A DNA stretch of 40,420 nucleotides, taken from Promethearchaeia archaeon. Its GTDB lineage: Archaea > Asgardarchaeota > Lokiarchaeia > Sigyniarchaeales > SOKP01. The stretch spans positions 1 to 40,420 of the forward strand of contig JAHQWK010000010.1 of assembly GCA_029856145.1 (NCBI GenBank), in the 5' to 3' direction. Below, in pieces: positions 1 to 40,420 of this stretch. Under the pieces are notes generated by a model. It saw nothing but the letters and a program-made list of their open reading frames with translations, did no database searches and had not been told where the DNA came from. Each line of letters starts with the position of its first letter. Positions within the stretch are counted from its first letter, which is position 1. Both the position numbers and the translations under genes were made by a program.

Positions 1-146
1 CAGCTCCCCCTGAAAGCTACGGAAACGGTGTTGTGTGCGAAATTATTCCTAAAGAAGTCAAAACTGAAAGAGAAGTTTCCGATGATGTTATCTCCCAATT
101 CAAACAAATTTTACACATATTAAATGAATATAAGGAGTGTATCTAA
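1..146 (+). CDS. 3' end of a hypothetical protein (5'-truncated by window edge)
   Basis: Frame from position 3 is open (APPESYGNGVVCEIIPKEV...NEYKECI) to TAA at 144-146, 3 nt before the next ATG at 150. Confidence 0.55.
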   Translation, partial: APPESYGNGVVCEIIPKEVKTEREVSDDVISQFKQILHILNEYKECI

Positions 147-149
147 AGG

Positions 150-488
150 ATGGAAGATAATAAGTTAGAACAAGAAATTAAGAGTTTGATGAATTTAGGG
201 TACACCGCCCTTATTTCACAGCATTCTAAGGATATTGAAGAGTTTAAGGCACAATCCAATAAATTTCAAAAAATTCTTAAACTCACTTCAAATGATGTCA
301 AGCAGCAACTTCATTTTAATTGTCATGAATGCAATAATCCCATGCAGAGAAATATTTCGCTTACCACTAATAAAATTTATTGGTTTTGCAAATGCTATGG
401 TCATTCTTTTGACACATTAGAATTAATCCATATAATTAATCGAAAGAAAAGAAGACAAAATAAAAATGGAGGACATAAAAGAAAATGA
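150..488 (+). CDS. hypothetical protein with putative zinc ribbon (CHEC...CKC)
   Basis: 112-aa ORF, AAGGAG upstream, Cys pairs, basic C-terminus; ATGA overlap with the next gene. Confidence 0.6.
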   Translation: MEDNKLEQEIKSLMNLGYTALISQHSKDIEEFKAQSNKFQKILKLTSNDVKQQLHFNCHECNNPMQRNISLTTNKIYWFCKCYGHSFDTLELIHIINRKKRRQNKNGGHKRK

Positions 489-808
489 ATGATATTCCTA
501 TTCTTTCTAACTTAGAAAAAAGGATCATTTTAGTATTGGGAGAGGATTTAATGTTTCATAAAGAAATAAGTAGATATACTATAACTGATATTAACAGAAT
601 TTTAAACGAATATAACCAAAAGTATGACAATCAGATTCGCTTAAGTCCCCCCAATTCAACAGTAAAGAGTTTGATAAAGAAAGAGCTAGTTGATTCGGTG
701 TTTGATACCTCTCAAAAAAAGAGAAGAAAGTATTATCTTTTAACGGAGTTAGGGATTAAGTGGTTTCATCGAGCCAAAAAGATCGAAGACTCAATTTTTC
801 AATCCTAA
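485..808 (+). CDS. winged-helix (PadR-like) DNA-binding protein
   Basis: C-terminal 'VKSLIKKELVDS...KKRRKYYLLTELG' matches the PadR/wHTH wing motif (RKYY-x-LT-xxG); GGAGG RBS upstream. Confidence 0.7.
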   Translation: MNDIPILSNLEKRIILVLGEDLMFHKEISRYTITDINRILNEYNQKYDNQIRLSPPNSTVKSLIKKELVDSVFDTSQKKRRKYYLLTELGIKWFHRAKKIEDSIFQS

Positions 809-828
809 TTTTTTATGTGAGGTATAAA

Positions 829-1023
829 ATGACTAAAATTCTTATTATCGCAGGATGTTCTAAAAAAAAATTACCAGAACCTGCCCCTGCAAGTGAATTA
901 AATCATGGGCAACTATTTAAAGCTCAAGAATTTGAAGAATATTTTAAGAAATTAACTAGTTACTTCAATAATTTATTTGATGATAATAAGTTTGAAGAAA
1001 ATAACGTTGTGGTAAATTTATAA
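829..1023 (+). pseudogene. truncated DUF6884-like (YaaA-related) protein fragment
   Basis: ATG at 829 after GTGAGG. 'ILIIAGCSKKK...APASELNHGQLFK' resembles the DUF6884 N-terminus (C-x-x-x-K...A-x-x-LY-x-G-x-x-F), but only 64 aa and similarity is lost afterwards. Confidence 0.5.
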
Positions 1024-1118
1024 AGATCTCTTAATCATAAAAAATAAAATTGATTATCAATTTAAAATCATATATTTACTATTCATAAAACACAGTAATG
1101 AATTAATAACGAGCTAAT

Positions 1119-1907
1119 ATGACTGAAGACAATAACAACAACGTAAAAGAGGAAATTAAACCAGAAACTTCTCCTGATATAGATAACCTTGAAAGAGCAT
1201 CAGAAAGCAAGGAAATCAAAAGATTAGAGGAAAAAGAGCATTATGAACTAGAGTATTTCTCAAAAGAAAAGGTTGAGAAAGAATTAGCTGATCTTAAAGA
1301 AACAATTGAGAAATTACACAAAGAAAAAGATGATTCTCAGAAGAAATATATACATCTTCAAGCTGAATTTGAAAACGCTCAAAAACGTTGGGATAAAAAC
1401 CGACAAAACATGAGGATTGAATACACCGCTTCAGTCTTAAAAAATTTCTTACCTTTATATGATTCCTTTAAAAAGGCTATTGATAGTGCAAATGAAACAG
1501 AGAAAAGTGTTTTAAATAGTTTCTATACCCAATTTATGAGCATTTTAAAATCATATGGAGCTGAACCAATACAAGTAGAAGTGAACGATCAATTTGATTA
1601 TAGCTTACATGAAGCATTAACTTCGGTCGAAAAAGAAGATGTACCAGAGAATAGAATATTAGAAATAATCCAAGATGGATTTAAGTATCGTAAAGAGGTT
1701 ATTCGTTATACAAAAGTTATAATCTCACGAAAACCTAAGCCTCCAGAACCTGAACCAGAGATTAAAGAAGAAAAAGTAGAAGTGGCTACAAGTCAAGAAT
1801 CAGAAACCGAAGAGGAAAGAACTGAAAAAAAAGAGACTAAAGAAAAAAAGCAAAAAGAAAAAAAGCCCAAAAAACATAAGAAAGAAAAAGATAAAGAAAG
1901 CTTATAA
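1119..1907 (+). CDS. grpE: nucleotide exchange factor GrpE
   Basis: 'LQAEFENAQKR', 'FLPLYDSF', 'FDYSLHEAL', 'QDGF...VIR..KVII'; long acidic/Lys-rich tail. Confidence 0.93.
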   Translation: MTEDNNNNVKEEIKPETSPDIDNLERASESKEIKRLEEKEHYELEYFSKEKVEKELADLKETIEKLHKEKDDSQKKYIHLQAEFENAQKRWDKNRQNMRIEYTASVLKNFLPLYDSFKKAIDSANETEKSVLNSFYTQFMSILKSYGAEPIQVEVNDQFDYSLHEALTSVEKEDVPENRILEIIQDGFKYRKEVIRYTKVIISRKPKPPEPEPEIKEEKVEVATSQESETEEERTEKKETKEKKQKEKKPKKHKKEKDKESL

Positions 1908-1998
1908 TTTAATTATTTGAAATTTATTTATTTTAACCTAAAAAATTAATAACCTTAATTTGCTTTTTAACTTAAAAAATAATTAAAATAGAAGAAAA

Positions 1999-2250
1999 AT
2001 GGCTGAAGAACCCCAACTCCCCTCATTACCTAGTATTACAGACGACTGGGACCGAAAAAAAAGATTTATTGAAAAAAAACATAGTATTATTAAATGTGGA
2101 GAATGTAATGAGAGTGTTTCACGATTATTCAATCTTGGAGATTTTGTCTTTAAGAAATTACCAGATGAAGAATGTGAAAAATGTCATAGGACAAAATCCC
2201 TAACAATTGTAGAAATTTATTCAGAATGGGTTGATCCTAAGAAAAAATAA
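1999..2250 (+). CDS. small archaeal zinc-ribbon protein
   Basis: CGEC...CEKC with 'R-x-F-x-x-GDFVFK' between. Confidence 0.7.
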   Translation: MAEEPQLPSLPSITDDWDRKKRFIEKKHSIIKCGECNESVSRLFNLGDFVFKKLPDEECEKCHRTKSLTIVEIYSEWVDPKKK

Positions 2251-2310
2251 ATTTCCTATTTCTCAAAACCTCAAAGCATTAAAAATAAATAGATGTTAAT
2301 TATTTATTCT

Positions 2311-2946
2311 TTAACTTTTAATTCTTTTCCTATTGAGACTAATATATAGGCTGCCCAAAGCTATACCTACTCCAACTAAGAAACTAATACTTATTATATA
2401 CAATAGAATGCCAAGTTTGCTAATATCTAGAAAGGGATATAAGTAATCAATAGTAAAAGTGCCATGTATGAAAGCAAACACTAAATAACCTATTGGATAT
2501 ATGGTCCAATATAGTAAGTAGTTCCACTTATATTTCAATTTAGTTTCTGTTAATACCCAATCGATTATGAATGCGATTGGGGTAAGATAGTGTAAAATTA
2601 TATTACTAAATGCTGCCCATCCTGTTGGGTGGTAAAATATCTGTAGTAGAATTGCAAAGAAAATGAAAGTCGTTGTTATATAGAGAGTAAAAGCACCTTT
2701 TAGAGGACCCATAATTTTTTCAAGAGATTCTGGTTTATTATACCAAAAAATTGCTAATGTAAACCATATGGTAACCATTAAATTTGTTTGCATGGTGTAA
2801 TATTTAAAGCTGACTAACCAAACGAGAGGTAATCCCGAAGTAATTGAATTTATAAATGCACCTGTTATAATAGTAAACCAACTTAGTCCAGCAAAAATTA
2901 TACGGTAAATTAAAATAGTTTTGCTTGAGAGAATCCTTTCAGTCAT
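2311..2946 (-). CDS. Pr6Pr / FAR-17a-AIG1-like integral membrane protein
   Basis: About 6 hydrophobic segments; 'YYTMQTN', 'LHYLTP', 'YPFLD' motifs. Confidence 0.8.
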   Translation of the reverse strand: MTERILSSKTILIYRIIFAGLSWFTIITGAFINSITSGLPLVWLVSFKYYTMQTNLMVTIWFTLAIFWYNKPESLEKIMGPLKGAFTLYITTTFIFFAILLQIFYHPTGWAAFSNIILHYLTPIAFIIDWVLTETKLKYKWNYLLYWTIYPIGYLVFAFIHGTFTIDYLYPFLDISKLGILLYIISISFLVGVGIALGSLYISLNRKRIKS

Positions 2947-3200
2947 TTTTAATATATCACTAGAAGTAATTAGTTATGTAGGTATTAAGAATAATAAAAT
3001 AAAACCATTTCTTTTCCGTCTCTTTTTATATTATATAAAAAAAGTAAATTTTTTATTTCTAAAGATTTAATAATCGTTTTATTAAATTTAATGATAAGTA
3101 ACAAAATCAAGCTTTATTCTTACATAATCTTGTTAATATTTTAATAGAGATAATAATATACATTATATAGCGATAAAGTTACATTAATATTAGAAAAATC

Positions 3201-3554
3201 TTGCAACGCCTAAAAGAAATTTCGGACAAAATATCGAATAGAAAAATTAAATTAAGAAAATCTTTAAACTCTTTAATAAAACAATTAAAGGGTTTTGGAG
3301 CAATTAAAATATTTCTTTTTGGATCGTATGTTAAGGAAGAAATCGATGTAAATAGTGATCTCGATATATTCGTTATTATGCCTTCAAATAAAACAGGAAA
3401 AGAATGGTTGAATTTTATTTACAGTAATATTATACGAGACATTTCTTCAGATATAATTGTGTTTAATGATAATGAATTTAAGAATCAATTATCATCAAAT
3501 TCATTTTTAAAGAATATTATTAACTCAGGGAGATTATTATATGAAAAAGCCTAA
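3201..3554 (+). CDS. minimal nucleotidyltransferase (MNT)
   Basis: 'LFGSY...SDLDIFVI' Pol-beta superfamily motif; TTG start; overlaps HEPN gene by 14 nt. Confidence 0.88.
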   Translation: MQRLKEISDKISNRKIKLRKSLNSLIKQLKGFGAIKIFLFGSYVKEEIDVNSDLDIFVIMPSNKTGKEWLNFIYSNIIRDISSDIIVFNDNEFKNQLSSNSFLKNIINSGRLLYEKA

Positions 3555-3957
3555 AAAAGAAGAAGCTTTAAGATGGTTTACGCACGCAAAAGATGAATTC
3601 ATTGATGCAGATGAATTAAGGAAAAGAAAACGGTTTTACCTAGCTTTATTTCATTTCCAACAATCAACTGAAAAAGCTCTTAAAGCTTATTTGTATTTAA
3701 AGGTGAAGTCTATTGAAATTTTTTATACACATTCTATAAATGATCTAATTAATATGGTAATTGAAATTGACCGAGATTTTAAAGAATTAATATCTGTAAA
3801 AAAGCTAGATCAATATTATATCCCTACTAGATATCCCAATGGTCTTCCTGGAGGTATTCCTTCAAGATATTATGATGATCCTGAAGAAGCAGAAAATGCT
3901 ATGCTATTAGCAAAAAGCATAATTAATTTAGTTGAGAAGAAAATAAAACAAGAATAA
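3541..3957 (+). CDS. HEPN domain protein (COG2250-type), partner of MNT
   Basis: 'ALFHFQQSTEKALKA', 'THSINDL', 'YIPTRYPN' motifs. Confidence 0.88.
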   Translation: MKKPKKEEALRWFTHAKDEFIDADELRKRKRFYLALFHFQQSTEKALKAYLYLKVKSIEIFYTHSINDLINMVIEIDRDFKELISVKKLDQYYIPTRYPNGLPGGIPSRYYDDPEEAENAMLLAKSIINLVEKKIKQE

Positions 3958-3983
3958 ATAATTTTATTATAAAATGTTTTTTA

Positions 3984-4982
3984 TTATTCCTTTTCAAGTC
4001 CTAACATCTTAATTATTAGATTTGCCATGGAATAAGGATCTAAAGATTTTTGAATAGCTTGATCAATATATTTTCCAATTTCTTTATCAGAACTAAGTAA
4101 TTCCTCAACTTTTTCCGTCAATTTATGTTTTAAAATCTGAATAGTCTCATTTGTAATTCTGTTTTTCATATAATTCGAAATAACACCTGATTCTTCTAAA
4201 AATGACTTATGCTTTTGTATTAATTCAAGAAGCTCATCAAAATTTTCTCCAATTTTAGAATTCACTTTTGTGATTTCAGGGGTCCACAGTTCTATTTTAG
4301 CGTATTTTTCACTTATATCCTTTGAGTCATACTTATAATTTTTTCTAAATTCAAGCATTTGCATTATTTCACTTACCTTTTTATCTGCTCCAGGTAAATC
4401 CATTTTATTTACGACAAATATATCTGTTATTTCCATTATACCTGATTTTATCGCTTGAATATCATCTCCTAATCCTGGGACTAATAAAACTACAACAGTT
4501 TGCGCAGATTTGAAGATATCGACTTCAGATTGTCCGACCCCTACAGTTTCAATAATTATGATATCACATCCATATGCATCCAGTATTTTTATTACATCCT
4601 CAGTAGCTCTCGCAAGTCCTCCCAATTGACCTCTATTGGCCATACTTCTAATAAAAACATTATCCAATGAGAAATATTGTTTCATACGTATTCGATCTCC
4701 GAGGAGAGCGCCACCAGTTAAAGGTGAAGATGGATCTACACAAATAATTCCAATTTTTTTACCTTGTTCAACGTATATTTTAATTAAAGTGGAGATAAAT
4801 GTTGATTTACCTGTTCCTGGTGCTCCAGTAATACCTAGAATATATGCATTACCTGTATGTCCATAAATAGAATTAATAATTTCTTCGGCAGCATCAATAT
4901 CATTCTCTATAAAAGTAATTAAACGCGCTGCAGCTCTTGGGTTCCCCTTTAATAATTGAGAAATAAAATTAGAATAATCCAT
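3984..4982 (-). CDS. meaB: MeaB/ArgK G-protein chaperone of B12-dependent acyl-CoA mutase
   Basis: 'GITGAPGTGKST', 'VDPSSPLTGGALLGDRIRM', 'ETVGVGQSE', 'VNKMD'. Confidence 0.95.
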   Translation of the reverse strand: MDYSNFISQLLKGNPRAAARLITFIENDIDAAEEIINSIYGHTGNAYILGITGAPGTGKSTFISTLIKIYVEQGKKIGIICVDPSSPLTGGALLGDRIRMKQYFSLDNVFIRSMANRGQLGGLARATEDVIKILDAYGCDIIIIETVGVGQSEVDIFKSAQTVVVLLVPGLGDDIQAIKSGIMEITDIFVVNKMDLPGADKKVSEIMQMLEFRKNYKYDSKDISEKYAKIELWTPEITKVNSKIGENFDELLELIQKHKSFLEESGVISNYMKNRITNETIQILKHKLTEKVEELLSSDKEIGKYIDQAIQKSLDPYSMANLIIKMLGLEKE

Positions 4983-4989
4983 TCTATTA

Positions 4990-5391
4990 TTATCTTTTCA
5001 AGTTGTTTTTAACAAATTCAACGATAGTTTTTAAATCAGTTCCTGGTCCATAAAAACCTTTTAATCCATGTTTCTCTAAAAAAACTTTATCCCCATCTGG
5101 AATAATTCCCCCTACGGCAACAAGAACATCATCTATTCCATGTTCTTTTAATTTCTCCATGATTAAAGGGCATAAAGCATTATGAGAACCAGATAACATA
5201 CTTAGCATTACAGCATCAGGGTCTTCTTGGATAACAGTATTTACTACATCATCCGGTGTTTGATGTATACCAGTGTAAATTACTTCCATTCCCGCATCTC
5301 GTAATGCTCTAGCTAAAACTTTGGCTCCTCTGTCATGCCCATCAAGACCGGGCTTACAAACCAAAACCTTAATTTTTCTTTCCTCATTCAT
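4990..5391 (-). CDS. acyl-CoA mutase small (cobalamin-binding) subunit
   Basis: 'KPGLDGHDRG' (DxHxxG), 'SMLSGSH', 'GGIIP', 'GPGT'. Confidence 0.95.
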   Translation of the reverse strand: MNEERKIKVLVCKPGLDGHDRGAKVLARALRDAGMEVIYTGIHQTPDDVVNTVIQEDPDAVMLSMLSGSHNALCPLIMEKLKEHGIDDVLVAVGGIIPDGDKVFLEKHGLKGFYGPGTDLKTIVEFVKNNLKR

Positions 5392-5405
5392 TTTGTATCT
5401 TCTCC

Positions 5406-7061
5406 TTAAAAAATCGAATCTTCATGATAACTTCCGAATACTTCCTTTAAAGCATTTATAATTTCTCCTATGGAAGTATATTGTCTAACTGCATCTATAA
5501 TAAATGGCATTAAATTTTCTGTACCTCTCGCCGCTTCTTTTAATTTTTCAAGTTTCTTCCGTACTTTATCATTATTCCTTTCTTCTTTTAATTTATTTAA
5601 TTTTCTAATTTGTTCACTCGCAACTTCTTCATCAATTTTTAAGAGAGGAACTGAGCATGGTTCTTTTTGTTCAAATTGATTTACAGCTACAATTATCCTC
5701 TCCCTATTCTCGATTTCTCGCTGATATTTATAAGAAGCATTAGCAATTTCTTTTTGAAAGAAATTAGCTTTTATTGCTGGAACAACTCCCCCAAGTTCTT
5801 CAATTCTTTGAAAGTAATTTTCAGCTTCTTCTTCCATCTTATTTGTGAGCCATTCCACATAATAAGAACCTGCTAAGGGATCAACAGTATCTGTTACTCC
5901 TGACTCGTGTGCGATTATTTGTTGTGTTCTTAAAGCTATTTTTACAGCATTTTCTGTTGGAAGACATAACGCTTCATCAAATGAATTAGTGTGTAACGAT
6001 TGTGTTCCTCCAAGAATAGAAGCTAACCCTTGCATTGTCACTCTAGCAATATTATTTTCAGGTTCTTGAGCTGCTAATGACACTCCTGCTGTTTGCGTAT
6101 GAAATCGTAATCGCATTGATTCTGGTTTCTTGGCTCCATATTTATTTTTCATATGTCTAGCCCATATTCGTCTCGCTGCTCGATATTTACAAATTTCTTC
6201 AAAGAAGTTATTATGAGAATTAAAGAAAAAGGATAAACGAGGCGCAAAATCATCTATATCCAAGCCTCTCTCTAACGCAGCTTCAACATATGCAAAACCA
6301 TCTGCTAATGTAAAAGCTAATTCTTGAACTGCTGTAGATCCTGCTTCTCTAATATGATACCCACTAATACTTATTGTATACCATTGAGGTACATGTTTTG
6401 CGCAATACTCTATCGTATCAATTATTATTCGTATTGATGGTTCAGGAGGAAAAATCCATGATTTTTGAGCAATATATTCTTTCAAAATATCATTTTGAAT
6501 AGTTCCTCTTAACTCTTCTGGAGTATGGCCTTGTTTTTCAGCGGTTACGATATATAATGCTAGCAATATTGAAGCAGGGCCATTAATAGTCATGGAAGTA
6601 CTTATTTTTGAAAGGTCAATCCCATCAAATAGAGTCTGCATATCTTTCAAAGAGTCTATTGCTACACCCTCCTTACCAATTTCCCCTAAGGCTCTTGGAT
6701 CAGTTGCATCAATGCCATAAATAGTATGCAAACTAAAAGCTACACTTAAACCAGTATTACCATGATTAATTAAAAATTTATATCGTTTATTTGTTTGTTC
6801 TGCATTTCCAAATCCTGCGAATTGACGCATAGTCCACAGTTGCCCTCGATACATATTGGGATATGCACCTCGTGTAAAGGGGTATTGACCTGGAAATCCT
6901 AAGTCAAGTGCATAATTAAAATCTTTTATATCATTAGGAGTATATAATCTATTACTTTCTATTTCAGATAAGTTCCTAAAACTTTGTTTTCTTTCTTTTT
7001 TAAGTGAAATAGAATTCTCCCATTCTTTCTTTTCTTGTTCAATTTTATCGTTTTCAGTCAT
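5406..7061 (-). CDS. B12-dependent acyl-CoA mutase large subunit, isobutyryl-CoA mutase-type signature
   Basis: 'FPGQYPFTRG', 'WTMRQFAGFG', 'GTIQNDILKEYIAQK', 'SISGYHIREAG', 'GGTQSLHTN'; F and Q at the positions equivalent to MCM Y89 and R207. Confidence 0.93.
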   Translation of the reverse strand: MTENDKIEQEKKEWENSISLKKERKQSFRNLSEIESNRLYTPNDIKDFNYALDLGFPGQYPFTRGAYPNMYRGQLWTMRQFAGFGNAEQTNKRYKFLINHGNTGLSVAFSLHTIYGIDATDPRALGEIGKEGVAIDSLKDMQTLFDGIDLSKISTSMTINGPASILLALYIVTAEKQGHTPEELRGTIQNDILKEYIAQKSWIFPPEPSIRIIIDTIEYCAKHVPQWYTISISGYHIREAGSTAVQELAFTLADGFAYVEAALERGLDIDDFAPRLSFFFNSHNNFFEEICKYRAARRIWARHMKNKYGAKKPESMRLRFHTQTAGVSLAAQEPENNIARVTMQGLASILGGTQSLHTNSFDEALCLPTENAVKIALRTQQIIAHESGVTDTVDPLAGSYYVEWLTNKMEEEAENYFQRIEELGGVVPAIKANFFQKEIANASYKYQREIENRERIIVAVNQFEQKEPCSVPLLKIDEEVASEQIRKLNKLKEERNNDKVRKKLEKLKEAARGTENLMPFIIDAVRQYTSIGEIINALKEVFGSYHEDSIF

Positions 7062-7071
7062 AATAATTGGC

Positions 7072-7092
7072 CCTCTAAGGTTACCTTGGAGG
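7072..7092. promoter_or_regulatory. inverted repeat over the RBS of the mutase operon
   Basis: CCTCTAAGG-TTA-CCTTGGAGG (8/9 match), 11-31 nt upstream of the ATG at 7061. Confidence 0.4.
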
Positions 7093-7223
7093 TTTAGTCT
7101 ATTATTTTATGATTATTAGTTCTTCAATTAGATAAGAGTTTAAAATTATTTTAACTTTATTTTATCTTTTTTATAGAAAAAGAATAATTTTAAAATTAGA
7201 TATTAAAATTAAAGAAATAATTA

Positions 7224-8117
7224 TTAAGATCGAGAAATAATAAAATCGACGAGTTTTCCATATTTTTTAACGTTATCATAACTTTTTGGAGCTTTTTCCC
7301 TAAAATAATCCTTGAAGACCTCCCAATTCTCCTTTTTACCCGAAGGTGCTTCAGTTAATACTTTTTTAGCTTCATTAAAGTCGTAGGTAAAGATTAAACC
7401 ATTATCAATTCTATTAGCATTCTCAGACAAGAGAAAAAGATAATAATCATTTAAGTCCCAAGGATTTAAAACATGTTCTGGTTTGTTTCCATCTCCCGCT
7501 TTCTTTCCTCTCAATGCCCTCGTATCTACTTGAGTTGGTAATACCATATTAAATGTTATATTTTCTCTCTTATATTCTGTTGCCATGGCTTTTTGCATTC
7601 CTACAACAGCATATTTGGATGCTACATAGGCTGTAAGTTTTGATGGAGCATTTGGGTATGCTTCGCTTCCTGTGATAATAAACCTTGCTTTATCGTTTTT
7701 ATTATCTTTCTTTAAGTATGGATAAGCGGCTTTAAAAGTATAGAACACTCCGAGCACATTAACATTTAAGATTTCAGCAAATTTCTCGTTGATAAACTCA
7801 TGAGTTGTCCACATTCGAGAATAACCCGCATTCGCGATTACACTATTAATTAAACCGAGCTCATCTTGAAAAGTCATAAAGGCTTCCATTACTTGCTGGA
7901 ATTTGGTAATATCCGCAATTTTGGTAACAACTTTTACATTTATTCCTAGATCTTCAATTTCTTTCTTAGTTGCATTCAATTCTTCCATAGTTCTTGCAGT
8001 TAATCCTATGTTTGCCCCTTCTTTAGCGCACGCTTTTGCTATTTCTTTTCCAATACCTCTACCTGCTCCAGTTATAATCACATTTTTTCCTTTTAACAAC
8101 ATTATATAATTCACCAA
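7224..8117 (-). CDS. short-chain dehydrogenase/reductase (SDR)
   Basis: 'TGAGRGIG', 'ANAG', 'YVASK'; true start may be the ATG at 8102. Confidence 0.92.
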   Translation of the reverse strand: MVNYIMLLKGKNVIITGAGRGIGKEIAKACAKEGANIGLTARTMEELNATKKEIEDLGINVKVVTKIADITKFQQVMEAFMTFQDELGLINSVIANAGYSRMWTTHEFINEKFAEILNVNVLGVFYTFKAAYPYLKKDNKNDKARFIITGSEAYPNAPSKLTAYVASKYAVVGMQKAMATEYKRENITFNMVLPTQVDTRALRGKKAGDGNKPEHVLNPWDLNDYYLFLLSENANRIDNGLIFTYDFNEAKKVLTEAPSGKKENWEVFKDYFREKAPKSYDNVKKYGKLVDFIISRS

Positions 8118-8270
8118 TAACAGTTAGTTCATTAATTTAATATTCATAAACTAAAAGAAAATACATATAGTTGATTAAAGTTAAATTATTTAAGAATAAT
8201 TGAAAGATAATCAATAAAGATTTTTATTTTAAATAAAAGTGTATTCATCAAAGCAAATAATGTTTAAGCG

Positions 8271-9737
8271 GTGAAGATATTTAAAATCGCCTTAGTAAAT
8301 CCGGGACCTGGAGAAATTTTAGAGAAAGGCAGAATTGTTGCAAATGCAGATCATATTTATCCGCCTTTAGGAATTTGTTACTTAAGTGCTATATTAAAGA
8401 ATGAGAATTATCAAGTTGATTTAATTGACCAAGCTGCTATGGGTTTCAATTTACAGCAAATAGTAAAATGGATTAAAAAGAAAGATCCAGATGTTTTAGG
8501 TTTTTCTACTTTAACGGCATCTGGATCGGGAATTAGTGCTGCATTAACTTCGATTGAGGTAAAGAAATGGAACCCAAATATTAAAATAGTATTTGGAAAT
8601 CGGCATGTAAATCATAATGATTTTAGAATTTTAAACAAATATCCCGAAGTTGATATTTGTGTAAGGGATGAGGGTGAATTTACCTTTCTGGAATTAATTA
8701 AAACATTAGAAAAAAATCAATCATTGAAAGATATTAGAGGCTTAACTTATATAGACAATGGTAAGATAAAGAGAAATGAAAAACGCCCATTGATCAAAGA
8801 TCTTGATGCAATACCTTTTCCTGATAGAAAAGCTTTAAAAATTGAATATACAGGGAGTTTTGGTGGTTTAGAGTTTGCACCTGAAGGTTTTACCTCAATG
8901 ATTTCTTCTCGAGGATGTCCTTATCACTGTTCCTTTTGTTATGGAAAAAGAACAGTGGGCTTTAGAACTCGTTCAGTAGAGAATATAATGAAAGAAATTC
9001 TATTTTTAGAGAGTGAGGGATATAAATACTTAAATTTTGTAGATGATAACTTCACTGTATCGAAGAAAAGAGTGATAAAGCTCAGTCGATTAATGCAAAA
9101 ACATAAAGTAGACCTGGATTGGATATGCGAAGGAAGAGTAAATCAAGTGTCTGATGAAATGGTACGCGAAATGAGAAGAGCTAATTGCAGAATTATTTTT
9201 TATGGGATAGAAAGTGCGAATCAGAGAATTCTTGATTATTATAAGAAAAATATAACACCCTCCCAATCAATTCTAGCGGTAAAAAAAACTCGTAAAGCAA
9301 AAATTCCATTCATTTTAGGCTCATTCATTGTTGGTGCACCAGGTGAGACGTTTTCAGAGGTATATAATACTTTAAAATTCGCTCAAAAATTGGATATTGA
9401 CTTTCCAGTGTATAATCTTCTGGGAACAATGCCTGGAACCGATATTTGGGATGAGATGGTTGAGAAAAATATTCTTGATGAAGAGAAATATTGGGAAGAA
9501 GGAGTTCATATCTCAGATATTGACCCTTATGGAGTTCCAACTGAAAAGATTTCTAATTTGATTCTAGAAATGCTAAAACAGTTTTTTATGAATCCAAAAT
9601 ATATGATAAAAGCAATATTTAGAAATACCACAAGCTCTTATAAATTCTTTTCATTACTTAAGATCCTTTCGCATAATATAAAGAATTTCGAGAATTTCCA
9701 CGGAGTGAAATCATTTTGGAACCCAGATAATGTTTAA
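8271..9737 (+). CDS. cobalamin-binding radical SAM protein
   Basis: N-terminal B12-binding domain ('PPLGICYL'), 'SRGCPYHCSFC', 'DDNF', 'GIES'. Confidence 0.93.
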   Translation: MKIFKIALVNPGPGEILEKGRIVANADHIYPPLGICYLSAILKNENYQVDLIDQAAMGFNLQQIVKWIKKKDPDVLGFSTLTASGSGISAALTSIEVKKWNPNIKIVFGNRHVNHNDFRILNKYPEVDICVRDEGEFTFLELIKTLEKNQSLKDIRGLTYIDNGKIKRNEKRPLIKDLDAIPFPDRKALKIEYTGSFGGLEFAPEGFTSMISSRGCPYHCSFCYGKRTVGFRTRSVENIMKEILFLESEGYKYLNFVDDNFTVSKKRVIKLSRLMQKHKVDLDWICEGRVNQVSDEMVREMRRANCRIIFYGIESANQRILDYYKKNITPSQSILAVKKTRKAKIPFILGSFIVGAPGETFSEVYNTLKFAQKLDIDFPVYNLLGTMPGTDIWDEMVEKNILDEEKYWEEGVHISDIDPYGVPTEKISNLILEMLKQFFMNPKYMIKAIFRNTTSSYKFFSLLKILSHNIKNFENFHGVKSFWNPDNV

Positions 9738-9773
9738 AAGCACATTTTTCCATAAACTATTTTTTTTTGAAGA

Positions 9774-11237
9774 TTATCCCCAGAAGGGTTTCCAACTATT
9801 CCATAAATCCCAATGCTTTACGTTTTTGAAGTTTTGACTGATTGCTTTTAACCTATATCTGCTTTTTATAGTTTTAAGAATTTGCCGGGAGATGTAATTG
9901 GGTCGTAGCATAAATTTTTTGTGAGTTTCTCTTATTCGTAACATTAATTCACTCAAAGGGATGGGAAGAACAGCAGTACCAACTTCCCAACATTCATCTG
10001 GGTTAATTCTTTTTTCTTTTACCATCTGATCCCAAATCCAATTTCCGGGTATTATACCTAAAATATGAAATTGTGGAAAGTCAATATCTAATTTGAGTGA
10101 AAAATTTAATGTATTAATAATTTCCTCACGAGTTTCAATTGGCGCACCCACTATAAAATTCGCTAAGACCATATCAATTCCAACTTTATTGGAATTTTTT
10201 ATTGCATTATGAATTTGATTTAAATTAATTTGTTTATTATACCACTCTAAAATTCTTTGAGATCCACTTTCGACACCATAACTCAGAATTTTACATCCCA
10301 TCTGTTTCATAGCATTTAATAATTCTATTGAACTTTGAGTAACCCTCCCTTCTGCCATCCAATCAAAATCTATTTTTTCTTTCTTTAGTAAATCTGATAA
10401 CTTCATTAACCTTTTTTTACTTATAGTAAAGTTATCGTCAACCCAGAGTAAGTTTTGATAACCTTGTTCTTCTAGAACGGATAATTCTTGTACTATATTT
10501 TCTGGAGATCTTGGACGCCAATTACCCCAAAACATAGAACTTGAACAAAATGAACATTTAAATACACATCCTCTTGATGAAGCAGCAGAAGTAAATTTTC
10601 CTATAGATAGATCAAGACCTTCAACTTTATTTCTATATTCCACATTTCCTAATAAATTCCTGTTTGGAAACGGAAGGATGTCAATATTTTCTATAAGAGG
10701 TCTATCATTATTTCTAATAACTCTACTATTATCTCGATATGTTACACCTCTTATATCTTCAAACCCATGACCTTTCTCAGCTTTTTCGGCAATTTCTAAT
10801 AGAGTATTTTCCCCCTCTCCTCTTATGCAAGCATCAATAAAGGGGTACTTATTTAATATTCTAGTATCATTGAACGTAGCATGATAATTCCCAAATAAAA
10901 CCTTAACGTTTGGATTTATTTCTTCTTTTACTTTTTTAGCAATTTCTGCAGAACTTCTTCCAGTTCCTGCAGTAGTTATCGTCGAAAAACCTAAAATATC
11001 AGGGTCTTCATGTTTTATCCACTTTAAGGTTTCCTCAATCGATAAACCCCTAGCAAATTGATCAAGTATGGATACATTAAAATTATTTTCACTTAAATAG
11101 GTCCCGAGGTATAAAATTCCCATAGGTGGAAATCCATAAAATTCTATTTTCTCTTTGTAATACTTCTCAGCCTCTTTGACTGTACCACAAAATGTACCTT
11201 TTTCTGGGGGTTTTGGAAATATTAATGATACCTTCAA
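9774..11237 (-). CDS. cobalamin-binding radical SAM protein
   Basis: 'PPMGILYL', 'GNYHAT', 'SRGCVFKCSFC', 'DDNF', 'GVESG'. Confidence 0.93.
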   Translation of the reverse strand: MKVSLIFPKPPEKGTFCGTVKEAEKYYKEKIEFYGFPPMGILYLGTYLSENNFNVSILDQFARGLSIEETLKWIKHEDPDILGFSTITTAGTGRSSAEIAKKVKEEINPNVKVLFGNYHATFNDTRILNKYPFIDACIRGEGENTLLEIAEKAEKGHGFEDIRGVTYRDNSRVIRNNDRPLIENIDILPFPNRNLLGNVEYRNKVEGLDLSIGKFTSAASSRGCVFKCSFCSSSMFWGNWRPRSPENIVQELSVLEEQGYQNLLWVDDNFTISKKRLMKLSDLLKKEKIDFDWMAEGRVTQSSIELLNAMKQMGCKILSYGVESGSQRILEWYNKQINLNQIHNAIKNSNKVGIDMVLANFIVGAPIETREEIINTLNFSLKLDIDFPQFHILGIIPGNWIWDQMVKEKRINPDECWEVGTAVLPIPLSELMLRIRETHKKFMLRPNYISRQILKTIKSRYRLKAISQNFKNVKHWDLWNSWKPFWG

Positions 11238-11458
11238 AAAATCAATCCAAATTTCAATTTAAATTAAGAACTAATAAATTTGTAAATTTATCCTTAAAAT
11301 TAAAACCACAACATTTCAATTCTTTTAATAATCATAAAGGTGAAAAATAAATCTTATAATTAAAATCACTTTTGATATACTTACTAAGATATAGAGATAT
11401 ATTTATAAAATTAAATGAATGAATCTGATTTTCCAACTTCTCGAAAATGGGCTAATAA

Positions 11459-12916
11459 ATGAAATTAATTGATAAAAAAATCCAAAAAGTAGCCTTAGTA
11501 AATCCAAATTTTATTACTAAGAGTATTACTGATAAATTTAACATCCCTGCACTAGGATTAGAATCCATTGCTGCAAATATTTTAGATTTAGTACAAGTAA
11601 AAATAATTGATGGTAAAGTCAGAAATTTAAATCTTAAGGAAATAATCAAAGAAGTTAATGAATTTAAGCCAGATGTTGTTGGAATTTCATGTTGTTTTAC
11701 AATAGGAATTAATTTTGCTTTAAGAATTGCAAATGAATCAAAAAAATTAGGATATCTAACCATTTTAGGGGGTTGGCATCCAAGTTTTGTTCATTCTGAA
11801 ATATTAAAATACCCATTCGTAGATATAATAGTCCGAGGAGAGGGAGAGCTTACCTTTCGAGAACTAATTAAAAACAAAAATTTAGAAGAAATAAAAGGAA
11901 TATCGTATAAAAACAATGGGAGCATTATCGATACTCTTGATCGTCCTTTAATCAAAGATCTAAATAAATTACCACTTCCAGCAAGAAACTTGAGAGATAG
12001 TAAGACGTATTATCAGATTTTTCAGATGCCTTTAGATGCGATTGAAACCTCAAGGGGTTGCCCTTATAAATGTACTTTCTGTAATATACATCTCTTCTAT
12101 CGAGGAACATATAGAACGAAAAATACTGACCGAGTTATTCAGGAGTTAAAAATTATTTCAAGCCAAAAAAGTTATAAGAATGTATTGATAGTAGATGATA
12201 ATTTCACTGCGAATATGAAGAGGGTTGAGGAAATTTGTGATAAAATAATCAAAGAGGGCATTAAATTAGATTTAATTTGTCAAAGTCGAATTGATGTTAT
12301 TAAAAACAACCCAAATATCGTTAAAAAGATGTCTAAAGCAGGATTTTGGTTAGTCTTTCTTGGTATTGAATCATTCAACCAGAAATCTTTAATTGCTATT
12401 CAGAAAAGAGTTCATTTTAGAGATATTGTTGAAGCAATAAAAATCCTTCATGATAACGATATGTTAATAATTGGGAGCTTGTTAGTTGGTTCAAGTCTTG
12501 ATGAGGAAGAGAAAGATATAGATCTCATGATAAAAATTGTTAAAAAGTTAGGAATAGATTTTCCTATATATTCGATAATGACACCTTTACCAGGCACTAA
12601 ATTTAGAGAGATATTGATTGAAAATGATTATTTAATGTCTCGAGATTGGAGTAGATACAATTTTACAACAGCAGTAAATCGATTAAACAAACTATCAAAG
12701 GAAAAACTAGAGGAACTGTTATCTAAGGCATATTATTATGGGTATTTTAATAGGGGATGGAAGGATACTCTTATTAGATTATATAAAAAGAAAGGAATCA
12801 AATTTTTATTAAATTCAAGAAAAATTTTTAGTATTATCAAGGATTTTTTGAATTTTTTTATAAATATTAGAAGAATGAAAGGTAATATAGATTCAATGTC
12901 TCTTAAATTCATTTAA
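11459..12916 (+). CDS. cobalamin-binding radical SAM protein
   Basis: 'GGWHPS', 'RGEGE', 'SRGCPYKCTFC', 'DDNF', 'TPLPGT'. Confidence 0.93.
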   Translation: MKLIDKKIQKVALVNPNFITKSITDKFNIPALGLESIAANILDLVQVKIIDGKVRNLNLKEIIKEVNEFKPDVVGISCCFTIGINFALRIANESKKLGYLTILGGWHPSFVHSEILKYPFVDIIVRGEGELTFRELIKNKNLEEIKGISYKNNGSIIDTLDRPLIKDLNKLPLPARNLRDSKTYYQIFQMPLDAIETSRGCPYKCTFCNIHLFYRGTYRTKNTDRVIQELKIISSQKSYKNVLIVDDNFTANMKRVEEICDKIIKEGIKLDLICQSRIDVIKNNPNIVKKMSKAGFWLVFLGIESFNQKSLIAIQKRVHFRDIVEAIKILHDNDMLIIGSLLVGSSLDEEEKDIDLMIKIVKKLGIDFPIYSIMTPLPGTKFREILIENDYLMSRDWSRYNFTTAVNRLNKLSKEKLEELLSKAYYYGYFNRGWKDTLIRLYKKKGIKFLLNSRKIFSIIKDFLNFFINIRRMKGNIDSMSLKFI

Positions 12917-13667
12917 TTGTAGTTAATTGTTTTAAAGTAACAAATTCCGCTTTCTTAGAAAGGGCTTCCTTGATAAACTTTCTAATTCTGGTAATAAATA
13001 AATCTCCTGTATTAATCCAACGATCTAGTCTAAATAAATAGTTTTTAACTAGATTGAGTTTACTCTTTTGATTGAGTATTAACCTTTTTATGTCTATTGC
13101 TTCCCAAGAATGAAAATATAATATAGTTAATTCCTTTTTAAATATCCATTTCCGTATGAAATAAAAACTCAAAGGTAATCTAAAAAAGGTATAATAGCTT
13201 GAAGGATGAAATTCTTGAATTTTGTAATTTTTCATTTGATAATATAGAGACTTTTTACGTGAACTAATTGAAGAATCATATTTAAATCCTAAATCATTCA
13301 ATAATCGGAATAAAAATTTTGGAGGTTTTAAATAAGGAGCTCGAAAACCAATGACTTCTGAATTTTTGCATTTATTTTCAATCATTACTTTGTTGTTAGA
13401 GATGATTTCTTTACATTCTTCAAATGTTAATTCGTTTAACCGTTCATGATTTAAACTATGACAAGCGATTTCATGTCCTTTACTCTCAATCAGATGTACA
13501 ACCCGCGGTTGTTGTTCAACAACAGTTCCGGTACAAAAAAAAGTTCCTTTGATTTGAAAATTATCCAATAGGCTTAAAATTTTAATTAGTCCAATTTTCA
13601 CTCCAAAATCAGTATCTAGAAAATTAGGAATATCTCTTTCAATATCAAAAGTCAGAGCAATTTTCAT
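12909..13667 (-). CDS. polysaccharide deacetylase (CE4/NodB-like)
   Basis: 'LTFDIE', 'GHEIACHSLNH', 'GFRAPY', 'YDSS', 'YFHSWE'. Confidence 0.9.
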   Translation of the reverse strand: MKIALTFDIERDIPNFLDTDFGVKIGLIKILSLLDNFQIKGTFFCTGTVVEQQPRVVHLIESKGHEIACHSLNHERLNELTFEECKEIISNNKVMIENKCKNSEVIGFRAPYLKPPKFLFRLLNDLGFKYDSSISSRKKSLYYQMKNYKIQEFHPSSYYTFFRLPLSFYFIRKWIFKKELTILYFHSWEAIDIKRLILNQKSKLNLVKNYLFRLDRWINTGDLFITRIRKFIKEALSKKAEFVTLKQLTTIK

Positions 13668-13758
13668 TATCAGAGTAAAGATATACTTATTTGTTTAAGA
13701 AATTATATATTTATTTTAAAATTAATTTCAGTATTTAAGTTCAGAAAATTAGAAAAAA

Positions 13759-14877
13759 ATGCGAATATTAGTAGTAGGTGCGGGGATTACCGGTTGTACA
13801 TTGGCGCGTCTGATGAAAGATAAAGGTTATACAGTTTCAGTCAAGGAAAAACAAGATCATATTGGAGGTTTATGTTACACAACAATAAGTTCTAGTGGTA
13901 TTCTGTATGAACCTTATGGTGGGCATGCGTTTCACACAAAGGATAGTCGTGTTAAAGAATTAGTACTCAAATTTTCAGATTTTAATAATTATAGACATAA
14001 CAAGGGGATTTTTATTAACGATATATTGCGGCATTTTCCTCTCAGTAGAGAAACAATACTTGAAATAGAAGATAGTGAACAAATTCTTAAGGATTTAGAA
14101 GAACGACCAAAAATACCTGATTTAACAAATTTTGAGACTTATGCGATTTCTCAATTTGGCATTACTCTATATAGACTATTTATTTATAATTATTCCAAGA
14201 AAATGTGGGGTTTAGAACCTAAAGAATTAACAACCGAGTATATCAAAAATCGTATTGAACTGAAAAACTCTAATACTCAGATGTTTGAAGATAATTTTCA
14301 AGGGTTACCTGTTAAAGGATATACTGAATTGCTTAGGAATATGATACATGATATTCCTATAGAATTAAATAATAGTGAATTTGATGAGTCATTATTCGAT
14401 CTCATTCTTTTTTCAGGTCGAATAGATGAACTACTTAAATTTAAATTTGGAAATTTACAATTTAGGTCTTTACGTTTTGAATATGAGGAGAAGGAAAATT
14501 GGGAAAATGAAAATTATGGCACAATCAACCTTCCACAACATCCAAAATATATACGAAAAGTCAATTTTAATGTTATGCATCAACAGAAAACAAATAAATC
14601 ATTAATCCAATATCAAGAACCTATACCCTCAAATAGTAAGAATCTACCATTATATCCGATATATACCAAGAAAAATATTGAATTATTTAATAAATACTTA
14701 ATTGAAGCTTGTAAATCCGAAAAAATTATTCCTATTGGTCGATTAGGATTATATAAATATTTAGAAATGGGACAAGCTATTTCTTTAGCAATGAATATGA
14801 TTCCCTTAATAGAAAAATGGAAAAACATAAGGCCTGAAGATCGATATCTTGAAATTAAGAAGCTATTAAATAATTAA
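13759..14877 (+). CDS. glf: UDP-galactopyranose mutase
   Basis: 'VVGAGITG', 'HIGG', 'YGGHAFHT', 'YSKKMWG', 'GRLGLYKYLEM'. Confidence 0.9.
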   Translation: MRILVVGAGITGCTLARLMKDKGYTVSVKEKQDHIGGLCYTTISSSGILYEPYGGHAFHTKDSRVKELVLKFSDFNNYRHNKGIFINDILRHFPLSRETILEIEDSEQILKDLEERPKIPDLTNFETYAISQFGITLYRLFIYNYSKKMWGLEPKELTTEYIKNRIELKNSNTQMFEDNFQGLPVKGYTELLRNMIHDIPIELNNSEFDESLFDLILFSGRIDELLKFKFGNLQFRSLRFEYEEKENWENENYGTINLPQHPKYIRKVNFNVMHQQKTNKSLIQYQEPIPSNSKNLPLYPIYTKKNIELFNKYLIEACKSEKIIPIGRLGLYKYLEMGQAISLAMNMIPLIEKWKNIRPEDRYLEIKKLLNN

Positions 14878-14895
14878 TGAGTTTAATAGAAGAAA

Positions 14896-15735
14896 TTACT
14901 TTTTCTTCCAGTTGATGTCTTTTGCTAAATTATAAAAAATTTCTTTTTTTGAACGATATTGGGTTATACGTCCTAAACTACGACGAGTGTTTAGAAATCT
15001 TCCACTTGTTAATACTGATATGAAATTAAGAGTTTTAATTTTACCTTTTTTCATTTTTCTAGTAAGATATATTAATGAATCCGAGAAAACTTTATCAATT
15101 CCTATTAAATTTGGTGGTAGTTGCTTAAATCCCCCAACTTTAAAGAAAATGTCTCTTCTAACAATTATATTACATCCTATAAGTTCAGGATATCCAAGTA
15201 ATGTTTTAAAAAAATACCATACGTGCATATTAAAATTAAGAAAAAAAAAGCTCGTTATTAAAAAAGTTTGGGAACCTAGTTTAAATGAGAGGGCTTTTCC
15301 ATTATAATATTTAACTCTAGCACTACACGCAAGAAGCTTTTTATGTTTTTCGAATATCTTATAAATTTTCTGTAAGAAATATGGATCTATTAATGTATCC
15401 GCATCTAAAAATACAAGTAAGTCGCCAGAAGATTTAGGTACAACATAATTTAATTGGGGTGATTTCCCTTGTTCTGGTGAGAGATATACTTTCGCAAATT
15501 TTTTCGCAATAGAGACAGTATTATCGGAGCTTTGGCCATCAGCTACTATAATTTCATAAGGAATATTACATTTTTGCTTTTTAATTGCTAATAATGTTTT
15601 TTTTACGTTTTTCTCTTCATTATAAGTAGGAATAATAACTGATATCTTTGGTTTATGACTCATTTCTTTTCTAGGGTAAAGTGAAAACAGAAAATCTATA
15701 TATTTTAGAAGATGATGTGTTATTATTCTATACAA
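14896..15735 (-). CDS. glycosyltransferase family 2
   Basis: 'ISVIIPTYNEE', 'VADGQSSD', 'FLDAD'. Confidence 0.9.
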   Translation of the reverse strand: MYRIITHHLLKYIDFLFSLYPRKEMSHKPKISVIIPTYNEEKNVKKTLLAIKKQKCNIPYEIIVADGQSSDNTVSIAKKFAKVYLSPEQGKSPQLNYVVPKSSGDLLVFLDADTLIDPYFLQKIYKIFEKHKKLLACSARVKYYNGKALSFKLGSQTFLITSFFFLNFNMHVWYFFKTLLGYPELIGCNIIVRRDIFFKVGGFKQLPPNLIGIDKVFSDSLIYLTRKMKKGKIKTLNFISVLTSGRFLNTRRSLGRITQYRSKKEIFYNLAKDINWKKK

Positions 15736-15778
15736 GTATTAGATTTATTAAATAATTAATTGATTCAAAAATAAGACA

Positions 15779-16894
15779 ATGTCTAAGGATTCAGGTAAAA
15801 TGAAATTCTGGACGAAGGGATTCATAATTTCATTTCTTTTCTTAATTTTAAGCGCATTACTAATTGTACTCCTAATAATAAATCATATTTTTCTGCCAAT
15901 TCCTTGGATTGATTTATTATATGAGTTCTTAAGACCTTGGTTATTATCAATCTTCTACAATTATAATCTATTTATTTATGCTGGAATTTTCATTAGTTAT
16001 TCATTTTTACTCGTATTATATGTTTTAGGATATAATATAGCAAAAGTAAAACATATGACGGGTTCAATAATATTTGTTTTTAGTTTATTAGGGTTTGTTT
16101 TAGTTACTTTCATCGCAATTAATTATACATATGCTAGTGTCTTATTTAATCAAGATCTAGCTCTTAATGTAAGGCTAATGTTACTTTTACTCTTTTTACC
16201 TATGAATTTTGCACTCAGTTTATTTCTGTTTTTAGTAAATACTGATTTCCTAATTTTTTTTAAGGATTTAATCAAAGCTAGAAAAATTTGGAAACGTAGA
16301 AGACCTGAATTTGAAATTGAAGTTAAGGGTAATATAACTAATATTAATATAAAAACAAATGAATTTATTTTCACTCCTGTACCAATGTTAATTATAGCAA
16401 AATATCTCCAGTCTAAAGGGTTTTCTGTATCATGGTTTGTAAGAGGTGCTTTTAATCATTTAATCTCCTTAATTATTACTTATTTAACCGGATGGCCACG
16501 AGCTAGAAATGTATTATTTCGATTAACAGGAATGAAGATTGGCAAAAATTGCCATATTTCTCAAAAAGCAATACCTGATCCTCTATTACCTGAATTAATT
16601 GAATTTGAAGAGGGCAGTGGATGTGGTATTGGCGTAAAATTGCTTACTCATAATGCAATGAATATACAACATGGAAGTTTTAGTTTTGGGCCAATTAAAG
16701 TATGCAAAAATGCAAGAATAGGAGCATATTCTGTTGTATTACCTGGAGTTACTATAGGGGAAGGATCTATTATTGGAGCAAATTCAGTAGTAAGTGAAGA
16801 TATTCCACCATTTTTTATTGCATTTGGTTCTCCTGCCAAAGTTGTACGTGAATTAACTGAAGATGAAAAAGAAATGGTAAGTAAAGAATATTAA
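15779..16894 (+). CDS. membrane-anchored hexapeptide-repeat (LbH) acyltransferase
   Basis: About 4 N-terminal TM segments; C-terminal 'IGAYSVVLPGVTIGEGSIIGANSVV...GSPAKVVR'. Confidence 0.85.
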   Translation: MSKDSGKMKFWTKGFIISFLFLILSALLIVLLIINHIFLPIPWIDLLYEFLRPWLLSIFYNYNLFIYAGIFISYSFLLVLYVLGYNIAKVKHMTGSIIFVFSLLGFVLVTFIAINYTYASVLFNQDLALNVRLMLLLLFLPMNFALSLFLFLVNTDFLIFFKDLIKARKIWKRRRPEFEIEVKGNITNINIKTNEFIFTPVPMLIIAKYLQSKGFSVSWFVRGAFNHLISLIITYLTGWPRARNVLFRLTGMKIGKNCHISQKAIPDPLLPELIEFEEGSGCGIGVKLLTHNAMNIQHGSFSFGPIKVCKNARIGAYSVVLPGVTIGEGSIIGANSVVSEDIPPFFIAFGSPAKVVRELTEDEKEMVSKEY

Positions 16895-16895
16895 A

Positions 16896-17678
16896 TTATT
16901 TATTGATAAAATCTTCAATAACTTCATTAACTTTTATATGATTATCATACATCGCTCTATGTGAACCATTTTCAATGAATATTAATTCTGAAATAGGAAT
17001 TAAATCATTTAAATCACTAACCATTGATTTTGAAATAATTTTATCTTCAGTTCCATAAATTATAAGCGTGGGTTGAGAGATTTTAAATAATTCCTTTTTT
17101 AAATTGAATTTGGACGTCATACTTTTAAAAGTGCTTAAGACTATTGCCTTTGGTAGTTCTAGCGAATTATTGTATAATTTTCTAAATTCTCTATTTTCTT
17201 TTTCTGGTGAAATGATTTGTTTTATAATTTTTTTCAAAAAATTTCTATAAAATAATTTGAATAATATACTTACCCAAAAAACCATAACTTTTTCTTTAGT
17301 CGTGGGAGAAATGGCCGCAGTAGAACTAATTAAGATTAATTTTTTTATTAATTTTGGTTTTTTAATAGTAATATTTTGTGCTATCAATCCTCCTAATGAA
17401 TGTCCTATGATAAAAACTTCACTATATCCAAGCAATTTAAGAAAATCTATTATTTGTTTAGTGAAGAATTCAACAGAATAATTTATATTTGGTTTATCTG
17501 ATTTTCCAAAACCAGGTAAATCTAAAATAATAATATGGTTTTTAAAATTAAAATGATACAATTGATAAGACCACTCGAGAGAACTTCCCAACCATCCATG
17601 AATGAATAATAGGGGAATTCCTTCCAACTTATTATCATAATAAAAAATTTTTAGTTGATTAACTGTAATAAAAGGCAT
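16896..17678 (-). CDS. alpha/beta hydrolase
   Basis: 'IHGW', 'DLPGFGKS', nucleophile elbow 'GHSLGG', 'GTED', 'GSH'. Confidence 0.92.
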   Translation of the reverse strand: MPFITVNQLKIFYYDNKLEGIPLLFIHGWLGSSLEWSYQLYHFNFKNHIIILDLPGFGKSDKPNINYSVEFFTKQIIDFLKLLGYSEVFIIGHSLGGLIAQNITIKKPKLIKKLILISSTAAISPTTKEKVMVFWVSILFKLFYRNFLKKIIKQIISPEKENREFRKLYNNSLELPKAIVLSTFKSMTSKFNLKKELFKISQPTLIIYGTEDKIISKSMVSDLNDLIPISELIFIENGSHRAMYDNHIKVNEVIEDFINK

Positions 17679-17685
17679 TTTTTAA

Positions 17686-18717
17686 CTATCTAAATCTATA
17701 TTTATAAATATAATTTCTAAGCGGATGTTTAACAAAATTTGTAGGATTCCAATAACATGGTTTAAAACAATCGCAATATTCAAATTTGAATTTATTTATT
17801 TTTTTAACTCTGGTCTTATGTGATAATTTGATAAAATCATTAAATTTAATCGGCGTCTTAACATCTTCACAAAGCATTACAGTTCCATCATTGTCAATTG
17901 CATAATATAAATCACCCGCATCACACTTCCAAAAATATTTATTCTGATACCATTTATCCATATAATAATAATAACTATTTGGCGACATGAGTTGAATTCC
18001 TTGTCTTTTCAAATTTTGAATTACTTTCCTTAATCTACTAATAGTCTCCTTTTTTAACAATAATTCTGGACAGAAACTTCTATATTGATATTGTTCATTT
18101 GGTTTCTTTGACGAATGTACGGGATCTATTGAGAATCGACAATTTAATTTGTTTTTAATAGTTCTTATTAATGGAATAAGCTCTTTTATATTCTCTTTTG
18201 TGTTTATAATATGAATGCTATAATCTATGTTTTCAGGGTTTTTTTTTTTTATATCTTGAAGTATATTAATCAATTCTGGTCGATATTTCTTAGGACTAGA
18301 ATTAGACTCTTTAAAACAATCAATACTTATACCTAGAAGAAAATATCCATATGATACAAATTCTTCAAGTAAATCCTCATTTAATAGAGCCCCGTTTGTT
18401 ACCACATGAGTAAAAACATTTAAATTTATACAATGCTTCAAAAGTTCCCCCAAATCTGAGCGAAGTGTTGGTTCACCTCCGTATATAGTAATAAATCGAC
18501 ATCCTTGATTGTATAAGTGGTTTACTATATTTTTCCATTGCTTTACAGAAATATCAGATTTTATTTGACCTTTTGAAGTAGCACAATAATAACAATCAAA
18601 ATTGCATTTTCGAGTGAAAAATATACTAACAAAAGTAGGTCCATTAATTACTTTAAATATCCTATTTATGTAGCTAATTCCCAAATTTCTTAATATTCTA
18701 TTTTTTATAGTATTCAT
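17686..18717 (-). CDS. radical SAM protein with C-terminal Cys-rich (twitch/SPASM-like) extension
   Basis: 'CNFDCYYC', 'GGEPTL', 'TNG', 'CDAG...DGTVMLC...CDCFKPC'. Confidence 0.88.
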   Translation of the reverse strand: MNTIKNRILRNLGISYINRIFKVINGPTFVSIFFTRKCNFDCYYCATSKGQIKSDISVKQWKNIVNHLYNQGCRFITIYGGEPTLRSDLGELLKHCINLNVFTHVVTNGALLNEDLLEEFVSYGYFLLGISIDCFKESNSSPKKYRPELINILQDIKKKNPENIDYSIHIINTKENIKELIPLIRTIKNKLNCRFSIDPVHSSKKPNEQYQYRSFCPELLLKKETISRLRKVIQNLKRQGIQLMSPNSYYYYMDKWYQNKYFWKCDAGDLYYAIDNDGTVMLCEDVKTPIKFNDFIKLSHKTRVKKINKFKFEYCDCFKPCYWNPTNFVKHPLRNYIYKYRFR

Positions 18718-18778
18718 ATCAATTTCAAGGTGATTTAATCAGAACAAAACATTTTAAACATTTATTTAATATTTAATT

Positions 18779-19765
18779 TTGGTATTAAAAATATTGATGA
18801 TTTCAACTTTAAATCCAGTATCCATTATTGTTCCTATAAAGAACAGATGTAATCTTTTACCTAATCTGATTAAGAATCTATCAAATTTAGATTATCCAGA
18901 ATATGAAATAATAATTGTTGATGATTGTTCAATGGATAACACAAAAGAATTATTAAAAAGTTATCCAGTTAAATCCATAACCTTGGAAAAATCAGTTGGT
19001 TCAGCTGAAGCTAGAAATATCGGAATTAAAGAGGCGAAAAATGATATTATCGCTCTAACTGATTCCGATTGTCTCGTTTCAAAGAACTGGTTAAGAAATT
19101 TAGTTCCATATTTAAATAGTTATGATGTAGTAGGAGGAAAAGTTATATTTAGTGATGATACAGAAAAGAAACTTAATCCATTCAATACAAAAAATGAAAC
19201 CGTATTAACCAAAGAGTCTTCAATTAATTTTCTTAATACAAGTAACATGATATTTAAAAAAGAGATATGGAAGTTTTCTGGTGGTTTTTTAAATTATCGA
19301 ATTGAAGATTTAGAATTTTCGTGGAGGTTGTTAAAAAAAGGATTTAAATTAGTTTATTCACCAAAAGGTTTAGTAATTCATCATGGTAATAGAACACCAC
19401 TCCAAAATATTATAAAATATCTCCAATATGGGAAATCGTATTCAAAAATAACGTTTATTCACAAAATGAATTTCTCGTTTAAAACTGATCGAATTCTTGA
19501 TATAAACGCAATTTTTGATTATCTACAGCTAATTTCACTTCCTTTTCTATTCCTTTTAGCATCAATTCTTTTTAGTTTTATGATTATTAACGTCCTTCTA
19601 AATATATCAGTAAATATCCTTTCAATTTTTCTATGTATTTTCCTTACATTTCGACTTATAAGAAGAATTGACATTTTATTCAAAATTTATAAATTTACTA
19701 TAATTTTTGGTATTGTAAATTATTCTTTAATTTATATGCTTAAAAGGAAATATAAATCTAAATGA
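18779..19765 (+). CDS. glycosyltransferase family 2 with C-terminal TM segments
   Basis: 'VSIIVP', 'VDDCSMD', 'ARNIG', 'TDSD', 'ED'; start may be the ATG at 18797. Confidence 0.9.
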   Translation: MVLKILMISTLNPVSIIVPIKNRCNLLPNLIKNLSNLDYPEYEIIIVDDCSMDNTKELLKSYPVKSITLEKSVGSAEARNIGIKEAKNDIIALTDSDCLVSKNWLRNLVPYLNSYDVVGGKVIFSDDTEKKLNPFNTKNETVLTKESSINFLNTSNMIFKKEIWKFSGGFLNYRIEDLEFSWRLLKKGFKLVYSPKGLVIHHGNRTPLQNIIKYLQYGKSYSKITFIHKMNFSFKTDRILDINAIFDYLQLISLPFLFLLASILFSFMIINVLLNISVNILSIFLCIFLTFRLIRRIDILFKIYKFTIIFGIVNYSLIYMLKRKYKSK

Positions 19766-19788
19766 AAAGCAAGAACAGAAAATAGAGT

Positions 19789-20910
19789 TTAATATCCAAA
19801 TCTTGAGGCTGTTCCTTCAGTAATCTTACAAATATCTGAAAGTTCTTGTTTGGAAAAATCTGGAGTATAATAAGTAGGTTTATGTAAATTTTCGATATAA
19901 TATTTTTTAGCATTCTCAAATTTTTCTGCAGGTAACTCCGTGTGTTCGAATATTTTGTCTATAATAATTGCTGGCGTTTCGCATAACTCATCATATTTAA
20001 CAATTAGGGTTGCCTTTTTGAGCTTTTTTATCGTTTCAAGTTGCTTAGCAATAAAATCATAGATCGAAGTCCAATAATATGCCCAACCTTTTACATAAGT
20101 ATTCTTACTTCTCCATAATTTGTGAATTTCATTAATGAGTTCTGTATTACCCAGATTTATACACATTTGATTACGACCAAACTCATTATGGCCAACAATT
20201 TTCAACCAATCTGGTAATAAAGGAATTTTTTGTTCTAGTTTTATAAATAATTTTGTTTGTTTAATTAATGAAGCAATATGTTCAATGGGATTACGAATAA
20301 TCAATAAAAATTTAGAATCTGGAAAAATCTTAAGCATATAATCCAATCTTGATACAAGATAATTATTTTTGGCTAAATATCTTGAACATTTCTGATTTAT
20401 TATAAGTTTTTTTATATGGTTAAGATAAAATTTCTCAAATTTAGCATTAGAATCATTTCTGCTAATTATATTTGAAACTTTTTCATTATGAAGATTATTA
20501 AAAAATTTTTGCCAAAATATCTCTTCAACCGCTTCAGGACTCTCACTTGTAACGATTATACCGTCCCTATGGAGTCGCTCAAAAGGTTTTGTATAAAAAT
20601 TGAATCTGTCTGCCATCTGACTAAACCAATCAGGGAGATATGGCATAAGAATATTTTTATATTTATGTGAAGCTAAATCTGGATGTTTATTTAACATTTC
20701 TAAGATGATAGTCGTTCCAGCACGAGCAAGACCGGTAATGTAGATTGGCCTGTCAATGTCTAACTTCTTTATATCATTAAACAAAAACATTGTCTCTATT
20801 CTATCAAACAATAAGGAGATAGATTTAAACGAGTTGAAGAATTTAGTGATCCCATATCCAGCATATCCCATTAGTGGAAACTTAATTGAATCATTATTTT
20901 TTGATTTCAT
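19789..20910 (-). CDS. PAPS-dependent sulfotransferase
   Basis: 5'-PSB loop 'ITGLARAGTT', 3'-PB motif 'IIRNPIEHIAS', 'VKYDEL'. Confidence 0.88.
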   Translation of the reverse strand: MKSKNNDSIKFPLMGYAGYGITKFFNSFKSISLLFDRIETMFLFNDIKKLDIDRPIYITGLARAGTTIILEMLNKHPDLASHKYKNILMPYLPDWFSQMADRFNFYTKPFERLHRDGIIVTSESPEAVEEIFWQKFFNNLHNEKVSNIISRNDSNAKFEKFYLNHIKKLIINQKCSRYLAKNNYLVSRLDYMLKIFPDSKFLLIIRNPIEHIASLIKQTKLFIKLEQKIPLLPDWLKIVGHNEFGRNQMCINLGNTELINEIHKLWRSKNTYVKGWAYYWTSIYDFIAKQLETIKKLKKATLIVKYDELCETPAIIIDKIFEHTELPAEKFENAKKYYIENLHKPTYYTPDFSKQELSDICKITEGTASRFGY

Positions 20911-20958
20911 TTTCTTTTATCAAAATTAGAACTAGGTTTTCATTCTATAGTGAATACC

Positions 20959-21453
20959 TCAATATATCAATACGATTGCTACTACCATAAGTATTGAATT
21001 AATAACAAGACCTATCATTCCTAACGCAATTCCCGCTTTTAAAATTGAACTTTCAGGTTCCAATGCTTTTGCTTTTCCGCTATTTACTATGGATATAATT
21101 CCAAATATTATTCCCACAACATGGACTATTGTGAGACCTAAAAACACTCTTTGTGCTGTAATATAATATAAAATCATCGCAAAACTTGATCCGATATTAA
21201 ATGTGATTACTCCGATAATAAGAGATACGATTCCAAATCCTAAACATCTTTTTGAATAAGATCCTGGTTCACTTCCTTTTTTAAAACGGGTAGGATATTG
21301 CGGTAACGGAATTGAACTAGTTGTTGTTTTATGTTGATCCATCCAAGTGGTATTATGAGATTTCTCAGGAACTTCTAGAATTTCGCTTCCGCAGTTCTGA
21401 CAAAACCTTTGATTTTCCATTTCTAATTTTTCCCCACAATTTTGACAAAACAT
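20959..21453 (-). CDS. zinc-ribbon membrane protein (DUF4190-like C-terminus)
   Basis: 'FCQNCG...FCQNCG' followed by 3 TM segments. Confidence 0.8.
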   Translation of the reverse strand: MFCQNCGEKLEMENQRFCQNCGSEILEVPEKSHNTTWMDQHKTTTSSIPLPQYPTRFKKGSEPGSYSKRCLGFGIVSLIIGVITFNIGSSFAMILYYITAQRVFLGLTIVHVVGIIFGIISIVNSGKAKALEPESSILKAGIALGMIGLVINSILMVVAIVLIY

Positions 21454-21600
21454 AATTTAACCTCCAAAATTCGATAATATCATAAAAAAAGTTTATATTT
21501 AATATTATTATAATATTGAAAATAAATACTTTCCATACTTCAAGAATCTTTCATTATTTTATTAACTCTTATTTGAGGATTGAGGTTTAAAAAAAGAACA

Positions 21601-22902
21601 TCAATAAACCCAATTAATTATAGAAGAGCAGCTTTTTCCTTGGGTATTCTTTAAACGTCCTAAAACTCTGAATGTAGCACCTTTATAGCCACATTCTGGG
21701 CATTTATTTTTTGATATAAGTTCAACAATATCGTCGACTAGAACTGCTTGATTTATGCTACCATTCACTCCGTAAGGTGTAATTACCTCAAGTAATCCTT
21801 CCATACCCTCACTAACAGGTTCTAATTTGTCTAGATCTCTTACGATAATTCGGGAAGTATTAGGGCAATGTAATAAGAAATCTTGGTATTTTTCAGACCA
21901 ATGACCGCCAAAAAGAGTTGGTCCCTCTGTAAATGCATAAATATCAGCAATATCTTTTGGTTTAATGTTAAACACTTTTTCATAATATTCAATGAATCTA
22001 CTTTTATTTACCTCTCCCATCTTTGCTTCGCCTTTAACTCCATCCCATCCACCACCACCACAACCAACAAAAGAGATCCCTTCAAGGTCATAAGATATAT
22101 TTTCTTTTATCAATCTCTTCTCAAACATGTTATTCATTAAGAGTGGACTTCCACCAAATAAAATTTTACATACTTCAATATCTCTCCAATATCCTGTTTC
22201 TTTAATTTTTTTAACCATTTTCAACATTTTAGTAACATCTAAAATAAAGCCCCCTTTTAGTGAAAAAGTTGATATAATTGCCCATATTGTTTTTAAAATT
22301 TTCATTTTTACCATATATTCCTCATGTCCATAATATTCCCAAGATTTATTCATGCATGCTGTAAAGTACCGAGTTTTATCGGCATATTCAAATCCTTTAG
22401 CATTTCTTTTTGCCATCACTGACATGAATAAACGATCTGGTGAAAAATTAAAAACAACACATCTTTTCAAACCAATTTTTAATTTTTCCCATCCAAAAAA
22501 TTCTGTAAAAACCTTAATTGAATTATATTGTAACTGGTCAAAATCTTCTAATGATCGAGGAACTATCGAAGGATCTCCTGTCGTCGAAGATGAACACGAA
22601 AAGAGGGCTATACTATCAAGAGGTACCTTTAGGAGTTTTAAGGAACGATTTCCTGATTTTTTATATATATCTGTAGGAATATATGGGATTGTATCTAAAT
22701 TATCAATAGATAAATCATCAGGAATAGTAAAATCGAACTTATTACAAAGTTTATTTTTAAAATATTTACAGTTATTATAGGATAAGTTTATTTGTTCTAA
22801 TAAATCTTCACAAAACTTATTATCCGGGTAATCACGTAGTTCAAAGTCAAAATACTTTGTTCTAAGTTCTTCTGGTAAGTGATCATGGAATTTTAGGAAC
22901 AA
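21601..22902 (-). CDS. LuxE/PaaK-family acyl-protein synthetase
   Basis: AMP-binding loop 'SSSTTGDPS', 'GGGGW', 'DIYAFTE', 'FRVLGR', C-terminal 'KSCS' Cys. Confidence 0.82.
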   Translation of the reverse strand: MFLKFHDHLPEELRTKYFDFELRDYPDNKFCEDLLEQINLSYNNCKYFKNKLCNKFDFTIPDDLSIDNLDTIPYIPTDIYKKSGNRSLKLLKVPLDSIALFSCSSSTTGDPSIVPRSLEDFDQLQYNSIKVFTEFFGWEKLKIGLKRCVVFNFSPDRLFMSVMAKRNAKGFEYADKTRYFTACMNKSWEYYGHEEYMVKMKILKTIWAIISTFSLKGGFILDVTKMLKMVKKIKETGYWRDIEVCKILFGGSPLLMNNMFEKRLIKENISYDLEGISFVGCGGGGWDGVKGEAKMGEVNKSRFIEYYEKVFNIKPKDIADIYAFTEGPTLFGGHWSEKYQDFLLHCPNTSRIIVRDLDKLEPVSEGMEGLLEVITPYGVNGSINQAVLVDDIVELISKNKCPECGYKGATFRVLGRLKNTQGKSCSSIINWVY

Positions 22903-22999
22903 AATAATTACCTTTCTAAGAATCTTTAATTATTAATTCAAAATGTAAATAACATTGATTGGTATATAAATATAGAATAGAAAAGTAATAAAAAATTAG

Positions 23000-24361
23000 T
23001 TATAAATTAGATAAAGCTATTATTTCTGCTTCTTCACGTTCTAATAACATTGGCGTCTTTTCCCAACTTATTTCTTTAGGAAGTTTAAATTGTCGTAAAA
23101 ACATGTAAAGATGAATAAAACCACTTATTGGCCAATATAATAAAAGACTGTAATGTTTATCGCAATATTTTCTTATAGCATTGAATAGGAAGCCAAATTG
23201 AAAAAATAAACAAGATAGGGTCCAAATTAGTAAATAGTATTCTCCAATGAGAAACTGAAATATTGCAAATCCAATTTCAATTGGAATCCACGTATCCATA
23301 TTTGCTAAAAGCATCATTGTCATATTTCTTGCGATTATTAATTTTTTGCCATCTTTATATTCGCTCTTCATTGCCATTAACTGAGGCATATCACCTATAA
23401 ATCCCGCAAGCCAGCGTGTACGCTGTTTTACTAAAATCTCCCAACTATTTGGAACATATTCATAAATTTTAGCTTTAGGAGAAAATCGAATTAGTACGCC
23501 ATCTAAATTCAAAAGTGCAGAGAGATAAAGATCTTCTGTCATTGAATCTTCATTAAAACCTCCATATTTACGAAGATATTTTGTCCTAACTGCGAAATTT
23601 CGCCCAAATGAATAGGCAGAAGATCCTAATCTATTTTTAACTTCAAAAAGCAATCCACCACCCGAAACCATACCATAATCTAAAAAAATTCCCTTAGTGA
23701 GTTTATTATCTTTCCAGTTCTTAACTAGAACAGGACCAATAACTGCATCAGTCTTCTCCTGATGAAAAGGAGATATCAAATTTTTAAGAGTTTCAGGTTT
23801 TAAAATGCACCCTGAATCATAAAGGACTATAATATCATTTTTTACGTGTTCTAAACCATAATTTAGCGCTGCAGGTTTTCCCTTTTTAGGCAAATCCTTT
23901 GATAAGACTTTTATATCAATTTCATTATGATCTCTCGCAAAATTATTTGAATATTCTGTGGTATCATCTGTAGAACCACTAGTTATTATAATTACTTGGA
24001 TCTTTTCTTTAGGATAATCTGATTTAACAATGGAATCCAAGGTTCTCTCTAATAATATTTTTTCATTTTTTGAAGCAATAAGTATACTAATTTCTTCATA
24101 ATATGGTGTTTTTGGTTTATAACCACTCCCAAATGATGCAGTGAAATGTATTCCGTAATAAAGAACAAATCCTAACAACATAATTAACCCAATTAGTGGA
24201 AATATACACCACCAATAAGTTAAAGGAGCAGTTAAAAATGTGTCAATTGTTTCTTTTACCCCAGAAGACCAAAAAGTTGGAAAATACATATATATTAGAA
24301 CAAAAAATACTAACCAAACGGAACCATATAATAAATATCTGTACAGTTTCATTTTTTTCAA
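23000..24361 (-). CDS. processive-type GT2 membrane glycosyltransferase
   Basis: 'GKPAALN', 'YDSG', 'TED', 'QRTRW' (QxxRW), N- and C-terminal TM segments. Confidence 0.88.
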   Translation of the reverse strand: MKKMKLYRYLLYGSVWLVFFVLIYMYFPTFWSSGVKETIDTFLTAPLTYWWCIFPLIGLIMLLGFVLYYGIHFTASFGSGYKPKTPYYEEISILIASKNEKILLERTLDSIVKSDYPKEKIQVIIITSGSTDDTTEYSNNFARDHNEIDIKVLSKDLPKKGKPAALNYGLEHVKNDIIVLYDSGCILKPETLKNLISPFHQEKTDAVIGPVLVKNWKDNKLTKGIFLDYGMVSGGGLLFEVKNRLGSSAYSFGRNFAVRTKYLRKYGGFNEDSMTEDLYLSALLNLDGVLIRFSPKAKIYEYVPNSWEILVKQRTRWLAGFIGDMPQLMAMKSEYKDGKKLIIARNMTMMLLANMDTWIPIEIGFAIFQFLIGEYYLLIWTLSCLFFQFGFLFNAIRKYCDKHYSLLLYWPISGFIHLYMFLRQFKLPKEISWEKTPMLLEREEAEIIALSNL

Positions 24362-24379
24362 TCATTTTTTTACGATTTA

Positions 24380-25315
24380 TTACTCCACATCAAAATTTTC
24401 AATCTTCTTTAGGTTTTTCCAGATGTACTTAGCAAAGAGAATTATTGAAAGTATCATAATAACCAATAAACTGATTTGATAAATGAGCATAGCCCATGTC
24501 GTTATCCAAGTGTGTGAAGCATTCCAGATTGTAGCAGAAGGATTAATTAAATTGGTTAATAATGTTGCGAGACTCGAAACTCCATACATTACAAAAAATG
24601 TAGCAATAACTATTATTCGTGTTATTCTCTCACCAATGAACGGTTTTGTTTCATGTAAACCCAAACCTTCATGTCTTGCTCTCATATACTCATAAATAAA
24701 AATAAGGTATATATTTGTCCACACTATCCATGTAAAATCAAGTCCATAGGCGGGATAAACCAATAAACTTGTAGGAACCAAACAAACAAGCATTAAAATA
24801 TCACTTACTCTATCTATCACATTATCTAACCAAGCACCGGTTTTTGATTTAATATCTAATAACCTCGCTATTGCTCCGTCAATTCCATCAACTATTCCAG
24901 TAAATAGTACAAGTATTGCCAGAGCAAAAAACCAAGATCCATATAATGGTTGTTGAGTAATTAAATCAAGTGTATGACCTGCACTAGCCATTATCACACC
25001 CCAGAATATAAGAAATGACAAAATTAAATTCATAAATGATACTTTATTTGGACTTAAACCACATTTTATAAAGAATTTTGCCCCTCCATATGTTAACGGC
25101 ATATAAAGTAATCCCGCTGGATCCTTTTTCATTTGCACAAATTGTTCGTCTAATTTATGAGCTTGTCCGTGATCTTTAAGCCAATCTTTTATGAATTCAT
25201 CACGAGTCATAAATTCTTGTTTTGGACTCCTCTTAGAGATCCCGCTAATGAAAATAATTATTAGAATTAAAAGTAATACTAAGGGAAATACTAGTGAAAA
25301 TAATATTTCTGTCAT
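24380..25315 (-). CDS. CDP-alcohol phosphatidyltransferase
   Basis: 'DGIDGAIAR...GAWLDNVIDRVSD' signature. Confidence 0.92.
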   Translation of the reverse strand: MTEILFSLVFPLVLLLILIIIFISGISKRSPKQEFMTRDEFIKDWLKDHGQAHKLDEQFVQMKKDPAGLLYMPLTYGGAKFFIKCGLSPNKVSFMNLILSFLIFWGVIMASAGHTLDLITQQPLYGSWFFALAILVLFTGIVDGIDGAIARLLDIKSKTGAWLDNVIDRVSDILMLVCLVPTSLLVYPAYGLDFTWIVWTNIYLIFIYEYMRARHEGLGLHETKPFIGERITRIIVIATFFVMYGVSSLATLLTNLINPSATIWNASHTWITTWAMLIYQISLLVIMILSIILFAKYIWKNLKKIENFDVE

Positions 25316-25568
25316 ATTGCTTGCCTAAGTTATTACAAGTGTTTTTTTTATTAAATATTTTTGAAAATGTAATTGTAATTAGAATTTAAAATATTTTAAA
25401 TTTATTTAATTTTAATCCCTTAACATATTTGTTTAACGAACAAGTAATTTTATAGAATCTTTAACCTACGAGTATAGTCTTATTTTGAAAATTGGACTCC
25501 TAAAAATATATATAATCAGTTTTGGTTTTAATACTCAAAAATCAACGTAAATAGTAGTGAATTAATAA

Positions 25569-26351
25569 ATGTCAAGTTCTAACTTAGAAATGAAGTGGAT
25601 TAATTTCGTTAAAAGTCTTCGAAGTGTAGGAGTTCTATTAATTTTTGTAATGATTCCGTATTTAGCATTCGTGATAATTCCTATTCAATTTATTTTAACA
25701 TTGGTCGCTCTAAGAGATATTAATAACATAAATCGCGAACTGAATAACCCATTTCTTAATAATTTCCGTTCAAAATATTTAACGGCTAGTATTGTCAAAT
25801 TTATTGGCTCAATAATAGTTCATGTTGGAGGAGCAATGATAGCTTTTGTTCTAGCAATCGGTCCTATAATTGATCCTTTTGATTTAATACCTTTTCCTGG
25901 ATGGATACTCCCACCTACAATCACATTATTGGTTATTGGATTTGTAATTATGATTATTGGAAGTAGTGTTGAAGTAGGCGCTTGGGATAATTTAAAACTT
26001 TTTATTCAACAGAACAAAGATATGTTTCCAGAGAGAATCCTCAAGGATACTATAACTAGTGTAGAGAATTTAAGATCTGGAGCTTTATTGTGGGCACTTG
26101 GCTTTTTAATAATACCTATTTTAATAGGGTGGATATTCCAGCTAGTAGGCTATTTTGGTCTAAGTAACGTCGCTAAATGGGGAATGAAAATTGAACCAAT
26201 CACTCCTGTAACTCAAGACTTTCAACCAATCTCTACACCTACTCAAGACCCACAAACTATAGATGTCATTAAATTTTGTCCTATGTGTGGAGCTAGTGTA
26301 GCAGAAGGAGCTAGGTATTGTGGGGAATGTGGGGTACAATTAGTAGGTTAA
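25569..26351 (+). CDS. membrane protein with C-terminal zinc ribbon
   Basis: Several TM segments, P/T/Q-rich linker, 'FCPMCG...YCGECG'. Confidence 0.8.
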   Translation: MSSSNLEMKWINFVKSLRSVGVLLIFVMIPYLAFVIIPIQFILTLVALRDINNINRELNNPFLNNFRSKYLTASIVKFIGSIIVHVGGAMIAFVLAIGPIIDPFDLIPFPGWILPPTITLLVIGFVIMIIGSSVEVGAWDNLKLFIQQNKDMFPERILKDTITSVENLRSGALLWALGFLIIPILIGWIFQLVGYFGLSNVAKWGMKIEPITPVTQDFQPISTPTQDPQTIDVIKFCPMCGASVAEGARYCGECGVQLVG

Positions 26352-26395
26352 AAAAAGATTAGACAATATTTTTTTATAAATTGTTTTCTATTACT

Positions 26396-27529
26396 TTATA
26401 TTTCAACATATGCTTCTTTAATTGCTGAACAACCACCACATCTTACACAACCGGCTTTATTTTCTAAAGGGTTAACTCCATATTCTCTCATTAGTTTTGC
26501 ACTCTCCTTATAAATTTCTAATAATTCACTGTAATTGGTGATTGGCAAATCCTTTTTACCAGGAATAGACCTTACTGGCGTAATATAAGGGATAACACCA
26601 ATAGAAATAATATTTTCTACATTTTTTATAAAATCAACCTTAGATTCTCCAAATCCTGTTAATACATAACTACTAACTTGATTTTTTCCAAAAATCTCAA
26701 TCGCATGCTTCCAATTCTTTTCAAATACTTCGTAGGAAATGCTGAATTTACCAGGTGTAATCTCTTGCCTTAATGATTCACCAAGAACTTCAATATGAAT
26801 TCCAATAGAGTCAGCTCCAGCTTCTTTCAATCTATCAATATAACTTAAATCCTCTAAAGCTTCAATTTGAATATGTAAAGGAATATCAGCGTGATCTATT
26901 TTAATTCCTTTTAATAATTCGATATAACGATTTGCTCCTTTATCGATATTTTCATCTGTTCCACTTGTTAAAGTCATATGAGAACATCTCTCTTCTTTCT
27001 TTGCTGCTGTAATTACTTCAGACATTTGCAGTGCATTTTTTTCTTCAATAGTAGTGTCATATTGAAGACTCAATTCAATTCCACAAAACTTACAAGGTTC
27101 ACCACATGCCCAATAGACGCATTTTTGATAAATTGTACTAGCTAAGCAATCAACGCCGTGTACTAGAGCTATCTTTTTCATTTCAAATCCATCTGTCGTT
27201 TTTTCTAAATAAAACTTTGGATTCTCAACAAGCTTTAAATTCCCAAAAAATCGGTTGCTTTTATTATCATAAACTTCGAAAAAATCTCCTTTTTTTTCTC
27301 CCAAAAGTAAGCTTGCTTTTTCTTTACTATTCCATAAAGCGACATTTACTAATGTTGTATCATCCTCTAATATAAAATACCTACCACCAAGTGGTCCAGC
27401 ACCACCTTTTCTACCAAAATCAATTTCAATTCCTTGCTCTTTATATTTAGTAATCAATTCTTTATTTAAGTACAACCCTTTACACAGTAATTCAGTCTTC
27501 TGGATTAAAGCAGTTTCTGCATCTATCAT
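26396..27529 (-). CDS. MSMEG_0568-family (biotin synthase-like) radical SAM protein
   Basis: 'GRKGGAGP', 'KIALVHG...LASTIYQKC', 'CKFCGI', C-terminal 'AGCVRCGGCS'. Confidence 0.85.
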   Translation of the reverse strand: MIDAETALIQKTELLCKGLYLNKELITKYKEQGIEIDFGRKGGAGPLGGRYFILEDDTTLVNVALWNSKEKASLLLGEKKGDFFEVYDNKSNRFFGNLKLVENPKFYLEKTTDGFEMKKIALVHGVDCLASTIYQKCVYWACGEPCKFCGIELSLQYDTTIEEKNALQMSEVITAAKKEERCSHMTLTSGTDENIDKGANRYIELLKGIKIDHADIPLHIQIEALEDLSYIDRLKEAGADSIGIHIEVLGESLRQEITPGKFSISYEVFEKNWKHAIEIFGKNQVSSYVLTGFGESKVDFIKNVENIISIGVIPYITPVRSIPGKKDLPITNYSELLEIYKESAKLMREYGVNPLENKAGCVRCGGCSAIKEAYVEI

Positions 27530-27729
27530 TATTTTCTAAAGAAGGTAAAGATTATTTTTAAATTTATTTTGAATTAGCATTTTTTATTTATTCGCTATGG
27601 AATTTAAATGTGGAGCTTATTTAATTTTGAGTGTTATTAAAAATAAAATCATTAATCAAAACTTTTATTAACAACTTTATCCAATCTCTTTTTACATTAA
27701 AAAAAAGATTAAGTTGGAAAGAAAAGCAT

Positions 27730-28143
27730 ATGCCTAAGTTGGAAAGAAAAGTAGATATTACTGCCTCTCAAGAAAAGATTTGGCAAATTATTGATGATGA
27801 TGATGATTATGCTAGGTGGAATATTGTTGTAAACGAGGTAACCAAACTTGGTGAAGGTAATTATTTTTTCAAAACAAATGTTGGAGATATCACATCTACT
27901 CGTATAGAAACAAATGCACCTGAAAGTCTTGCTGCTACTCAAGAAGGGAGCCCCATGACAAGCTTGGGTTATATTTTAAAACCTAAAGGGGATGTTGTAG
28001 AAGCTACAATCTGGACTGAATTTGATGATGCAAACCAAGAAACTGTTTTAGGAATTGCTGGAGAAATGCTCTTAAAAAGCTTAAAAAAGTACGCAGAACA
28101 CCTTGAATCTGGTGGTAATCCAGAGGAATTCAATAAAAAATAA
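27730..28143 (+). CDS. SRPBCC/START (polyketide cyclase-like) ligand-binding protein
   Basis: 'VDITASQEKIWQII...YARW' and C-terminal helix 'LKSLKKYAE'; ATG at 27730 preferred over the upstream GTG. Confidence 0.8.
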   Translation: MPKLERKVDITASQEKIWQIIDDDDDYARWNIVVNEVTKLGEGNYFFKTNVGDITSTRIETNAPESLAATQEGSPMTSLGYILKPKGDVVEATIWTEFDDANQETVLGIAGEMLLKSLKKYAEHLESGGNPEEFNKK

Positions 28144-28428
28144 AAAGATTTATTTATAAAATTTAATTTTTTTTTTCCATTACTCTCTATCTCTTAAAAT
28201 AGTGAAAATAATTTTTAACGACTCATTAAAATCCATGCGAGGAATATTAATTTCTAATTTAAATTTATTTTGATTATTATTTGAACAATTCAAAAGACTT
28301 CAGTCATAATAAAACTTATTAGAAATAACAAATTTTAAAAAAACATAATAAAATAAATTTAATTAAATTAAATTTATCAATGCTTAAAGAAGTTAAAGCA
28401 AATTAACCAAAACGGTGAATAGGAATAG

Positions 28429-29061
28429 ATGGCGTCGAAAAGACCTTGGAGATGTTACAGTAAATGGAGCAGAAGGCCTTATCAATATAAGAGATCCGCT
28501 AACCATAGGCGGGAATACGCAAGAGGTGGAGCCCAGTCAAAAATACAGAGATATTGGGGAGGTAATAAATCAATTCCATGGGAGGATTGGGAGCTTGTAG
28601 TTGGTTTAAAAGTTAATTCCCAAATTCAAATATCTTCAAATAGTCTTGAAGCGATTAGAATCACTATCAACGGTGTCCTTCAAAGAAAACTTGGAAGACA
28701 AAATTATCGACTTCGGATACGCCCAAAACCATTTCAAAAATATAGAGAGAACAGAATGTTGGCATTTGCTGGTGCAGATCGTGTACAATCTGGGATGAGA
28801 AATTCTTTTGGAAGATCCACTGGAGTTTGTGCCCGTGTTCGAGCAGGGCAAATAGTAGTTGATGTAGGGTGTAATCTTAGAGATCTTCCTTTAGTACGAG
28901 ATCGCACAAGAGTTGCTAGCATGAAAATCTCCAGCTCCTGTCAAACCGTAGTTCTAAGATACAAAACACAGGATCTCCTAAAGAAATCCGGTCTACCACT
29001 ATATAATGATAAAAAAAGAAGAGAAATACCTCTTTATGAATTAGAGTTTGCTACTACCTAA
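28429..29061 (+). CDS. rpl10e: 50S ribosomal protein uL16 (L10e)
   Basis: 'RPWRCY', 'SLEAIRI', 'RENRMLAFAGADRVQSGMRNSFG', 'ARV..GQ'. Confidence 0.95.
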   Translation: MASKRPWRCYSKWSRRPYQYKRSANHRREYARGGAQSKIQRYWGGNKSIPWEDWELVVGLKVNSQIQISSNSLEAIRITINGVLQRKLGRQNYRLRIRPKPFQKYRENRMLAFAGADRVQSGMRNSFGRSTGVCARVRAGQIVVDVGCNLRDLPLVRDRTRVASMKISSSCQTVVLRYKTQDLLKKSGLPLYNDKKRREIPLYELEFATT

Positions 29062-29409
29062 ATTAGATCTATTTTACAAATACTCTATTCTTTATGTTCA
29101 TTAAATATTGAGATTTAAAATTGATATGACAAAAGGCGAAAGTGGTATCATTACAATTATATTATAAACAAAACATAATCTTAACATAGAGAATGATTCT
29201 CTAAATTCCCTCTCATAAAACTTTTGAATAATTATGATTCCTACATGCCAAAGATGACATCCTAAAGCAACCAAAATTTTGCTAAACCATTGATGTCTTA
29301 GTTTATAGTTTATCTGAAATACTTAAATAAATCTAGTTAAATTATAAAATATTATAAAGTGTTAATATTCAAAAAATCAAACAACATAAAAGTCATTTGA
29401 AAACTAATC

Positions 29410-30759
29410 TTGAGAAATCTCAAACCTTTCTTTAATCCTAAGAGTATTTTAATAGTTGGCGTTTCAAGAAAAGCCTATACTTTCAGTTATACAATTCTTA
29501 AAAATCTTTTAGAGATTTTTTATCGAGGGAATGTATATATTTTAAATCCTAATGCTGATGAAATTCTAGGAATCCAATCATATCATTCTTTAGAGGAGCT
29601 GCCAGAGATACCTGAACTTGCAGTAATCGTTTTAGGAAAGAAAATTGCTGAGATATTTGAGAAATTAGCGAAATTTGGAGTCAAAAATATTGCTATTGAA
29701 TCAGAACTAAGAATTGAAACAGAAGATCCCATATTAATAGAAAATTTGAATAAAATAAGTGAAAAGTATAGTGTATCATATATGGGCCCATCAATGCTTG
29801 GGATTATTAATTTCAATAATAATTTTACTACTTCTATAATCCCTGTAAGACAATACCTTATGCAAAGACACAGAAAAATAAAAGAAGGCATAAGTTTTAT
29901 TGCTCAATCCGGTGGATTAGCTGGAGCGATGGGTTGGTGGGCACCATCTCAAGATTTACCGATTTCTAAGGTAATCCATCTAGGATACGGATTTGACATT
30001 AATGATGCAGATGTTTTGGAGTATTTTAAAGAGGATGAGACAACCAAAGTTATTTCAATGTTTTTAAGAGAAATTACAGATGAAATTATTAATGTTGTGA
30101 AAGAATTAGCTCCATTAAAACCAGTTTTATTCTTTTATGTAGGAAAAGATGATGATAGAGAAAAAAAGTTAATTGACGTCGGGGGAATCAGTGTGCTAAA
30201 CTATATTGAGCTTTTTGATCTAGCAAAAATATTTCTTTGGTGTCCAGAGCCAAAAGGTTCTAATTTAGGGATAATAGGACCAAGTTCTGGAGCAATATAT
30301 TTAATCGTTAAGGAGATGAGAAATCAAGGATTATCACTAGCTAAAGTAACTCAAGAACACAAAGAAATTATCCTTGATAAAGTAGGAGGCTCAACTTGTA
30401 AATTAGGAAATCCAGTAGATTATTGGCCACCTGAAAGGTTTGTCGGAACAAATATTTGTGAAATATACAATACTTCTTCAAAAACGTTATTAAAGGATGA
30501 TGCTGTGGATGGATTAATTTTAGCTTTAGAATTCTTTATAGAAATTGAATTTGATTTTATTATTTTTGATAAAATTAAGAAAGCTTTTCCTGATAAACCA
30601 ATAATTACAATATTAATTCAAGCAGAACACGAAGGGGCAAAAAGAGTGACTTCTCGAGCGACAACTCTAAAGATACCAGTCTTTGAAAATGAAGTAGAAC
30701 GTGCTGTCAGAGGATATAAATTACTTTATGATTGGTATTCAAAAATAAAAAAGAAATAG
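29410..30759 (+). CDS. acyl-CoA synthetase (NDP-forming) alpha-subunit homolog, apparently lacking the phospho-His loop
   Basis: 'FFNPKSILIVGVS', 'MGPSMLG', 'IAQSGG', 'GNPVD'; no SHTG motif. Confidence 0.82.
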   Translation: MRNLKPFFNPKSILIVGVSRKAYTFSYTILKNLLEIFYRGNVYILNPNADEILGIQSYHSLEELPEIPELAVIVLGKKIAEIFEKLAKFGVKNIAIESELRIETEDPILIENLNKISEKYSVSYMGPSMLGIINFNNNFTTSIIPVRQYLMQRHRKIKEGISFIAQSGGLAGAMGWWAPSQDLPISKVIHLGYGFDINDADVLEYFKEDETTKVISMFLREITDEIINVVKELAPLKPVLFFYVGKDDDREKKLIDVGGISVLNYIELFDLAKIFLWCPEPKGSNLGIIGPSSGAIYLIVKEMRNQGLSLAKVTQEHKEIILDKVGGSTCKLGNPVDYWPPERFVGTNICEIYNTSSKTLLKDDAVDGLILALEFFIEIEFDFIIFDKIKKAFPDKPIITILIQAEHEGAKRVTSRATTLKIPVFENEVERAVRGYKLLYDWYSKIKKK

Positions 30760-30763
30760 AAAA

Positions 30764-32023
30764 TTAACTTGTGAAAATATCTTTCAATTCATCGGGAATT
30801 TCTGCCGATTCATCCATTAATGAAAGAGCATAAACTTTATCACCGCATTTACACTTTTTCCCTTCAAATAGATAGAATTTGAATTGATTTTTCCAATTAC
30901 TAATTTGAACACTCTTTATTTCAGCAACTTCGCCACATACACAATAAATTGCCATATTTTCTGAATAATTAGGTATAATAGTTGCGAAATCATTTGGAGC
31001 TTTGCTAAATTCAGAGTTATTTAATATATCGTTAATTTTATCAGCAAATTTATCTCTAAGAGCTGGTTCAAAATAGTTGATAATTCCATCACGTCCTTTC
31101 ATGTTTGTAAGTACAATAAAGTTTTTCTCCATCTTTTCAGCTGGTCCTTTTCCAGGAATTATTGGTTGTTGGTATTGTTGAAGTTGCTGTGGTACTGGAA
31201 TAGGTTCTACACCAGAAGGATATTCAAAAGTATAAATGTATTGCATCGTTCCTTTTATGTTCTTTTGATTTATTAGGTTTAAGTTTTCATAATCCTGGCT
31301 GTGGAGAACAAACTTTATTAATTGAAGAGGAACTCTTAATTCTATAAGCCTTATTCTAATGTTTTCTAATAATTCACCGGCAAAGTTCTTCAATATCATA
31401 ATATCTTCTCTATAATCAGAGTAAATCTGGTTTTTATACTCATCTTTAAACGCAAACCATTTTTTAACAACACTACTTCTAATTAATTGAGGAGCCATGC
31501 AAAAGACACACAATATAGGAAGTACAAAATAGGTTAACTCTGGCCAAATAAATGATATTACAACTGGAATAAACATAGGTAGCATAAGAAGTAATGACAT
31601 TTTGCGTAAACGTTTTTCAACTGAAGTTTTTACCCCTTTACTAATAGCAAGTTCTTCCGCTTTTAATTTTAACTTGTTGATGATGTCTATAATCTCTTTT
31701 GATTCAAAACCTTGCTTCAAAAGTCTATCCTCTTCTCTTTCCCCTCCTAAAGTGTTTAAATGGGTTGATGTATCCTTTATATACTGATTTAGTGTATTAT
31801 CCTTAAAGATGAATTGTAACGTTTCTTCAGAGAAAAAGTCTAAAAAGCGAACAATAAAGAGTTTTTTCTCAATATCTTTAATATCTGCTTCATTCAAACC
31901 AAGAGCTTCTTGAATCATTTGACCTTGTGTTTTTCTAGGTTGCTTTCCTAACTTTTTCTTTTTTTTCTCTTCAGTCCCCGAACTTTCAGAGTTTACTCTT
32001 TCATCATTTTCAGTGTTCTTCAT
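30764..32023 (-). CDS. hypothetical membrane protein with C-terminal Cys pairs
   Basis: 419-aa ORF; central TM hairpin, Q/P-rich linker, 'CVCG' and 'CKCG'. Confidence 0.7.
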   Translation of the reverse strand: MKNTENDERVNSESSGTEEKKKKKLGKQPRKTQGQMIQEALGLNEADIKDIEKKLFIVRFLDFFSEETLQFIFKDNTLNQYIKDTSTHLNTLGGEREEDRLLKQGFESKEIIDIINKLKLKAEELAISKGVKTSVEKRLRKMSLLLMLPMFIPVVISFIWPELTYFVLPILCVFCMAPQLIRSSVVKKWFAFKDEYKNQIYSDYREDIMILKNFAGELLENIRIRLIELRVPLQLIKFVLHSQDYENLNLINQKNIKGTMQYIYTFEYPSGVEPIPVPQQLQQYQQPIIPGKGPAEKMEKNFIVLTNMKGRDGIINYFEPALRDKFADKINDILNNSEFSKAPNDFATIIPNYSENMAIYCVCGEVAEIKSVQISNWKNQFKFYLFEGKKCKCGDKVYALSLMDESAEIPDELKDIFTS

Positions 32024-32206
32024 AATGTATTCAAAAATTATTGTTTTAAAAGTTAAGCTATGTAATTTTTGACTGATAATTAACTTTTGGAAAATTCTTA
32101 CTTTAACTGTACATCTTAGAAATCAAAAGAAATCTGATGGGGGATAATAATCATCAAGATACAATGAGTAAATTAAATACTATTTTGATTATAAAAGTAA
32201 GATTAA

Positions 32207-32884
32207 TTAAAACTTATATTTGTAAATTGCATTTCGAATTTTCTTTGCAGCCATATTTGGGTTTTTTGCTCGAGTAATCGCTCCACCTACAATGATAATA
32301 TCTACTGGATAAGCTAATATGTTAGGAATATCAGAAACTCTAATTCCTCCTGCCACTGCTAATTTTGGATGGGCTCGTAGCCGTTCTACTAATTCTAATT
32401 CTAATAATGGTGCTCGTCGTGATGTTTGGCGATCTAAACCGCTATGGACTAAGGCATAATGTAATTTTGTATCTTCATATTTAAGGTCTATTAGACCTGC
32501 TAACCTAATAGCTGGTGATCTTGACATTATAAGGTCTGCCATAATTTCTACATGAAAATCATGTGAAGCACGTAAAGCTTCTTCAATAGTGACGTCGTAA
32601 GCATCGGCAAGTATTGTAACAATATCGGCTTTCGCTTGAGCAGCCATTCGCACTTCAAGATATCCTGCATCAGCAGTTTTTAAATCAGCACAAATTAACT
32701 TGTCAGGGTGAGCCTCCTTTAATATTTGAACGACTCTAATACCTTCGGATTTTATTAAAGGAGTTCCAGCTTCAATAATATCTACAAAAGGAGCTACTTT
32801 TTTTGCTAGTGCCAGAGCTTCATCTAAAATTTCAAAATCCAAGGCTACTTGTAGCATAGGCAGTTGTTGCTTCATTTTATGCAT
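32207..32884 (-). CDS. hxlA: 3-hexulose-6-phosphate synthase (OMPDC/HUMPS family)
   Basis: 'LQVALD', 'IEAGTPLIK', 'ADLKTADAG', 'AVAGGI', 'IVGGAIT'. Confidence 0.85.
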   Translation of the reverse strand: MHKMKQQLPMLQVALDFEILDEALALAKKVAPFVDIIEAGTPLIKSEGIRVVQILKEAHPDKLICADLKTADAGYLEVRMAAQAKADIVTILADAYDVTIEEALRASHDFHVEIMADLIMSRSPAIRLAGLIDLKYEDTKLHYALVHSGLDRQTSRRAPLLELELVERLRAHPKLAVAGGIRVSDIPNILAYPVDIIIVGGAITRAKNPNMAAKKIRNAIYKYKF

Positions 32885-33195
32885 TTTCTTTTTTTACATT
32901 AGTTCTTATTACTAAATTAAAATTTGAAAATTTAAAAATCTAATTTCATAGTTAGTATTCGCTGAATTTTATAATAGTAATATACAATAATTAATATTTG
33001 TAAAAAATAGAAGCTAAATAGAAAAAATTAATCTGATATTTCCAAATTAATGAAAATAACTAAAAATTGAAGTAAAATGTTATTCTGAAAAAGAAATGTG
33101 AATAAGGATTAATAAATTATAAAAACAATCCTTTTTAAGATCCTTTTGCTTATTTTTATTAAAGAATATCATAAAATAAAACAACGTGAAATATA

Positions 33196-33453
33196 GTGGA
33201 TAAAGATAAAGTTAAACAAGTTCTCGAAAAAATACGTCCGCAACTCCAAATGGATGGTGGAGATGTAGAACTCGTATCAATCGAAGATGATGGAACTGTA
33301 AAAGTGCGTCTGATGGGCCATTGTGCAGGTTGTAAATAGCTCTATCTCAGAGCTGTTAATCAAATGCACGCCCAGCAGACTATAAAATTCGGTATCGAAC
33401 GCGCAATTAAACAATTCGTGCCCGAGATTAAAGAAGTAGTGGCTGTTCCATAG
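33196..33453 (+). CDS. NifU/Nfu-type Fe-S cluster carrier, join(33196..33333,33364..33453), 75 aa after splicing
   Basis: Hand translation from GTG 33196: MDKDKVKQVLEKIRPQLQMDGGDVELVSIEDDGTVKVRLMGHCAGC | MHAQQTIKFGIERAIKQFVPEIKEVVAVP*. Matches the NifU-C consensus (IRP-L-x-x-DGGDVE...G-x-CxxC-x5-T-L-K-x-GIE). Absent from the ORF track because of the in-frame TAG at 33337-33339. Confidence 0.93.
33334..33363 (+). other. 30-nt bulge-helix-bulge (tRNA-type) intron in nfu mRNA
   Basis: Exon helix GUGCA(33323-27)/UGCAC(33365-69); central helix GGUU(33328-31)/AAUC(33358-61); bulges GUA(33332-34) and AAA(33362-64); intron stem AAUAGCUCU/AGAGCUGUU with AUCUC loop. Cuts after the 2nd nt of each bulge give an in-frame TGT|ATG junction. 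Confidence 0.88.
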
Positions 33454-33683
33454 TAAATCAATACAAATATTTCCTAATTTTTTTATTTTAATATATTTTA
33501 CATTCTCTTTCCTTAAATCTTCCGAATATACTATATCGTTCCGAAAAAACAAGTAATTTAAGTTATAACTTAACTCATAGATTTTGGGATAAAAACCTAA
33601 TCCATATTTCGTTATATTTCGATTAAATTTTTCACATACTTGATGCACTGTTGAAAAATAAAAAAAGAAAATTTTTTTTGCTC

Positions 33684-34508
33684 TTAGTTTTGAAATTGTT
33701 TTAAATAATTCTTCCTTCCTTCTTCGTACATTTCTAACATTTCTTCAGGAGTAAAGTTTGCAAGAGCTTGATCTGGAATACCTGACTGCCCTGCCATTAA
33801 GCTAACATTCTCTGCATTCTTGGCCAACCATTTCATAAAAATAAATGCCGGTAAATCTTGCTTTTTTGTGACTTCAAGATACTTAAAAAACTCAGCTTCA
33901 GCTTTATCGAGTTCTCCAATATCGAAATAACTCCAACCTAACTGGTTTCCTAAATTGGGTTGCCATCCATTTCGTTCAATTTCTAGACTTATTTTATTTA
34001 TATCTTGTTTCAGTTTTTCAGGATCCTTTTTATCCAATGGTTTAGGCTCTTGAATAGTTGGTGTTGATTCACCTTCGATAAATCCGAAATCTCTAGCTAC
34101 TGCGTATGAATGTCCATAAAATCTCGCATTTAATCTCATGATTGTTTCAACACCAAACTTTTTGATATCTGATAACTTTACTGTTCTTTTTAAAGGTTTT
34201 AATTGTCCTGTTTTATAGGATTTTTTCCACTGTTTTGGTTCTCCTGACCAAATCCAAGCTAGTTTCATTTTTTTAGGTGTGATATCATATACGATGTTAT
34301 AGTCTAATTTTCCATGTGATAATTTAAATTCCACATAGAATTCTCTATCAATATCTTTTTTCGTTTTATCAGGAAATACATGATTTATAAATGTATAATC
34401 TATATTCTTTGCTTGTTCTCCAAATCTAACTTCCCACATTTCTTTTGATTTCTTTAAATAATCTTCATTTAAGAAATAACTTACATAGCGTGTATTTTCA
34501 GAACTCAT
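33684..34508 (-). CDS. hypothetical protein with one TPR-like motif
   Basis: 274-aa ORF; 'NQLGWSYFDIGELDKAEAEFFKYLE'. Confidence 0.7.
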   Translation of the reverse strand: MSSENTRYVSYFLNEDYLKKSKEMWEVRFGEQAKNIDYTFINHVFPDKTKKDIDREFYVEFKLSHGKLDYNIVYDITPKKMKLAWIWSGEPKQWKKSYKTGQLKPLKRTVKLSDIKKFGVETIMRLNARFYGHSYAVARDFGFIEGESTPTIQEPKPLDKKDPEKLKQDINKISLEIERNGWQPNLGNQLGWSYFDIGELDKAEAEFFKYLEVTKKQDLPAFIFMKWLAKNAENVSLMAGQSGIPDQALANFTPEEMLEMYEEGRKNYLKQFQN

Positions 34509-34748
34509 CTTTTTTGGTTTTCTAATTTTTTTAAAAATTTATAATGTGATTTATTTTAGCTTTGATTTTAAATCTTTACATTATATAGAAATTAACCCTT
34601 TAATCTCTCCTTTTATAATTCCTCTTCTAGATATAACAGCAAAATTTTAAGAGTTGGATAAGATTTTATAAGAAAAGATAATAATGAATACAGAATTTCC
34701 TTCATATAATATATATTAAAGTTATCTATCATCATAATCAGATTTTAA

Positions 34749-35135
34749 ATGAACTCCAAAGAATTTATTGAAAAATTGAATGAAGCTCAGGAACTTCTGC
34801 AACAAGAAAATTACAAAGAAGCAATTGTTTTAATTGAACAAGTAAAAGAATTAGAAAAAAAAGGTAATTTCGATTATAATCTCACACATAGATTATACCA
34901 ATTCGATTCTAATTCTCGCTCACTATATAATCAACAAATAATTCTTAAAATTGTTAGAGAATTATCAATACAGTATAAGGTTATTAGTTTTCAAGAATTA
35001 AATCAAGTATTAAAAGCTAAAGAGGAGTTAAATCTTACCGATGATATACTAAGAAGAGAGATTGAACTTTTAATATTGAGGAATCAGTTACCTTGGAGAA
35101 TTAATAAAAATACTATTATTTTAAAATCCAGTTAA
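34749..35135 (+). CDS. small helical + winged-helix protein, PCI-domain-like
   Basis: N-terminal helical hairpin, then 'YKVISFQELNQVL...LRREIELLILRNQLPWRINKNTIIL'. Confidence 0.6.
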   Translation: MNSKEFIEKLNEAQELLQQENYKEAIVLIEQVKELEKKGNFDYNLTHRLYQFDSNSRSLYNQQIILKIVRELSIQYKVISFQELNQVLKAKEELNLTDDILRREIELLILRNQLPWRINKNTIILKSS

Positions 35136-35279
35136 AATAGGAAGTGTTTTAAGAATATATTAACATCCGTTTTTGAGCCCAAAATTAAGAAGATATAAAT
35201 TCATGAACTTTTTCTTTTTCAATATCTTAAGCAATTAATTATTTATTCGTTGAGTAAATACTTTTAGTATAAATTTAAA

Positions 35280-35552
35280 ATGATTCAAGAGAATGAGTTA
35301 ATTACTCTTATACTTTGCTTGGTAGCACTATTCTTTGCCATTAGTAATTATGTTAAATTAAAATCATTACCAGGTTTAAAGATTTTTATAACTTCTTTTA
35401 CTTTATTTACGATGGGTTGGTTTTTTACGGTTATTGAAGGAATTATTTTTGAAGAAGTATTTAATATTATTGAACATGTTTGTTATATTTGTAGTTCACT
35501 TACGATGTTCATTTGGGCTATAGTATTTTTCAAAAAGAGGGGTGAAAATTGA
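35280..35552 (+). CDS. small 3-TM membrane protein
   Basis: Three hydrophobic segments; 4-nt overlap with the kinase gene. Confidence 0.75.
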   Translation: MIQENELITLILCLVALFFAISNYVKLKSLPGLKIFITSFTLFTMGWFFTVIEGIIFEEVFNIIEHVCYICSSLTMFIWAIVFFKKRGEN

Positions 35553-36547
35553 ATTTAATAGGGGTTCTTGATTTCTTTGTTTTCAGTATAACACTTGCAT
35601 CATTTAGTGCTATCTTAATAGGATGGAGAAACCAATTTTCTATAACCACTAGATTATCATTGATAGCAGTACTTTTCATAACCTCCTTCTATTATTTAAG
35701 TAATTTCTTAGAATGGTCAGGGATTAGCGATATTTTTGTAATTGTTGAAGATTATATAGCGATCTTGGCACCATTAGCTTGGTTTTTCTTTATATATACC
35801 TTTTTACAGAAAAACAGCGAAAAAAACCTGCGAGAGAATCAAAAGAATGTAGAAGAAGCGTATAGATACACAGAATTCTATAAAGATTTATTTACTCATG
35901 ATATTAGAAATATCCTTCAGAATATTTTACTAGCTAATAATTATATTGAGCAATTCAACAATGACCAAGATAAATTAGAGAAATTACCTGAAATTTGTTC
36001 ATTAGTTAAAGAACAAATATTAAGAGGAGAAAATTTGATCTCAAACGTCACCAAACTCTCTGAGATAAGACAATCACCTGTTGCGATTCAAACTGTAGAT
36101 CTTAAAAATATTCTTGAGAAAACTGTTGAAAATATAAAGAAATTATATGATCACAGAAATTTTGTTGTACAAATTCCAGATAAAAAATTATTGGTAAAAG
36201 CAAATGATTTACTTGAGAATATCGTTGAAAATATTCTGGTTAATGCAGTTATGCATAATAATAATGAACCTATTGAAGTCTGGATAAAAGCATCAAAATA
36301 TAAACTCAATCAAACCAATTATATAAAAATTGAGTTTATCGATAACGGCATTGGTATTTCAGATGACAGAAAAAAAGAAATTTTTATTACACGTGAAGAA
36401 GAGGAACACAAATTTAGAACAGGTTTAGGTTTATCTCTCATTAAAAAGGTTGTAGAATATTATAATGGCAAAATCTGGATGGAAGATAGAATTAAAGGAG
36501 ACTACTCCAAGGGAAGTAATTTTATCTTACTGATTCCCGAAGGCTAA
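35549..36547 (+). CDS. membrane sensor histidine kinase
   Basis: 3 TM; H-box 'FTHDIRNILQ', N-box 'ENILVNAVMH', G1 'DNGIGI', G2 'TGLGL'. Confidence 0.92.
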   Translation: MNLIGVLDFFVFSITLASFSAILIGWRNQFSITTRLSLIAVLFITSFYYLSNFLEWSGISDIFVIVEDYIAILAPLAWFFFIYTFLQKNSEKNLRENQKNVEEAYRYTEFYKDLFTHDIRNILQNILLANNYIEQFNNDQDKLEKLPEICSLVKEQILRGENLISNVTKLSEIRQSPVAIQTVDLKNILEKTVENIKKLYDHRNFVVQIPDKKLLVKANDLLENIVENILVNAVMHNNNEPIEVWIKASKYKLNQTNYIKIEFIDNGIGISDDRKKEIFITREEEEHKFRTGLGLSLIKKVVEYYNGKIWMEDRIKGDYSKGSNFILLIPEG

Positions 36548-36605
36548 GATATTTTTCTTTACTAACTTGTAATTTGAGAAAAAAATCTTGGTTTTTTTAA
36601 ATCTA

Positions 36606-38519
36606 TTAATTTGCAAGTAATAAATCTCTTTGTTCCTCTATCTCTGCAAGAAAAAGGTCTACAATTGCTAACCATTTGTTTTTTGAATCAAAATCGCTAA
36701 TAATTTTACTTGTTAATTCCTTTCCTAGCTTAAGATTTTGAATTGCTAATTCATTATTTTCAAGTGCTGTATAACAAATTCCAATTTTGATATAAGTCTG
36801 ATGGATAAACCAATCATCAGAATCAATTTCTATTGCTTTTTGGAACTCTTCTATGGCTTTTTCATACTCTTTAAAGGTTATTAAGATTTCTCCGTAAGTA
36901 TCGTGATATATTCCTTTTTCTGGTTCACTTTCTATGAGTCCTCGAAGAATCTTTAAAGGCTGTTGTTTTTTACCCAAATAAGATAACCAATATGCTTTAT
37001 AATTATGAAGAGAATTGTCTTTAGGATATTTCTCAATTAATTTTTCAATAATTTCTAATCCTGCTTCTAAATTTTTATCTTTTTTAAGAGTATATGCCTT
37101 TTTTATCATAATATCAATTTCTTTTTCAGGAAATAATTCCATCATTTTCCCTAATACCGTTAATACATCACTATATTGGTTGAAATAGAGTAGAATTCGT
37201 ATTTTTGAATTATATAATTCATAATTACTCGGGTTAATTTTGATTTCTTTATCAATTTCTTTAATTTTATCTTCGTATTGAGACACTAATGTTTCAGAAT
37301 TCTGGGATTGCATAATTTTAGTCATGTTCTGCCAAATTATTCCTTCTAGTTTATCGTAAGTTTCTTTTAATTCCTTTTTTGTCTCAATTTTATAAGCTAA
37401 ATATTTTATATATCGCGGTAAAAATTCTCTCAATGATCTCTTGAAATGCTTATGGAATATCATTTCGCAAATTTCTTCAAGAATATCATCTATAATAGAA
37501 TTTAAGCTCCCAGACCTACCAAATTTTTCTAAATATTTGTTTGTTGCAATATGTTCTTCAGTAATAGCTCGAAAGATCTTCTCTAGTTTTCCATCTGAAT
37601 GGAAATAATAATATTTATCTGGAGAAAATTCTAATTTAAAGAACTTTAAGTCATATAAATCGCTCTCTACAATCTCATTTACCCAAAAATAAAGGACTCT
37701 CTTTTTAATTGTATAATATCTCGAAAAATCCTCAAAAGATAGATAGTCAGGATAAAAATCAGGATGATTAATTGATATAAAGAGGAAAATTTTATGAAAA
37801 TCCTCTTCATCTTTCAATATTGCTTCAACTTTTGAATAATTCAATTTTAACACATTATTGAGAAATCTAAATTTAACATAGTCATCAGTTATTTTGAATT
37901 TTTCAAAAAACTGTGATGTCTTTATAGTAATTTCATCAATCCGTTTTCTTTCCTCTTCTAAAATTGTTTGCCTGTCTAAATCGTATTGTTGAAGAATCTT
38001 CGAATATTCTGATTTTCCTGATTGAGTAATTAAATATCTTTTATTCTCCTTGATGATAAATCCTTTTTGGATTAATAAACTTAGACTTTTTGATAAAGAT
38101 GATTGATTTATAGAAAATGGCTCTTTAAGAAAATCAGATCTTTTACAAAAACCATTATTATAAACCATCCATAGAATCCAATGGGAATAATTCCTCCCGC
38201 TTTTTAAAATGATTTCAGGCGGATAATTTAACCTTCGTTCCTTTTTTCCTATTTGGGATAACTCATTAAATTTCTTTTTCCCTTTTGGAGTTATTCTATA
38301 TTGTCCTCTCGCAAACTTTTCAATAAATCCTTTAAAGATTAATTTTGTGAAATGACGTGATAATGTGGCTATGGGAATTTCAATTGGTTTTTGCTCAAAA
38401 TTAGACCATTCACAACTTTCATTATTTGCCAGCATCCAAAGAATTATATGGTCATAATTTATTCTTTGTAGTTTCGAGGGGTTGAGAATCTCTTCAGAGG
38501 GATAATTTATTTCTCCCAT
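36606..38519 (-). CDS. tandem winged-helix + TPR-repeat protein (putative regulator)
   Basis: Two N-terminal repeats ('NYDHIILWM...KGFIEK...YRITPKGK' and 'NYSHWILWM...KGFIIK...YLITQSGK'); C-terminal TPRs ('YHDTYGEIL...YEKAIEEFQKAIEI'). Confidence 0.85.
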   Translation of the reverse strand: MGEINYPSEEILNPSKLQRINYDHIILWMLANNESCEWSNFEQKPIEIPIATLSRHFTKLIFKGFIEKFARGQYRITPKGKKKFNELSQIGKKERRLNYPPEIILKSGRNYSHWILWMVYNNGFCKRSDFLKEPFSINQSSLSKSLSLLIQKGFIIKENKRYLITQSGKSEYSKILQQYDLDRQTILEEERKRIDEITIKTSQFFEKFKITDDYVKFRFLNNVLKLNYSKVEAILKDEEDFHKIFLFISINHPDFYPDYLSFEDFSRYYTIKKRVLYFWVNEIVESDLYDLKFFKLEFSPDKYYYFHSDGKLEKIFRAITEEHIATNKYLEKFGRSGSLNSIIDDILEEICEMIFHKHFKRSLREFLPRYIKYLAYKIETKKELKETYDKLEGIIWQNMTKIMQSQNSETLVSQYEDKIKEIDKEIKINPSNYELYNSKIRILLYFNQYSDVLTVLGKMMELFPEKEIDIMIKKAYTLKKDKNLEAGLEIIEKLIEKYPKDNSLHNYKAYWLSYLGKKQQPLKILRGLIESEPEKGIYHDTYGEILITFKEYEKAIEEFQKAIEIDSDDWFIHQTYIKIGICYTALENNELAIQNLKLGKELTSKIISDFDSKNKWLAIVDLFLAEIEEQRDLLLAN

Positions 38520-38547
38520 ATTTTAAAAAAACAAAATAATATTTTCG

Positions 38548-38584
38548 ATAGGTATAAATTGGGAACGTTTCTATTTATACCTAT
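38548..38584. promoter_or_regulatory. perfect 12-bp inverted repeat (candidate operator) in a divergent promoter region
   Basis: ATAGGTATAAAT-N13-ATTTATACCTAT; each arm carries a TTTATA box in opposite orientation. Confidence 0.6.
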
Positions 38585-38745
38585 TTTTCAAAACTTCCAC
38601 ATAATTTCGGAATTTTCATGGAATTGTCGAAAGTAGAACTATATATGGATGGATACCCACATCTTTCATTGATCATCATTTAGATGATAAAACTAAAATC
38701 AAAAACTAAAAAAAAGATTTGAATAAAAAAATTTTTAAGGTGAAA

Positions 38746-39372
38746 ATGGTAGTGAAAAAGAAACAAAAAGTGACTAAAGCTTTACTAGCTACTTCATTTT
38801 TAATAGGTATCATCGCCCTTGTGGCACCAGTGATGGCTTGTGGCACTAATGGCGTTTTAATCATTGCGAAAGGGGATGACGCAGATATCGCTGGAGCTAC
38901 TACTTCAATCATAGCAATGATTGATTTCGATAAGGCTAGCGGCCTCCCTTCAGTGGCACAATTAGTATTCCAAACAAAAATCTATGATGAATCAGGTGAG
39001 AAAATTTATTCAATAAAGGGAAAGCTTAAAGATGGTTTGGTTATAAGCGACAGCTTTCAATTTTATTGCGAAGTAAGAGAAGTCCTGTGGATTAATCTTT
39101 GGTTTGTTATGGGCGAAGGAGTTATTAAAACAACAGATGCAAATTTGGAGATAGAATATCGAGGGGCAACAATAACCTTGCCAAATACGGAAGGTCAATA
39201 TCTCCCAGTTTCAATTTGGTTGATGGTAAACCCTAAAGGTGAATATCTTAAAGGTGAAGATCCCAAAGTTCATATTTGGCCAGAAGGAGGATGGGCTACT
39301 GCCATGGTTTTTATTGGTGGAATCCCGACCGTCGGTGTGGTAACCTATTTGACAAAATACATGGAAATATAG
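38746..39372 (+). CDS. putative secreted hypothetical protein
   Basis: ATG 38746 after AGGTGA RBS; basic N-terminus, hydrophobic stretch, 'PVMA-C' possible cleavage site. Confidence 0.7.
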   Translation: MVVKKKQKVTKALLATSFLIGIIALVAPVMACGTNGVLIIAKGDDADIAGATTSIIAMIDFDKASGLPSVAQLVFQTKIYDESGEKIYSIKGKLKDGLVISDSFQFYCEVREVLWINLWFVMGEGVIKTTDANLEIEYRGATITLPNTEGQYLPVSIWLMVNPKGEYLKGEDPKVHIWPEGGWATAMVFIGGIPTVGVVTYLTKYMEI

Positions 39373-39502
39373 GTTCTATAACGTTAAATCAATTGTAACA
39401 GATAAAAAATATTTTCTAAAATCTTTTTTTTTTTTCAAAAAACATTGATCTTCAATTTGATGATAAAATTAAAATAAAAAATAAATTTGGTTGATGAATA
39501 AA

Positions 39503-39899
39503 ATGACTGAAATTAAAAAACTTACAAAAATCGCATTAATTGTGGGATGCTATTATTTTTTTCATATTTGGAGTCAACCTTACATTTCTATATGATATAA
39601 CCATGAATCCTGAGGGTTTTACAAATCCCTAATTCCCCAGATTTTGGGGGGGACTTTGCTTTCTAAGTTCCCTTTTTGCAATTGTAATGCTTCGCAAAAA
39701 GGAATGGGAAGAAATTAAATTGACATTTGCGTATTTGTTAGGTTTATTTATACCAACAATAATCATTGAAGTTGCTGTATTAGCTGTATTAGGCTCCACT
39801 TTTGGAGCTTCGACTATTCTACTAGGTTCATCTACTATAACTATAGAGTCTGTACTTTTTTTGCTTGGAATTGTCTATTATATCAAACAGAGAAGCTAA
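39503..39899 (+). pseudogene. disrupted 4-TM membrane protein gene
   Basis: MTEIKKLTKIALIV then an extra G in GTGGGAT (~39544-39546); continues DAIIFFIFGVNLTF...FTNP, TAA at 39630-39632, then FPRFWGG... in frame with the 39687..39899 ORF. Confidence 0.7.
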
Positions 39900-40180
39900 A
39901 CCTAAAAAATGAATAAATTTCAAATTAAATTTTTTTTTCTTTTTTCTTATTCAGAGAATCATTCCAATATATTCACATATTTTATCTTATAGAACTTCTA
40001 CAAATATGATTCAAATAAGAAACTTATATACTTCTTTTTTTCTATCAAAAACTTAATAATTAATGCTAAGATGGCATTTAATTTTTGAAAATAAATATAG
40101 ATCTTATCCTTCTTTACAATAGATTTAAAACAATAATTAGCTTAGATATTCATAAGAGTATAATCCAAACAAATGAGTAT

Positions 40181-40420
40181 ATGTCCCATCCTGCGCTGAA
40201 TCAATTAACAAGAGCAGAAGAACTTTTTGATGCTGGTAAGCTTGATGAAGCTCTTGAAATATTGAACGATCAAAGTCAATATGAGGGGCTTAGTCTTCAG
40301 CAAAAAAGTTATTTTCAGTTTCTTAAGGGATTAATTCTCTTATATCTTAATAAAGGGGAAGATCTCATTAGTTTAGGCGAGACAATTTATAAAGAAGGTC
40401 AAAAATATAATGATAATCTC
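40181..40420 (+). CDS. TPR-like protein, 3'-truncated by window edge
   Basis: ATG 40181, open to the window end: MSHPALNQLTRAEELFDAGKLDEALEILND...YFQFLKGLILLYLNKGED. Confidence 0.75.
   Translation, partial: MSHPALNQLTRAEELFDAGKLDEALEILNDQSQYEGLSLQQKSYFQFLKGLILLYLNKGEDLISLGETIYKEGQKYNDNL

What the first reader, a model, noticed from the sequence alone, without database searches (positions are those of the whole stretch)
33196..33453. Hidden NifU/Nfu gene split by a canonical bulge-helix-bulge intron: candidate mRNA splicing in an Asgard archaeon
SEEN: an unannotated NifU-domain frame (GTG 33196) is interrupted right after CAGC by 30 nt (AAATAGCTCTATCTCAGAGCTGTTAATCAA, 33334-33363) containing an in-frame TAG. 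Removing them gives C-M-H-A-Q-Q-T-I-K-F-G-I-E, the same spacing as the NifU consensus C-P-x-S-x-x-T-L-K-x-G-I-E. The RNA folds into a full hBHBh' motif: exon helix GUGCA/UGCAC, 4-bp central helix GGUU/AAUC, 3-nt bulges GUA and AAA on opposite strands, and a 9-bp intron stem with a 5-nt loop. KNOWN: archaeal splicing endonuclease EndA cuts after the 2nd nt of each bulge and RtcB ligates. Applied here, the cuts are GU^A and AA^A, which match the boundaries inferred independently from the protein. BHB introns are typical of tRNA/rRNA; the established protein-coding case is crenarchaeal cbf5. INFERENCE: this is a spliced mRNA intron in an Fe-S biogenesis gene of a probable Lokiarchaeon. I know of no description of it but cannot search to confirm novelty.
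Basis: partly seen in the sequence, partly recalled or inferred. Interest (0 to 1): 0.97.

Follow-up and report, generated by a model that had tools for sequence, protein, structure and literature searches.

The report
tRNA-type intron splits Asgard nfu gene
A 30-base insert with a stop codon breaks an iron-sulfur-cluster gene of an Asgard (Lokiarchaeia) archaeon and has the exact, conserved shape that the archaeal tRNA-splicing enzyme cuts, so the message is very probably spliced; at least nine more genes of this genome look the same, whereas the papers I could search report such an intron inside a coding sequence for only one archaeal gene.

Summary
Confirmed. The single nfu gene (33196-33453) of a Lokiarchaeia genome carries a 30-nt insert (33334-33363) with an in-frame TAG. 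It is identical in three independent assemblies. Cuts by the bulge-helix-bulge (BHB) rule give a 75-aa protein that intronless relatives encode residue for residue. Sixteen distinct inserts (29-33 nt, all phases) at this site keep the 4-bp central helix in 64/64 cells, and an exon wobble base covaries with its intron partner 16/16. Exon 2 stays under purifying selection. Four genomes have inserts at a second nfu site. The genome encodes a crenarchaeal-like alpha/beta EndA pair and RtcB, but no PylS. At least nine more genes carry such inserts, among them single-copy uL11, aIF2-gamma, pyrG, mvk and uppS. Best reading: EndA/RtcB-spliced mRNA intron (0.92). One correction: here the canonical fold lies 1.5 kcal/mol above the predicted minimum. 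This scan found the same class before on other DNA (25 notes, at least 17 genomes, other genes). Papers searched report only cbf5 (coding) and a Haloferax 5' UTR.

The parts
33186..33189 (+). GTGA, Shine-Dalgarno-like motif upstream of the start
   Evidence: sequence; kept in orthologues; function inferred
33196..33333 (+). nfu exon 1: GTG start, 46 codons, ends with the CxxC motif (C43-A-G-C46)
   Evidence: orthologues start at the same place
33334..33363 (+). 30-nt BHB-type intron
33337..33339 (+). in-frame TAG inside the intron; unspliced product is 47 aa
33364..33453 (+). nfu exon 2: 29 codons plus TAG; supplies the second helix and last strand of the Nfu fold
   Evidence: model of the intronless orthologue L007: helix 47-64, strand 70-74
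33323..33327 (+). exon helix h, 5' strand GUGCA (pairs with 33365-33369)
33328..33331 (+). central helix H, exon strand GGUU
   Evidence: 64/64 cells paired over 16 inserts
33332..33334 (+). 5' bulge GU^A (5' splice site)
   Evidence: BHB rule; matches homology boundary
33335..33357 (+). intron hairpin h': 9 bp, loop AUCUC at 33344-33348
33358..33361 (+). central helix H, intron strand AAUC
33362..33364 (+). 3' bulge AA^A (3' splice site)
   Evidence: BHB rule; matches homology boundary
33365..33369 (+). exon helix h, 3' strand UGCAC
33308..33380 (+). extended exon-exon helix (33308-33318 with 33370-33380) below the BHB
   Evidence: exon-only folds are stronger in intron-bearing alleles, -15.7 vs -10.3 kcal/mol

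Best explanation
[quoted passage not shown] The pre-mRNA folds into hBHBh' (structure predicted; pairing supported by covariation). The alpha/beta EndA cuts after the second base of each 3-nt bulge (GU^A, AA^A), and RtcB joins the exons (inferred from the known tRNA and cbf5 pathway; the genes are shown present, their action here is not shown). The joined message reads CAGC-MHAQQ and gives a 75-aa Nfu-type Fe-S carrier (identity of the product shown by homology). The mature mRNA keeps a 5-bp stem with a 7-nt loop, like a tRNA anticodon arm with a 37/38 intron, and part of this hairpin pre-exists in intronless alleles. Such sites probably permit insertion, and the intron is then tolerated as near-neutral cargo that is gained, lost and swapped by allele exchange (inferred). 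It is one member of a genome-wide class in this family of Lokiarchaeia.
For: Exact junction in intronless orthologues; the spliced protein itself is on record from intronless genes. 16 distinct same-site inserts of 29-33 nt: central helix 64/64 cells paired, position 3 U-A x11, C-G x3, A-U x2 (permutation p 3e-5, kin not independent). Whole structure on 9 rows: 95% paired, 0/500 shuffles as high, slid registers 20-37%. The Ala codon that closes the exon helix ends in a purine in 17/17 intron-bearing vs 9/32 intronless alleles. Exon 2 synonymous/nonsynonymous differences between intron-bearing pairs: 10/0, 16/1, 7/2, 13/4. Second site QMD|GG in four genomes with the same geometry. Only nfu copy in the genome. 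EndA alpha with the Y/H/K residues and the crenarchaeal-type loop, best PDB hits 3p1z_B and 3ajv_B; a second subunit lacking the His; RtcB. [quoted passage not shown] At least nine more genes carry such inserts, five of them single-copy housekeeping genes with no intact paralogue.
Against: The canonical fold is not the predicted minimum for this copy (ddG 1.5 kcal/mol; up to 3.6 in orthologues). Exon 2 starts with ATG, so selection on exon 2 does not by itself exclude separate translation. Some other inserts in the genome (aIF2-gamma, mvk) have weak exon helices. Sequences are related, so the statistics overstate independence.
Confidence: 0.92

Rival explanations
1. Split gene: exon 1 and exon 2 are translated as two peptides (re-initiation at Met47) that assemble into an Nfu domain; the hairpin is a spacer.
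For: Exon 2 begins with ATG in all site-1 copies; some inserts contain AGGA or GAGG upstream of it.
Against: Met47 is also the residue of intronless relatives. It does not explain the exon-intron covariation or the fixed 3-4-3 geometry. Exon-1 products have ragged C-termini. Site 2 and the other genes have no start codon at the junction.
Confidence: 0.02
2. Dead gene: a selfish or accidental hairpin insertion that inactivated nfu.
For: Stop or frameshift in every copy; nfu was not found with this query in 25 of 161 class genomes, so it may be dispensable.
Against: Strong purifying selection on both exons among intron-bearing copies; compensatory changes; the same inserts break single-copy uL11, aIF2-gamma, pyrG, mvk and uppS.
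Confidence: 0.02
3. Translational recoding: TAG read as pyrrolysine, or ribosome hopping over the insert as in T4 gene 60 or mitochondrial byps.
For: This copy is in frame (30 nt) with a single TAG close to a hairpin.
Against: No PylS over cut-off. Orthologous inserts come in all three phases and with TAA or TGA. No matching take-off and landing codons in 9 of 9.
Confidence: 0.01
4. The insert is removed, but not by EndA/RtcB on the mRNA (another nuclease-ligase pair or DNA-level excision), or EndA cleavage mostly leads to decay and acts as a regulatory switch.
For: A shared loop signature (UC at intron positions 14-15 in 14 of 20 inserts vs 1.1 expected) is not part of the BHB rule and may point to another factor. 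Some inserts have relaxed motifs.
Against: Boundaries follow the EndA rule exactly in 16 of 16 site-1 copies. All assemblies of this strain carry the insert in DNA. No terminal repeats or second copy of the insert in the genome.
Confidence: 0.03

Closest known systems
BHB intron in cbf5 pre-mRNA of Desulfurococcales and Sulfolobales (Watanabe 2002; Yokobori 2009, PMC2738675)
   Same: Short intron in a coding sequence, boundaries between the second and third base of each bulge, variable interior, lineage-specific loss, hetero-oligomeric EndA.
   Different: Different gene and phylum. cbf5 is one gene with one inferred ancient gain and mostly unconventional BHB, and its splicing is shown by cDNA. 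Here there are at least ten genes in one genome, two sites in nfu, patchy presence among close kin, a canonical motif, and no RNA evidence yet.
BHB intron in the 5' UTR of Haloferax volcanii HVO_1309 (Schwarz 2020, PMC7714728)
   Same: An mRNA that is an EndA substrate.
   Different: Outside the coding sequence, so splicing is not needed to build the reading frame.
Asgard tRNA introns (Valentin-Alvarado 2024, PMC11291895; Goswami 2026, bioRxiv 10.64898/2026.10.13.758758)
   Same: BHB boundaries, repeated gains, unknown route of arrival; the tRNA genes of this genome hold introns of similar size.
   Different: tRNA genes only, with the highest load in Jordarchaeia and Atabeyarchaeia. The preprint has no mention of mRNA or cbf5.
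Eukaryotic IRE1-dependent XBP1/HAC1 unconventional mRNA splicing (from my own knowledge, not tested)
   Same: Short intron removed from an mRNA by an endonuclease plus a tRNA ligase (RtcB in animals).
   Different: The nuclease is IRE1, not EndA; recognition is two stem-loops, not a BHB; it is stress-regulated.

Membership tests
Archaeal EndA-type (BHB) intron | Two 3-nt bulges on opposite strands separated by a 4-bp helix at the exon-intron borders | tested here: met
   canonical fold within 1.5 kcal/mol of the minimum here and the minimum in 5 of 9 orthologues
Archaeal EndA-type (BHB) intron | Cuts after the second base of each bulge equal the borders defined by intronless homologues | tested here: met
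Archaeal EndA-type (BHB) intron | Structure kept while sequence and length vary | tested here: met
   64/64 central cells, three Watson-Crick pair types at position 3, 29-33 nt; controls
Archaeal EndA-type (BHB) intron | Host encodes splicing endonuclease and RNA ligase | tested here: met
   two EndA subunits and RtcB
Archaeal EndA-type (BHB) intron | Spliced RNA (and circular intron) present in the cell | not testable with these tools
Archaeal EndA-type (BHB) intron | Cleavage by EndA in vitro | not testable with these tools
   bench experiment
cbf5 intron of Crenarchaeota | Located in the cbf5 gene of Desulfurococcales or Sulfolobales | tested here: not met
   host gene is nfu in a Promethearchaeota relative
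Group I or group II self-splicing intron | Ribozyme core of hundreds of bases | tested here: not met
   30 nt; no Rfam match in the window
Pyrrolysine read-through | PylS encoded; in-frame TAG kept in homologues | tested here: not met
Translational bypass element | Matching take-off and landing codons | tested here: not met
   0 of 9
Nfu-type Fe-S carrier (PF01106) | Full NifU C-terminal domain with CxxC | tested here: met
   97 bits over profile 1-67/67 after splicing; fold of the orthologue pLDDT 83
NifU proper or NfuA (multi-domain) | Full-length equivalog score | tested here: not met
   TIGR02000 56 vs cut-off 273; TIGR03341 50 vs 269

The most novel reading that the evidence does not exclude
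One family of Lokiarchaeia runs routine, genome-wide mRNA splicing: ten or more protein-coding genes per genome, including housekeeping translation and lipid genes, carry a mobile family of 28-33-nt tRNA-type introns with a shared loop signature, which land in anticodon-arm-like hairpins and turn over between close relatives. This would be a prokaryote whose proteome depends on splicing many mRNAs, in the lineage closest to eukaryotes and independent of the spliceosome.
Probability: 0.75. Interest if true: 0.92.

Novelty: new variant of a known kind. Interest (0 to 1): 0.8.

Why it matters
It would turn archaeal mRNA splicing from a one-gene oddity (cbf5) into a genome-wide process in Asgard archaea. 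It shows that introns can spread through coding genes of a prokaryote with coupled transcription and translation and no nucleus, which bears on how intron-rich genomes arose. In practice, gene callers truncate or miss these genes (the nfu product is on record as 46-47-aa fragments), so pathway gaps in Lokiarchaeia genomes may be false. nfu is a compact test case: a 75-aa gene, two intron sites, and close relatives with and without the intron.

Tried and rejected
As a substitute I looked up the spliced protein by identity. It exists, but on intronless genomic contigs of other strains, which is not evidence of splicing. De novo genome scans based on a relaxed BHB plus reading-frame gain had no power: 864 vs 824-879 for shifted cuts, and 122 vs 107-117. 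A codon-model version was too strict and missed the known cases. Only homology and a motif-guided scan worked (11 loci vs 3-4 for shifted cuts), and the latter is partly circular because three of the 11 were in its training set; several of its other hits are probably false. A 17/18 match of the intron to C13:149575 is ordinary coding sequence. No source copy of the intron was found in tRNA genes or elsewhere. Promoter and terminator scans gave nothing above chance (bacterial consensus). PMC3064391 was not held. Searches failed on my own slips and were redone.

Full report
Observation. The window is contig C10 of a 3.55-Mb genome whose relatives are titled Promethearchaeota or Lokiarchaeota. 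From GTG 33196 the frame reads 46 codons to CAGC, then 30 nt with a TAG at 33337-33339, then MHAQQ to the stop at 33451-33453. Removing 33334-33363 gives a 75-aa protein that covers the whole Pfam NifU profile. It is a stand-alone Nfu domain, below the cut-offs of NifU proper and NfuA, and the only copy in the genome. Three independent assemblies carry the 258 nt unchanged, so it is no assembly error. Shuffled inserts reach this geometry in 1e-5 of trials, but 19 places in the genome fit an equally strict motif, so the motif needs outside support. ViennaRNA prefers a slightly different central register here; the canonical hBHBh' fold is 1.5 kcal/mol higher.

Homologues without the insert. 136 of 161 genomes of the class match the protein, nearly all without a break. 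Close ones show the junction TGT|ATG exactly. The predicted spliced protein is on record, residue for residue, from intronless genes of two other strains. A model of an intronless orthologue places the junction between the CxxC motif and the second helix, so exon 1 alone lacks a helix and a strand of the fold.

Homologues with the insert. One genome of another genus has a 31-nt insert at the same site. A pattern that fixed only exon codons found eight more metagenome loci, and truncated 46-47-aa proteins led to further ones chosen without regard to intron sequence. Over 16 distinct inserts of 29-33 nt, in all three phases, the central helix is paired in 64 of 64 cells. Its third pair joins the wobble base of a Gly codon to an intron base and switches among U-A (11), C-G (3) and A-U (2), always Watson-Crick (permutation p 3e-5). 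On nine aligned rows the structure is 95% paired against 80% for shuffles and 20-37% for slid registers. The canonical fold is the predicted minimum in five of these nine. The exons are adjusted too: the Ala codon closing the exon helix ends in a purine in 17/17 intron-bearing and 9/32 intronless alleles, and exon-only folds are stronger. These sequences are kin, so p-values overstate. Exon 2 shows 10 synonymous and 0 nonsynonymous differences between the window and its nearest intron-bearing relative, and 16 and 1 between two frameshifting copies. Four other genomes carry 29-31-nt inserts at a second site, QMD|GG, with 3-4 central pairs and 5-10-bp stems. All intron-bearing GTDB genomes belong to the window's own family.

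History. On a tree of the exons, site-1 carriers are not one clade (AU p 8e-5), and an intronless gene nests inside a supported group of carriers (228 columns only). One intronless strain is 98.5% identical to the window in the neighbouring gene but 90% in nfu, with no amino-acid change, which points to exchange of whole nfu alleles. Gains and losses cannot be counted from these data.

Machinery. The genome encodes two EndA subunits and RtcB. One has the Tyr, His and Lys of the catalytic triad and the crenarchaeal-type loop, with best PDB hits 3p1z_B and 3ajv_B; the other lacks the His. PMC5829648 reports (alpha-beta)2 EndA with the L1 loop, linked to broad specificity, in Asgard archaea. tRNA genes of the genome hold introns of about 20-32 nt, one in a T-loop. 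No PylS passes its cut-off, and no take-off and landing codons match.

Not a one-off. Comparing 489 orthologues from a 400-kb sample of a congeneric genome found two high-identity frame-breaking insertions, both 30 nt and both BHB-shaped: pyrG and a hexapeptide-repeat membrane protein; the reverse comparison found one in that genome. Earlier notes of this scan pointed to mvk, uppS, an FAD oxidase, cspA and aIF2-gamma; I confirmed 30-32-nt inserts in all five, with weaker geometry in mvk and aIF2-gamma. A motif-guided scan added elf1 and ribosomal protein uL11, the latter 28 nt with four Watson-Crick central pairs. uL11, aIF2-gamma, pyrG, mvk and uppS have no intact second copy; from general knowledge most of these are needed for growth, so the cell must repair the messages. 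The inserts share UC at positions 14-15 (14 of 20 vs 1.1 expected), which the BHB rule does not explain. None was found in 140 orthologues of a family-f3 genome.

Mechanism. Shown: the insert, its borders, covariation, selection on both exons, the enzymes' genes. Inferred: EndA cuts GU^A and AA^A, RtcB ligates, and a 75-aa Nfu results; the mature message keeps a 5-bp stem with a 7-nt loop, like an anticodon arm.

Comparison and novelty. The closest known case is the cbf5 intron of Crenarchaeota (PMC2738675). PMC7714728 names it as the only such mRNA intron besides a Haloferax 5' UTR. A 2026 preprint on Asgard tRNA introns does not mention mRNA. Eight literature searches found no report of coding-sequence BHB introns in Asgard archaea, but the library lacks most subscription papers. 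This scan has noted the class before in at least 17 genomes for other genes; those are AI notes and not counted as support. No earlier follow-up on nfu appeared. Verdict: a real and very probably spliced intron, a new variant of a known kind, whose interest lies in the genome-wide class it belongs to.

Noticed in passing
G000 C28:14741-14768 (-), locus L122: 28-nt insert in ribosomal protein uL11, central helix GCAU/AUGC, 8-bp stem; splicing restores a 164-aa single-copy protein with a full L11_N domain.
   Followed up: yes
G000 C18:41815-41846 (-), locus L121: 32-nt insert in the first CxxC of an Elf1-like zinc ribbon; splicing restores the Pfam domain.
   Followed up: yes
G000 C23:64787-64816 (-), loci L117-L120: 30-nt insert in CTP synthase (pyrG), also in three congeneric genomes.
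   Followed up: yes
G000 C32:34945-34974 (+), locus L123: 30-nt BHB insert after codon 9 of a hexapeptide-repeat membrane protein; absent in G067.
   Followed up: yes
G000 C3:203065-203095 (+), C3:195586-195615 (-), C2:161153-161184 (+), C6:11598-11627 (-), C5:about 34200-34229 (+): Inserts of 30-32 nt in mvk, uppS, an FAD oxidase, cspA and aIF2-gamma, first seen in earlier notes; confirmed in sequence, geometry weakest in aIF2-gamma.
   Followed up: partly
L046, L047, L049, L050 (nfu, after QMD): Second intron site in nfu in four genomes of three genera, 29-31 nt.
   Followed up: yes
20 inserts in 8 genes: Shared loop signature R-N-N-U-C at intron positions 11-15 and A-rich last two bases; unexplained, may mark a common origin or a binding factor.
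   Followed up: partly
L124:1334-1561 vs window 33196-33453: An intronless strain is 98.5% identical in the neighbouring gene but 90% in nfu, all synonymous: likely allele exchange.
   Followed up: partly
L093:17488-17517 (G067): 30-nt BHB-like insert in a small zinc-finger-like gene, absent from the G000 orthologue.
   Followed up: no
G000 C18:78380-78600 (-): A tRNA gene with two introns, one in the anticodon loop and one 30-nt in the T-loop, missed by ARAGORN.
   Followed up: no
G000 C8:12915-13007 (-) and C30:about 10370-10400 (+): tRNA-Sec is present, and an MvhD-like gene has an in-frame TGA, probably selenocysteine and not an intron.
   Followed up: no
window 32207-32884 (-): Divergent neighbour of nfu is an OMPdecase/HUMPS-family gene; the pairing recurs in relatives.
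   Followed up: no
L053:437-601 (G013): Partial second copy of nfu just upstream of the intact gene in a family-f3 genome.
   Followed up: no

Follow-up and report, generated by a model that had tools for sequence, protein, structure and literature searches.

Exon–exon pairing beside a putative spliced BHB intron in the nfu gene of a Lokiarchaeial genome

In a stretch of 40,420 nucleotides from a Promethearchaeia archaeon (the window), the gene of a small Fe-S carrier appears to be split by a short insert, and the coding sequences on the two sides of the insert can pair with each other. Is the insert a maintained splice substrate, and are synonymous codons in the exons selected for the RNA structure around it? 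NifU-C carriers (Nfu/NfuA; PF01106) bind their cluster through a CxxC motif, and exon 1 stops at the second Cys of this motif, here CAGC. With the intron read through, the PF01106 match reaches 78.8 bits over positions 1–67, above the cut-off and with the CxxC present, and this gene (33196–33453) is the sole PF01106 (NifU-C) match in the genome. The intron junction is placed unambiguously by alleles such as L034, and predicted removal of the intron gives a 75-aa Nfu with 2 residues different from intron-less orthologs. For an intron-less ortholog, this stand-alone form scores below the cut-offs that NCBIfam sets for NfuA or NifU of full length. The coordinates of all parts are collected in Table 1. 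An Rfam covariance-model search of 33000–33700 returned no match up to E=1. The divergent neighbour (32207–32884, minus strand) is a 3-hexulose-6-phosphate synthase that matches TIGR03128 at its cut-off, and an antisense ORF of 123 codons (33277–33648, minus strand), gene-called in 1 of 10 assemblies, overlaps the intron and is probably a shadow ORF.

Table 1 Parts of the split nfu gene in the window, and candidate coding introns elsewhere in the same genome.
Feature	Position	Strand	Basis or remark
nfu exon 1, codons 1–46	33196..33333	+	Single NifU-C domain Fe-S carrier; Pfam PF01106 positions 1–42, E 3.6e-18
Extended exon–exon helix, 5' arm, codons R38–G41	33308..33318	+	Folding and comparative tests
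CAUU bulge, 4 nt, separating extension from core exon helix	33319..33322	+	Sequence, fold
Core exon helix, 5' arm GUGCA	33323..33327	+	Paired cells 98.8% over 17 alleles
BHB central 4-bp helix, exon strand GGUU	33328..33331	+	Paired 98.5%
5' bulge, 3 nt, GU/A, predicted cut after 33333	33332..33334	+	BHB geometry
BHB intron, 30 nt, phase 0, in-frame TAG	33334..33363	+	Sequence, fold; 17 alleles at site
Intron hairpin, 9-bp stem, AUCUC loop (33344–33348)	33335–33343/33349–33357	+	
BHB central helix, intron strand AAUC	33358..33361	+	Allele comparison
3' bulge, 3 nt, AA/A, predicted cut after 33363	33362..33364	+	BHB geometry
Core exon helix, 3' arm UGCAC	33365..33369	+	Fold, allele comparison
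Extended exon–exon helix, 3' arm, codons A49–T52	33370..33380	+	Fold, comparative tests
nfu exon 2, codons 47–75 and stop	33364..33453	+	PF01106 positions 44–67
Candidate introns (genome G000) in the genes for mutase B12 subunit, FAD oxidase, mvk, uppS, pyrG, rnhB, rps3, csp and one unnamed gene	C19:57732, C2:161153, C32:34945, C3:203065, C18:61155, C23:64816(-), C8:31453(-), C3:195615(-), C6:11627(-)		

The insert carries the features of a BHB intron, namely a 4-bp central helix with two 3-nt bulges on opposite strands, flanked by an exon helix and an intron helix. At the same site, between codons 46 and 47 (site B), we collected 17 distinct introns of 29–33 nt, covering all three length classes, from class genomes, from a metagenome pattern search with free wobble positions and from look-ups of truncated Nfu proteins (L100, a truncated duplicate of L103, was excluded). 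The central helix is paired at 4/4 positions in 16 introns and at 3/4 in one. The wobble base of G45 and its intron partner show perfect three-state Watson–Crick covariation (U-A in 8, C-G in 7, A-U in 2), the core exon helix contains one double change from A-U to G-C, and the A44 wobble base is paired in 17/17 intron-bearing alleles vs 23/48 intron-less ones. Over the whole structure 86.7% of cells are paired, with 17 double-change cells and 0/500 shuffles performing as well, compared with 20–39% paired in slid controls; for the intron-bearing alleles, the RNAalifold consensus recovers the BHB unaided together with covarying intron pairs. Every complete allele with the intron has an open exon 2, in which the differences are mostly synonymous; between the window allele and alleles L096 and L147 there are 10 synonymous and 0 non-synonymous codon differences in this exon.

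An assembly error was rejected, since the identical intron is found in 10 other independent assemblies. Assemblies derived from SRR26215674-77, SRR6056591 and ERZ25073472-98 contain the gene. Among the 136 class genomes with nfu, an insert at this site occurs in one other genus, and no further site-B insert appeared when 400 genomes of the phylum were searched by pattern. Pattern matches from metagenomes (L095, L097) and from the phylum-wide search (four: L182 and L185–L187) lacked a BHB or an nfu context and were dropped as chance.

The nfu insert is, from this comparison of alleles, a maintained splice substrate, as the sequence-only reading had argued, as opposed to a chance insertion into a gene that has died, because the BHB is kept in 17 alleles, covariation is perfect at one central pair and exon 2 is intact. 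The case leans more on the BHB itself than on the longer exon pairing from which it was originally made. The opposite view, that there is no splicing and that the insert kills nfu, is bypassed or read through, or forms a hairpin serving mRNA stability or regulation, draws on the possible dispensability of nfu, since about 25 of 161 class genomes lack a match (many of them incomplete). All 17 introns place a stop in the unspliced reading, the stop types vary and many alleles frameshift, on which grounds read-through as Sec or Pyl was rejected, and the three length classes rule out read-through in general. In all three classes the product is regained when the intron is taken out at base 2 of the two bulges, and we know of no other reader of the exact 4-bp/3-nt BHB geometry with covariation; with exon 2 intact besides, a locus without splicing is very improbable.

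The split also leaves a trace in protein databases. About 35 Nfu proteins of 46–56 aa (clusters P0001, P0003, P0055 and P0092) end at or just after the CAGC motif, and those whose DNA was read are unspliced read-outs; the two full-length members of these clusters are distant intron-less genes, and no protein among those checked equals the spliced Nfu product. Because split genes are annotated as 46–56-aa fragments, Asgard gene inventories are underestimated.

Several further observations concern inserts in nfu. The loop of the intron hairpin ends in UC in 17/17 site-B introns and, by eye, in about 8 of 10 candidate introns of unrelated genes of the same genome; the shared loop end is possibly a recognition element or the mark of a common source. 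A second site lies after codon 20, between QMD and GGD, where hairpin inserts of 29–31 nt occur in three genera (L032, L033, L036 and L037 in genomes G068, G085, G046 and G028). These have a relaxed BHB, in which 3/4 or 4/4 positions of the central helix are paired and the exon helix is shifted by one or two mismatches, and no allele among those examined carries both sites. In one genome nfu is duplicated in tandem (L038, G013:C1:3652433-3653071); one of the copies is shorter by about 19 codons at the N-terminus and has CCGC as its motif.

The sequence-only reading had further claimed that the exon flanks pair well beyond the core exon helix, and in the window this pairing is exact. The arm GUCUG-A-UGGGC opposes GCCCA-G-CAGAC to form ten Watson–Crick pairs (7 G-C, 3 A-U) and one mismatch, A33313·G33375, followed in the described order by the CAUU bulge and the core helix. 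The predicted fold of the region has an energy of -37.7 kcal/mol (z -4.06), a stability matched by 0/200 shuffles, and in the context of the whole mRNA the ten extension pairs have probabilities of 0.88–1.00. Five of the ten are dictated by the peptide, R-L-M-G opposite A-Q-Q-T, and the other five by synonymous choice. The extension duplex has an energy of -17.0 kcal/mol, a value reached by 0/5000 synonymous recodings run with the codon usage of the genome and with G/C-ending codons raised up to 3.5-fold (three G/C settings), and by 0/119 intron-less orthologs, the best of which has -13.0 kcal/mol. All six G/C-ending codons originally named in this helix co-occur in the window allele only, so the window is an extreme case. 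The modelled structure has an energy of -33.2 kcal/mol with the extension and -17.2 without it. Swapping in intron-less codons lowers the modelled probability of the core helix from 1.00 to 0.95 in the window, a small effect, and the extension increases this probability in 15/17 intron-bearing alleles. In the window allele the canonical BHB, at -33.2 kcal/mol, lies 1.5 above the lowest-energy fold, which has a slipped central helix and an energy of -34.7.

Is the extension, then, associated with the intron beyond this one allele? In intron-bearing alleles its duplex has a median energy of -8.7 kcal/mol, against a median of -2.2 for the 48 alleles that share the peptide class but lack the intron (p 4e-7 by Mann-Whitney test), and when each group is recoded with its own nfu codon usage, the mean z is -2.8 vs -0.18. 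The wobble base of R38 is paired in 10/17 intron-bearing and 5/48 intron-less alleles, and that of L39 in 11/17 and 9/48. On a tree built without codons 38–52, intron-bearing and intron-less alleles are interleaved, and the best tree shows 10 changes; the alignment behind it is short, at 183 columns, and its well-supported branches yield only 4 independent pairs, with which the test is not significant. Permutation within four clades gives P 0.00095 for a stronger extension with the intron, and 16/17 intron-bearing alleles are stronger than their nearest intron-less relative (comparisons that are not independent of one another). The claim that synonymous sites are selected for RNA structure is thus supported: the helix is stronger than its recodings and stronger than in intron-less alleles, also when stratified by clade.

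Covariation, which had been proposed as a check, bore out the helix in part. One extension pair covaries from both sides by synonymous change, the first base of L39 with the third base of Q51 (C-G in 7, U-A in 7; Fisher 0.012 vs 0.19 without intron), and both of its states are present in three clades, but the remaining extension pairs are without covariation. For the extension alone, 6/500 shuffles covary as well and slid registers score equally high, an arm-swap test is borderline (P 0.05), the extension does not appear in the RNAalifold consensus fold and its innermost pair is kept in 4/17 alleles. The pairs themselves vary among alleles: where codon 40 is Q or L, or codon 38 is K, the stem is built from other pairs, and the G of Q50 is mismatched in M40 alleles and paired where codon 40 starts with C. 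The constraint would seem, by these comparisons, hard on the BHB and the core helix and soft and variable on the extension.

Two other accounts of this association accept a real spliced intron. According to the first, the stem existed beforehand and only at such places did introns arise or persist, so that the extension is now unneeded. The protein itself supplies half of the extension pairs, the modelled effect on the core helix is small, archaeal introns have been repeatedly gained or lost (PMC2738675; bioRxiv 10.64898/2026.10.13.758758) and tRNA introns are located at splice-competent sites (bioRxiv 10.64898/2026.10.13.758758), all of which speaks for such a filter. A strong stem is also found in about 15% of intron-less alleles; six of these (L114, L118, L043, L119, L056 and L061) have stem energies between -9 and -13 kcal/mol, and in one clade the intron-less alleles exceed the intron-bearing one. 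Against a filter, the stem is kept though the rest of nfu differs by 8–24% among intron-bearing alleles, mostly at synonymous sites, the L39/Q51 pair occurs in both states in the three clades, and the intron-less sisters in the window's own clade are stemless, with energies of +0.1 to -3.2 kcal/mol. We regard a mere filter as unlikely, and note that ongoing selection and the gain or retention of introns only at pre-existing stems cannot be fully separated. L114, L118 and L043 (G130, G134, G145), the intron-less sisters of the intron-bearing L102, have stems of -10 to -13 kcal/mol and could, from their sequences, be candidates for recent intron loss or pre-adapted sites.

The second account attributes the association to shared ancestry or composition, with codons inherited together, or alleles that are just richer in G/C, and an extension incidental to the intron. 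The weak tree would permit a single origin, and GC3 outside the stem is slightly higher with the intron (0.29 in the rest of nfu, vs 0.23). The effect nevertheless persists after group-specific recoding and clade stratification, a U-ending codon is preferred where a U pairs, and the same excess of pairing is seen in unrelated genes of the same genome, described below; this account is improbable, and more so than a filter.

Composition also bears on the form in which the codon signal was first described, as G/C-ending codons in a window dominated by A/T endings. GC3 of the stem codons is 0.50 in intron-bearing vs 0.24 in intron-less alleles. The sequence-only reading would have failed if intron-less orthologs had the same codons, which in general they do not: they hold a mean of 1.0/6 of the named codons vs 3.2/6 in intron-bearing alleles. 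G/C ending itself was rejected as the signal, being nonsignificant inside the gene (6/13 in codons 38–52 vs 14/58 in the remainder, p=0.11) and a poorer predictor than pairing. The U-ending CGT of R38 is among the most constrained codons, with U favoured where pairing calls for U. Two of the named codons do not fit the extension: CAC (H48) belongs to the core helix, and the first CAG (Q50) contributes, as its third base, the G of the mismatch, unpaired in the window. The neighbouring ORFs have a GC3 of 0.17–0.23.

The pairing excess extends beyond nfu. The genome holds nine other candidate coding introns of 30–32 nt with BHB-like structure (Table 1), most of which split a recognisable motif. 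Exon–exon pairing exceeds that of synonymous recodings (p<0.05) in 7/9 candidates vs 3% of 300 control sites, and for the nine as a group the excess has p 2e-6, or 6e-5 for the distal part alone; the candidates were examined in this genome and had first been noticed partly by structure, so these values are subject to ascertainment. In the mvk and pyrG candidates a poor proximal exon helix is accompanied by a strong distal stem. These genes are independent of the history of nfu. A de novo genome-wide BHB scan without homology was too noisy, with 13,317 raw motifs; among the 1,562 candidates left by filtering, nfu ranks first by fold energy. The genome encodes two EndA-domain proteins and one RtcB. 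ARAGORN found only 19 tRNA genes in the whole genome, tRNA-Sec included, which is consistent with heavily interrupted tRNAs.

From the structure, its conservation, the covariation and the association with the intron we infer that the mRNA is spliced, which enzymes do it and what the extension is for, and we give the following reading a probability of roughly 70%. The nfu pre-mRNA would fold into a single long irregular hairpin consisting of extension, CAUU bulge, core exon helix, BHB and intron hairpin; EndA would cleave both 3-nt bulges behind their second base, and RtcB would ligate the exons and so restore the 75-aa Nfu. Because an mRNA is without a tRNA body, pairing between the exons would do the holding job in its place, before cutting and perhaps also between cutting and ligation. 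Codon choice is tilted toward pairing only in the alleles that carry the intron and supplies the five synonymously chosen extension pairs. More tentatively, and with the odds slightly against it, Lokiarchaeia may routinely splice many mRNAs with tRNA endonuclease and ligase; synonymous codons would then form exon–exon clamps that take the place of the tRNA body and keep the cut exons together for ligation, and the pentaloop with a terminal UC, common to these introns of about 30 nt, may be a dedicated recognition element.

If the preferred reading holds, the 17 site-B introns, the second nfu site and the nine candidates would, judged by their sequences, represent mRNA splicing by protein enzymes in the archaea most closely related to eukaryotes. 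The stem between the exons offers sequence evidence for live splice substrates, and it bears on what a coding mRNA uses in place of the tRNA scaffold. A helix of exon sequence beside a BHB is expected; its extent and the signal at the level of codons are new. The literature that we searched, with most subscription journals outside its coverage, contained no report of Asgard mRNA or coding introns or of codon constraint from an exon stem, and gave cbf5 alone as an archaeal coding-region BHB intron.

The cbf5 pre-mRNA of Crenarchaeota contains a BHB intron in its coding sequence (Watanabe 2002, as cited in PMC7714728; Yokobori 2009, PMC2738675) and is, as reported in PMC7714728, the only other archaeal mRNA case besides a UTR intron of Haloferax. 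Like the nfu intron, that of cbf5 is a short BHB intron within coding sequence at a functional motif, is cut between the second and third bulge bases, has a patchy distribution with gains and losses, and shows conservation in the part that pairs with exon sequence. The words "synonymous" and "stem" did not turn up when the text of PMC2738675 was searched, and the paper apparently contains no analysis of codon constraint from an exon stem. Splicing of cbf5 has been demonstrated, and that of nfu is predicted from sequence; the nfu intron differs further in its gene, in its Asgard host, in its phase 0 position directly after the CxxC and in sharing its genome with at least nine further candidate introns in coding genes. 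The 5'-UTR BHB intron of Haloferax volcanii HVO_1309 (PMC7714728) is likewise an mRNA substrate of the tRNA splicing endonuclease but, lying in a UTR, constrains no codons. Other NifU-C Fe-S carriers share the single domain and the CxxC; here the domain stands alone in 75 aa, and its gene is interrupted. The same motif, a similar size and the same inferred enzymes are found in the BHB introns of archaeal tRNAs, including the intron-rich tRNAs of Asgard archaea (bioRxiv 10.64898/2026.10.13.758758, which covers Asgard tRNA introns only and has no mention of mRNA in its main text), and the genome studied here has two EndA paralogues, as do 44/60 Asgard genomes of that study. In a tRNA, the cloverleaf holds the exons; in nfu, the coding sequence would have to.

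Follow-up and report, generated by a model that had tools for sequence, protein, structure and literature searches.

A short BHB intron with an early stop codon in the nfu gene of a Lokiarchaeia genome, probably removed by routine splicing

The nfu gene described here lies on the forward strand of a 40,420-nucleotide stretch of DNA from a Promethearchaeia archaeon (contig JAHQWK010000010.1), hereafter called the window, and runs from a GTG start codon at position 33196 to a TAG stop codon at 33453. Its product contains a NifU domain (Pfam PF01106, E 1.2e-23) with a CxxC motif, which assigns it to the Nfu/NifU-C Fe-S carriers, and a close ortholog matches the solved Nfu domains 2z51, 1xhj and 2m5o. 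Exon 1 (33196..33333) comprises 46 codons including the GTG start and ends with the CxxC motif CAGC. It is followed by a 30-nt insert (33334..33363), which consists of one bulge base, a 9-bp stem with an AUCUC pentaloop, a 4-nt helix strand and two bulge bases, and by exon 2 (33364..33453) with 29 codons plus the stop. An earlier note on this DNA had described the insert as a multiple of three with UAG as its second codon, and its coordinates and reading proved exact: the in-frame UAG (TAG, 33337..33339) stops the unspliced frame after 47 amino acids. This peptide ends in CAGCK, and the product without the insert has 75 amino acids. As the note had also stated, the short form keeps the CxxC motif and loses the C-terminal part; the 29 missing residues align with the second half of the solved NifU/Nfu domains and are presumably a helix and a strand of the fold.

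A search of the genome found no second copy of nfu. The reading that ends after 47 amino acids recurs on 24 contigs, and the identical 30-nt insert is present in all ten of those shown, so an assembly error can be dismissed as its source. In public gene calls, this Nfu appears as a fragment of 47 amino acids, and no protein identical to the spliced 75-amino acid form was present among those retrieved. One public assembly calls a gene of 123 amino acids on the opposite strand (33277-33648, minus), which overlaps the 3' half of nfu; this antisense frame was rejected, as it is not open in relatives. In one complete genome from the same taxonomic order, a decayed second nfu with two stops adjoins an intact nfu (L033, G044:C1:3652388-3653077).

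The bases 33323-33369 form a canonical hBHBh' structure with an outer helix of 5-6 bp and an intron stem of 9 bp. In the outer exon-exon helix, the 5' arm (33323..33327) pairs with the 3' arm (33365..33369). The exon strand of the central helix, GGUU (33328..33331), pairs with the intron strand AAUC (33358..33361), and this 4-bp helix is flanked by two 3-nt bulges on opposite strands, GUA (33332..33334) and AAA (33362..33364), as is characteristic of the archaeal BHB motif. The remainder of the intron is a hairpin (33335..33357), whose stem pairs 33335-33343 with 33349-33357 around a loop at 33344-33348. The cuts predicted after the second base of each bulge, at 33333/33334 and 33363/33364, result in the sequence CAGC-MHAQQ, which is the exact junction found in intronless orthologs of 89-96% identity. 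The fold has a z score of -3.59, and none of 200 shuffled sequences folds equally well; over the 47 nt, the canonical BHB has an energy of -15.7 kcal/mol, and the minimum-energy fold lies slightly lower at -17.2 kcal/mol. A scan of the genome for BHB motifs inside interrupted reading frames, which the earlier note had proposed, gave a divided answer. If hits were restricted to motifs of at most 50 nt with a constrained energy of -12 kcal/mol or lower, whose removal rejoins the reading frame, nfu was the sole short canonical BHB in 3.55 Mb, and six decoy bulge geometries gave none. Scans of the genome without the reading-frame filter, or with relaxed helices, showed no excess of the motif over decoy geometries. 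As the unfiltered motif is not enriched by itself, the case for the nfu intron rests on comparison. Rfam gave no match around the nfu gene. The nfu intron displays every BHB-intron feature that can be tested.

Ten different introns were recovered at the same site of nfu, with lengths of 29, 30, 31 or 32 nt and divergent sequences. Across these ten, 94.7% of the cells in predicted pairs are paired, and two-sided changes occur in 11 of the 19 pairs. The covariation value is 0.53 compared to at most 0.15 for slid controls, whereby the shuffle ignores relatedness and the structure was derived from one of the aligned sequences. The central helix is paired in 97.5% of cells, and every one of the nine pairs of the intron stem has changed on both sides. 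The third pair of the central helix is U-A in seven introns and C-G in three, and it switches together with the wobble base of an exon glycine codon. Beyond the fold and a loose pentaloop, no sequence conservation was found among the ten nfu introns. Their first stop is located at codon 1, 2, 4, 9 or 10 and can be TAA, TAG or TGA, and six of the ten are not a multiple of three. Of 36 truncated Nfu proteins, 30 terminate no more than one residue from the CxxC motif. Exon 2 differs from that of the intron-bearing relative L412 by ten synonymous and no nonsynonymous codon changes and from that of L411 by 11 and two, respectively, and judging from these codon counts it is under purifying selection. 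Some strains keep inserts that lack a stop. Two proteins with ten extra residues at this site (P0160, P0170) and three at a second nfu site (P0165, P0169, P0172) are known from protein sequences alone; all five are 86 amino acids long, and P0169 carries Gln at the position of the stop in the G018 intron. No longer match for their source DNA was found among the best 80 GTDB loci. According to these sequences, the early stop is favoured, but not required.

Among 46 genomes of the genus that gave a hit for nfu, 43 are free of any insert, and two others are interrupted at the second site instead. This second site is located after the sequence LQMD and holds inserts of 29-31 nt. With two further genomes from a wider Asgard sample, it is occupied in a total of four, which represent three genera (L031:234-263, L032:3144-3173, L416 and L417). 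An insert at this position would truncate Nfu before the CxxC motif, at 20-22 amino acids. The site next to the CxxC motif is occupied in many lineages. In a tree built from 105 nfu exon sequences, copies with and without the intron are intermingled, a common clade of the intron-bearing ones is rejected, and even close neighbours disagree; since the gene is short and the rows were partly picked by truncation, gains are indistinguishable from losses in this tree. A regulatory circuit that is maintained would hardly be expected to depend on an intron as labile as this one.

The nfu gene is not the only interrupted gene of this genome. The earlier note had suggested that further apparent pseudogenes of Asgard archaea, interrupted by short inserts with a stop, could be spliced, and this suggestion is supported: at least eight further single-copy genes, encoding uL11, uS3, Elf1, RnhB, aIF2-gamma, PyrG, UppS and mevalonate kinase (mvk), contain such inserts and are probably spliced, and the resulting count of nine with nfu is a lower bound. 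For seven of these eight, those checked, no intact second copy was found. In the gene for uL11 (G000:C28:14768-14741, minus strand), a 28-nt BHB insert shifts the frame; the relatives compared (L121-L150) have three insert sites of 36-37, 36 and 28 nt, all of which are filled in G064 and G004, and in roughly half of 123 genomes of the family, the N-terminal domain of uL11 is either split or only partly present. The Elf1 gene (G000:C18:41846-41815, minus strand; relatives L151-L180) has a 31-32-nt insert within its CPEC knuckle. TGA comes first in all 16 distinct copies of this intron while the remainder varies, with covariation at the third pair of the helix (A-U, U-A, G-C). In the uS3 gene (G000:C8 near 31453, minus strand; L193), the insert has 30 nt, contains a stop and forms a relaxed helix; G062 shares it and has another within the VIGKGG motif. 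BHB-like inserts of 30-31 nt are located inside signature motifs of rnhB (G000:C18:61155, plus strand), aIF2-gamma (C5:34200, plus), mvk (C3:203065, plus), pyrG (C23:64816, minus) and uppS (C3:195615, minus); these five assignments are based on the insert, its BHB-like fold and the motif restored in the sequence, rather than on an alignment with intronless orthologs.

Most of the inserts are 28-32 nt long and form a stem of 8-10 bp, often with an AUUUC-like loop. A length of 30 nt is therefore the usual size in this family rather than an in-frame design. Judging from these comparisons, the nfu insert belongs to a family of 28-37-nt BHB mini-introns in this lineage of the Lokiarchaeia (Promethearchaeota), which evidently appear and disappear at conserved motifs in protein-coding genes. 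Genomes vary in which of their genes carry introns, and few further mRNA introns were found in about 100 kb of other conserved regions compared. Ribosomal proteins also showed in-frame gaps with no stop in their acidic or variable segments, but these lacked a consistent BHB and were dismissed as ordinary indels, and the five ThiF/E1 genes of the genome have no internal stop. The nfu intron is not a copy of another intron of the genome, as its closest look-alike has at least eight mismatches in 30 positions. Several other observations were made in the course of the analysis. A 30-nt BHB-like candidate hairpin with a perfect central helix lies between two weak reading frames (G000:C32:34945-34974, plus strand), and a coding region of L231 (near 2565, G071:C16) has a 31-nt insert relative to G014. 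ARAGORN reported only 19 tRNA genes for the genome, several of them mis-parsed, probably through non-canonical introns. A tRNA-Sec gene is located at C8:12915-13007, and a 2.5-kb stretch, possibly a mobile element, occurs three times with 88-95% identity (C8 about 34500-37000, C28:5441-7931 and C9:646483-648965).

The position of the stop codon follows a common pattern. At 10 of 13 sites, the first stop falls within codons 1-3 of the intron when read in frame, compared to 2 of 26 in the two alternative frames (Fisher p = 2e-5, with 0.19 expected from shuffles), a count that is inflated since several sites were found because the frame is broken; of the five sites found only by length or an alignment gap, four have an early stop as well. 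Across these sites, the early stop appears to be a selected, class-wide trait rather than the product of chance. As it is common to translation and nucleotide genes, it is not about iron. Most likely, it serves as protection against unspliced mRNA, a purpose that we infer. A similar excess of in-frame stops in the short introns of ciliates has been read as a guard against mis-splicing or retained introns (PMC5014332).

The genome encodes the enzymes expected for such a splicing reaction: two EndA genes (PF01974; C11 and C24) and one gene for RtcB (PF01139; C18), the tRNA-type ligase of the HAC1/XBP1 comparison. The nfu motif fits EndA as the predicted nuclease. Since the fold covaries, the junction is exact, exon 2 is under selection, EndA and RtcB are encoded and there is no second nfu, the insert is very probably a real intron that is spliced, as the earlier note had assumed. 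The nfu pre-mRNA would fold into the BHB, EndA would cut after the second base of each bulge, and RtcB would join the exons. The outcome would be the normal 75-amino acid Nfu carrier, made in a routine step that does not respond to an Fe-S signal. Ribosomes that reach an unspliced intron would halt at its entry due to the early stop and release a short peptide only, which would allow the hairpin to form again and be cleaved. In this way, cutting could proceed while translation follows transcription, and the harm from unspliced RNA would be limited. Routine removal of the nfu intron, combined with a selected class-wide early stop, is considered the best explanation of the locus and a likely one.

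Three other readings were weighed against this one. It is highly improbable that the insert is not spliced at all, so that nfu would be a pseudogene or depend on read-through of the UAG or on ribosomes that bypass the hairpin. The evidence on splicing is at the level of DNA, and the stopless variants could be translated as an insertion of ten residues; however, purifying selection acts on exon 2, the exon-intron pairing covaries, inserts of this kind also occur in essential single-copy genes, and the antisense frame is not kept in relatives. Read-through of the UAG was rejected, as it could not rescue the inserts of 29, 31 and 32 nt at this site, in which the frame is shifted and the stop can also be TAA or TGA. 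The earlier note had proposed that the intron is a dedicated on/off switch, which ties the output of Nfu to iron or redox state in the manner of HAC1/XBP1. The early stop of most same-site introns, with truncated proteins ending at the CxxC motif, and the occupation of the CxxC-adjacent site in many lineages would fit such a switch, and a role as negative regulator has been proposed for the cbf5 intron (PMC2738675), whose function was still unknown in 2020 (PMC7714728). However, most relatives lack the insert and close kin differ in its presence, while its length, frame and stop position vary down to stopless forms. Inserts at the second site truncate the protein before the CxxC motif, the same design is found in housekeeping genes such as those for uS3, aIF2-gamma, pyrG and uppS, and neither a conserved intron sequence nor a nearby Rfam match points to a regulatory element. 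The note had named a non-conserved stop as evidence against its proposal. Evidence of this kind was obtained in part: the codon-2 UAG and the multiple of three are not conserved, and an early stop is enriched, equally so in housekeeping genes. A switch specific for Fe-S delivery thus appears quite improbable.

A broader form of control was also considered, according to which all intron-bearing mRNAs share a bottleneck at EndA and RtcB, so that stress would lower them together and nfu would only be a passenger. The targets would be translation, nucleotide, lipid and Fe-S genes, in which early stops would give a clean shut-off. RtcB ligases require metal and GTP and can be sensitive to oxidation, at least nine core genes of one genome need the same two enzymes, and early stops occur class-wide, all of which speak for this reading. 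On the other hand, the set of intron-bearing genes differs among genomes, which is more in keeping with turnover than with a regulon that is maintained, and few mRNA introns turned up in the conserved regions compared. This reading is regarded as unlikely; routine and stress-sensitive splicing predict the same DNA. In its most far-reaching version, which is doubtful, Loki-type Asgard archaea would splice many core mRNAs with tRNA enzymes, the rule of a stop at intron entry would couple translation to splicing, and if oxidative or metal stress lowered the activity of EndA or RtcB, translation, nucleotide and Fe-S genes would be shut down jointly. If true, this would represent a prokaryotic precursor of regulated mRNA splicing without a spliceosome.

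Routine removal of the intron has consequences of its own. It would mean that a lineage near the origin of eukaryotes has at least nine coding-sequence introns per genome, which are gained or lost between close kin and in which early stops are favoured. This provides a testable prokaryotic case for the spread of short introns and for their tolerance under coupled transcription and translation. Fragmented Nfu calls and a broken uL11 domain in about half of the family also affect completeness estimates, marker-gene trees and claims of gene loss. A switch for Fe-S delivery would be more striking; the comparative evidence argues against favouring it.

In the HAC1/XBP1 systems, the stress-activated nuclease IRE1 cuts two stem-loops in the mRNA of one conserved transcription factor, and Trl1 or RtcB joins the exons. 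The nfu case resembles them in the predicted protein-only cutting and joining of an mRNA, in the RtcB-type ligase and in an unspliced form that gives no active protein. It differs in its predicted nuclease, the housekeeping enzyme EndA, in its BHB motif and in its target, a carrier protein; moreover, most relatives lack the intron. An intron and coding outcome conserved across the lineage would be expected of such a system; here, 43 of 46 genomes lack the insert, and where it is present it has 29-32 nt and a stop at codons 1-10 or none. Nor is there a single signalling target, as the design recurs in the genes for uL11, uS3, Elf1, rnhB, aIF2-gamma, pyrG, uppS and mvk. To our knowledge, no decay pathway of the nonsense-mediated type exists in archaea. 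The introns of ciliates are similar in their length of about 25-35 nt and their over-representation of in-frame stops; however, they are spliceosomal and linked to nonsense-mediated decay (PMC5014332).

The literature searched, which mostly did not extend to subscription papers, contained no Asgard mRNA intron and only the cbf5 intron as an archaeal case within a coding sequence. In a preprint concerned mainly with Jordiarchaeia and Atabeyarchaeia, BHB introns in Asgard tRNA genes are described as gained repeatedly, alongside two EndA paralogues (bioRxiv 10.64898/2026.10.13.758758). They share the motif and the predicted enzymes with the nfu intron, and their splicing in Asgard cells is likewise still predicted; however, this preprint deals with tRNA genes only and does not mention mRNA or cbf5. 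In 2020, the cbf5 intron and an intron in a 5' UTR of Haloferax were the only mRNA cases reported (PMC7714728). The latter, in HVO_1309 of Haloferax volcanii, is also a BHB intron cut by EndA in an mRNA, but it is located in the untranslated leader and leaves the reading frame unbroken (PMC7714728). The closest relative in kind is the intron of the cbf5 pre-mRNA, which has 16-44 nt and is found in Desulfurococcales and Sulfolobales of the Crenarchaeota (Watanabe 2002; Yokobori 2009, PMC2738675). As in nfu, it is a short intron in the coding sequence at a key motif with EndA cutting after the second bulge base, its presence is patchy, some copies are in frame, and a regulatory role has been proposed, but not shown (PMC2738675). 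The splicing of cbf5 was shown by experiment, whereas that of nfu is predicted here from DNA. Furthermore, cbf5 is a single gene with a single intron site, whose history comprises one presumed gain and few losses (PMC2738675), whereas the Asgard introns affect at least nine genes per genome, with two sites in nfu and three in uL11, and their presence varies among close kin.
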